Assembly: GCA_965637545.1 (NCBI GenBank)
Contig: OZ281494.1
Coordinates: forward strand, 14,384,001 to 14,448,000
Direction: 5' to 3'
Length of the DNA: 64,000 bases
From: Phallusia mammillata
Taxonomy: Eukaryota
How positions within the stretch are numbered: the stretch's first letter is position 1; each line of letters starts with the position of its first letter. Below the pieces are notes generated by a model. That model did no database searches and was not told the origin of the DNA. It was given only the letters and a program-made list of their open reading frames with translations. Shown piece after piece: positions 1 to 64,000 of this stretch. The position numbers and the translations under genes are program-made.

Positions 1-158
1 GACTCGTTTGAGTTGATGATAACTATGTTCCGTGAATATTAGTATTGAAAAACTGGGGTCACTTTACTTAAAGTATAAAAGTCCTCATCTTAGCTTACAA
101 GATTACAGTATACAATGTTATGCTTTGCTAACAAAGCTCAAAACACAACATCTTGCAG

Positions 159-3100
159 ACGTTTACCGTATTGGATTCAGACGGCACAGCTTTAGAACTA
201 AACACCACCATTACTGGACTCACCTCAGGGTCTCTTTACACGGTGACTGTCACCCAATCTACTTCTGTTGGCATTGGTTTCGCGTCACCTATGTCAGAGA
301 TAACAAGACGTGAGTTGTTGGTTTCAACCTTGTATTGACTCACAATCATTTTTTTCCATGTTGAATTTAGCCGCTGCAACTGTGGCTGGAGCACAACCTA
401 ATGTTAGTGTTACTCAAAACCTTCTTGGCGCATCTGCTACTCAGGCATTTGCTATTGCGAATCCATGCAATAATGTGTCTGCGTTTTTCTCTCTTGCCTC
501 CGGGACAATCCTTGCTGTGGACGTGATTATAAGGGAATCAGGCTCTTCAGCCACGAGTAAGTTTTTCAATTTTAATATTCGTTGCATTCATTGTTTTTCC
601 TAAGACAAATTTCACAACAAAAACTCCAATTTGTGGAATTTTTTAAATAAATATATCAAGTAACTGTGTTACGGAATTATTTCGGGCCCGAACCCTGCAA
701 TAACGGCCCACCACCAAAGCCAAAGATGCCGCGCACTGGTTCAATTTTGGGCGGCGCAACTTTATTGAAACTATAAAATAAACAGCGATAAAAGTAGCTA
801 CGTTAAAATGAAACAACACGTGGCGACCTTTAACAAACCAACACCTCGCGTTACACGCGCCACCCAGAGAAAAAGTCTGTTTTACATAGCAGAAGCAGCT
901 TTTGCAAGTGCCTGATTGGTAAAGCAGCGCGTTCCAGGCCAATCAGCGCAATCCATGTAGCCCTATAGGTAAACGAAGGGAATGCTAACAACGTGCCACA
1001 AACCAAATAACACAAGAGAAAAGAAATGCGCGTGACGGTGCAAAATCAGGAAAACAAAGTGAACAAAACAACATAATTGTGCATGACCAAAATATTTGGT
1101 CACAACTGTTTATTTTTGTTTCTGACACTATGCTTGACAGATTTTTTTTTTTTTATGCCAATAAGCAACTAATCTTTCTTAACATTAATCTACGCGATTG
1201 CGGAACTACAGTTAATCTCTTTTCTGATCAATCTTAAAATGTCATTTACCATACCTTTGTTGCATAGACATAACCTACTGGGCTGAAGCATCTGTGTTGA
1301 CCCCAACACCTCAATACTATGCTGCTACAATTCCATGCCTTTCAGCATTTGGAAGAAAGAAGAGAAGGGTGTCTAATGACGAACAAATATTTGTGTGTGG
1401 TAAGCATTGTATGTGTTACACCATGATTTAAAGCAATACGTTAATTCAAAATCGTTTTGCCATCTATTCTGCTTGTGACAAGTCAATACGTGCGTGTGCT
1501 GATTTAAACATTTTTGTCATAGGTCACGACCAAACTTGTGACCCAGCGTTGGTCTCAACTATTTGCAATGGACCACTTGCACCAGGTCGATCGTACGAAG
1601 TTGCTTTTCGAGCTGACACCGGAGCTCCTGAAGGAAAATCCGATCTGACCGATTTCTCGCCCCCTGTTGCTACCGGTATTCTGTAATCGTTTTGATTATA
1701 ACGTAGCCGAGATTTATTATTTGCAGTACAACGAGTTTCGTAAAATATACCGTTGGTAATAAACATCTACATTTTGTTCTAACTTAGGGGTAGAAGGGAC
1801 CACACCGTTACCATCAACAAATGAGACAAATTCCACTTTAACGAGAACCTCAACAACAGAATCAATATTCAATTTAACAACCACAGTGCCAACATCAACT
1901 ACGATACAAACTACAGCAGCAACAGCAACGACCAGTTCAACCACTTTAGCAACTACAACAACTGAAGAATCGACCACATCTACTTCTCCCAACCAAGGTA
2001 TTTTTGTTTACCGATACTGATTGATTATGATTGTAAAAGCTTAATTTACATCAGACTAAATGCATGTAGCTAGAAAATTATTTTTCGTCGCAGTATTGCA
2101 GCCAGTACCAGGAGCAAGACCAAACATTGAAGTCAGCCAAGAACTTCCCGGGCGACTAAGGGAGCAAGCATTTGCTGTGCAAAACCCCTGTCTTTCACTC
2201 GATCGTTTGTTTGATGCAAGTGATGGTGATGAAACGAACGTAGAAATAGTTGTCAAAGAAGAAGATGTGAACCCGGAAGGTAGGCGTGCAGTGCTTTGTA
2301 AACTTGAGGTATAATAAACTATGGAAAGTATACTGCCCCGAGGCACAAATAAAGGCATCGGGTATGTCGCGATACTGCAAAAAAAGAACTCTTAAACGGT
2401 CTTAGTGGCTGAAATTTTGTCATCTTATAGTGTTAACATTTAGGGTTGTTTGTGGCGTTCAGTTAAGTTTGAATGTAGACAGCTATAAAACAGAAAGTAG
2501 GCCGGCACGAAATAGGTAGCAAACTTTACTTACGTGTGTACTCTTAATCTGTCTGATTTTAGGAGCGGAAATAGGTGTTTGGGCAACTGCTATTACTCAG
2601 GACCCGATTGGTCTCTACGTTGCTGCATCCGTGCCTTGCTCCTCATCGAAACGAAAACGCAGAAATCTCGACCCCGATGATGAACGCTTTGTCGTGGGTA
2701 AGTGTAAAAAATCTTTTCTGGATCAGTTAACCTTACATTCCCAGGTCTCACACATTAAAAAATTGCAACTAATAAGATGTGAAGCAACAATCAGCAAACA
2801 ATAGGATTTGCAACAATTTTTGTATAGGTATGGACCAGACGTGCGTAAGAGACAGACCGGAAGTGTGCAATGGACCTTTACCCCCAGATCGTTCATTTCA
2901 GGTTGCGATGCGTTCAAGAAACGAATTTGAAACATCCCAACTAACAGAATTTTCTGACCCAATTTCTACAATAGGTTCGTAATTGGTTTTAACCACCATA
3001 TCAACGAAAGCTTTAAACTTTCATTTTTAAGGTTGTGGACAATGCAATGACGGTACTGTTTGCAGAAGTGTTTCCCTTGAAGGCGATGAGCCAGAGTTAA

Positions 3101-6100
3101 TGTGTGTGTGTGAAGGATCCGAATGTTCAGATCGAAGCGGTAGGAAAACTTTAGTTAAGACTTATATATGCTACAACAAATAGGTCATGAGGCAAATATA
3201 TTTTTTGCCTTACATTTAAGTTTACTAAACAGCGATTTCAAGTCGTTTACGTTTCCCACAACGGGACATTTTTAAACTGATATCGTTTTTCTTAAGAACT
3301 GACCAACAAAATTACACTGACGTATTAGTACAATTAATACAAATATGTTAAAAATTCTTCCTTTGTTATCAAGGAAAGACACAGGCTACTCTATTTTATC
3401 TACAAATATGTCAATTAAATATTGCTATCTTATGTGCAGTTAGTTGTGTGGGAAGGAATATAAGCAAGGATGGCATGACTTTTCAGTTTTCTAACACCCT
3501 CGTGAACCTGATCGCGTATTCCACACAACGTTGCAATTTTACAGGTGTGTAATCTATTCCGTGACCTTAATTAAGGTTAAACAAAGTGTGTTGTCCAGGT
3601 CAACCATTAGCGTCTGTTCCCTGCATTGAAAATCAAACGCCAGATGGTGTTTTTGTGACAAACTTTGATATATCTTCCTTGGTTGTGATACCGTGTAGAG
3701 ATTTATCAATTCCGGACGTTGTACTAATGGTAAGGTTATATGCTGCAGATTCAGTCAAAAACGAGTAGATTCGTTGATATTTTGCCCTAAAACAATCCAT
3801 GATTTGTTCACACAGAACGACGTGGAAGTGATTACCGAAACTGAGCTAGAGCAGGTGTTGGTAGAACTTGACGTCAGAACTTCTGATGTCAACAACATCA
3901 ACGAAGAAGATGTCGCCTCCACTGTAGATTTCGTCGTATCCGTTGATTCAACTCCAAGAGCTGTGATGGCAAGTACTTTTTTATGTATTAGGATGCTGAA
4001 ATGGCATCTATGTAGTGTTTTTTGCAGAATCACGTGTGTACGCTTCACAAGTACAAGATGTGGTCGAAATAGATTCAAATCAAAACTAGAACTAAGTTTT
4101 ATAAAACTGTTTTCTTCAGATTACACCATTTTCGTACCGAAGCGTGATCGCCATAGGAGACCACGTAGGCAGTTTTCAGATGTCCAATCGGAGTACAGGG
4201 GTTGTTAATCAATCGGCTTTCATCGAATCACTAACTTCGCTAGCTTACCGTGTACCGGCGCTTTCAAACCAAACATTGGACGTCTTGACTCCAACTGTAG
4301 CGGCAAGAGTAAGTTTTTTGTGCAAACAATTAATAATCACCAAACAATCTCACACACAACAATACTTACCACAATGTTAATGCTGAAATAAAACATGAAA
4401 TCTTACACCATAATGTGTCAATGTCGATAACTTGTCATGTTATTTGCATCTAAAGGTGCAAGATATAACGGAACCGAATACATCTGTAACATACCAACCC
4501 GAGATATACAACGCAAGTGGCCAGTTATTCTCACCGGCATTTATTGAAGTGCCACAAGAAGCTGTTTTGCGTGGCCAATCACCCAGCAATGACGAACAAA
4601 GTGCTGTACAGTCTCGAACAACCGGTATTCAAGTAGTAAGAGTTGTATTCTTACTCCATAACTCGAGCATTCTTTTCCTTTCCAACGAAACTTCAAGTGT
4701 GGTAAGATATTTAGTCGGTGTGATTTTGACGCCAAACTTTGATTCAAACACGCCAAATTGTATCAGGTCATTTCGGCAAACGTAGAAGGAACTCGCGTGG
4801 AGGGTCTTACGAACTACGTAAACACGACGTACAACAACGAACCTTCAAGAGCAGGGTTTTCCCAGAACGACTCTTCAGTCAGTGTAAGCTCAACCTGTTT
4901 TGACCAACTTAATTTATTACCTTGCTCGTTGTTAAGTAACCAATGTCAAATTGAAGAGAAGACGTCTACTCAAGTTTCATTATTTCATATTGGAAACTCA
5001 TTCATAGCATTCTAAGAGATGTGACTTAAACCTCAAAGCTTTAACGTTAGGACAAAGTAAACTATTGCATATTTAGCCACCCACAAAGACGACTTTTACA
5101 TTACTAGGCCCAATTTGTAAATCAAACTTGCGTGTTTTGGAACTTTACAATCGATGATTGGTCAACTGAAGGATGCTGTCTTGTACCAGATACAGATCCA
5201 CCTCAATGTAGGTGCAACCATCTGACGAACTTTGCTCTTTTGGTGGTATGTATTTTTATTTATGATCTTCACTTAGGTCATTGCAACAACTAAGTTCTAA
5301 AAAGTGTGTGGTAGTTATTTTACCCATTAGTTTTAAAGCACATGCTGTTTGCAATGCCTTTGTATGACTGCTTTCAAAGCTTTGGCATAAAGAAGTAGTT
5401 AACTGTAATGAAAATGCTTTTCAGAGTATTTACGATGTATCTGCTCATGTCTCGCTGCGAATTGTCACATACGTTTGCGCGTCCCTTTCTATTATCAGTT
5501 TGTTGGCAACTGCGGGTATTCTGCTGGCTTCAAGGTAAATTTATTTGAAACAATATTTTTTATAGTAGAAATTTATTGTTGTTTTTTCAAAAAAACAAAA
5601 CATACAATTGACATGTCCAGACATTTTAATAACTTACTTACCACTTTACTTTCATTTTCAGTGAAATAAGGAAACGGATACCCATGAAAGTTCTAATAAT
5701 CCTTTGTGTCGTTCTTGCTATCGTCTATCTCATATTTATGGTTGGTATCGACAACCGAATGAACGAGCCCGGATGCATCGCCAGTGCCATATTGCTGCAT
5801 TATTTCCTTTTAAGTGCTTGGTGCTGGATGGCGGTGTACGCCAATGTTCTTTACATGGCTCTTGTCAAGGTAAAGAATCAAGTGTTACTTTTGAACGGCC
5901 ATCAACTCCAAATACTTAAATCTTGTGTGTAGGAATACTGAAAGATATGGCATGTTCCTCTATTTATCAATATCTTGTTGTTTGCACGATATGTTTAAAA
6001 ATCTCCCTTTGACAATATAATTTTTGTTCTTCAGGTTTTTGCAACATTTCAGGAGCATACTTTCAAACAAGCTTGTCTGTTTGCTTTTGGTGTTCCCGCA

Positions 6101-7948
6101 TTGATTGTTGCATTGAACGCTGGAATAACAGATGCCACCAAACCGGCATCAGTTGCTTCATCAGTATGTGAAGAGGGCATAAATCGCGGTAAACAAGTCA
6201 TTTTAAAATAAATAGCGCATAATTACACAACGTGATTTAAATTTATGGTTTGTCTAGCTACATCTTCCCCGTTTGCTGAAGCGTTTCTTGCTGAAAACAT
6301 GTGTTGGATCAAAGGCTACTCACTTTATTTCTCGTTCCTTCTCCCGGTGGGAGTAATTCTACTCTACAACATCGTGGTGTTCGTTTTGGTCATCAAATCC
6401 ATCACCGCTAGAAGGGTAAAAAATTTATACATCCGTGAAAAATCTTCTTTAAATTGAAATAGCATGTAAAGTCAGGAATGTGCGCACCCGGTAGTGCGCT
6501 GGCGCCCCACTTTAGAAATGGTGCGATTTCTGAAAACGCGTGGTATTGAACGCATGTATACCGCAAGGACACGTGTATCGACCAATACAGAAATTCACTT
6601 GCCACAAAGCACGTTTCAATCATGTACGAATACAATCAAACACATTTAATCAGAGTTTTGTGTGAAGAAAACATACACTCACAAAATGACATATATATGG
6701 AATCACTTGCATGCCAGTAGTAACGCTTACCATAGTTTTGGGCCAGGGTTAATAGACAACTAAAACGTTGAAGGACATTGACAAAGTAGATTTCACACAC
6801 ATAATATGCATACTGAATTATACGGTAAACTTTTAAGGACTGTTTACAACAGACTTTGCAAAACCAACTTTACCTTACCTATTCGTTTCACAGCAAAGTC
6901 TTATACGAAGCCTAATATCTGTTAATAAAAAAGACCCAAAACAGCAATTTAACGCACTGCATGTGGTAGCAACAAAACTCAATTTAAATTTTCCGAAAGC
7001 ACAGCAGAGAGAAAGAAAGTTCAGGGGGATTGTTATGTCAAAAGGCAGGTTGGCATTGTGGAACAAACAGGCCACACGTGATGTGACGCAGTTTTACGGT
7101 TGAGTGATTTACGATGTTACTAAGGACTATTACACAATTGTGCTACTAATAAGTGGGATTTGAAAATGCTAACCTGCCTTTGTAAACAAATAAAGAAATA
7201 TTATTCAACGCAGACACTGTTAAGAGTAACTTACCAAAATCTTCCTTGGACATTTTGCAGACACTGTTGCAAAGTAAAGTTAAGCATTTGCCAATTGCCA
7301 TGACAACCGGCGCCACACTTGGGTTGGTATGGATCCTTGCATTCTTTATGATGTTGGCTAACGATCCGGTTTATCTTACTATAATGTCATGGATATTCTC
7401 CATTGCATCGGCTACACAGGTAACTTTTTTTTAAATTGCAATTTACGTTGTTTCGTTTGTTAAAAATTTAAACTAGATTGATTGATTCATCGCTAGTTTG
7501 GGTTAAATGACTTTGGCGGAAACAGTTTTAATCAAAAATAAAATGCGAAAATATTTGCAATATAATTTTGCGATGAAAATAACAACCCAAACTTGTTTTT
7601 CCACATCACACATTAACAGTTTTACAACTTTACCTTTTATTATGAGTTTGAGTGCCCTTGTCACTATATGTTTTTCACCTATAAACGGTTCCGCCAAAAT
7701 TTGGGTAAAAAAGGTCTTCGTCTTTTTGTGGAACCCCGCTACAAACCAGTGTTTTACATTTAACCTCTCAGGGCATTCTTATCTTTTCCCTGACGTGTTT
7801 GCGGAAGGGTGACGTAAGAAACTCTTGGATTCCTGTTTTGTGCGAGTTTGTTCAATCATGTAACCGATCACAACCAGCGCACAACAAGGAACCAAGACGC
7901 ACTTTGCCGACTTTACAAACAAGCGACGGCTCTGCTTTGCCTATGTAA
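159..7948 (+). CDS. Adhesion GPCR paralog 1, 5' end outside window: FN3 - RPTP-juxtamembrane-like module - Thr-rich stalk - second RPTP-like module - EGF-like - HRM-like - GAIN/GPS - secretin-class 7TM
   Basis: Phase-consistent exons: 159-309, 371-556, 1268-1399, 1523-1675, 1788-1997, 2094-2279, 2563-2697, 2828-2974, 3032-3139, 3440-3544, 3599-3729, 3816-3968, 4120-4308, 4456-4701, 4767-4883, 5108-5245 (GPS: CVFWNFTIDDWSTEGC..CRCNHLTNFALLV), 5425-5534, 5662-5869 (TM3 HYFLLSAWCWM), 6035-6188, 6258-6415 (ECL2 CWI), 7261-7419, 7772-7948 (QGILIF...SALPM*). Exon-for-exon match to the paralog at 27551-33761. Confidence 0.92.
5108..5245 (+). other. GPS autoproteolysis motif exon of aGPCR-1 (HL|T, tethered-agonist-like TNFALLV)
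   Basis: Translation AQFVNQTCVFWNFTIDDWSTEGCCLVPDTDPPQCRCNHLTNFALLV matches the GPS consensus C-x2-W...W...GC...C-x-C-x-HLT-x-F. Confidence 0.95.
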
Positions 7949-8231
7949 CATAAAAAACATGCTTGCGGAAGGAAAAGCAAGCCAAGAAAGGCTAAATTAA
8001 TTTAGTGTAATTTGTAGGCATCCGAGTCCCAATGCTGCTTTTGTTGCTGCATATATATATTTCAAGTGGCATATAAGTTTGTAAATTGTGCTCTTGCTGC
8101 GGTTCTTGTTTTCCCTTATGCAGTAGTTAATGTAACATTGTACTACATGTCTGCTGATTATATACGTAGAAGCTTATCCTAAAATGTGATTACACATTCT
8201 GAAAATTGAGTGTTTGATTTATAGCTTATAT

Positions 8232-8427
8232 CAGTAGTTCTCAACTGTGCGTCGTTTCAATGTTCCAAGGGCGTCGCAAAATAATTACGTTCCGTAGCTT
8301 TTTGTTGTTGTATCAATAAACACAGCTTTAATAATAAGTTTCCTCATTAACTTTTATTTGCTGGTGCTTCGCAAGTCCAGAAAACTTTTCCAGGGGCGTC
8401 GCAGCAAAAAAAGTTTGAGAACCACTG
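8232..8427. mobile_element. hAT (Buster/Charlie-type) MITE
   Basis: TIRs CAGTAGTTCTCAA / TTGAGAACCACTG. Perfect 8-bp TSD GCTTATAT at 8224-8231 and 8428-8435. Confidence 0.88.
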
Positions 8428-9729
8428 GCTTATATTATTCTTGTACCGGATAGCCTTTATATGTGTGCATGTTAGTTTCGATTCAGATAAATTTACACCG
8501 ATTCCAAATGCTACATCTGCTGTTTGAATTTTCCCGTAGTCTTTCTGTATCCTGTTTTGACACTTCGTTATGGAAACAAAAATAGGAAATCTGTTTACAA
8601 TCTGTCTCTGTTTACTGAATATGACAAGAACGGCAACTTACAGCACACAATTATCTATCAAGTTAAACAAAGTTTGCACAATGTGATCGCAGTCTGCTTG
8701 CGATTCCGCCGTGCTGTACAGACAAGAAAAAGCTTATTACACCGATATTTTCGTAATCATCCACGCCTACACGCTCCAATAACAGAACATTCGTTCAATT
8801 TGTCCAAATGCACAACACTGTTTTTGATTATCGTACCAGATCTATAGGCAGTATCCCATCTTATTCCACTGCAATTTGCCTGATTTTTTTCGGCGTTGAA
8901 TTTCACAGACCCCATTCCTAAAGGCTACAAGTTAACCTCCGGCATCAACAATTAATCAACGAAAATGATTATCAAACTGCATTGCCATCAGCTTTTTTTC
9001 TTTTCTACACTACACCTAGTCAATTGCAACGGTCTGCATTTTTTCTCCTATTTTTCGGTAACATTGAAAGCAAAGGATTCAGTGTTTAACCTTAACTTGT
9101 GGATAAGTCTCGCATGCTCGATGACTGCTTTCCCAGTAACCGACTTACAGTGCAAACATGCTAATAATGGAGACCAAGTATGTGAGCTGCTGGAAACCGG
9201 TGCTGATCTGGAGGCAAAGTGGAGTTTGTGCAGGTTCGATTTAACTTATTCTTTCTCTTAGTTCTACTTCATAAATTTACAAATCAATACTCTTCTGTTC
9301 AATGCAACACATTGTGCTGATGTAACCGGAGATGTAACGAATATTCGGTTTGCCGAACTTATTCGGGCGAATCGACCATTCTTACAATATTTTGCTGCGA
9401 TTCGGCCGAAACCGAACCTTTTCAAACTACGCCATAACAGAAATCGCGTCAAGTATTATAATTTTTAATGCATTGTTGTTTTTCGCACTCCAGACAACAA
9501 ATCAGTAATTCATTGGCAGGCAGGCAATCATGTCTGAGGCAATGTTACACCCCACAGAACAAAAATGATGACAAAACACAGCTATACTACACTGTTTGCC
9601 TGGTAAAAAACTTATGTTTTCATGTCAACCGCGGAGCGTAGGACTTCGCGTGACGTCATAAAAGATTCGGTTGATTCGGCTAAATTTATTCGGCAAAACT
9701 GCCGAACATCGGTTTCGGCTTAACGGAAA

Positions 9730-9785
9730 GCATATTTCCAAAATGTAATCTGTTTCGCATATGGGGCTTTTTCAACCAATCACAG
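9730..9785 (+). repeat. Left TIR of MULE (contains an inward-facing CCAAT box)
   Basis: GCATATTTCCAAAATGTAATCTGTTTCGCATATGGGGCTTTTTCAACCAATCACAG is the reverse complement of 14661-14716 at 55/56 positions. Confidence 0.95.
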
Positions 9786-10128
9786 GTCTCCTCTTAACCG
9801 CCGCTTTACCAATCCAAACCAATCAGAGGACACCGTGCGTGACAACCAGGCGACTAACTGATTTTAAATTTTTCGCAAGAGTAGAAGTCCCAAATTTAAA
9901 TTTTTGGAAGCGTAGCTTGTTTTTTTATAATGATAATACTGATGGTGGAGGCTGCTTATGAGCGCATATTTATGTGGTTTATTTTGTGTTACTGTAGAAA
10001 CTGCTTTTAGGCGCAAAGTTATGTAGTTTTTTTTACTGAGTTGAGTATAAAATAAAACTGTATAAGTTGTTGTGTAAGGCAAATTATTAAACTTAACAGC
10101 TTTTTAAACGTAAAAACTTCAAATAAAA

Positions 10129-12620
10129 ATGGAAACACTACGGAACATTGAAGAACTTGGTGCACTGATTGTAACAAAAGGAACAGAGGAAATGGTTTTT
10201 AGATTAAAAATACATTCAACAGAAGAATGGGATAAGTGGCTTGAGTCTTTTTGTGAAATTTCTCACACTAGCTGGAATGTGTATCGAACATTTCCTAGGC
10301 CTAAAAGATATGTTTTTAGGAAAACTTTCAAGTGCCACCTCAACCAGTACCGCCAACATGAAACCAGTGCAAACAAATCCAACACTTTGTGCCCTGTGAC
10401 CATGAATGTTAAGATCAAACTTAACACCAAGTCAACTAAACAATCAGATAAGTTGGTTTCCACTCATCCGTGTATAGTAAGTGTGACAGGTAACCACAAT
10501 CATTTGCTTCAAGCTGCCGGAAACCTCGGTCAGCTAAAGATCAGTGAATCTACAAAACAGATTTTCTTTTTGTATTTTCAGCAGGGATTGTCTCCGTCTC
10601 AGGCAATGCAAACGCATAAGACCAAGTTGCTTGTAACAGATGGAATAAGTGCAGTTGCTAACAACTGTCTTAATCCAAAATCACGTTCGATCTACTATCT
10701 CTGGGATGAGTGGCGTAAGTCTAACTTCGGGGCATTTAGTGGTTTAAATTTGTTTTGTGCCATACAGAAGTATGCTAAAGAATCTGAAGCTAAGATCTGC
10801 CTAGAGCAATTTGAAGGATCTTATGTTTGTGCCATTGTGAGCCCGATCATGGAAAGAATCCATAAAATGATGATACAATCTTCTGAGATTGTATTTGTGG
10901 ATTCTACATCCAACCTTGATCAGACTAATGCCTCACTAACAGTCCTATTGTGTGGTAGTCCCATTGGGGCATTACAATTATGAGCTATAATATCCAGTGG
11001 GCAAGACCAACGGTGCTTCACAAAAGGTACATAACTTTTCTAAAAACATGGAAGTTTCCAGACTACATCCAACTTATAATCACATCATTTTAGGCCTTCA
11101 ACTGCTCAAAACCATGCTGGGGGAGTTTGGATTTCACTACACATGCTCACCAAAAGTCTTCATGACCGACGACTGTGCAGCTGAGACCAATGCTCTTCAT
11201 GAGGTATGGCCAGATTCCAGCCAACTTCTATGTATATTTCATGTCTTGCAGGCTGTGTGGAGATGGTTGTTTGCTGTCAAGAATGCCATTCATAAAGATT
11301 TAAGACCAACTCTTATGAAGGCATTTCAAAAGATCTTGTACAGTCAAACAGAGGAAGATTGTTTAAATCCACATTTTGACCTTACCAATTTGTGTGAGAG
11401 TCGACAGTGCCATTTGTTTTTGAGGTATTTAGAAGTTGCAATTTGCATAATATTAAGCAATAATTATAAGCCAGAAAATTATGTGTAATGTATGTTATGT
11501 ACAAAAAATGATTTGCTTTGCAGATACGTTGATCACTGGATGGCTAAAAAGGAGAAATGGTGTTTAGCATATCGCAATGGTTTATTGACTCGTGGGCAAA
11601 ACACAAACTACTGCTGCGAGTCAACCATCCGCATAATTAAGGACATTGTTTTCAACAGGTAAATAAAAAAGCATGATTAATGTTTGTTGTAAAAGTTTTG
11701 ACTCATTCGTGTTGTTTGTAGGTGTAAAGCCTACAATGCCTTCCAGTTGCTGCATTTCGTAACTGAAGTGTACAGCATATATTTTGTCAACCGCATTCTG
11801 AATGTGATTCTTAATCGAAAGAAAAAGATCACTTTAGAATCACCACCATTGGACGTGGATAAGATCAGTCCAACAGATACCCCAACACTTTTTACTGTCC
11901 GCAGTGAAAAGGATGTATCCTATGCGGTTGATGTTGCATGTGGCATGTGCATCTGTCCTGTTGGTGTCAGTGGAGATATGTGCGAACACCAGAAAAGCGT
12001 AATTCTCCATGGTCATCTCCATTCTGACCAGCTGTATCAGGGATCAGCATCTCAAAAACATATGTACGCAAGCGTTGCTGTGGGTCAGGAGCATGCACCA
12101 TATGTGGAATTCTTTGGTGAATTGGCATCCACATCCATACAAGATCATGGTAGCTGTTCAATTGCCATGGAAATTAATCCACCGAGCTCTTCGTCCAATA
12201 ATACTGCTGGGCCCTCACATCAAACAGTGACTGCATGTCCAGACTACACTACTGGGAGCATTTCTTTATTTGAAGAGTGTTCTGAGCTTTTTAAAGACCA
12301 AGCTCTCCAGTGACTTTCATTCGAAGGAAACTTATGAAGCACTAGAAAGATATAAGAACTCTATCTCTTCTGCTCGTTCTGTTGCACAACTAAGATCAGC
12401 ACTTCATTCCTTTGGAAGAAACTCAATTGGCAACCGCAATGCTGGGCGCAAAATCAAATGCCAACCCACTGCAATTGCACGTCGCCGATTGGGAATTAGT
12501 CGGACATCAGCACCGCTTGGAAAAGGTCGACCTCCATCTCAGCTGATTCGAAAAACCAAAAGGCCAAGACATCTTACTGCCAATATTAACAATAACCTCC
12601 CCAATGCCACTGGCCACTGA
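10129..12620 (+). pseudogene. MULE DDE transposase with WRKY/FAR1-like N-terminal region and SWIM zinc finger, disabled
   Basis: Exons 10129-11026, 11094-11424, 11524-11658, 11722-12620. Motifs FKCH...HNH, VFVDST (D1), FMTDD (D2), LLCIFH (CxxH), TNYCCES (E), CICPVG..CEH (SWIM). In-frame TGA at 10981-10983 and an apparent 1-nt frameshift in the T-run near 12288-12292. Confidence 0.88.
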
Positions 12621-12753
12621 AATAGACATTAAACATTTGACTTTGGTCTAATAACATTTGACTTTTATAAAAAAATATTGCAGGTATTTATTTGTATTAA
12701 TTTTGTGATTTTGTGACCTTTGTTTTTGTGACCATAGCCTATATGTCTGGATC

Positions 12754-13433
12754 TCAAGGAAGAGCCTCTGCGCTGCCAAAACAAATAAAACCTTGAGAAA
12801 GGATAGACTGCAGGAAGGGGCAGGGCAGATCAGAGACATCAAGCACTTCGAGTCAAAAGGCACTTGCTTGAAAATAGGCTATATATAATAATTGGAGTCT
12901 TAAATATTTATGTAAGTTAGTTAAATTTGTATCTTAAAAAGTCTTCAACAACCTTTAGAAACTTTCCTGCAGATTTTTTTAGTACAAGTTTGGTGCCATT
13001 GACCTTTGTTCTGTGTTGTGTCAAAACTATGACCTATTAAACAAAATAGACTACACTTGGCTAGCTTCCATATTTTTTCTGATATCTTGTTGTTCATTTT
13101 TACCCCAAACGGTTCTATAGGAATGGCGTAATAAAAACTTGCATGGCCAAAAGTACAAATTGGGGTCCAGGCCTAAAGAAAAAAGCTACAAAGTAAGGAA
13201 ATAGAGGTTTTTAATTCATTTCATGGCAATTCAATCAGTTTGGGGCAGAGATAAAACTTTATTTCAATAAGGTTTAAGGTTACATGACTGGTCAGCAAGT
13301 GGGTGAGCTCTATTAAGAACAACAGTTTTTGTCAAATATGTTTTTGGTTTTTTAGTGAAATCAAAAACTTGTCACATAACTGTAAAAGTAGTCCCATCAG
13401 CTTTGTTGGGAAGAAAAACTGACCTTTTGTTGC
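12754..13433 (-). pseudogene. Second, convergent spliced gene inside the MULE, unknown product. 3' four exons given; more degenerate exons probably extend towards 14534
   Basis: Minus-strand exons 13433-13284, 13172-13104, 13033-12953, 12866-12754 joined by GT-AG introns of 111, 70 and 86 nt, all phase 1. One continuous frame with two internal TGA codons. Minus-strand AATAAA at 12692-12687. Confidence 0.55.
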
Positions 13434-14660
13434 CTAAAATAAAAGTTTGGCAACAAAGTTTCAAAAAATTGTGTTTTTTTAGCCACTTAACTATACTCAG
13501 CAGAAAAAAATGGTGGTTAATTTGTGAAAAAGGGAGTTAAAGGTTTAGAATGGAATTTTTCTGCAAATCTTTAGCTACACCAAATCATGAAAAACATTTT
13601 CTGTAAGTCTTGTTTTAGCTGGATCTACACACTATTCCTGCCTTTTGTTTGCAAATTCATCATCATGCTTGCCATTTTTCAGTTTTATTAATTACATATA
13701 TGCAACACAAGATTCACAAAGGCAATTAGGTGAGGCTTATACTGGTCACTTTGTGGATACTCTGCAAAAAATAAAAAAATGGTGTATTAGGGTTACTTGG
13801 TAGTAAGTAAAAAGGTTTTTCAGACTTAACATTTTTTAATGACAACAAGGTCAAGGCAACGAGTCTAGTTTGGACACCTATATAAACAACACAGTTTTTG
13901 ATAGGGATATTAAAGTGAGTCTTTATATGGGAGCTTAACATGTTTATACAAGTATACTATACTACAGTGTAAAATAGGATGGTGGTGTTTCTTTTTGTTA
14001 TTTCCAACTATTCACTACAAGAGCTTTTGTTTACACATTTAAAATATTTTTTTTACAGTTTACATAACCTCAGGATTTGATACATTTATTTTGTACTACC
14101 ATAACTTAAATGTGTGCTTTTTTTAATTTTTGGAAGAAGGTGCAAAAGCAATATTGTTCTGTACCTGCCAAAAACAATTTTTAGGGCATATTGGAGAGAT
14201 CAACAAATCAGCTGAATCATGCCTCGTATGTTAGTTAAACACTAAAAAGCACCCTCAAATTTATCACTTGGTTACAAACAAACACAGCATTTTAGTAAAC
14301 ATGTAATTGTACACTTCTATCTTGCTGCTTGCTTTATCCGCGCTGCTGTTTTCACCATACATTGGTGTCTAAAACAACATCGCATATATTTCGCTAAAAG
14401 TAGCTGTGTGCATAATATCAGCAATTTTACACGAAGAAAAATATAATCTGTCTAGTTTATTGCAATACATTATATACTGGTCATTACCTTCACTTTTAAA
14501 TTTTTGATGTAATGAATGCTTCCATTTTCGCCATATTTTCAAAATAAAATATTAGTTTGACTTGAAAAACCAGTGACGACCTCACAACATAGGAAATACG
14601 CAAAGAAAACCACGACGCAACGGTCTACGTGACGTAACGAAAGTCCGCAAAAATCCGTCT

Positions 14661-14716
14661 CTGTGATTGGTTGAAAAAGCCCCATATGCGAAATAGATTA
14701 CATTTTGGAAATATGC
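14661..14716 (-). repeat. Right TIR of MULE
   Basis: Inverted copy of 9730-9785, followed by the TSD TAACGGAAA. Confidence 0.95.
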
Positions 14717-16746
14717 TAACGGAAAATTAGCCAATTCGGTACATCTCTAGTTGTAACAACACACACAAAAAAACAGGTCATAAATAAAAATAATTAATGC
14801 AACAAGCATTATTTCGTTGTTGTTTTTTCTTCTGTGTGACAAATACAAGAAAGCTTTATTTGTTTGACCGTTTAATTAAAAAAGCTTGACATTTAGACCC
14901 CCAATAATATTAGCAATAGTTCAAAGCAGGATTAAAATGTCACTCGTTTGGACTATTAACTTATGTCTTTTACGGTCAAATATTATGTTTTTTACGATTG
15001 TCTATTATTCCATTATTGTTCAATAAACAACTCCTAAAAGTTTCAGCATTTGCTGCCTTTGCACGAAACGCAGTCAGGCATCAATTAACTTTGCAGTCGT
15101 TATTTTCGATCCCCCGTAAGCATTGTGTTCGAAGCAACACGAGATTTGTTTACATGTCACAACTTGCTAGGTTTGAAACACAAAAGAAAAGCAGGATATC
15201 TTTTTACCAATAGCCTCTATTTTTAGAGGCGGCCCTGGGAAATGACCTTTCAGATAGACAACGTCGACACTTCCAGCGCTAATGAAAAACTTCAAATACG
15301 AAAGTACTTAAAAAAACTATGCAGTGACATAATTTTTTAAAATGTTGTTGTGATAACTTCTGTGGTTTATATGGTTGTTTGTCTATTAAATTAGCAAAAA
15401 AAAATAATACATTTTTTTCTTTGGTAAACATTTAAATCCATAGTGAGTTTACAAGTTTAGTAATAATTAACCAGATCGCAGCTTTTTCCCTGATACACTC
15501 AATATTATTGCTGTTAAACATTTAGGAATAAAGCTATAAGAACTACCTTTAAAACACGCAATAAACTGTAAACAAGTTTGGTGTAAGTTCACGGGTCGCT
15601 CAATACAAACAGTTTTGCAGAGGAAACGAAACCTGATGCAGTGTGAATGGTTCGTTCCGTTGTTGCTACGGTCGTTATGGCCAAACTAAGTAGAAAACAC
15701 AGTAGCAAAAACTATGTGTCGATTTCCGAGGACTATTAGGAAGCTTCCGTTACTCAACCAGAACTTTTATAAATTTTCGACTAAGCTATAGCTGCTGTTT
15801 TTGCGATATTTTTCTATCGTTTTTGATCAACGCCACAGTTGGTGGCAACACTTTTAACCTTTGTCGTTTCCTGGTTATAACTAATGCTTTTTTAATATGT
15901 GATAAAATTGCTCACTTGAAGGGGTATAGTAACATATTTTTGTAAGTTTTGTTCTTTAAATGCTAATGTAAAAATAACTTAGCCATGAGTTTCGGCCAAC
16001 AGAAACGAAACTCTTGGAAACCACCCCAGGGTTGCACTACACGAACCATCACGGGGTATGTTTGATGGTAAATTGAATCAAGGTAATTATATCACTTAAC
16101 GGCAGTCGTGCATCAGTGAGTCGTATCTGAGCTAGATAATTAAAGCGGGTATTTACAGTCCACTAATCTTAGTCCATTCTTGCACATACATTTACCGAAA
16201 CTTGCAAATAAATATCGTTCCACAGGCCGGCGGCATAATAAAATAATTTCAGAAAAACAGTTATCCGTTGTTAACAGGAGTTACGTTATGCAAGTTTCGA
16301 CTAGTTGCAGTTCGCGGTGTTTTGTAACAAAAATGTCAGTAAGCTATTTACTTGAGTAGACAGAAAGTTTTTTCACATGAGTGAGATGGACGTGTCAAGC
16401 TGGTAAGCACAATCTGCTATACGAGAAAGAAATCAGTGATTGCTTTTTTTACCTATCAGCTGAGTTGGAGTATCGGATTTTAGTCTTAAACATGATGATG
16501 GTATATTCTTATTTACATTTATGTGTAGTGGCGATGCTTTCATAATGTGGGTGAACCGTTTAATATGCAGCACATGGAAGAAAAAGAAAAAAATATGAAT
16601 TATGCCTGTCACCAACACTTTACTTGTACAGCACATTTATTAAACTAATCGCTCACTTGTTTGTGCTGATAAGGGTTTAATTGGCGAGTTTTTTTTTACA
16701 TATTCTTACATGTTCAATGGTTTAAACATATCGATCTGGACTAAAC

Positions 16747-19700
16747 ATGTCGTGGAGTCAACAGTTAATTTTGTCCTCGTTGGTTGCTTTCTTCGCACTA
16801 GTTACCGGACAAACCTGGACAAATCCGTCGTTTGATTTTTACACAGAAGTTTGTAAGTATCGTCGGTATCTTTTGAAATGTCGGTTAACAAAAACTCAAT
16901 TTGTTCATTACACAATATTTAACCACCTGTTCCATTAAGCAAAGCCTTCATGTGGGCCTGATTCTGCTTCCCCTAATGAAGTGGTCCATTTAACTGAAAG
17001 ATGTGGAACACTTTTGTCGCCCTGCTTTGGTATCAGAAATTATCCAACTGGTATCAACGAAGGCTTTCTTATTTGGAATCTTAATTTTTCTCGACCAATT
17101 GCCGGTAAATCCAGTGGCGGGATTCAAATTTTTTGTCAAACAGCTTTATCACAAAACCATATGTTTCATCCGGTTCTGTTACGAAAGTATATTGATATTA
17201 CCAGTAATGCTAACAGGTTCGCTGATCTCATAAAATTTAGTGAGACGGTTTTAAAGAACCGGTGCCAACCGACTGAATCCCACCACTGGGTAAATCTAAT
17301 TCATGTGCCAAACTTAGAGTTTTCTGGGTAGTAGTATAGTCAAACTTGCGGTTTAGCTCGTAATAGTTTACTGCGGTTTAGCGCGTAATAGTTTTAAAGT
17401 GCAACTAAAATGAGTTTGTTTTAATGATTTTTAGCGGTTCGTCTCATTGTCCAAACGTTTGAAACAAACAGCATGAATGCAATCCTGTACATTGGAAGAT
17501 CTGTTATTGGGTCTACAGGCATATTTGGTGTATCCAGGTAACAAACACAAACATGTTAGTTCTATCCAAAAAACAAACAGTTCGCTTTACACTGTATTAT
17601 CAATTCTTTTATGTGGTGCAACCAAGTGTTAACATTAGGACAGTATTTGAAGATTTTGTTCATTGCTTTTTTATCATTTTTTTACAAACGCTATAGAGTG
17701 TCGATCGAAATGATATGTGATTTTGTTAAAGACTTCCACAATCGTATTTCTAAAAGAAGCACAAATTTATCTTTTATACTTTTATTCTTCTAGAGACTTT
17801 AAGATTTACGGAAGTCTTTCGGAAGGAAACTCAAATCCATTTACATTTGTGCAAAACTCAGTTGGCTCCTCAAAAGACGGGGACACATTCTTTTTTGATG
17901 ATGTTGAACCACTTTTTATGAGCTTTTTTTCGTCAGACGAACCGTCAGACATAGGATTTAATATCTCCTATTGCGTCGGTAATTAGTTTCTAAACCAAAT
18001 TTCGAATTACCGTAACCACAGACAAAACAATTTTAGCCGCATGCATACAACATGCATGCATCAGCCTGAAGTGAGTGTTTATTTTTGTCACTTACAGATG
18101 CCGACATTTGTCGAACTAACGTGTCATTCTGTATTGATTCTGTTAGAGGAACTTGTGTCCGCGATGGGTTCGAAAAATATTCATGCAAGTGTAACTCAGG
18201 ATTTACAGGCTTACATTGTGAAAAAGGTGAGTTTTATAATATTATTCAAAATGTTTTATGCAGGCAATCAATATGCCGAAAAAAAGGTGCAACAAAGAAT
18301 AGTTCATAAGGCAAGCCAATAAACAGTAGCTTCATCATTAGTGCAAAATTTGCATGAAAATGTTGCTTGTGTTCACAAACCCACGATTTCTTGCCTGTGA
18401 CGCGCTTAGCTCCGTGCAAACAGCGTGCGTGTAATCAGCGTCTTTTTATGACGCAGTTTTGTTGAGCTTTTGCATCGTATGCCTGACATTGGTGTGTTAC
18501 GTTGTGTGAAGGGAGTGCTGCAGTTGTACGAAGTAGAAATGTAAACTCATATCACTACCTCGTTAAATTTTAGTGATTCTTTTTAAATACGGAATTAGGG
18601 ACCAAAGGTCACATCTGTTACGAAATTTGACCCGTTACGTAATTATATCATTGTAATTTGAATTTGTATTCATGTTCGATAAAATTTTTGAAGGAATATT
18701 TTAAGAATTAAGAAGGGTTTTGAATTTTCTTAAACCCAACAGTTAAGAGTGAACCAATACAAGTTTGGAGGCCACATTATACGCTTAAGACTTTCTGGCA
18801 TTTTTTTTATAATGATGCGACAACTAAGTTATTCGGAAGGCGAGAGCCAAAAATGTAACACGTACGTTACTTTACATCCAACAGCACACATCGTCATTTC
18901 AAATCTAATTGCTACGACAGAGCTCAACAGCACCAATGGCGAAGTTTTTGTTACCTTTACCTTCGATGTCACTGAAACGTGGAGAAACAATCCAGAATAC
19001 ATTCAAAACTATAACATACATTATACTGACAACTTGGGATCTACAAAAGCTATTGTCACATCTTTGGTCAATGAAGCAAATTTTAACGTAATTCTCAATT
19101 ATCTGCATGATTATGTTAGATTAACTCCCCTCCGCATGATTTTTACAGTCTATCAGATTTTCGGTATTGCCATTCACGCACTACACAATTGAACTGAGTG
19201 TAGGAGCAGTGGGCCACTTGTTCGATACAGCGACAGTTATGTTGGATGATTCTGTCATATCTCTTAAGAGCGCGGAGACTTGTAAGTACTTGTAAGAGTT
19301 TAATATGCACCGTAAATAAACTATAGAACTTCGCCTACGAATTGTGAAGCAATTAATGCGAAATAATACTTTTACCGATGGTGTAGGACAGTGGTTCCCA
19401 AACTTTTTAATATTTTTTTCTAAACGGTCCCCTTGCCATTATTTCGAGGGCTCGCGGTCCTTAAGCCTAATGTGTATTTCATAAAAACAAAAGTTGATTG
19501 CAGGATTTTAGCCAGTTGTGCAAAATTGCGCATAATAATCATCCAAAGACAGCATGTGACATCACAAACAGGACAAAAAACATTACAATTGTGCGCGAAC
19601 AATTGCATTTATTATAGTTGTCATTCAATAAAGGCCAATGTTTAGCAATGGAGACAGTCGATTCTCAATTCTACTTTGATTTAAACTTATTTAGTGGCAC

Positions 19701-22700
19701 AAACTGAAGCCAAACAAGATTATAGAATTACTTCAATCGCCTCGCGGTCCCCTCAAAATTGCCTCACGGACCCCTAAAGGACCGCGGACCCCAGTTTGGG
19801 AACCGCTGGTGTAGAATTATATCGAACCTATGTAGGCGCAGCTTCAAATTCAATTTTAAAGTTAATCACTGAAATCGATCCCTAACTCAAACTACCAACT
19901 ATTGTGAAAACGAGTCATTGTGAAATGATATAAAACAATGCTATTACTTCCCTTACAAGCAGCTAATCTTCAAACGCTTTACATTTTTCTAATATATCAT
20001 AACAGATAAAACGAAAAGAAACCTCATTTGGAAACTTTGTGTTACCGCCTACATAATTTGTTTATCAGTTCCTCGAGCACCAAGTGCACTTTCAGCAACA
20101 ATCACAGGATCTCACATCTCACTTGCTTGGACGGCACCAATTGAAGCAGGCCGTGGCATTACTATTGGCTACCAGATCGGAACAATGCGTTCGGCTGATA
20201 GTTGCGCGGGATATCGAGGTTTAGGTCCGCAAGCAGATTGTCAGTCAGAAATGGTGAGCCAAATTACGTTGTAACCATCGACATAACGTTACGGTTTTCT
20301 TAACTGGTCGTTGGTTTGAAGAAAAAAACGTTTTTTTTACGTTGATCTATGACATTTTAAAGTTGCTGGTTTAAGTGATATATTATCTAGCAGTAACGAA
20401 TTTTAAATCCAGTATTTTACACCACAAAAATCGCCAAATGTATGCTGAAAGCTGCATTAATATGTCAGTGCTTGATTTCATTCATTATCCAGATTTATAA
20501 CATCAGCACAGGAAGCTTCGGCGCAGCGTTTGAAATTATTCTCTACCGTGAATACATATTTCGTCTTCGAGCCCAAACCTCCGCAGGGTTCGGTGGTTGG
20601 ACTTCTACGACTGCATTTGCAGGTACGACCTACTCCATTACGCGAACATTTTTTTGTTAAAAAATGTCTGGCTATCTGAAACATTTATCTTGAATCGAAT
20701 TTACATCACGTAACAAAATATAACTTCGTTGAAACATACCCTAGTGTTAAGTCAGAAACTTTGGTTACCTTACCTAGACACCTGTTTCTTAACCAACTTG
20801 TTGTTACATGCAGGAAACATTTGTCCTTTTGCGGTTAATCGCACTGATGTCTCCCCTTGTCGGTACAGTTTAGGGGCATTCCAATCTCCCAATTTTCCAA
20901 GTCCTTATCAAGCGATGACTAGTGCGTATTGGGTATTTGACCACAGTGTCAGAGGCGGTGAGGGACAATTAGTATACCGTAGTTATTTTTTGCAGAAGAC
21001 TATTTTACATCGATATAAAAGTTTGGTGTTAACGAGCTTGGGACCACACTTAAATGGCAACAAATTACATTAAATACAGTATACCGATTTAAATCGGTCG
21101 GTCACAGCGACCGTCAATTTGGGGTCGGTTACTCGTACAATCATAAAATTGAAATTGAAATTTGTACATGTTCGTTGGAACCTTATAAAGCGAATATTGT
21201 ACAAATATGTTTTTTTCAGACATTCGCTTTACAGTTGACATTTTTTCCATTAACCCGGAAGACGTTTTAATGTTTGGATTTGGCAATTTACCAACTTCTT
21301 CTACAGCATTTAAAAGGTTACTTATTTGTTTTTACCAACCTAAGTTATTAATGTCAAAAGTGCTTACCTTAGTATTAAACTCAAATTATCAACAACAAGT
21401 CACAAACGGTAATATTTAAGGAAGTCGCTACAAATATATCCTTTTTCAAAGGCTTGTTTAGTTTGATATTAGTATCCTTTTTATACATACCTATATTGAA
21501 TTTATGCATATGTAATAATTGATGTTTATGTGAAACATCATTGTCTTACAGTCGAAGAAACTTGACAGGGAATGTAAGCAGTAGTCAAACACCTATTGTG
21601 TGGAGTAACACTCTAACTTCGGGGTTGGTCTGGGTTAGTTTTGAGACAAACAACTTTTCTACCGGCAGGGGATTTTTGTTGGTTTACGAAACGGGTATGC
21701 TTATAATATACCGATTTGTTAAAACTCAAACAAGATGTTTAAAGCAAACTCAAGCTGTAACAAAATTCGTTGATTGAAATGCGTAATCGTTACTATCAAG
21801 TTTTTTTGTCTTTATTGAGTCTTTGCAGTTCGTCTGATAAATTGGACGAAACGTGACGTTTTACTCATACTGTATGAGTCATACACTGGCTTTTTTACTC
21901 TTATATCGAGTTTAATCGTGCTAAATTTTTCGCAATTGGTAGTAATTAAGTTATATTTTTAATTCCCAGTGTTTCTCTCTCTAATTGATATTACCACATA
22001 ACATATTTTACAGACGGAGATAGCTGCGACTCCAACCCATGTTTTTCTGGCGGAACTTGTAGTGACGCTGCTTTTAATTTTACTTGTGCTTGTCCTTCGT
22101 TGTGGGTTGGAGAAATTTGTAACATACGTAAGTTGTTTTTAAATGCTATGTTGTGTAAAAAAGATTGATAGTCACATTAACATTATGTTTGGGAATTATG
22201 TTCCCGAAAAAGCTTATATGATCGCTTGTGTTTTCAGCTCTTGTCACCATAGAAGCTACTTGCTCGAGCTCAGCAAGCGATACTTTTACTGTAATGTGGC
22301 AGCACAACCATGTGGACGGGTTGATTTCGGTCAGTGATTTCAGGAGGCAATTGTATCCATTTTGTTTCTTTTTCTCTAACTGCTGCAGTTAACAAACTAT
22401 TGTTTTCATAGGGATACGCAGTTACATACAGTTCATTGGCTGGCGATGTCAACCACCAATTCCAAGTTGGTTCAACGGAGACAACGTTTACAGGACTTGA
22501 TGTCTTCACCAGTTATACAGTAACTGTAGAGGTGATAGGTGTTATTCCAGCTATCCAGGATCCGAGGTCCACTTGCGTGATTCTCACTCAAGAAGCAGGT
22601 TTGTTAATGATGATATTCTTTAATGATAACGTTTAGACTTTAAAAACACGATTCACCCTGTTAGCTACCAGTACGCAGCTTTAAAAACTCTAATTAACTT

Positions 22701-25700
22701 TTTTGAACATATTGCCGTTACTTTTAGCGCCAACCGCACCCAGATCGGTAGCCCTGGTCCCTCTATCAAGTTCGTCCCTCGTTGTTAGATGGGTGCAACC
22801 TTCAAAGCTGAATGGAATTTTGTCTTATTACACCGTTAACTATGAAACTCTTGTAAGTGCTTATCACATTTGTGCGTGGAAAAAATAATTTACTTATCGG
22901 CAAAATATAATTTTTAAGGTCATGTACATAAACCTATACTAATGGTGGAACGACTGAGAAGAGCATTGACTGTACCCACCTATATAAACGCCAATAGTAT
23001 TGGCAAAGACAGGGAAAGCTAGTAGACCCTTCCTCCAGTAAAAATTAAACATGCTTATTTTCGCTCCTATAACTCTCAAACTAATTTGTATTAAGTAAGT
23101 GCGTCATTCGGAGTAAGATCCCTTAAAAAAATGAAACATTTTTTGGCCTCTAAACATGTTTGTTCGGGCTACGTTACATCAGTAGCGATTAAGCCCAAGG
23201 GGCCAAATACAAATAAAAAATGTGTGCATAAATTTGACAAGTAGCCTTGAATTAAGGGTTTTCATTGTGTACCAGCCCCAATAACAAGAGTCAGTATGTA
23301 CAAGACCAGAAACGTGGCAGTTTTTTTCCTTGTTTGCTCTTGTTCGATATTTTTATTGACACAAAGCTCACGCAAATATTGTTTTCATTTTACAAAACAA
23401 TTTAGAACCACATCGTTTTCGAGGAATCGATTCATTCCGGTTCAGTTAACGTTACCCGTAGAGCATCCTTACAGCTTTTTGGATTCCGGGCTTTCCGAAC
23501 GTACCGAGTAACTGTAACCGCAACTACCGGGGGAGGAACAGGCAGTCCCAGCGCTCCCGCGATTGTAAGCACGCCAGAAGCAGGTAAAAATCCGCCGTCT
23601 CTTTAGTATAGGAGACGCTTTTGAATGAGTGTTTTTTTTCGTCAGTTTTTTTATCCCTTTGTTCAGTGCTGGATTAACCATTAGAGAAAGTAGACACGTG
23701 CCTACAGGTCAGTCAAAAATCCAGGCCACGTTGTTACAACACTCTTTGTGACAATGATTTGGCAACACTGATATAATTCTAATTTTTTAGTTGGCAACCC
23801 TGATTTTCGGGCCACTTATAAAATGTGCCTACAGGCCAGAAGACCCTTAATCCGGCAGTGCCTTTGTTGTGCATGCAGCTCCTACCAGTGGAGTGAAGGC
23901 ACCGAATGTTGCGGCCAGCGCCACGCAAGTCGTTATCAGCTACGCTGCACCAATCCCTGTAACTGGGGACTTTTCGTACGAGGTTCGATTCTTTGTAACC
24001 GGTACCACATCGTCTCAAACTGTCAGCAGCAGTAATTTGATGCAAACTATAACTGGATTAATCCCTGCAACGGATTACACGTTTGAGGTAAGTGCACAAG
24101 TTACCCTACACATAACACATGTTTCGATGTATAGCTTGTTCTAAGTCCAATGTAAACTTTTTTCATTCATATGAAATCATAAACCAACGACTGATAAACA
24201 TGATAAACTATGATAGAACTCACATGCAATATTTGACATAACTACACTTTCAAAGTAAAATTAACTCCTAAACAGACCATAGGTGCAAGACCATGAAAGT
24301 TGCCACAAGTCAAATGAACAAAATTAGTTAACATTTATCAAATTCGGTTGGAAAGACAAAATAACAACAAATATAAAGTTCAGTTGGAAACACATTTAAT
24401 TTCTATTGTTTAAATATTGGATCCTCGAAAAGTCTTCAATTATAACAGTTGCATGCAATGAGATGCATCCCAAATTGAAGCCGTGTTTTGTTCATAGGCG
24501 TTTTTTGCCATGGCATTTGGTACAGGGCAATAACAGAGCACGAAAGTTTTTGTGAAAACAATATTTTTTATTAGGTTACAGTATCCACTTTGGTCGGCAG
24601 AGGTCCCAAAACATCGGTTACCGCAACAACGGACGAAGACATACCTGGGCTTGTGGCAACACCAACGTTTACAACTACTAAAAAATCAATCACAGTAAAT
24701 TGGGTTGAACCGGTTGCTCCTAATGGAATAATTACTGCCTACAGGTGGGCGATAATATGAAGTGGTTAAAATATCTGAAAAAAAACTTAATAGTTAATTA
24801 TACACCTTAAAGAGGAATAGAACCACAAACTGAACTGTTTTTTTTTATGACAGGGTTTCTTGGATTTCTGCGTCTGGTGAGAATTCGTCTCCTAACTTAA
24901 CAGCAACAACCACCTCCTTTGTCGTCCAAGGATTAGAGGTTTACACTGACTATCACATTACCGTTTTTTCTCGGAATGCTATTGGAGAAAACTTAGGAAC
25001 AGTTGCTTCTCAACGAACTAATGAAGGCGGTATATATATTTGTGACCCAAAAACGATTAGAACGCAAGTTTTTGCTTTTATTTAAAGGTTATGAAATATT
25101 TGGAAAGCCAAAATGAATTTATTTCTTTTACAAATATGTTTCTTAGTGTACAGAATAACAGATCTGTGCAAACATTATGATTTGTTGTCAGTTGTATCTG
25201 CCAGTTCTGCAGGCCAGTCAACCTTGCACCATATAATTAACAATGTTTTTTCACATGACTTTGCAGTTCCTCTTGAAGCTGTTAGGAATGTTGTCCTTAC
25301 GTCAAGTAGTACGGGGGTTGTAGTAAGCTACGATCCACCGGCTGTGGTCACTGGAGTTTTTGCATACCTGTTGGAATATCGTCTAGTTGCAAATCCGGCC
25401 GGTCCATTCATTGCAAGTCCCAGCGCTACTGCAATAACTAGTTTAAGCCCATCTTCATCCTACTTGATTAGAGTAAGTATTCACTATGTAAACGGAAAAT
25501 TGCTCTGTAGGACGTCATTGGATAAGTTTATTCTTGCCAACACCGATATGACAACTTCGTTACCGTTTTTGTACAGATTACTGTAAGCACTGGTGCAGGT
25601 GTCGGACCGAATATAACAAGAAATTTTACTACCGAGCAAGGAATTCCAGGCAATGTAACAAACCTTGTAGTTTTGGCAATTACAACTACAACTGTCACCG

Positions 25701-28700
25701 TACAATGGGATGTGCCTTCAACCCCTGACGGCTTTATAACTGGCTACAAGTATAAGTGACGGGTTGATATAGTTGTCGACTGTCGTACAGTTTTTTATTT
25801 TTTTATTATTTTACGATTATTGTACTGCCCCCGGTTTTAATGCTTTATTGTTTAGTTTAATGCTTTATATTAACTGCTAACTGTGCACAAAGCTTGTATT
25901 ATTTTTGCTGCATCCATTTTTTTAACACGACGTCTTTTTGAAATTTAATTAGAGCAAAAACATCAGATAAAAACGGCAATTAGTAACACTAAAATCAAAA
26001 ATGTCGATGGCGGCAAGGAAACTGCAACAAAGTTTCATTAGCTGTAACTTATCAATAATTATTTTAAGGATTATGTGGGGACCAGGAATGTCATTGACCG
26101 TCGGCATTTCTGTTACTTTGTACGAAATGACGGGGCTAGAACCTTACACAACTTACAACGTGCAAGTCTTGGCCATAACAACTGCTGGAGAAAGTGACGG
26201 TGTTACAGTGAAAGCACAAACTGCCGAAGACGGTTTGTATTGAAAATATAAAAAGCTACTTTTGTAACGAAACAAGTGTTTTAATTAATAGCTATTTTGT
26301 CCCTGTTCTAGTACCCGATCCACCAACTCTCTTCTTGTTTTTAAACGCAAACAATACTTTTACTGTGACTCTTTCCCATGCAACACCACTAAAGGGATTA
26401 GTACTATTTAACGTGCTCACTATAAGGTAATATTTGGAGTTCTGATAAGGAAGCGTGTATTTATAGCAATCATCAAGCTGACGCAACTGTTTCCTTTTTC
26501 AGCCAAGATACCTCTGAATGCATAAGAGTGCTTGATCTAACGTGCTACAACGTTACAGTTGCATTACCGGGTGATCAAACAAAGTATACTACAGATATTC
26601 TGTCAGCTTCTAGGTATGTCATAGATAAAGGCTTCCCGCCTTGGGTGATTATTTCCGCATATGGGCCTTTTTTCATTTATTTATGCGGTGCTCCCCCGCC
26701 TTTTTGGTGTTGGCGCGCTACAAAACTACACTTTGATTTAGCGTTATTATTTCAACCTGCAGTTTGTTCCCAGAGGTAGCAAAGCTATCATTTCCTGTGG
26801 TGCTTTAAAGTCTCTCACTGCTTACTAGTGTGCTACAAAGCATGCAATGGTTGATAATATTGATTTAATACAACAGGTTACGTTTATAGTGTGTCGTTTT
26901 TTTCGTTGAAATTGTGAAAAACCCGTGGAATTGGATTAAAACGCTGATTAAGTTGCTGAGCGGACTTACATGGACGGTTTCCTGTGCTACGTTAAGTGTA
27001 CAAATGTTTATTTTTTAGAACTTTTGTATTTTCTGTGATGGCAAATACGTCTGTTGGATATAGCAACGCAGTTACAACTACAGCAACCACTGCTGCATCT
27101 GGTAACGATAATACAAAAAAATAACAAAAATATTTGCTTGTTGTTTTGTAATAATACGTGTCCCTGTAGTTTGAACTTTCTAATTGGGCATGCTCATATC
27201 ACAGAAATATTATTCGTATGTTGATGTTAAAACAGCCGTCGAGCAGACTACTACAACAGAAGCTATATTAACCTCAACTATACCATTACCAACTACAACC
27301 TTGTCAACAACGACGTCGGTAAACACGTTTCCAGTAACATCCACGACAAAATTAACACTGCCAACAAACGCAACGACTTCGACCACAATACCGACTACAA
27401 CAACAAACACAACTTCAACTACATTACCAACAACTGCAACGATCAAATTTACCACTCAGCAAAGTCAAGGTAGCCTTACTAACCATTACTGAGTGTCACT
27501 GTTCATTTTTATGCAAAGTCTGATGCGACAAATTCGATTTGTTCACACAGTGCTACAACCAATACGTGGAGTGAGACCCGATGTCGAGGTGAGTCAACAG
27601 CTTCCTGGGCGCCTAAGAGAGCACGCGTTTGCCATCCAGCACCCCTGCCTCTTACTTACACGTTTGTTCGTCTCAAATGATGCCCATAGTTCGGTTTTAG
27701 ATTTAGTTGTCAAAGAAGTAGGTGCGGATCATACAGGTGAGCATAGGCCTACAAGTTGCTGTTAATGGTCCAGATGGAATATAGACACGTTTTCGTGATA
27801 CAAATACAAAATAACACCAACCTTCTAAAGTTTACCTCAAACAGTAACAAAGTTGCTGGGCATATACTACCATAAGGTCATATACAGGATGCGTTTGATT
27901 TCTTCTAAAAAAATATATGAAAAAACACCAAGTAGGTCAGTACTCGCAAACTACATATATGTACTTCTATAGAAGACAATGTGCGCCTGGTTTTAGATAC
28001 GGAAATAGGTGTATGGGCAACATCTATTACACAGGACCCGATTGGTCTGTATGTTGCTGCATCCTTGTCTTGCTCCTCATCGGCACGAAAACGTAGAAAT
28101 CTCGATCCCGATAATGAACGTTTTATCGTTGGTAAGTGCAAGCAATATCTAATGAGTAAATGAATAATGATTAAAGTCAAGTAGTGACTCTACTGAAATA
28201 CTTCAATGTTGTGTTCGGAGTTAAAATTTAGAATTAACCCTAAAGTATTTTTTTACTTGAGTAGCCATGTTGCTTGTTGGTTTTATCGGATACCCCTATT
28301 TTATTAAAAAAGGAGGTGTGAGTTTGTAATGGAGCAGTCAATAAGATAACACAATTTCTAGATTCGACGCCAAGCGCGATGTAGAACGTTTAAACATTTA
28401 AAAAATCCAGGTCAGGACCAGACATGCAAGAGAGATGAACTAGAGGTGTGCAACGGACCCTTGCCACAAAATCGTTCTTACGAAGTTGCGATTCGCTTAA
28501 GAAACGTATTATTCACATCCGAGTTAACAGATTTTTCTGAACCGGTCTCCATTTTAGGTAAAGCGTTACTGTTTTATCATTTTTTTGCTGAGTCTCACCA
28601 AAGAAATTAACTTGTTCGTTCCATAACAATTTTTGATTTTAAATCTGCTGTGAATTAAAAGCTTAATTACTTTTAGGTTGCCTTGGACAATGCAATCAGC

Positions 28701-31700
28701 GTCCTGTTTGTGGAGCTTCATCCGAAAGCATCAAGCAATCTGAATGCACAGGTAAAAACAACGTGTAGCTCTCTACCAAAACACCAACTTCAATATGTCA
28801 CCGTTCCCATGGTCATCATGTGGGTTGTCACAAACTGATGCGGGTGGTTAGATTAGATGCCAACTTGACTGGTTCCACCCACGATTCCCCCCAGTCTCGA
28901 CGTCCTAACGTCCCAATGCAATTGTGTTACTGCGATTATTTCACCGAGCAAAATAAACTTAACTCAACAGTCCACACTGTTTTGGCCTATATGTGGCTTA
29001 TATTAATGCCCGCTTACTATATAATTGATTATGGACTCATGCTTTATATAGTTTTTTTTAACATTGGGATAAATCAAACCACAACAATATAATTGAATCC
29101 AGAACAAAAGTGGCATTATTGAACAATAATGTTTTGTGCAGTTAGCTGCGTAGCAACAACGATAAACAAGGACGAAATGAACTTTCAGTTTTTGAACACT
29201 CTTACGAGATTGGTCGCTTATTCTACAGAACGCTGCACTTTTACAGGTTTGTTTCATATTTATGATTCCTTTTTCTGGAATTTACCCTGTTTGCTTGATA
29301 TAGGTCAACCTTTGGCATCAGTTCCATGCGTTGAAAGTCAAACGGCAGATGGATTTTATGAGGGAAACTTTATTATTTCTTTGTTGGTGGTAATACCATG
29401 CCGAAACATGTCCATTACCGACACTATACTAATGGTAAAGCTATATAGAAAGCAAAACCGTTATAAATATGCTTAAGTAACAAGTAGGCCTACTGCTTAC
29501 TTTTTACCAAATTTATATGATTCCCCTTTTAGAATGATGTGACAGTAATTAACGAAACTGAACTGCAACAAGTATTAGTGGAGCTTGATATTAGAACTTC
29601 AGATGCTGATGTCTTGAACGAAGAAGATGTGATCTCAACTGTCAATTTTGTGCTGTCTATCAGTTCAGTTTCAACAAACGTTGAGGTAAGCAAGAGTAAA
29701 AAGTATTGGATTATCTAAACTTAACAACATGTGAAAATGTAAACTGAAGGAAAATTGTACACGACACAATAGCCACCTCAGTTCAATATTCAATCTGATT
29801 TGAGTGGGATAAACCGTACATCAAAATTCAGATTACTCAGTCTTCGTACCGAAGCGTGATTGCCATTGGTGACCACGTGAGCAGTTTTCAGATGTTCAAT
29901 CGGAGTACAGGGATTGTTAACCAGTCGGCTCTTATTGAATCACTAACTTTGCTAGCTTACCGTGTACCGGCGCTTTCAAACCAAACATTGGACGTCTTGA
30001 CTCCAAACGTTGCGGCAAGGGTAAGTTTCCGTTCCAACCGACGATCTTCACTTCTTTACATATAAAAATAAGAAACTCGGCTTAAGAAGGAAACACATTT
30101 AAGTTCAGGGCATCACAAAGAAAAAATATAATGACAAAGTTTGCAGGTACTTAATATAGCAAAACAACAAAAAGCTGTTGCATACCGACCCAAACTCTAC
30201 AACGCAAGAGGGCAGCTGTACTCCCCTGCATCGATTAAAGTGCCAATAGATGCTGTTTTGAGGGGCCGATCAACCAACAATCTGGCAGTGAGGGTTGTAT
30301 TTATACTCCATAGCTCCAGCATTCTTTTTTATTCAAATGATACTGCGAGAGTGGTAAGATGTCATTAACGACTTGGCAAGATTTGAATCTGAAACATTGT
30401 CAAATAATTCTCACGATCGCAGGTGATTTCGGCAAACATCGAAGGAAATCGCGTGGAGGGTCTTACAAATTACGTAAACACAACGTATATCGATGAACCA
30501 ACCACGGCAGGGTTTTCTCAGAACGATTCAACAGTAAAGGTTGCAACAATTAATGCCAAGTGTTTTTTACATGAACTCATGTTCATGCCGTAAGACGGCT
30601 TGCCTCCAGTTTTAGATCCTAACTTCTTTTCTAAGTTACTTTTTATAAGTTTACATTTGCATGGTTCGTAGTAGAAATAGAAGCCGACTAGTTTATCAAT
30701 TGTTCCGCTGGTAACCTAGTCACTCACAAAAAATATCACGATCGTAGTTATAAAAATACAAATATTCAACTTCATTTTACCAGGCCTATTTTGTCAATCA
30801 AACGTGCGTATTTTGGAATTTTACAATCAATGATTGGTCAACGGAAGGATGTTGTCTTGTGCCGGACACAGATTCACCCCAATGTAGGTGCAACCATCTG
30901 ACGAACTTTGCACTTTTGGTGGTATGTTAATGTGTGATTTTTGCAAGTGTTGTTTTGGTATACAAATTAGCTTGTAAGATTTCGAAATAGCACACTATAT
31001 TTCAACGAAATGACTTATTTAAGAAATTTTTTTGTGACGAAGAAATGTGTCAAATTAAATAAAACTTAGTGCAATAAAAACGCTTTTCAGAGTATACACG
31101 ATGTTCCTCCTCGAATCTCATTACAAATTGTCACGTACGTCTGTGCGTCATTGTCGATCACCTGTCTCTTAGCAACCGCAGTAATTCTATTGGCTTCAAA
31201 GTGAGTACAAACATCTTGCAAGATTTAAAACTTACTTTTATTAAATAGCACCCAACTAAAGCGGCCAGAAATTAATTCTTAAGCAATGGCAAAGGTTTCC
31301 AACCTATTGACAATTTATTCATCACGGTCTTGCGGTTTCTTAGGCACTCGAGATCCAAGTTTTAAACACATCGTTGAAGTTAAACAGTTATCTTAAAACG
31401 TCTCACCTCAACTAACAGTTACTAACTAAAATCATACCTTACATTAATTTTGCTAACTTAAATACCGACAGGAGTCGCGAAGAACAGAATTATTTAATTT
31501 AACCGTTAAAGGGAAATGGGTTTAGCAACCAAATTTATAGTTGGAAACTAACTTTTTTAGTTTGATTTTATGTTATTTTTAATCATAAAACGTTAAACCT
31601 AACCCAAACAGTTCTAACCGTTAATATTTTTACCTATTTTTTACTATTAAATATTTAGCAGTACTCTTTGCGCTATCTATCGATATTTAGCAAACTTTAA

Positions 31701-33761
31701 GTGATTTAGTGCATTTTACGCATATCGTAGAACATCCCAGTTTGTTGTGTTAGAAACAACACCAAAACACTGGTTCTCGATTTTTTTATTTCGGCGATTT
31801 GACATGAAATAAAGTGTATGATGACTTTATAGTTGATACGGACAACAGTGGGAAGCGCTAAAGCTATAGAGTTAAACTTTTTAGTTTTCTTTTACAAATT
31901 TAACAAAATTGCCCATTAAAAAACGTTACTAAAAGGCCACCAAAATAAAATTGTTTATTTGGACAGAGAATTAAGAAAACGTACACCGATGCAGGTTCTC
32001 ATTATACTTTGTGTCGTCCTTGCTGTCGTCTATTTCATTTTTATGGTTGGCATCGAAAATCGAATTAACGAAGATAGATGTATCGTCACTGCCATATTGC
32101 TGCAATATTTCCTTTTAAGTGCTTGGTGCTGGATGGCTGTGTACGCCAATGTTCTGTACTCAGGCCTCGTCAAGGTAATTTTCGTTTGTTTCCTAAATCA
32201 TCCTTACATCGGTTTTAGTAGTTTGTTACCGAGTTTGTGCCGAAAACTATCAGTAAATTTAAAAAGAAAAAAGATTCGCTGGGCTATATTGGCATTGGTC
32301 AAAATAAATGTTGCGTTTTAGGTTTTTCATCAGTTCAAACGACATTATCTACGAAAAGCTTGCGCATTTGCGTTTGGACTTCCAACAATAATAGTTGCAC
32401 TAAATGTCGGAATAATAGAAGCCACCAAACCAGTACCAAATGTTTTATCTGTATGTGGTAAAGGATCAGATCGAGGTATTCAGCCTATATTATATAATAA
32501 CCTCTTGATAAGTGGATTTTATTTGTTCACTTTTTGTCTAGCTACGTCTTTGCCGTTTGCTGAATCGTTTCTTGCTGAAAACATGTGTTGGATCAAAGGC
32601 TACTCACTTTATTTCTCGTTTCTTCTTCCGGTGGGAACAATTCTGTTGCACAACATCGTGGTGTTTGTTTTGATCTTTAAATCGATCACTGCTGAAAGCG
32701 TAAGAGAAGCCAATTTAATGCATATTAGTTGCCCTGACACGAAAAATAGGCGTACAACATTTACTATCGCCAAAAAGGTACACAAATTACGGTTTTAAAA
32801 ATCCCAACCAGAAACAAACAAGCCAGTATACTAGTAAAAAACATGACGTTTCGACTGCAACTTGTGTCATGAGAACGTCATGTTTTATACTAATATACTG
32901 GCTTATTTATTTCTGGTTCGAGAAGAAAAACTTTAAATAATTTCCTGTTCGGTTTTTATGGTTTTTAAACCCCAAAACCGAACATGTCCAAAACAGATCA
33001 GAAGAACTGTGAATTGCTCCAAAATGCTTACCTGCCTTGGGAATTGAATTGTTGACCATTTTTAGACCCTTTCCCGCAATGCCATTAGACATTTTCCAAT
33101 TGCTATGACAACCGGCGCCATGCTTGGTTTGGTATGGATCCTTGCGTTCTTTATGATGTTGGCTGACGATCCGGTTTATCTTACTATAATGTCATGGATA
33201 TTCTCAATTGCATCAGCAACACAGGTAACAATTCATTTAAAGACTGTCGCGCAACTCACTTATGCTTATTGCCGCTACAACTTTTGTGCGAATATTTTTG
33301 ATTTAATTTAAGAACAACCACATAAACCAAAAACAGTGAAGAGCCCTCTGAAGTTACATCGGTTTTAATCTGTCCAATATAACGATAGTGGTAACTGTTT
33401 TCAAGGTGAGGTTGGAGCGACTGGGGTCAACAAATTGCGATGTTCTTACCTCACATTTTTGACGTATAATAAGAACTTAGCTGATTTTTTTTTAATTACT
33501 ACCCAAAAATAAATTGCTGTTTTACGTTCATTTCAACTTTTTTATGAATACTCTATACTTCTATAACGATCTATAATTTAGTTTTTAAAGAAGTGTCCGA
33601 AAAGAACGGCTTAATGTAGTGAAATAATACTTTTTAACGTTGCTCATGGTAGTTTTGTTGTTTCTCAGGGTGTTCTAATCTTTTACCTGATGTGTGTGCG
33701 AGAGGGTGGCGTCAGACAATTTTGGTTTCCCATTTTGCGCGAACTTGTTTGTGACCGATAA
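16747..33761 (+). CDS. Adhesion GPCR paralog 2, complete: signal peptide - CUB - EGF - 2xFN3 - CUB - EGF - ~7xFN3 - Thr-rich stalk - RPTP-juxtamembrane-like module - Cys-rich linker - HRM-like - GAIN/GPS - 7TM
   Basis: ATG 16747 with signal peptide MSWSQQLILSSLVAFFALVTG. CUB exons 16940-17978 and 20814-21693 (SPNFPSPY, GRGFLLVY). EGF exons 18098-18226 and ~22014-22127. FN3 exons 18885-20622 and 22238-27101 (e.g. GLEPYTTYNVQVLA, WVEPVAPNGIITAY). Thr-rich 27236-27468. CNGPL module 27551-28557. GPS 30784-30921. TM exons 31091-33761. About 43 exons; first stop TAA 33759-33761. Confidence 0.9.
17112..17288. mobile_element. hAT-type MITE inserted at an exon/intron junction of aGPCR-2
   Basis: TIRs CAGTGGCGGGATTCA / TGAATCCCACCACTG. 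Perfect 8-bp TSD GGTAAATC (17104-17111, 17289-17296). Related copy at 49532-49710. Confidence 0.9.
19389..19808. mobile_element. hAT (Buster/Charlie-type) MITE, ~420 bp, intronic
   Basis: TIRs CAGTGGTTCCCAAAC / GTTTGGGAACCGCTG. TSD GTGTAGGA/GTGTAGAA. Closely similar inverted copy at 45821-46227. Confidence 0.9.
30784..30921 (+). other. GPS motif exon of aGPCR-2 (HL|T intact)
   Basis: AYFVNQTCVFWNFTINDWSTEGCCLVPDTDSPQCRCNHLTNFALLV. Confidence 0.95.
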
Positions 33762-34069
33762 TCCCATCTCGAAAACAACAACCAACAACAAAACTCCAAG
33801 TCAAAGGTTGCCACGTTGTCAACTTTACAAACAGCCAACAACCCTGCTTTGCGAATGTAGAACTGACAACAGCAACTGAACAAACCAGGTTTACTTATTA
33901 AGATTTCCATACTTTTCAAGAAAATGAAAAGAGAAAAAATACGTTTGTGGCGTTGTCAGATAAGTTTTCCAATTGGAATGTGTGTACATAAATCATTTTG
34001 TGTGACTACTTTCGTGTTTCATACAGTGAAGCGTTGTTAATATTTCCCAGTGCTAATCACCCTCTATGC

Positions 34070-34949
34070 CAGGGGTTCTTAAACTGGGGGGCGCGCCCCC
34101 CGAGGGGGGCGTGAAGGGTTCGCAAGGGGGGCGCAGCACAATCTGGCTGCAAAGTTTTCACTTGCAACAATTGTAAATGAATGCATTGGAATTATGTCGG
34201 CACTGATTTCGAAACTTTTCTGCGCTGCCGGCCGGATATGTTTAATACTAATTCGCGCCTGCCGCATAGTTTACAAGCCCTGGTGCCGTCTTCTCAAGCT
34301 TAGCCCACGAGGCGAATGTTATGGGGGCGCAAAGATATATGGTCTTTCTAAAAAGCCTATTTAAAATCTGTTAAATTGTATAGTTAGTCTCATATTACAA
34401 GGAATGTTTGTATATTACGTCACAAGTAACACAATAAGGCAATTGTTTGTGCACAATTAACACTTTTTGTTTTGTCTGTGACGTAATAAACTGGCTTTGG
34501 ATCAATCCTGGGCGTTGCAATCCTATGAAAGTCGGTAATATTAATTTTACATGTCGTAACAGTAAACTTTCGTAAGGATTAGATTAATTTTTGACAGTAA
34601 CAAAGTTATCAATACGTTTTGGCAAACCTAAAAAATGGGATCGTGGGCCGTAGTTTGGTGACCCCTGTACTATATAGTCGGCTGCACATTCTTTATTTGT
34701 TCGCAATTTCGCATTAGAGATTGCCTTGACTTTTAGTGCATCAACATTTTTTGGGCAACATATGCGTAGTTTACAAGAATACTGGCACTGTGGCTCTATG
34801 CGCGCTCAAAGAATACTGGCAACGTGGCTCTGTGCGCGCGTTTTCAAAAGACAAGACAAGCATCATCAGTGCTAACGTTTTTTAGGGGGGCGTGAGAATA
34901 AATAAATAGTGTCAAGTGGGGCACGGCCGAAAAAGTTTAAGAACCCCTG
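34070..34949. mobile_element. Non-autonomous hAT (Buster/Charlie-type) element, 880 bp
   Basis: TIRs CAGGGGTTCTTAAACT / AGTTTAAGAACCCCTG. Perfect TSD CTCTATGC. Confidence 0.92.
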
Positions 34950-36364
34950 CTCTATGCGTTCTTCAAAAGCTGTTATATATCCAAGATTCGTTTTCGAGCT
35001 CCAGCAAGATGTTAAAAGGGTAGGGCTTTTTTAGGTCGTGTATAAAGAAATGCCTTGTCAAACGAAAAATGCTGCCCAGACTAATGTATAATGGTGCAAA
35101 TCTTCAAAGTACTAGTAATTGAAATCCAAATTTCCAGTTCTAATGTAGTTAGACTTGTTTTTCGGTACAACACTAACTGAATGCCTCGATGGCGTACCGG
35201 GAATTGATTGGTATGGGGCGATATTCGTTTGCTGCGGGGGTATGTTTTTAGGTTGTTTGGGATTGCACACTTACAAAAAAAGTAGCACTTCCTTGCACTT
35301 GCAGTAGTTATGTTAGCTTGGATGTACGGTGAAAGTTTATATGGTAGAAGATTTGTTCAGTGCGTGTTGAAATTCTTTTGAAAATTGGTTTTGGAGAGTT
35401 CGTTGGAGACAAGTATAATGTTTAAAATGATGGCAAAACCCGCCTAAAAGCCCTGTAGTTCAGCATTGAGATTTCTGTCAAGCATGCACTTTTAGAATTC
35501 AGATGTGAACTGAGTTTTGTTATATGCGGAACAACCTTTACTTTCGGTTTTTGGATAATTTGTGCTAAAAAGCTTATAATTTAGAAACCATAGAATTTTA
35601 GCTGGTTAAAGCAACAAACCAAACTTGTTACGTCCTGGTTTTTATTTTAGCCTGATCAAAGTTGGAAAAAACATTACATTAAACTACTTCTCTGACCAGC
35701 GACACGTTTCGTAAAGTTGTTGCAATAGTAAACAATGGCCCGGTTCACTAATAATGCGTCAGACTTCGTTTTTGAATGACTCATTTTTATACTTTTGGGA
35801 ATAAATAGTAACTTGTACATTTTTTCTATTTGTAGTCATAAAATATGTGTGATCAGAATTGGATTTTTTGAATTTTATTAGTACCTTGGTTGCTCCAAAA
35901 AATCTTAAAACTGTTTGGGCTAACGCTACAAGAACTTGTGTAATGTCAATCACCCCAAAATGGTCTGGTATGGTTTGGTAACATATCACGGACAGGCGTT
36001 TGTTCATTCCTGACTTAACACACTATTAAGTAGTAATACACTAGATATATGTTGTCTTCACAAAAGGTACAATCAACAAAGAAAAAACGGAGTTACATAA
36101 AACGAACAAAAATGTTACCACGTTTAGTTTTGATATCATATCATGTTTCCAATTTCGAAACTACGCTAAGCGCACGAGTCGAAACTGAAAACGTGCAATG
36201 AACGTTAAATCCCTAAAACAGACAACTTTTAAAGTATGTTGTGTGACCGCCTTGTAAGTAACTGCATCTTTAAACGTAATTTCCATGCCGTTAGTTTTGC
36301 AACAATAAGACAAGCCAATTTCAATCTAGTTGAAGAAGAGCTCTTTTGCAGAAGAAACTGTAAA

Positions 36365-39300
36365 ATGAATTGCCAATGGTTTGCGACGGTTCTTGCTTTA
36401 TTCATTTGGGAATGTCAAGGTTTGTTCTTTTAATACATATCGAAGTTATAAAGGAGTCGTGTAGTACATTAATTAAAGAGAACCACTTGAAATTGTGCTA
36501 CAGTTTTGTAATAGGTTATTTTAATATTCTATTTAAATAAAAGTTAAATAACAATGCAAAACGGTGTATTTTATCCAACTATTGATTAAAAAATGGAAAA
36601 CTATTGGATGTTTTTTGAACCAAACATATTCTGTTAAACTGTACATGCAGAATACAAAGTAATATGAGTAAAACAAGTTACACTACTTTCTTTATAACGC
36701 TTTAAAGGTCAATCAACCATCGATTATTACCTGGAACATACAATGAAGTTTCCGCGCCGGGACAACTCTTGCAGGCCTGAGGATGGATTTTTCCGTTGTA
36801 ACAACTCGGAGTGCGTGGAAAGACATCAGATTAGGGACATAAACAATGATTGTACGGACGGGAGTGATCAGTTAGCAAGTATGTTGCAATGGTTGCAATG
36901 CGTTAAACAGCAGTTATTTTTTCCCCTTTTAATTCAATATCAGTGTGTGAATGGGCCCAGACAAACGCAGCTAAGTTCATATACTTGATCCTGGACACAG
37001 TTGAGAACGTTCACATGTTTTATGGTTCTACCACAGGATCACAGACCAAATTTCTCAATTATTAAGCATATTTAACAATTTATACTATTGTCATAACCCT
37101 ACTACGATCGTAAACGCGGTAAATCAGGTAGATTTACTAACGTACGGACTCACAGTACACAAGTTAAATACCGTAAAGCAACGCAAAGAGCATTCGCAAA
37201 TATTTCTAATTTGTCCAAAAAAAAGCTGACGGTTAGGGCTTTTAGAATTGGGCTAAGGTTTTATAATAATAAAATCAAGCTAAAAACCGAGTTTTTTATG
37301 TTAAATTTAATCCCTAACCCTATCCAAGTCTCACTGTCATTGTGAATAACTGCGCTCTTCAGGCTATTTATCAGTATTTAGCAAACTTTTCACCTTAAAT
37401 TCTTGTGTTAGTAGCCCTACCGGTAAATCAGTAGTAACGAAGTCAGCGAGTAATTTGTGAAGCAAAGAGTGATTAAACTTACCTTTGTCCAGCGCGAAAC
37501 TGTACAGACGCTGAGTTTCCTTGCCGTTTAACGACACGATGTGTGACAAGAAGACTCACTGTGGATGGTTGCGCACAAAACACAAATATGATGATTCGAT
37601 GCAGAGAGGCCGAAGGTCAGGAGATTAAAGTTTAGGCCGACACTAAGATTTCGATATTGGCTTCAAATCGAAAATACTTTGCAATGTGATTTACAATTTT
37701 ATTGCATGAATAATTAATTGTAGCTACGTAATGAATTTGTTTACTGATGGCTGGCTATATGTTTATCGGTTAGTAAGCGCGATTCTCAGGAAGGACTTAA
37801 CTGAAACAAGTGGGTTGGTTTTTATGTGCTTTGCAGTAAATTTAAAACCCCTTTTTGTTGGTTCTAGTAATGACACATACGTTAAGAAAATCTACGAACA
37901 CCATTCCTCACAGCAGCCCTACATTTAGCTACATACTGATGGGTGACGCTAAAAACACTAACACCCATTTATAACAATTTATCTCTAAAAATGTGGACGG
38001 TTAGGTCTAATTGGGTTGGGGTATCATCATGGCAATTACAATAAAAGTAATTTTAAAACGTAGTTTCTAACTTAAAATTTTCCTAAACCTGTCCCTTTTT
38101 CGCTGCTAAACAAATAATTCAGTTCGTTGCGCGACCAATTAAACATTTAGCTAAACGTGAGTCTGTCGTGAGGAAGGGTTTAGTAGCTCTATGATATTCA
38201 TTTGTTTAAGTTTGCATGTTAAGCAAATTGCTTATTATATCAATTTATTATTTGAGCAGAATTTACCTGTTCCAAAACAAGAAGGTGCATTCCCCGTTGG
38301 ATAGTAATGGACGGAAACCGAGATTGCGACAGTTTGAAATTTGCTGATGGAAGCGACGAGGAAGTAGCACTTTCCAACTGCAGAGCCAGCGAAGTACGTT
38401 GCGTTGTTCCCTTTGCCAAAGCGAAACCGACACATGGCCGATGTATTCCAAGGGAATGGGTAATGGACAACGTTACTGACTGCAAAGGATCCGGTAGCGA
38501 TGAGGCGAATGCTTTGCTGAATTGCTACAACGAAACGGAGTTCAAATGTCATGACAGTGACAGGTGCATATTAAGATATAGAGTTAGAGACGGTTTTTCC
38601 GATTGTCTAGATGGCTCTGACGAATCTGCACAGGTTTCTTGTACAGATAATGAGTTCCATTGCATGACATCTGGGAGATGTATTCCGAGGATTTGGATAG
38701 GCGACGGGGAACGTAACTGCTTGGACGGAAGCGATGAATATCCTCGAAACGCTAGTGGCTCTTGTAAGCCGAATGAGTTTACCTGTAGAAACAACAGACG
38801 CTGTATTCCACACTACATGCTGTGTGATGGCTTTGACAACTGCGGAGACTGCAGCGACGAAATTGAGTCGTGCCAAGATCCACGTATGTTTAGATGTCCC
38901 AACCAGCCACAAAAATGTCTGTCGTGGGAATATTCGTGTGACGCATTTACCGACTGTCCCAATGCAGAAGACGACTTTACAGCTTTGCCAGGTTTCAAGT
39001 GTTACAAACACGTTTCAGGCGTGACACAGCACAGGAAATATTGTAATGTGCCTCAGTGGTCTTTGCGCGATGAGCTGTCATGGTGTGATGATGATTCCGA
39101 CGTATGCTTTAAAAATGGAGTCTTCCAGTGCGCCATGTGCCTAGACAACCGAACAATAATTGCTAAACGCCAGCTGTGCGATGGTGTGCTTGACTGTCCT
39201 GACTTTTCCGACGAATGCCTTTGTTCAGATAGCTTTAACACAACAACCCTACGCGAGGTTTGTGCTAACATTTGCTATAGGGACGACAAGGCATGCGACA

Positions 39301-41828
39301 AATGTGTAAAGGGGGAAATGTTGTGCGATGACAAGTGCGTGGCATCTAATCGTGTGTGTGACGGTACCACTGATTGCATCACTTCGGAAGTTGACGAGAG
39401 GTTTTGCTCCCTCCAAGGGCGACCACAGCCAATACCAGCAAACAAGAGCTACGCCTGTCACCCGATACCGAGCATGTTTCGACAACTGATATCCAACTTT
39501 AACCTTAGCCATATTGGGGAAGAGGCTTTTCAGAAGCGAGCTGTTCCGTACGTATGTCGTTAAACACCTTATTTTCTAATTCCCTCGCCACAATAAGATT
39601 TGCGTTTAGGTGCGACGGCAAAGTCGAGTGCTTGTTTTTTGAAGACGAATGCTCAATTGAAGCGAACTGTCCACAGAAACCGAATGTCTGCGAAACAATA
39701 CCATTAAAAAGGGTACATTTGAAAATTGCTGATCAAAAGTAGCTGAATCTAAAGTCTTTCAAGTTTAAATTTTTCAGATAGAACTGCCGAGTTTTATCCG
39801 TTCAGCTGTGACTGAACACAGTGACAAGAAAGTTCGGGAGTGTGGTATCTTTAAATATGTGGCAGGCCTGTCGGTTTGCAACGGCATCGAAGAATGCGAT
39901 CTCGGCGAGGATGAGACTGACTGCGACGCTACCAGATTCCAATGTAACGCCGGGACTGTAAAATGGTATTCTGGTATGTTACGTTAATGTTTTTTGCGGT
40001 TCGAAATAATTACGTAATAAGTTAGATCATTGCGGATTATTTTTCTAAATCTAACACATATTGATGATGAAACTATTTTGACAATTAGAAGCAAAGCAAT
40101 TTAAAAATAATCCTATTTAACACGTATAGTCCATATACGAAGTTGAAAGTTCCTTGATAACTTTCAGCTTGGGCAGAATTTAATTATGGATTAAAACGTT
40201 AGCACACTGATGCAAGTATCACGTTAAGTTTGGCGTTTTCCAGGACAAAGAAAAAAAGTTAGCGTGGCTTTGTCGGAAGTTTGTGATGGAAAAGTGAATT
40301 GTCTCGATAAATCGGATGAAAAAAATTGCAGCAACAAGACACATTTTTACTGCAACAACGAAAATCCTTTGTTTGTCGACAGACAAAAGGTAACAAAAAA
40401 GCATCAGTCATGCGTTTCTTGCGTGTTTATCTTGTTATTACTCACGTTTAACCTTTTCGTCTTGATATAAATTTGGAAATGACAAAGTTTCTAAAAATAG
40501 CATTACGTCTCGAAGCCATCTACTAACTTTCATCTCAACAGGTGCTTGATGGTCGAATTGACTGCACCGATTTATCCGATGAATGCCCTGAGGAATTCGG
40601 CGCCACGCACACGGTGTCTTCAAAAACAGACATGATTGCGTCTCCGGGACTCCGAGCGTTTGTGTGGATCATGGCCATACTGGCGTTGCTAGGCAACTGC
40701 ACTGTTGTGGTAATCACGTCCAGATATCTATACTCGGTGCGTCACAAGAAAAACGCCTCATCTATCGCTGCCATCAACAACATCCTTATCATTAACCTTG
40801 CGATTGCAGATTTTATGATGGGACTGTGCTTGATTATTATTGGTGTGAAATCAGTTCAATTCTCAGGTCAGTACTGCTTACGCGACCGACCTTGGCGGGC
40901 CAGTAGTGCGTGTAATGCAATCGGCGTTATAACGACTCTTTCCAGTGAAGCATCGGTGTTGACCCTCATTTGCTTAACCTCTTATCGGCTATACGGTGTT
41001 TTTCGCCCGTTTAAGAGTCGAGACATGCAGGTCCGTTGGGTTTTTGTGTGGATTTCTATTACATGGCTTGTTTCGCTCCTAATAGCACTTCTCCCGATAT
41101 CACGCGCCCTTGCGCCACAAATGGTCACAGACATGTTAATTCCTAGCACGCCATATTTTAAAACTGGCTCAGTGAAACTTTTTGAACTACATCAGTATGC
41201 TCTGCGTTTAACTGCTCTTCGTTCCATTTCGCGGCACTTATTTGTCCCAACCGATTGGCACGATCTGGTTCACTTTATAAACGATAAGTTCCCGGACAAA
41301 GCATTTAAACCGCTTGGCTTTCATGGCTTTTACAGCGCCAATGGCGTTTGTATGCCAAAATTTTATCGCCTTCATGGCGACGGTCCCGATTTCAACATCT
41401 ACTCTTCGGTGGTAATCACATTTAACTTTATAGCCTTGCTTTTTATTCTTGCCTCCTACATTGCAATTTACAAGCATTCGACCAAGTCCAACCATGTAAG
41501 AAACAAAGCGCAAAGTGGAAACAAAACCATGCAACGGAAAATATCCATTCTTATTGCTACCGACTTTTGCTGCTGGCTTCCGATCTGCATCATGACTTTT
41601 CTCAGCATGTCTGGTATGGTTATTCCCTCTTATGCGTACGCCTTTTCAGCAATCATCCTACTGCCCATCAACAGCGCCTTGAATCCAATTATCTATTCTA
41701 ACACACTGCCGATTGTTATTACTTTCATACGCCAGTTGCGTGGAAAGGTGGCGGCGATACAGCAATTGGCCAATCAGCCATCTACTGAACAAACCCTTGT
41801 TCGTTCCCAGGTCACGTCAACAGTCTGA
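36365..41828 (+). CDS. LDLa-repeat class A GPCR (RXFP/GRL101-like 7TM, no leucine-rich repeats)
   Basis: Exons 36365-36419 (signal peptide MNCQWFATVLALFIWECQG), 36708-36878, 37493-37615, 38260-39547, 39610-39712, 39778-~39973, 40244-40389, 40542-41828. About 15 canonical or degenerate LDLa modules (DCxDGSDE). 7TM with LRAFVW..GN, NLAIADFMMG, SSEASVLTL, GVCMP, TDFCCWLPI, LPINSALNPIIY, typical of RXFP/GRL101 receptors. Confidence 0.92.
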
Positions 41829-42960
41829 ATCAGAGGTCGAAAACCCCAGGCTCGTCAGCCAAGGGTGGATCTTCTGTTCAATGCGTCTGACTCTCAGACA
41901 AATCTCAGACAAAGTTTCCATTTCCTAACGCAGAAGTGTTGACTTAACACAAAACCAATCTTTTTGAGCACTTTAATTCATACGTTTTAGTGTTTAAAGT
42001 AAAAAATGTAGTGTATGCCTCTTACGAAACTAACCATTCGAAAATCCCGACCCCTGGTCTAAAGTGTCACCACTCAATATGTGTGCAAACTGAAATCTTT
42101 TGTTCAACATTAATTAACTGAGGAAATTTTTAAGTTTAAAAAGTAATTGCGGCGTGTGGCGTTATATGCCCTTAATGTCTTGTTGATAGTAGGTTTCCAT
42201 AACTTATGTTGTCAATGCAAGTAAACTCGTTAAGGATCACCGAACACATAATTTTCATGTTAAAAAGGATTTTCCGGACTTCATGACTGGCATTTTTGAT
42301 AATTGGTCGTTTTACATACTTGGTTCGGTAATGTTTACTTTTTTAATGTAAGTGAACTTAAGTAAAGTTTGATCGGGGGAGACAAACATAAAAATGAATA
42401 TCTTTTTGCGAAATTTTAGTGTATCACCAGTTATCATTATTCTTTCATAAGTCACCGGCTCATCATGATGTATTTCCCAGTTTATTGTGCGCGTTTTATT
42501 TAGGAGTAAATTGTGATTTTCGAAACAATATGAAAATAAGGTTATCGAGGTGGGAGACGTTTGTACTCTATTGTTTCTATTTACTATGCGCTTTTCATGT
42601 GCACTTTACTTCCTAGTTTTAAAAGCTTTTGTTTGGTATTGACATGACCTGTTTTTAAAATGCACATAACCAGTTTTATGATTTAAATGTTTGCCTTTTA
42701 ATTGATCGGGTATATTCATATGCATTGTTTTGCACCTTTAAACTCCTGTTGGACAACCAACTGCTGTGCCGTGAGCGAAGTGCGAGATGTAAACAAAATA
42801 TAAACGCGAAAAAGATAAGACCAGCACGTGAAAACATCTGCTAACTGGGCAAATAACTATTATACGACGAAAAACATAGCACTATACACACAACTGTACA
42901 AACTGTCAGATCACAACATCTGAAAAAACAAACTGTCAAAATCACTTTGTCAACTCTTGC

Positions 42961-45900
42961 TTACAGCTCATGTGCTCCTTTGTATTTACGTTTGTACCGA
43001 GTTTTTCTAGAGAACATGGCAAACATGAGACCGACGGTAACTAGTAGAATAATGGACGCTGCGGCGAATAGAATGTAATCTCCCACTGTATTTTCTTGTT
43101 TTTCATCTTCCATTGAAAGCCCAACTCCGTCACGTGATTCAACTCGCCACGGTTTTTCGCTCCTGACTGAAGAAAAAGAAAACGCTTTTGCAGTAATTTG
43201 ATGACTATTTAAGGGGAAATATCGACTATTTAAGGGGAAATATCGCTTTCACACACAAATGCCTAATGTTTTAGTGGTTTATTCGACAGCGGTTCAGAAA
43301 TCTAATATTCTTTGAGGTAGGTTGCCGACTTTTGTGACAACTAATTACAAATTCCAGCAAAGCAAAAATGTTTGTTTGCAGTTAAAAATTGCCTAACACA
43401 AGCAAATAAAACGATTTGGTTTGTTGCAAGCAGGTAACTTACGTTTGCAAGATTTCTGATCATTTTGAAGAACATAACCGACTGAGCACGAACACAGAAC
43501 GTGGCCAAGATCATCTTCGCTGCACATGTGAGCACAGCCTCCGTTTATCTTTACAACAGGAAAATAACTTTAAAACAGTCGCATAATGCTTTTAAGCAGT
43601 GACCTGCAACCTTTTTTTATCTTTAACGTATGACAAGATTAGGCCGCGGACCGCACCTTTGCTTTTTGCATACTATATAGTTTACAAACATTTTACAGCT
43701 ACAAGTAATTTTAATCGTATGAAATACAATCTTCTCCGCTGACTGCGCAACCTTTATTTAATAGCCCGCAGATTGCTTTCGCCTGTTTTAAAGTACAAAA
43801 CATTACGACCAATTTCTTGTAGTGCCACTTGAATAATGTGCACTTTGCTGGAGACTAACAGGCTTAAATTAAGTTTTGTAGAAATTTTGGGCCAAAGCGT
43901 TCATGTTCGCAAACTTTCGTGATGAAAACATAATAAGCGTAGTGCAAAGAAAAGGTACAAATATGGTTTTGGTTCAAATTGAAAAACTATAACTTAGAAC
44001 ACTGACAGCTTATGCTGTTATTTTTCTTACAAATTCTGCAGACGAATTATTTCAATGCAATACCAACTGTGGTTACCGTTGTTGTTTCGATGGTGTGAAC
44101 GGAAACGCTTAGTTGCTACATAACGTAAGCTTAAAATGATGTTTCGTAAACTTATGACAGTTATTATGTGTTTAGTCAACTACAAGCGTCTTATGATAAA
44201 TGCAAATTTTAAATCAAAAATTTGAACAATATTTTAAAAGCGTTCTGATCCAGAGAATATTCTAAAAAAGTAGTTTCTTTAAAAAAAGTACTCCTATTTT
44301 TAATTAGGCAAAAAGTTGGTCAAACTAACTTTTCCACATGCTGTTCCGAATCCTCGTATTCTTACAGGTCCTACAGTAATCAGATGACTTTGTATTGACC
44401 TCTTGCGTCTGGCTTCTGACAGGCCCACGCAATTCTGCTCGTCAAAACGTAAATTGATCATCAAAATAGACCTCGTAACTTAATGAAAAATACCTTGGAC
44501 GTGCATGTATCGTTTAGCACTGTATCGCAAACCGCCACATCGCAATGAAGATACACCATTTGTTTAGCCAGAGTGAGGCCTGCCCATGTAAAAGCTTTTA
44601 CAGCAAATCGAGCTTGAGAAGAGTAGTAATTTTCATAAAGAAGCACGGAAGTAGAATCACTAAGATTCGCAGCGCAACTAAAAATATTACATATTTGTGG
44701 TTATTATTTGATTACTTAAGATAAACATAAATTCTTAGCTGAAAACTGAAGCCTTGAAGCGCTAATGTGAAGCAGAGACCACGGCACACTTATTAAGAAA
44801 ATAATAGTACGTGAGACCAATTAAAGAAGTTATACCGATTTATACCGGGCTCCCAAACATTCCCATATATGCCATGTTAAATGTAGACCTACGTAGGTTA
44901 TATATAGACCTTAAAATCTAAATAGCTTACCCACTGGCGATAATGGCGTACTGTCGTGCGCCAGTTGAATCACTAGTTGGTGTCGCCCAACATGTGACTG
45001 CCTGAAAAACATTTTGACCGTTAGTGTACCGCAGTATTTTAGAAGTTCTTTTGTTTCTTGGGTGGCTGTTATTGTAATCGACAACAAAACAGAAAAACGG
45101 TATAGTCAATCTTGTAAGTTACACTGGGTAGTTTAAAAACCTAAAAACCGCTGTGTACCATATAACATTTGAAAAATCCCATTTTACAACGTCACTGCAC
45201 ATGTGCGCTAACAAAATCAAAATTATGATTTTTGTGAGATTGATAACGATTTCGTTACTAACATGAAAAAAATATTCTGCAGATGCATCATCCAAGATTA
45301 TCATGCATATTGTGCATACAATATGTATATAAACCTGAGTGTGGAAAGCATGACACTGGACTTACCTGCAGCACAAGGTAATTCGCATTTCCATCGGTAA
45401 ATGTCAGACCAACGTAAATGTAAGATGGTACGGTAAGAGTGAGATCGCCCGCTACCGGCACGGAAAAAGTTGAATCGTTAAAAAGGGCCATGGCAATCGC
45501 AAGTTCGACCGAGACAGGCGTGAAGGACAAACTAGAAGATCTAATTGCAAACAAAAAAACAGTAATAATTATTTCGACCACGCTCGTAAAATTAACAACT
45601 TACGATACATGACAGATTCCAGATTGGAAAGTTTTATTTTTGCGCGAAGGATATTTTTTTCGTCAAAATAATTGCGCGGATTTTTGCGCGGAATTACAAT
45701 TTTCTGCGCGGATTGATAGACTTTTGATTGACAGGTGGATTTAACGATTACCGCAATTTGTATGTAACGCGTGCAAGACTATCCAGCCGACAAAAAGAAC
45801 AACTAAATAAAGTAATAAACACTGGGGTCCGCGGTCCTTTAGGGGTCCGTGAGGCAATTTTGGGGGGACCGCGAAGCGGTTGAAGTAATTCTATTATCTT

Positions 45901-48580
45901 ATTTGGCGTCGGTTTGTGCCACTAAATAAGTTTAAATCAAAGTAGAGTTAAGAATCGACTGTCTCCATTGCTAAACAATGGCCTTTATTGAATGACAACT
46001 ATCAAAAATGCAATTATTCGCGCACAATCGTAATGTTTTTGTCCTGTTAGTGATGTCACATGCTGTATTTGGATGATTGTTATGCGCAATCGGGCATAAC
46101 TTGCTAAAACCCTGCAATCAACTTTCGTTTTTATGAAATACACATTTAGGCTTAAGGACCGCGAGCCCTCGAAATAATGGCAAAGGGACCGTTTTGAAAA
46201 AAATATGAAAAAGTTTGGGAACCACTGTGCTAGATTCTACAATTTTTCATTTTTATAACGATTCAAACATTTTGCTGATTTGTTTCATGGGGATAGTTTG
46301 TGATTGCCAAACTGCTCTTAACTGTTTTTAATTATTTGTCATGCAGAAAACATTATTTCATGTAACTTGCCCAGCCGACAGTCACTTTAATAGTCAAACT
46401 ACGTCCTAAAAATACAGATAAATGTACTTTTAACGACTACGTTAGCGAAATAGAAATGTTATTTCAAGCGTGACGTTCGACAAGTTTCGATGTGCTTGAC
46501 TGATTTGCGTGGATTGTTCGTGAAATAAGGCTTGTGACGACATAGAACTTCATTGTGCAACGTAAATATAAAATTTTAAAGAAAGTTTATTGTAGTTACC
46601 TACGAAAGCTGTGCTAAGTTGCGCGGACAAAATTTTTTTCGTGGATTACACGTAAGAAGCCTAAATTTGCGCGGATTACAAGGGGAAATCCAAAATATTG
46701 CGCGGAGGATTTATCCTCCATTCTTTCCAATCTGTAACAGATACAGATACACTGGACGTTTAGTTTTTCGTCGAAATGCAAGCTCGTATTGTCGCAAAAC
46801 ATCTTTGCTGACATAGGCTTTATTCGCTTTTGTTCTATTTTTAGTCTATTTATGTTTAACCCACAATAATATCCAATCTGTTAAAAGTCAAGAAGGTCCA
46901 GCGAGTTTATACTGTACTGAAAACCAGCAAGTGAGCAAGCCATGTTTTTCGGCAATTGGTCTAGATTGTTACCTTTCTATGTAGAACTCACCCGATTAAG
47001 ATAAAATATTTATAAGCCTTTTTTTTAACCTAAATTCAACAAAAACGGGACGTACTGCAAAGGCGCTGCCAGCTGTAAAGTCGATCGCACACCGAGCACG
47101 TAGATACAACTGAACCGGAAAGAAATATCCACTCCGCGTTGCGTGACTGGTTGGATGTTGGGATTTGCAAACGAGTTTATGGCGTAGTTGTATATTGAGT
47201 GGGTGGAGTTGCTCTAAAGATAAACACAGACTATTGAGGTTTTCATCCCTCGTACAAACCATGTTGTGACAAAAAAAAATTACATCTGGTTTTAGTGTTT
47301 AAGCTGAAATAAAATATACACATTAACTACATATTTCTTTAATGATCTTATCTTCACCGAAAACAACAACAAAACTTCACACTCAAAAGTTTTAAAATAA
47401 AATCATTTTCTATGTTAATTTCCAATTATTGGGCCAGGTTTGTGTCTTATATCTACTCTATAGTAAATGCTGATTATGTTTTCGGTGCCTCTGCTTTACT
47501 TGCCGATTGGGTTGGTGAACAGTCCGTAATATTGATCGTAAAAACGGTGTCATTTCCTTGTAATCTCGGAGTACATCCGCTTGCAACGTCGCTCATTGTG
47601 ACGTTGGTCAATGTTGGGCTGGTTATTCCGATTTCCTCAGTCGAGTTATGTCCAAGGCACTGGACAGCGCATGCGCCCATTCTTTAAAAAAAACAATGCG
47701 ATTTTTAAACTTAAATGTGCTGTAGGTCGAATATAGTAACTGCTGAAGTTTTATTCAAGTTAACTCCACTGTATGTTTAAATGTTGCCAAACAAGACAAG
47801 AGTTATAATTGCGCCCAAACATTATTCTCTATCCCTCTCTTAAAAAAAAAAAGTTTCATCTAAATTTTTAAGATTTTTTTTCAATATTTGCGATTTATTT
47901 ACACAAATAGATTTATTTTGCACCGGTGCTTAATATACTAAACATTTAACTGCATGTTCCCCGACTTAAATTATGTAGGGCACGAAATCTTTGTTTTACT
48001 GGCAGTTGCGTGTATGCGATAAATCTCTCCATTTTAATTTGATAAAAGAAGAGGGTTAAAAGTCAAGCACCTGGCTTCCACTGTGGCAGTTCCACAAGAA
48101 ATACGTAGATCAGTAAAAGTGAGCAACGAGTTTTGATCAATAACTGGTGGTGGAGTGGTCGTAGTACACGCGGCTAAAACAAAATTATTTATTGTAAGCA
48201 TTCGTAAGATTAATCATAAAGTAAGTACATTTTTTAAACGAAGGTTAGTGTTTAAATAAATAACAAAACAAACGGATTTTATACTCTACAGTTGTTACGT
48301 TAGTTTTTTTCTTAACACGGAATCTTTTGTTGAACAAAGATTTGTATTTTTATTTGCATCACTATAACATACAAAATTAGGGTTTGAATTATAAACGTAC
48401 CACAAGGGTTTGTACAAAACCAAGAAAGTGCACAATTTGTGTGTAATAAAAACCTAGTTTTCAGATGTCATTTGCAGCACAAATAATTGTACGCTTTTAA
48501 CAATGTTATCTTCGCTTACTTGCTTCTGTTTCTCGCGGTATGACCAACCACCATGCCATGACGGTAAGTACCGTCAACAT
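42961..48580 (-). CDS. Zona pellucida (ZP) domain protein: signal peptide - ZP-N/ZP-C - furin site - EGF - TM - short basic tail
   Basis: Exons 48580-48520 (MLTVLTVMAWWLVIPRETEA), 48173-48071, 47681-47504, 47213-~47056 (SNSTHSIYNYAI..FSCIY), 45540-45366, ~45002-44931 (CWATP), 44677-44494 (ARFAVKAFTW..VYLHCDVAVC), ~44434-44330 (RRKRS, ITVGPV), ~43548-43443 (NGGCAHMC..CSCSVGYVLQNDQKSC), ~43166-42961 (TM YILFAAASIILLVTVGLMFAMF, ...GAHEL*). Confidence 0.9.
43203..43244. repeat. 21-bp tandem duplication in ZP intron
   Basis: GACTATTTAAGGGGAAATATC x2, exact. Confidence 0.9.
45620..46734. mobile_element. Probable older TIR element in ZP intron, hosting a nested MITE
   Basis: Inverted ends CAGATTGGAAAG / CTTTCCAATCTG, with clusters of TGCGCGGA repeats near both ends. 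TSD imperfect and offset. Confidence 0.5.
45821..46227. mobile_element. Second, inverted copy of the 19389-19808 MITE, one TIR truncated
   Basis: Reverse complement aligns along the length of 19389-19795. Ends AAAGTTTGGGAACCACTG. Confidence 0.88.
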
Positions 48581-49531
48581 GCCTGAAAGTGAATCTTCAC
48601 CAATGTCAACAGCAGGTCATCCGACTATATTCCAAGCACAGGAGAACAAACGCCTATACTACAGAATGCAAGTTCTGCATCGGCTGATTTTGCTTATTAA
48701 CCAATACAGGTAAGCATGCGAAATGTTACCTGTGGCAAATATTGTGGGAAACAATGCTGTATCTGGTCTTTTTTTCAAGTTTCGATCTACTTCCGCGTCC
48801 GGTGTTTAGACTGCGCCCCGCTGAATCAAAGCGCTGACATTGTAACTGCATCCGTTAAACTGCGTCGGTTCACAATTGTTCATTTATGGTTGTGCCTTTT
48901 GTTTTATGCGCCTTATCATTTTCAATTTCTATCCTTCAACGTCTCCAAAAAAAATTAAACTAAACTTTGTAATAACTAACGTGAAACGATCTGAAAATGC
49001 TGCATTGCGTTATTGGGAAGGATTAATAGGCAGTGCTTTAGTTTTTTACACAATTCTTATCCTGCCTGCTAAAAAGAGTTTAAATCCACCAATATTGGTT
49101 TGAAGTAAATTGCCCCTTTAAAAAAAAAATTAAGCGCGCCATCTATACGCCTGGCGCTTGTTTTGTAAACTGTAAACATCCACTCGCGACCTAATTTTAC
49201 ACGTTTTGTGCCCCAAAATTATTTGATCTTGGGGCATAATTGACGTTCTTAAAGCATCGCTGCAGCGTTATTCGTTTTTGTCCGTATCATGAGTTTGTAC
49301 CTCGTCAGTCATTTCACAAAAAAAGATAAAAAAAAACATGCCAAATCAAGCAGTCGCTTAAAAGAACCAAACATAGGAAACAGTCAATAGAAGCTAGAAA
49401 TAAGCATTTACGTGTAAATTTTCGTGCACCTAAAACTCTGTAGTACAGCGCTCGAGTTACAGGTTTATGTTAATGTTTGCTCGTGTGTGTGATATATATT
49501 ACGCCTCGCCACAAATTAAAAGGGTACCACT

Positions 49532-49710
49532 CAGTGGTGGCATTAAAATTTGTGTTAGTCGGTATTATCATAAAAGTCATATTTTTCAGCCGGTTCATTG
49601 ACAGTAAATCCATTGACAGTAACCAGGAATGCTAACCGGTTCGCTGATCTCATCAAATTTCGTGAGACGGTTCTATAGAACCGGTGCGAACCGGCTGATA
49701 CCCACCGCTG
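49532..49710. mobile_element. hAT-type MITE, same family as 17112-17288
   Basis: Ends CAGTGGTGG / CCCACCGCTG. TSD GTACCACT/GTACCACC. Shared internal sequence GGTTCGCTGATCTCAT..AAATTT.GTGAGACGGTT..A.AGAACCGGTGC. Confidence 0.85.
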
Positions 49711-51268
49711 GTACCACCGTTCTTAACCTTCCAAGCACATGTGTTTGTCAGGACAAAGTCATAGAAACTCCCAAACAGGTGTAGTGGACCGTGACGCAAA
49801 ACGTTCAAGTTGTGTAAAGTATCAATGTTACGTCATATTTCGCATTCGATTTTGTATCCAAAGTTGGTTGTGTTCGTTTGATTGCCTGGTGTACTTCGGT
49901 CAGGAATTTTTATTGTTTTATACGTGGTAGCGAAAACAACTTTTGATTGTTTTGATTTCGCCTTAAGCAACTGGACAACAAAACTCATGTCAAGAATAAT
50001 AGTCACAGGAGCTACTCACATAAACTTCAACCTTTAGCGTTGTGTACAAATGACTTTACACCCTGACGACCTTGACAACGGCTCGTGTACGCTGATTAAT
50101 TATTTCTTATACATTGGACTCTCACGGCTATATAAGTCAGATAATTTCATGCAAAAAATTAGTGGTTTCAGTGGTTACTTTGGACTCCAAAGTTTGGAGT
50201 GTCAAAAGGTTTTAGGAAACGGTTTAGTTTTTTAAGAGATTTGTCGCCTTTGTCGCTGTCTAGTTTGTATAGGCTAAATTAAAACTCGAAGGTTATGTTT
50301 TTGTGATTGGAGTCTTCGTCATTTTAAGAATCACTATTGTTTAACTTTAAACAAACGTAGATACCTTTTAGGAGTCAGATAAACGGAGTTAACGCTTGTT
50401 TAACTTTAATTGCCATCAATAAATTTGCTGAAGTATAGGCTACACAGGTGTCCTGCACTTCGGTTTGTTTGTTTTTTACTTCTTGACAAAAGAAAGCAAC
50501 ACGCTGATATAAGCAAGCACAAGTCAAATAGAAGGATTAGAAATAAGGATTACAACAAAAGAGCTGAAATAAAGCGATTGTATATATACCACGAATAAAA
50601 GCGTTTAATTATACACATGTGCCCTTGTGATTGGCTCGTACACCAATAATGCAAAAAGCAGCGTCCAGTCACAGCACAGGGCAAAACATAGGCCTATGGT
50701 TACGGTTAAAACACGTAAACCCCAGATCACAAAGTCGCACACCTACATCTAAATTAACTGTGACAGAAAATATTGAAAAGTTCAAATGTGATATTGATAA
50801 GTCGAGTCGAAACCAGCTAATTTCGTCAACTATTGCAAAATTTGCACGAAATAATGTCGCAATCGGTCTCAGTAGCCTAGGCTAGCTACTCATCAGTTAA
50901 GACGATTTTTAGGTCTAATTAAAAATGGTTAGCAACGAAATCCTTAAAATAGTCTTGTTTAGCGCACAAACATCAACAAGTCTGTGTGTTTACGCATTTT
51001 CAGCAGTAGCCTATAGTTTGTAAAAGAATGTGACAAAACCAATGCAAGTTGGTGACTCGCATAAACTAAAATTTAGTTTATTTAGTTACTAAATCATCGG
51101 AAAATAAGTTCATGCGGTAAAGTCAAATTTATTTCCCTTTTGGTGACTTGTTATAGGCTACCAATCCAATATTGAAATACCTAGGCGGCCAAACTCTATA
51201 GAAAATAGATTGGCTGTTTGATAGATAGACTTTGTAGGCGGCTAGGCCTATAATAAACTCTAAAACTC

Positions 51269-51677
51269 GGGCTACTCTAAAATACGCAATCTACTAACAC
51301 AAACTAACTAAGATGTTGTCGGTTAGGGCTATTAGGGTCAGGGTGAGGGTTTGTGGTACAAATAACTTTATAATTTAATTTCAGATGCCTTTCAGGTCTA
51401 ATTTTCTCACAAGTGTCAACATGCGGTACCATACAGTGTTTAGTACCACTCTCAACACATAAGAGAATATTAAGCCCAAACTGGACATCTAAAAGTAAAT
51501 TATAGTGTCATTTTTTTTATAAACCTTCACCCAGACCCTAAAAGCCCTAACCGTCAACATTTTTTAAGGTTGCATACGTTTTATAAGTAGATTGCGTACA
51601 GATTGCGTAGATTGCGTAGATTGCGTAGATTGCGTAGATTGCGTAGATTGCGTAGATTGCGTATTTTAGAGGAGCCC
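51269..51677. mobile_element. Foldback/MITE with long TIRs and telomere-like subterminal repeats
   Basis: GGGCTACTCTAAAATACGCAATCTACT versus the inverted GTAGATTGCGTATTTTAGAGGAGCCC. Internal inverted GTTAGGGCTATTAGGGTCAGGGTGAGGG / CCTTCACCCAGACCCTAAAAGCCCTAAC. Confidence 0.75.
51589..51662 (+). repeat. 9-bp tandem repeat (AGATTGCGT), 8 copies
   Basis: One copy at 51589-51597, then 7 contiguous perfect copies at 51600-51662, within the right TIR of the foldback element. Confidence 0.95.
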
Positions 51678-52181
51678 ATAATAAACCCACCGCAAGATGA
51701 CGCTAAGAGTATGATAACTTTCGTGCACGCCGTCGAGAAAAAAGAAACTTAAAAAATAAATGTCCATTCAACAATGAATGACATTTTTCGAGACAGGGTT
51801 AGTGCGAGCTGTGAGGTGTTAAGTGATGCTGGAATGGTTACAGTTTGGGCGAATGTATGTGTTCTGCACGTGCGCCTGTGATGCGCATTTGTAGTTCTAA
51901 TTGGACAAGACAGGGGCGTGACTATTTGGACGGTTGTGTTTGGGTTTTCGCGCGTCCATTGATGTAAAATGTTTGTTGCGTTGTTGAACATGTGAATCAA
52001 AGTCGTTGACTAACAACAGTTTTTTTGATATTCTTAATGTTTAGTTAGCAGAAAAGGAGTTAAGGAGCGTAAACAAAAATTGTAAAGTGTATTTTTATGG
52101 GGGGTTTTTCTGCAAGGCAATTATTCTTTGGAATTTGTAATTTTCAGGCACTTCAATTAGATTCGTCTTTAAAAGAGTACA

Positions 52182-55100
52182 ATGTTGCCCAAGCCAGATA
52201 CCAACCCGAAAATTCAATACACTCAGGTATGAAATACAGTTGTTGACTTTCAAGTTTATTGTTGTTTGTGGTACTTTTTAGTGCTTTCTGTTAATTAATT
52301 TCTACATTGTAGTACTGATTGATTTTAATTAGTTTCTGCACTGGTTGGTTTTAGAATTCTGTCAAAAAACATGTGTATCTCTTAAAGTTTAATCGATGTT
52401 AAAAGGACACTAAATATTGGTTGATAACAGTTTATAAGGATACAGTTGTAAAAAGAATGCCACAAACAACTTGCAAAACAAATAACACTTAACTGTAAAA
52501 TTATTAATTCAGTATATATCTGGTTTAGGAAATGGTGTACATGCGTTGTGCCATTTGAATTTTCTTGTTTCTTGCAGATTTTCATTAATAATGAGTGGGT
52601 GAATTCAGTTAGTGGGAAAACATTTCCAACTATTAATCCATGCAATGAGGAAACCATATGCGAAGTACAAGAAGGTGACAGGGTATGTGACACTTAAATT
52701 TTCACATCCATAAATGATTAGTAAGGTAAATATTGTTAGTCTGTTTCCTTCAATTAGGCTGATGTGAATAAGGCAGTCGCAGCAGCCAAGGAGGCATTTA
52801 AGTTAGGATCACCATGGAGAACCATGGATGCTTCTCAAAGAGGAAGACTTCTCAACCGATTGGCGGATTTGATTGAGCGTGACAGACATTATTTAGCTGT
52901 AAGTAGTTCCACTTTGTTGCTTTTACTTTTAGTTTAGAGTTTAAAATTACTTTAAAGCCAAACCATTTTGTTGCATTTGTATTTTAGTGTCTTGAAACTT
53001 TGGACAATGGTAAACCATACCACATTTCATACAATACTGATTTGCATTTGGTTATTAACTGCTACAGGTAAGAAATGTACAGTATTGCTGATTTCTTTTT
53101 CTGAACATTGCTGGTGAGACAGTTATATAATTGTATGTATAAATACATATATATGATTGCTTCAAAAAAGTTAACTCCTACACTGCTCTAGAAGTGGCTA
53201 TAACAAAATATACATACAGTAGTTGGTGTGAAATTATTTGTTGCAACCAGGTTTTTTTTAAGGTTTGGTTTGGGTGACCGCTAAGTAGTTTTAAGAGACC
53301 GCAAGTGTTTCATTTAAATATCAAAAAATAGCCATATTTGCTTAAACGAATTATTTATTAGGCTACTGGCAAATTTTGGGAAACCGCTGGAAAAATTTTT
53401 CAAAACACCTTAAAAAAAACTGGTTGCAACCATCAGCAGAGTGTCTGTTTGGGTGTGTTTTGCCCTAATTTGGATTTTGTATTGTTGTGTGGCCTACGTT
53501 GTTGCATAGACTCCCATTTCAATTCAATTAGTTTGAAACCTGAGATACCAGGAAGCTAAACAGCTTAAACCAGTAGGTCAAGCGTGCTAAAGGCAGTAGG
53601 TCAAGCGTGCTAAAGGCAGTAGGTCAACTTAAAGCATTAGATCAAGCGTGCAAGTGCTTGGCAATGTTGCTGCATCTTTCCTCAACGGCAGACACGCGGG
53701 CGTGCGCGCACACACACACACACACATACGAAAAAGAACTGATACAAACATATTTCAATCAGCTGAACTTTGTTACAATTTCTAATTGTCTTGAAGGTAC
53801 TATGCTGGATGGACGGACAAGAATCACGGCAAGGTCATTCCCGTTGGTAAGTTGTGTCATCATACTTTTTTGCATACAATCAAAACAAGCAAAGATAAAA
53901 ATGTGAAACAACCTTTGAACAGCATAAGATAAAAATGAAATTCAAGTGAAACTTTCATCAGATGACTTTGCATAAATGCTGTAATAAAGTGGTTCACTAC
54001 GCTGCATGCGTCACGAGATCATGAAACCTATTCCCGGGGGAAAATTGCGAACATGAACGTGACTTGTCAAAGAGCCACAGACACATAGAATGTTTGACTC
54101 TGTGTTTACACACAGGTAACATTTGCTTGCTAGGCAATAAATTTGCCTTTGATGAAACTCAGTGCATAGATCGAGACAGCAAACCTTCGTATGAAATTCA
54201 AAGCGAATAAAATAACGAACATTACAAAGGCAGATAAGAAACACTTTTTTGTATTCACTTTAGTTCCAAAGCCTTCTACCCCTCTACAGTTTAGCCTGTT
54301 TTCTCATAATTGCGGCGTTCTAGCCGGACGTTGTTTTGCTTCCGTATTGTCTCAAATACCACCGGCCTGTGCAGTAACTTGCAACAGAGCCTGAGCATTT
54401 AGGGCAGTGCGAAATTACTTGTACCTCGTCACAAATATGGACATCGAATGCGATTATTTCGTGTTACATTATTCCTCACTTACACGACAGGTAAATAGTT
54501 TAATCCAAATCCCAATCTAATCAAAGCCAAACACGAGAAAGGACTTTGAGACCTCTTTGTTAGCATTTTGTTTGAACTGTACATTTGTATGCAAAAACGC
54601 GATAACAATGAAAACACATTCGACTGAGAAGTAGGTGTCACGGATTTGTTGAAAGTTCTGTTTTTAACCAGACGGAAACTTTTTCTCGTACACTCGCCAC
54701 GAGCCTGTTGGGATCTGCGGTCAAATTATCCCCTGGAATTTTCCACTCTTGATGCAAGCGTGGAAGCTTGGCCCAGCTCTAGCATGCGGCAATGTTGTTG
54801 TGATGAAACCAGCTGAACAAACCCCACTTACAGCTCTTTACATCGCCCAACTGACCAAAGAGGTACGGCTACTGTAACTTAAATAGATCACTTGTGGGAA
54901 CGACGCTTTGTGTTAACTGATATTTGGTGACACGTCATGGGGCTTTGTTTTAGCCTGCGCTTTAACGGATCGTTGTAATATAAAACTGTTACGGCAAGGT
55001 GCAAAGGAATCGTTTGACTGTTTCAGTACCAACTGGGACAAAAAAGCAAACCAGATGTACTTTGAATAAAAAGAGATTGCTACTTAAAAAATCGTAAAGT

Positions 55101-58100
55101 TGAATGTTTGCGCAAAATTTCGCCATTACAATGCGTACGTCAATTTAAACGTGCACAAAAAATGCTCGCAGTTTCTGCCACACACCTGTGATTCGTGGCC
55201 TCGGCACCGAATAATCGCACTGGCTAATCCTATTAACGTGCGACTTGCGGCCAAGCTATTTCTTTGGATCGGTTTAGTAATGTTTTCTACCACATGCCAA
55301 GTATGACATGCACTTGAGCTCCGCTGCTTCGGGCAATCGCATTTACACGGCGTTGCTTGCGAGATTACCAAGTTCGCTGAAAATATTTTTTCCACTATTT
55401 TCACGATACTAGATACCTCAAATTCTTTCGTCAGAAATATTTTAATGCGGCTTGCGTGTTGACAAACGGAGAAGTCAAAGATTTATTTTTTTTAGTTTGT
55501 CACACTTTGGACCACCTCAGAGCACAAGATTTTTGTCGTAGACACATAGACACTTACATGCAGACGTTTGTGCATTTGATGCACCACCTGCAATTAAGTT
55601 CAAGCGGGTCCTGTATGCTGGCTTGTTTAACGCTGGGTATCATGCTTTTTTACTTTTGCTTGTATTCACCACTTTCGGTCAGACTGAATTTTATTTTCCC
55701 CGTTTTGTCCCTCGTTCCCCCTATTGTTTAAAGATAGCAGCTGTTTCCGTTTTGTTGCTGTTAATAATGCCACTCATTGCCTTGTGCTTAGTAAGAGAAA
55801 GACTTTTCCACTTAACCCACCGAATGACACTAAAACACGCAACGTCGCTATGCAAACACTTTACACTTTTTGTGACAAGCCTGTTTAAATGTGTTTAGGC
55901 TGGTTTCCCCCCAGGCGTGGTAAATATGATTCCTGGATACGGACCAACTGCTGGAGCTGCAATCAGCGAACACATGGACATCGACAAAGTTTGCTTTACC
56001 GGCTCGACCGAGGTTTGTGCGAATCACGTTGCCAGATTTTTGGTAAACACTCAGTTAATGATTGCCAAAAATTCAAGCAAACAAACGTCTAAGTTTAAAG
56101 TCCCTGTCATGCTGGTGTCAATAAATACGTGTAACGCTGATATTAAAGGAGACAACGGCACCAGTTGTAATGTACTCATATGTATTTGGTTAAATCCAAC
56201 CAATCCAGTTATGTGACATGTAAGAGTGCATGGTTGTTAACTCTAGTGGTTGCAAACCTTATAAGTGTTTAATTCGCAAACGAATCAAGCACCGTTGCAA
56301 TGTGGTCATTTCACCTCCGTACAAACTAACGATAGATTGGTCACGTGATCATGCAAGCGGCTGGAAAGAGCAACCTGAAGAGAGTGAGTTTGGAGATGGG
56401 AGGCAAGAGTCCAAACATCATTTTTGCGGATGCTAACTTGGACGACGCTGTGGAAACCGCTCATAACGGCCTCTTTTTCAATCATGTGCGTATATCAGAC
56501 TGCTGCTAAATTAACCTTGAAACGAACGTACATCATTTTTGTACATATTTTACAGCAGTTTTGGTGAACTATTTCCTGCTGGAAACAGTTCTAGGAATCT
56601 ATGTTTAGCAACGATTTGGCTTTCTGGTAACGCGTCATGGCGTCGAAAGTTTAATACTGTTACGTCATAGCGATAAACAAATAGCATGCTGGGTTGCGCT
56701 ACTTTCACAAGTTATTCTTTTGGGGCATTCTTAAATAGATGTCTATCGGTTAAACGTTTTCTCCAATCTTACAATATATGCCCCTTTTCGCTTCCAAGTA
56801 CCGGGCATGACCTGTAACGTTGGGAAATACGCTGCTAAAATGCTATGAGACCTTCAAGTAAGCCGTTGTTTGTTCGAGCCATAAAACAGTGTCTTTAGTG
56901 AAAGTGAACTAAAACCTTTAATTTAAGCAAAATATGGCAACCACAATACCAGCAAATACCGAGTGGTGCTGTATATGCAAAGTAACGAAACTAATGGGTC
57001 GATAACAAGATTTTGAAATACCGGCGAGAAAAAGGTCCAACTATAAAATTTTTGTGTTGATAGATGTGACCTTATGTACTTTTTACGAAATTAATCATGG
57101 AAGACTGCATAAATCTCATCCATAAACCCACGTAAATTATACTTGTTTTTGCGCTTTCACAGGGTCAATGCTGTTGTGCCGGGTCCCGCATCTTCGTTGA
57201 GGAATCGATCTACGACGAGTTCGTGAAGCGAAGTGTGGCAAGGGCACAGAAGAAAGCTGTGGGAAACCCATGGGACGATGGATGCGAACAAGGACCACAA
57301 GTGGGTTTTTAAAGATTGGTCAACCCGTGTTGCCAAATGTGTGGTGGTTTCATAAGTCGTGCTGCGTACAGTTGTGAGTTGTGACTAGTGCTGTGCCGAA
57401 TATTGGGTTTAACGAATTTTTTTGGCCGATTCGGCTATTTTCACAAATATTCGGTTTCGTCCGAATTATGGTGATTTCCGAAACCAAATCGTTTGCGAAC
57501 AGAAACTTAAAGCGCAAAAGTTTTTTCTGCTTATTAAGGTACCACACAATCTTTCAAACTACGCAATAACCAAATTCGCGTCAACAGTTTTGATTCTCAA
57601 ACATTTTTGTTTTGCCCACTCCCAACACAAAGTTAGTAATTGGTTGGTAGGCTAAAATATATGACCGAAGCGACCTTAAAGCGCACAGACCTAGAATGAT
57701 AATAAAATACAATTATTCTGTTGCGGCAACGGCACAGTTAAGCGTAGCGTTCGGTTGCGTGACGTCACAAATAATTCAGTTGATTTGAACTGCCGAGTAT
57801 TTGGTTTCCATCCGAACCCAATTTAGACAAATCGATGCATCATTGGTTATGACTAGGGCGATTATTTTTTGACTTGTCAAAAAAAGTCACAATTTTTAGA
57901 ATAGGTCAAAAATTGTCAAAATTATTTACAAAGTCAAAAATTAGCCTACAGCCATATTTTTTACAATAATGTGTAATTTAACTACTTAAATTCTTCATAG
58001 GTCAAATTTTAGTCAAAAAAAAGTTTTTTAATGTCAAAATTTGTCAAAATTTTTAATTTGTAGGTAAACATTTTTCGTTTTTTAGGTCAAAAAATAATCG

Positions 58101-61100
58101 CCCAAAATGTACGTGTACGAGATTTTGACATTGGATGTCAAGACAATTTTTTGGGATTATGTTCTCAGAAAACAGCCCTGGGCGTTATCATGCCACATTT
58201 TTGGCGGTTTGGCACGCATTTGGTTTGTTCGTACTCTGACCTTAATAAAGCCAAAATATTTTATCTAGGTCAGTGCCATTTCTTTGAGTGTGTGTGTGTG
58301 GCAAGTGTATAAACTGATAGAAATTAAAATGCTAAAAATTGCAACCAAAACGCGGAAATGTCTTTGGGTACTCTCTGCGACAATTAGCCTATTTTACAAC
58401 ACGACTTTTACAACATGTGTTTTGTTTTTGTGAGGCTCCACAACCGCGGATAAAGCTTTTTTTAATCCAAAACCACGTATTTCCATTTAAATTTTTAATC
58501 TCTTTTTATATTTTATTTTCAATCTCTTATTTTCAATTTTTTAGGTCGACGCGGAACAATTCGCAAAAATCCAGGGTTTGATTGAAAGTGGCAAACAGGA
58601 GGGTGCTGATTTGCTGTGTGGAGGTGGTCGGTGGGGAGACAAGGGCTACTTCATCGAGCCTACTGTGTTCGCCAACGTGACTGATAACATGAGAATCGCT
58701 ACCGAAGAGGTGTGTGTTGTTTTTAGCAGGCCAATTGCAAAATAAGCTCTTGTGCAAACAAATTACGTTGAAGCAAAGATAACTGATTGGTTGTGACATT
58801 TATAGAATGCTGCAACTGAATTGGAAAAATGGAACATGTTCTATCCAATTTTATGTTAAATAAATGCCTTAATACATCTTTGCCTTGTACATAGTTATTC
58901 ATTGACTGCTTAACGTTAATGTGACACAGTGATATTTAACTTATTTAGTGGCTAATGTTTTACTTTGTAACAATACAAATGGCCTTAAAACCAACCTTAA
59001 AATAAATTCGGCAGATCTTTGGGCCAGTGCAGCAGATAATGAAGTTTAAGACCGTGGATGAAGCAATCGAGCGAGCCAACAAAACATGCTACGGACTTGC
59101 AGCTGCAGTTATCACCAACGATCTGAACAAAGCAATCATTGTGTCGAACGGCGTGAGAGCTGGAACTATTTGGTAGGTGCAATACTGCTTACCCTGCGTG
59201 ATTGCTTCCCCTACCTTTACTGTAACCTACAGTGCACCATGGCGATAATGGCGTATGCTATGCAGAAAGAAATAACTAGCCATACAACATCGATATGGGT
59301 AATCTGTTTATTACAAAATAGCTTCCTAATTACAGTGCCTACTTGAGCGGTGACCTAATTATTCTCGCATATTTTTTATCAATATAGTTATACTGCAAAA
59401 TATTTAACCATTATTCTTTGCCACTTTTGTTCAACTCGGTGGTGCGCATCAGGATACAAAAAACGCCATATCGGCGCATTTTCATTTGTGGTAATTAGCT
59501 GTACCCTTGCCATCAGGAAATAATTAGCTAAAACACATTTCCGCGCCTAAGCACCACGTGAACGCACTACTAGGACATTAATTAGCTGACAAATTCAGCA
59601 CACATTTAAAACAGTCTGTATATTTCTTATTGCGAAACATTTGATAAATCGATTTCGCTCAAATACATGGGATCGTCAGTCCTAAACAGGAACTACTAGG
59701 AGTTTCCTATGTATCCGAACCGCCGATATGTTTACTTTATCTATAATTGCTGTCAAAATTTGGAAATACTGTTTAAAATGTGATGAAGACTTAGTTGTGA
59801 TTTTGTTTTGTATTATAATTCCACGCAAGTTAAATCGAACTAAACTTGTGTCCCGTTCGACGGCTACCTATAAATCGAAATATGGTAGTTTCACAAAGGA
59901 AAGATTCTTATTAAACCCAAATAGTATAACATGTACAGTGTACACACATGTGTGTACTTTCACACCCCTTGTGCTCAGTGCAGACCGTTAAACTTTGAAC
60001 GGTCACGCTTATTCAGAGACGCAAAGGCACGTTCGCTACATTTCGTGTAACGGGAGTTTCTTGGTTATGATTAATGTAAATGTTCTCTTGTGAATAGTTC
60101 AAACGGCGTTGCTGCAACATGGAATCGTGGTAACTTCTCGCACGTTGCCTTAAAATTGTAATCATTTCATACGGGGCTAAATACTGATACCTGTCCTTAA
60201 AAATTGCAATTAATCATTATTGGCACGTTTGCTTTTGGTTCTACACCAACTCGTGTGTTAAAATTTTAATTTCAGACTCAAATATAATAAGTCGTGGATA
60301 ACACCTCGTGCTCGTGTCTGCGAAATAATTGTCACGTTTTGAGGTCATCACAGTGACAAATAAGTCCCGTGCTGCTGACCTAGCTGTAAATACATGCTCG
60401 TCACCTGCATTGCTTCCCACGTTTGTGCTTAGTTGTGCGTTCAAGCGCGCCGAACAAGTTTGCGAACTATTGTCAGGCTGTACTGTGTTGTCCAAGCAAG
60501 CTTGTCAGCACTTTTCAAACCCTTACCCTTTTGGTGACACTCACTTCGTTTTCTATGTCCGTTACAGGGGGATGACCAGCATATATGTAAGAAATAATGA
60601 TGGGCGGGCGACAAACTGGTAGACAATTGTGGTTCACTCTTAGGGTTTGCATTAGTATTTTTGTAGTAGAATATACCAGTATCGGTCTTAACTGTAATGC
60701 CACAAACTGATTGCGAAAGGTTTGGTCCTTACATGAACCAGATAAATACGTGATTAGTCGAGGGCAATCGAGTTTTCGATCATTGGACATTATTTTTACT
60801 AGTCACTTTTCACGTTAAGACGTTATCCGCAGACTTACACGCGTTTAACAAATCTTTCACCTTGTGTGACACCAATTTATCGTGTCTTACGACATATTTA
60901 ATAGCGTGTAGTTTTGACCACAAACATTCTGTTGAAAAAGAAAACTAAGATTATGTTTAAAACGACGACAAATATAACCTGATGTCAAGTAGCACTAAAG
61001 CTTGTTTTTGCAAATATTTGTGCTACCTTCAAACTTCTGGTCCAAAAGCACTCTGTTGCAACTTTTTGTTTGTTATTCTTATGATAAAGATTGTGGTTGT

Positions 61101-62332
61101 TATGTTGTGTTGTGTAAACAATGCTGCTGTCAATTCGATCAACTAAATGCCCGATTTAAGTTACCTGAAGCCCGAACGACTTGTTTTCTTAATTAGTTGT
61201 GCCATTGGTGGTGATTTAAACAAAATGTTCTGAAAGATATTAATCAAAATTTTGTGTTTTAGTTTAGTTTGGATAGATTTTGGTTACTAGTTTTATACTA
61301 TTTTTTGTTGATTAAACATTATTTTTCGAATTAAACATACCATTGTAAAATCCTGTGCACTTTTCACGAGGTTTAAAAACAAGACAAATTGTAAGCCAAG
61401 ACAACGCTGTATTTGTGGGACGTAACGACATTTGTTCTGCATCATGTAGGGTAAACTGCTACAACGTGTTCTCTGCTATGACACCTTTCGGAGGATACAA
61501 GATGTCCGGCCAGGGCCGCGAGTTGGGTGAATATGCATTGGAGGGATACACCGAAGTCAAATGTGTAAGTTCATTTGCAAAATTATGTATAATTACGCCT
61601 ATGTGTGTATATGTATGTAAATTGCAAATTGCGCTGTTCATTTTGACATTTACATGGCTGTAAATGATTTAGGACTGTGTTTCAGCCTTTTTGTATGTGG
61701 GAATATTTGTATTTGGTAGTTAGGAAACATATTGTTTGTCTTGCGTCAAGTTACCTAATGACAAGAGCATGGTAAGTTTACTCGCTAAAATAAAGCAACC
61801 TCGCCGATAAGTGCGCCATGGGATGAAGAAAAACATGTACAGCTTAAAAAGAAACTTCCAATGACCATCGGCTAGCGAAGAATGTTGTCATAACAATACA
61901 CTAATAATTATGTAACATCGAATTAACCACAGTCCTTCGGCTATGTTAATCGTGTGTGACCTATGACACTTTAACCCGAAAACACACGTGTTGCAACGTC
62001 AATTTTGAACGAAGCAAACGACATTTATCTGTAAATTTATGTGATTTGATTGACTTGGTTAATGAAGTTTGTGGTTAGCAGGCGCTTTATTACAAATTGT
62101 AGTAAATCATAAGTAGCTGCTGAGAAAAGGACGGTTACAATTCGTCTCGTTGTGTTTCATTCGGGTGATATGTAAATGTTCGAAGAATTTTGTGGTAAAG
62201 CGTTTCGTTCCCTCCTGAAACCAACATTTAAATAAATCCCAGGCAAACTGACAAACTTCGTGCAACTTTTGCCAACTGTTCGTACGTGTTTTGTTGCAGG
62301 TAATCACCAAAATCCCTGAAAAGAACTCCTGA
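52182..62332 (+). CDS. Aldehyde dehydrogenase, ALDH1/ALDH2 family (ALDH2-type active-site signature)
   Basis: 13 exons: 52182-52226, 52578-52682, 52758-52898, 52988-53067, 53797-53846, 54672-54862, 55899-56012, 56336-56485, 57163-57300, 58545-58709, 59014-59171, 61450-61564, 62300-62332. Motifs [71 protein letters not shown]. Confidence 0.96.
53240..53430. mobile_element. Small inverted-repeat element (MITE-like) in ALDH intron 4
   Basis: GTTGCAACCAGGTTTTTTTTAAGG ... CCTTAAAAAAAACTGGTTGCAAC. No TSD identified. Confidence 0.6.
53571..53626 (+). repeat. 23-bp tandem repeat, ~2.5 copies, each with AGGTCA
   Basis: CAGTAGGTCAAGCGTGCTAAAGG units start at 53571, 53594 and 53617. Confidence 0.85.
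57386..57845. mobile_element. hAT (Ac/Tip100-type) MITE, diverged
   Basis: Ends TAGTGCTGTGCCGAAT / AATCGATGCATCATTG. TSD GTTGTGAC/GTTATGAC. ATTCGG/CCGAA subterminal repeats like 9327-9729. Confidence 0.65.
57854..58105. mobile_element. hAT-like MITE abutting the previous element
   Basis: TIRs TAGGGCGATTATTTTTTGAC / GTCAAAAAATAATCGCCC. Many internal GTCAAAA repeats. Confidence 0.7.
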
Positions 62333-63098
62333 ATTTTCCGAAAATACGACATTTCTTCCGGAAATCAGAGCATATGCATTGTAATAAGTCCATCATCATT
62401 TAATTGTTAATTTCTGCCTCGAACCTGTCAGTGTGTATAATTATTTTCAATCGTGTACAAGTTTCGTGTGTACTGGCGATATATACTTGTCTAATATTTT
62501 GATGTAAAGACTAATTTTCCCTCACATATACGTTTGTGCAACACGCAGCATCTACCCGCTAGACGAAGGCACAGAAATATTACAGAAACAGTATGTGGCT
62601 AAAATCAAGCAATTTTTAGGTTATGCGTTTGAGGTACAGAAAATTAGAAAAAGGTCGCCTGTAAGAAGCTTGTAGCCTATTTCCCAAAATTGCGTATTAG
62701 GGCAGATTGGGTATTAGGCTACCTCGAATTCAATGTCCTCGTTCTAAGAATTGCACGCTTATCGAAACTACGTGCAGTGGAAATCCGTTTAGATCACGAA
62801 GCACTGAACGTAAATTGACACAGACTCGTCAATATCAGCAAGCACGGGGCCTTCAGTGAAATGAAATTAATCTGAGAAGACCTGGTTCATTAATTTGTAA
62901 TGTTTAAGCCACGACGTTTCGCTTTCTTTTTGTCGTTAAAACAAACGCATCTTGGCCGAAGCCTACTACACGTACATGGCGATTACTGCTAAGCGAAATG
63001 ACGGATTATAGGATTAGGTCATCGCATTTAAGTTCAATTTTAGTTGGGACGTAAAACACGTGTGTACGATGCGACTCACCAAAAACAATCGTCTACAC

Positions 63099-63315
63099 CA
63101 GTGGTCGGCAACCGCCGGTCCGCGAGGAGTTCGTTACCGGGCCGTATAATTTTTCAGGTTAAATGCTATAAAACATTTTGCCCATGTATCCCGGGCATGA
63201 TAAACTAATTTGAGCGTTTTTATAGCTATATATTTGTAGTTTTTTGAAGACCGGTCCGCGATAAAATTTTAGTTTCACAACCGGTCCGCAGTGCAAAAAA
63301 GGTTGCCGACCCCTG
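63099..63315. mobile_element. hAT (Buster/Charlie-type) MITE
   Basis: TIRs CAGTGGTCGGCAACC / GGTTGCCGACCCCTG. Perfect TSD GTCTACAC. Internal CCGGTCCGCG repeats. Confidence 0.92.
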
Positions 63316-64000
63316 GTCTACACGACCAAACACGCAACCGACGGCGCATCGCCCTTTACTGAAGTCAGCAACGAAAAGATCTGAACGACATTGCACTGTT
63401 CTTGGGTTAATTTCTCTGTCGTCATTTTTGCAAAGACGCTAGCTTGACAAAATGCATGTAAAAATACAAAAATGGCAATTTTGACAACCCGCCATGTAGT
63501 TTAGTGCGTTACATTATATTTACGTTAAAGTATACCAACAGTGTGACAGAAAATGTCACCAAGTTGTACATCCTTCCGTCCGGCAGAAAACAAAAAATAT
63601 GCCACGCATACGAATAACAAGTTTTAATTTGGGGAAAGTCCCACATTAAAAACAATTTCATGAAGCGATTGCCTTATGTTTGAGGTAAAATGACAATCGA
63701 GAACGTCAATGTAATGAAGATGAGCTTGGTTCGTTTATAAAGGATGACGCAATTGAACTATAAACCGATTTCAACAGCATAAAACAGGACCAGTTAAAAT
63801 AGTTTAGTTCTGTGTCAACAAAACTAGACACTTACATACGCCCACATGTGTGGTTTAAATCATACATTTCTACACAGGTTTTGCGATTTACAAAACGTTG
63901 CGAGCAATACCAGTCAACTATAAACATTAACTTCTTCTATGAATTGAACCAACATTTCCGCGTCTATTGTTGTATTTATAATAGGGTTGCCATACGTCAG

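What the first reader, a model, noticed from the sequence alone, without database searches (positions are those of the whole stretch)
371..2974. Adhesion GPCR carrying two copies of a receptor-tyrosine-phosphatase juxtamembrane-like domain, each with a furin site
Seen: splicing 371-1675 gives ..FFSLASGTILAVDVIIRE..YWAE..YYAATIPC..GRKKRR..IFVCGHDQTCDPALVSTICNGPLAPGRSYEVAFRADT..TDFSPPVAT. Splicing 2094-2974 gives a second copy (..IVVKE..YVAASVPC..KRKRR..FVVGMDQTC..CNGPLPPDRSFQVAMRS..TEFSDPIST). A Thr-rich exon separates them. Known: the FS..G....VIVRE / G....C...C[ND]GPL.P...Y....RA.T...FS.PI.T pattern is the membrane-proximal domain of R3 RPTPs (PTPRB/PTPRJ/PTPRQ; Pfam PTP_tm), which is normally followed directly by a single TM and a phosphatase. 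Inference: an FN3 + PTP_tm RPTP-type ectodomain has been exon-shuffled (flanking introns are phase 1) onto a GAIN-7TM. This is an RPTP/aGPCR chimera not matching any vertebrate aGPCR family I know, and it is predicted to be cut both by furin and at the GPS.
Basis: partly seen in the sequence, partly recalled or inferred. Interest (0 to 1): 0.8.

Follow-up and report, generated by a model that had tools for sequence, protein, structure and literature searches.

The report
Adhesion GPCR with phosphatase-type furin modules
A giant, transcribed adhesion-type G-protein-coupled receptor gene carries repeated copies of the furin-site-bearing domain that normally sits next to the membrane in receptor tyrosine phosphatases; I found this domain combination described nowhere, though adhesion GPCRs that are cut by furin as well as at the GPS are already known.

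Summary
The exons, phase-1 introns, both module copies, the Thr-rich exon between them and the downstream GPS/7TM are all there.

The roughly 150-residue module is homologous to the membrane-proximal domain of R3-type receptor tyrosine phosphatases (RPTPs).
- The same genome has an R3-type RPTP on another chromosome: an FN3 array, this module with an RRRR site, a TM segment, then one phosphatase domain. All three module exons match it in order (E 5e-5, 6e-6, 2.8e-8).
- A second RPTP, from another organism, is the best non-family hit of the module profile (41 bits).
- None of the many ordinary FN3 exons scores above 9 bits.
- Pfam PTP_tm is the only recurrent Pfam hit (10 of 20 family members). 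It stays below threshold exon by exon, and so do the two true RPTP exons used as controls.

- The gene has four modules, not two. Two more lie upstream of the window, between FN3 runs.
- About eight paralogous genes carry the module.
- The basic R-x-K/R-R site is kept in 16 of 18 distinct copies.

Still open: RNA contigs confirm several splice joints, but none links a module to the GAIN domain. Cleavage is inferred, not shown.

This scan noted the same domain type earlier on a paralogue 0.93 Mb away (s1-382270).

I left out scoring and folding of the joined, spliced module, because a joined sequence has no reference.

The parts
159..309 (+). C-terminal half of the last ordinary FN3 domain before module A
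   Evidence: Pfam fn3 E 0.0021. An RNA-like contig covers 159-267, and its loose end reads into the upstream FN3 exon.
371..556 (+). Module A, exon 1 (..NPC..ILAVDVIIRESG..)
   Evidence: Joint 556->1268 in run X1. BLASTP to the own-genome R3-type RPTP exon gives E 5e-5.
1268..1399 (+). Module A, exon 2 (..YWAEASVLTPTPQY..C..GRKKRR..); basic site at 1351-1368
   Evidence: RNA contig 1268-1374. BLASTP to the RPTP exon gives E 6e-6.
1523..1675 (+). Module A, exon 3 (..DQTC..CNGPL..SYEVAFRA..)
   Evidence: Pfam PTP_tm E 0.15, profile positions 79-100/126. The alignment of this exon and its own-genome copies (A1) matches the RPTP exon by hhalign at 95% probability, E 2.8e-8.
1788..1997 (+). Thr/Ser-rich (mucin-like) linker exon, phase 1-1
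   Evidence: splice sites read.
2094..2279 (+). Module B, exon 1
2563..2697 (+). Module B, exon 2 (..IGVWATAI..C..KRKRR..); basic site at 2649-2663
2828..2974 (+). Module B, exon 3 (..DQTC..CNGPLPPDRSFQVAMR..)
   Evidence: It is the second-best own-genome hit of the foreign RPTP exon (E 0.0022); the top hit, at E 0.0018, is a paralogue's B-type exon.
3031..3139 (+). Cys-rich EGF-like exon
   Evidence: Sequence. Joint 3138/9->3439/40 in X1. No Pfam hit at exon level.
3440..4884 (+). Pre-GAIN and GAIN exons (several; inner boundaries approximate)
   Evidence: Joints 3541->3596, 4308->4456 and 4700->4766 in X1. Weak GPR128_N hit, E 0.035, on the first of these exons. The same exon order is seen in paralogues L008 and L010.
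5108..5250 (+). GPS exon; H-L|T at 5219-5227
   Evidence: Pfam GPS E 1.1e-14.
5368..7948 (+). 7TM exons (TM1 about 5400-5535; TM2-3 5679-5867; TM4 6033-about 6200; TM5 about 6245-6440; TM6 about 7250-7420; TM7 and C-terminus about 7770-7948)
   Evidence: 7tm_2 E 8.1e-8, 3.3e-5 and 0.056 in profile order. Joint 5867->6033. TM6 and TM7 were read by eye only.

Best explanation
This is the 3' part of one very large adhesion GPCR gene on the + strand. The gene begins about 30.5 kb upstream of the window. Its predicted ectodomain runs CUB, EGF repeats, CUB, then long FN3 arrays. A block of about 6.5 kb (about six FN3 domains plus one module) occurs three times, and the third module of that series is module A of the window. 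Then come a mucin-like linker, module B, an EGF-like exon, GAIN/GPS and the 7TM.

The module is an FN3-derived domain of about 150 residues. It is homologous to the membrane-proximal domain of R3-type receptor tyrosine phosphatases (the Pfam PTP_tm group, with Fn3_PTPRU as a relative). It has four conserved cysteines and a loop bearing an R-x-K/R-R site.

Shown: the exon structure, the homology to RPTP membrane-proximal domains, conservation of the basic site, an intact GPS motif, and transcription of several exons.

Inferred: proprotein convertases of the furin type cut each module in the secretory pathway, as they do in RPTPs. The halves stay together, non-covalently or through the flanking cysteines. 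The mature receptor would therefore be a chain of held-together fragments, with a further break at the GPS. Pulling on the ectodomain could then shed parts of it or expose the tethered agonist.
For: Gene model:
- Exons, phases and peptides.
- GPS and 7tm_2.
- Splice joints seen in the RNA-like run X1 and absent from the DNA run.

Homology to RPTP membrane-proximal domains:
1. The exon-3 profile, searched against 1.84 billion proteins, finds P0018 at E 5.4e-5. P0018 lies in an RPTP gene just before the TM exon and a single PTP domain.
2. A family HMM built without any RPTP sequence ranks that exon first among non-family segments at 41.0 bits. Next come the own-genome R3-type RPTP exon (22.4 bits) and the Fn3_PTPRU exon of another own-genome RPTP (16.5 bits). 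No ordinary FN3 exon exceeds 9.2 bits among 10,029 segments.
3. The reciprocal search of the foreign RPTP exon against the whole genome returns the aGPCR modules as its best hits.
4. The own-genome C2 gene is FN3 array, module with RRRR, TM, then one PTP domain. It matches module A exon by exon, in order, at E 5e-5, 6e-6 and 2.8e-8.
5. PTP_tm is hit by 10 of 20 family members and no other Pfam family recurs. True RPTP exons give the same sub-threshold scores, E 0.11 and 0.017.
6. Protein-language-model neighbours of exon 3 are Fn3_PTPRU and PTP_tm clusters (score 0.92, 180 shared features).
7. In three short contigs from other organisms the module is followed directly by a single-pass TM segment.

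Basic site: present in 16 of 18 distinct exon-2 copies, across this genome and contigs of one other assembly, and also in both R3-type RPTPs.

Precedent: furin cuts PTPRK at a membrane-proximal basic site (PMC12067748).
Against: - Pfam's gathering score for PTP_tm (26.3 bits) is not reached by any single exon, and the spliced domain could not be scored or folded.
- The exon-1 and exon-2 family HMMs give only weak hits on the RPTP exons (4.9 and 5.6 bits). For those two exons the support is pairwise and was examined after the locus had been found.
- No RNA contig covers 1543-2935, and none bridges a module to the GAIN or 7TM exons. Run X1 is only guessed to be RNA.
- TM6 and TM7 are not confirmed by Pfam.
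- In the other assembly, GAIN/7TM exons were not found within the 10 kb fetched.
- Cleavage, and association of the fragments afterwards, are inference only.
Confidence: 0.8

Rival explanations
1. The module is just a divergent ordinary FN3 domain with an inserted loop. Its likeness to RPTP membrane-proximal domains comes from shared FN3 F/G-strand features.
For: The C-terminal half of the PTP_tm profile also weakly hits ordinary FN3 exons of a LAR-like RPTP. The exon-3 profile also collects bacterial multi-FN3 proteins at E 1e-4 to 1e-14 through positions 17-38.
Against: The family HMM does not score any of the dozens of FN3 exons of this gene or of the RPTP loci above 9.2 bits, while RPTP membrane-proximal exons score 16-41 bits. 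The cysteines, the W..P.P.Y motif, the basic site and the FVVG..D.TC..CNGPL motif are shared in order with two RPTPs. fn3 (PF00041) is not among the Pfam hits of the 20 members.
Confidence: 0.06
2. These are two genes rather than one. A secreted or separately anchored FN3/module protein ends before about 3000, and an independent aGPCR starts at the EGF-like exon.
For: No RNA contig bridges the two parts, and X1 has no cover of 1543-2935. In relatives, the module can end an ectodomain directly before a TM segment.
Against: An unbroken chain of phase-1 exons runs from 159 to the EGF-like exon, with no TM segment or in-frame terminal stop. The EGF-like exon also starts in phase 1, so it needs an upstream partner, and it has no start-codon context. 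The order module, EGF-like exon, pre-GAIN exon recurs in paralogues 3 Mb and 60-170 kb away (L008, L010, L011, L013, L014). A pre-GAIN-like exon follows the second module in another assembly.
Confidence: 0.1
3. The repeated blocks are an assembly artefact or a decaying gene, so the four-module protein does not exist as such.
For: Three blocks of about 6.5 kb, 82-86% identical at protein level, lie in tandem, which is a layout that assemblers can get wrong. Expression is low and patchy.
Against: All copies keep open exons and in-frame splice sites. The copies differ by about 15%, too much for a collapsed or duplicated assembly error. DNA depth over the window part is even outside one intronic repeat. 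RNA joints are exact.
Confidence: 0.04

Closest known systems
Membrane-proximal domain of R3-type receptor tyrosine phosphatases (PTPRJ/DEP-1, PTPRB, PTPRO, PTPRQ; Pfam PTP_tm PF18861)
   Same: It is an FN3-derived domain with an insert and the ..VIV.E.G.. and ..G....C..CNGPL...Y.V..RA.. motifs. PTP_tm is the only recurrent Pfam match. It is homologous exon by exon to the domain that precedes the TM segment and single PTP domain in an R3-type RPTP of the same genome and in one of another organism. The outer introns are phase 1 in the foreign RPTP (L021) too, and the first inner intron lies at the same place and phase as in it.
   Different: Here the domain is not next to a TM segment or a phosphatase. 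It occurs four times, between FN3 runs and before EGF-like/GAIN exons. Pfam's threshold is not reached exon by exon. From memory, the human R3 members are not known for a furin site in this domain.
Fourth FN3 domain of R2B phosphatases (PTPRK/M/T/U; Pfam Fn3_PTPRU PF23144), which furin cuts into E and P subunits
   Same: It is a membrane-proximal FN3-like domain with a basic convertase site. It is the nearest neighbour by language-model features. The own-genome Fn3_PTPRU exon scores 16.5 bits with the module HMM.
   Different: PF23144 itself finds only the RPTP on C4 in this genome, not the modules. Likeness to the R3-type genes is stronger.
Human GPR126/ADGRG6 (CUB-PTX-SEA-HormR-GAIN-7TM), cut by furin in its SEA domain and at the GPS
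   Same: It is an adhesion GPCR with a CUB tip and a convertase-cleaved domain ahead of the GAIN domain, giving a receptor held together from fragments (PMC6954182).
   Different: The cleaved domain there is a SEA fold, present once, and its site is not conserved even in zebrafish. Here it is an FN3-type RPTP domain, present up to four times, with the site kept across paralogues and in contigs of another assembly.
Lineage-specific 'unclassified' adhesion GPCRs of ascidians (24 in Ciona; PMC2396169)
   Same: If this genome is an ascidian's, as earlier notes of this scan say (I did not check), this clustered gene family is probably of that kind.
   Different: That survey found only a GPS in 21 of the 24 and reported no FN3 or phosphatase-type domain. 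No orthology was tested here.

Membership tests
Adhesion GPCR (class B2) | GPS motif with the cleavage triad H-L|T/S at the end of a GAIN domain | tested here: met
   Pfam GPS E 1.1e-14, covering 2-45 of 45 profile positions, with the motif C-R-C-N-H-L-T-N-F-A.
Adhesion GPCR (class B2) | Secretin-type 7TM directly after the GPS | tested here: met
   7tm_2 hits in profile order on three exons: positions 29-111 (E 8.1e-8), 103-139 (E 0.056) and 131-187 (E 3.3e-5). TM6 and TM7 were read by eye only.
Adhesion GPCR (class B2) | Ectodomain and 7TM on one transcript | tested here: inconclusive
   Phases and exon order fit, and RNA joints exist on both sides, but no contig bridges 1543-2935.
Pfam PTP_tm (PF18861) | Score at or above the gathering threshold of 26.3 bits | tested here: inconclusive
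   Exon by exon the window's module A exon 3 scores 12.8 bits, and the best E-value in the family is 0.029. Ten of 20 members hit it. True RPTP exons score 13.2 and 15.8 bits. The spliced domain was not scored.
Pfam PTP_tm (PF18861) | Sequence homology to the domain preceding the TM segment of an R3-type RPTP | tested here: met
   against L021 and the own-genome C2 gene (FN3 array, module, TM, one PTP domain).
Pfam PTP_tm (PF18861) | Position directly before a single TM segment and a phosphatase domain | tested here: not met
   In this gene the modules are followed by FN3 domains, a mucin linker or EGF-like/GAIN exons, and the gene has no phosphatase exon. The feature is met in relatives L021, L037, L022, L025 and L026.
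Pfam Fn3_PTPRU (PF23144) | Match to the family profile | tested here: not met
   The whole-genome scan hits only the RPTP at C4:17.76 Mb. The only link is through language-model neighbours and a 16.5-bit cross-hit.
Furin/proprotein-convertase substrate | R-x-K/R-R in an exposed loop, and actual cleavage | not testable with these tools
   The motif is present in both window copies and in 16 of 18 distinct copies. Exposure and cleavage were not tested.

The most novel reading that the evidence does not exclude
The RPTP membrane-proximal domain is an old, portable 'convertase-cut hinge' cassette bounded by phase-1 introns. Animals have placed it in front of different membrane anchors: a phosphatase TM segment, a plain single-pass TM segment, or GAIN-7TM. 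Stacked up to four times in these adhesion GPCRs, it would turn the ectodomain into a chain of non-covalently held links that come apart step by step under force. That would be a graded mechanical fuse acting ahead of the GPS/tethered-agonist switch.
Probability: 0.25. Interest if true: 0.6.

Novelty: new variant of a known kind. Interest (0 to 1): 0.4.

Why it matters
Adhesion GPCRs are thought to sense force through breaks built into their ectodomains: the GPS, and in a few cases a furin-cut SEA domain. Here a different cleavable domain, borrowed from receptor tyrosine phosphatases, takes that place, and its convertase site is well conserved. This widens the set of "pre-cut" domains used by aGPCRs. 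It also gives a clean case of domain shuffling between two receptor classes. It further suggests that the RPTP membrane-proximal domain works independently of the phosphatase, as a cleavage or hinge unit. That idea could be tested in this gene family and in human R2B/R3 phosphatases. The interest is moderate. Invertebrate aGPCRs are known for unusual domain mixes, and double cleavage is already established.

Tried and rejected
- Pfam on single exons gave only sub-threshold hits.
- The whole-genome scan with PF18861 hit only an ordinary FN3 exon of a two-domain, LAR-like RPTP and one noise match.
- The search of 1.84 billion representatives returned no full-length gene model. It gave only ORF fragments and bacterial multi-FN3 proteins, so an architecture census was impossible.
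- The PDB sequence search gave only a chance match to cytochrome c1.
- The two long intron-free PTP ORFs that I hoped were RPTPs are non-receptor phosphatases, one FERM-PDZ-PTP and one PTP1B-like.
- Language-model neighbours of exon 1 were uninformative.
- The exon-1 and exon-2 family HMMs barely see the RPTP exons.
- GAIN/GPS/7TM exons were not found within the fetched 10 kb downstream of the double module in the other assembly.
- No tRNA-like element lies in the repeat-bearing intron.
- Paper searches for PTP_tm or Fn3_PTPRU together with adhesion GPCR found nothing.
- Not done: scoring, searching or folding of the joined spliced module or protein. A joined sequence has no reference, and I found no natural uninterrupted copy of the module.

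Full report
WHAT IS THERE

The window is G000:C1:14384001-14448000 of a 240-Mb animal genome. Earlier notes of this scan call it the ascidian Phallusia mammillata; I did not check this.

- the end of an FN3 domain, 159-309 (Pfam fn3 E 0.0021);
- module A, 371-556 / 1268-1399 / 1523-1675;
- a Thr/Ser-rich exon, 1788-1997;
- module B, 2094-2279 / 2563-2697 / 2828-2974;
- a Cys-rich EGF-like exon, 3031-3139;
- GAIN exons, then a GPS exon (Pfam GPS E 1.1e-14, H-L-T at 5219-5227) and secretin-type 7TM exons (7tm_2 E 8.1e-8, 3.3e-5 and 0.056, in profile order).

All module, linker and EGF-like exons are bounded by phase-1 introns with AG/GT. A and B are 33%, 40% and 47% identical over exons 1, 2 and 3. 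The basic sites are GRKKRR (1351-1368) and KRKRR (2649-2663).

TRANSCRIPTION

One run, coded X1, is guessed to be RNA and is kept as short contigs. It carries the GT..AG joints 556->1268, 3138->3439, 3541->3596, 4308->4456, 4700->4766 and 5867->6033. None of these is in the DNA run X2. A contig at 159-267 continues upstream into the previous FN3 exon. So the gene is spliced as predicted at those places.

X1 has no cover of 1543-2935, and no contig joins a module to the GAIN domain. One transcript is therefore supported only by three things: the unbroken phase-1 chain, the lack of any TM segment or stop in between, and the same exon order in paralogues.

THE GENE IS LARGER THAN THE WINDOW

I fetched 40 kb upstream. 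The gene starts about 30.5 kb before the window with CUB and EGF exons, followed by long FN3 arrays.

A block of about 6.5 kb (about six FN3 domains plus one module) occurs three times. Its module copies lie at about -11.5 kb and -4.9 kb relative to the window start, and at 371-1675. The copies are 82-86% identical in exon 3. The upstream modules splice in frame into the next FN3 exon. So the predicted protein has four modules, three of them between FN3 runs.

Twelve exon-3 copies exist in the genome, all on C1, in about eight genes. One is the second aGPCR of this window (27493-28556). Another is the paralogue at 13.44 Mb that this scan noted earlier (s1-382270).

WHAT THE MODULE IS

Exon by exon, Pfam gives only PTP_tm at E 0.15 for module A exon 3. 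A profile of the twelve exon-3 copies was searched against 1.84 billion proteins. It found 30 proteins: short ORF fragments of true relatives and bacterial multi-FN3 proteins. So the exon is FN3-like in its F/G strands.

First RPTP, from another organism. One fragment, P0018 (E 5.4e-5), lies on a 698-kb contig of another organism, inside an RPTP gene. The order there is FN3 exons, three module-like exons, a TM exon, then a single phosphatase domain.
- Its middle exon carries GRKKR at the same place as ours.
- Its first inner intron falls at the same spot and phase (..EGSRSDS | D-VKTWAEAN.. against ..ESGSSATS | N-ITYWAEAS..).
- Its last module exon hits PTP_tm at only E 0.11. A true membrane-proximal RPTP exon thus scores no better than ours.

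Second RPTP, from the same genome. I searched that foreign exon back against the whole genome. The aGPCR modules came first (E 0.0018-0.0022), followed by an exon on C2. The C2 gene is an FN3 array, a module with an RRRR site, a TM segment, a wedge region and one phosphatase domain, with no second phosphatase domain in the next 8 kb. That makes it an R3-type RPTP.
- Module A matches it in order: exon 1 at E 5e-5, exon 2 at E 6e-6, and exon 3 by hhalign at 95% probability, E 2.8e-8.
- Its exon hits PTP_tm at E 0.017.

Specificity. A local HMM of exon 3, built without any RPTP sequence, was run against 10,029 ORF segments that include dozens of ordinary FN3 exons. It ranks the foreign RPTP exon first among non-family segments (41.0 bits), then the C2 exon (22.4 bits), then the Fn3_PTPRU exon of a two-domain RPTP on C4 (16.5 bits). 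Nothing else exceeds 9.2 bits.

Further support:
- Ten of 20 family exon-3 sequences hit PTP_tm, and no other Pfam family recurs.
- Language-model neighbours are Fn3_PTPRU and PTP_tm clusters.
- In three short contigs from other organisms, the module is followed directly by a single-pass TM segment.

The module is therefore the RPTP membrane-proximal domain, moved into an aGPCR ectodomain. Inner intron positions agree only in part, and identities are 30-48%, so the transfer is old.

In a second assembly (ENA ERZ25067582), two different modules again stand in tandem, followed by a pre-GAIN-like exon (E 0.002). This suggests the double module predates that split. I could not find GAIN/7TM exons within the DNA fetched there.

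HOW IT PROBABLY WORKS

The R-x-K/R-R site sits 4-7 residues after a conserved cysteine. It is kept in 16 of 18 distinct exon-2 copies and in both R3-type RPTPs. This argues for selection on a convertase site.

[quoted passage not shown] Human GPR126 is cut by furin in its SEA domain as well as at the GPS, with the halves thought to hold together until force is applied (PMC6954182).

By analogy, I infer that each module is cut in the secretory pathway and stays assembled. Cysteines lie on both sides of the site, so a disulfide link is possible. The receptor would then be a chain of held fragments ending at the GPS. None of this cleavage is shown.

NOVELTY

FN3-bearing aGPCRs are known, and so are aGPCRs cut by both furin and the GPS. 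I found no paper linking PTP_tm or Fn3_PTPRU to an aGPCR. The Ciona survey saw only a GPS in most of its 24 unclassified aGPCRs. I rate this a new variant of a known kind, of moderate interest.

LEFT OUT

I did not search, score or fold the joined spliced module or protein, because it has no reference, and I found no natural uninterrupted copy. So there is no structure prediction and no Pfam score for the whole domain.

Noticed in passing
G000:C1:0-1.83 Mb (outside the window): There is a very large tandem expansion of tyrosine-phosphatase-domain exons. Well over a hundred Y_phosphatase hits at E 1e-20 to 1e-28 are packed into the first 1.8 Mb of this chromosome. Their ectodomains were not examined.
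   Followed up: no
window 548-1144 (intron 1 of module A): A high-copy repeat: DNA-run depth is about 40-50 times that of the flanks, with many loose ends at 1097-1105. RNA-like contigs there probably come from other copies. ARAGORN finds no tRNA-like part.
   Followed up: partly
window 3440-3544: The first exon after the EGF-like exon (..NTLVNLIAYSTQRCNFTG) weakly matches Pfam GPR128_N (E 0.035). It is the best-conserved pre-GAIN exon in paralogues and in another assembly. It may be a small conserved domain shared with ADGRG7.
   Followed up: partly
L015-L018 and window 1-1675 (G000:C1:14366400-14385675): An in-frame, three-fold tandem duplication of a multi-exon block of about 6.5 kb (about six FN3 domains plus one module) lies inside the gene, with about 15% protein divergence between copies.
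   Followed up: partly
L029 (G000:C4:17754501-17764500): An RPTP with two phosphatase domains. Its Fn3_PTPRU-type membrane-proximal domain holds a strikingly basic exon with several stacked convertase-like sites (KRRRK.., RRRRQ).
   Followed up: partly
G000:C2:13.61-13.85 Mb: A cluster of about nine phosphatase-domain hits lies on both strands. The one I examined is the R3-type RPTP with the module; the others may be tandem paralogues.
   Followed up: no
window 10129-12313: Long transposase-like ORFs (284, 163 and 188 aa) lie just downstream of the aGPCR gene.
   Followed up: no
L018/L016, about 39.3 kb upstream of the window: The TM7 and C-terminal exon of another paralogous aGPCR ends about 9 kb before this gene's CUB exon. 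Its peptide is nearly the same as at window 7770-7948, which shows a head-to-tail gene array.
   Followed up: no
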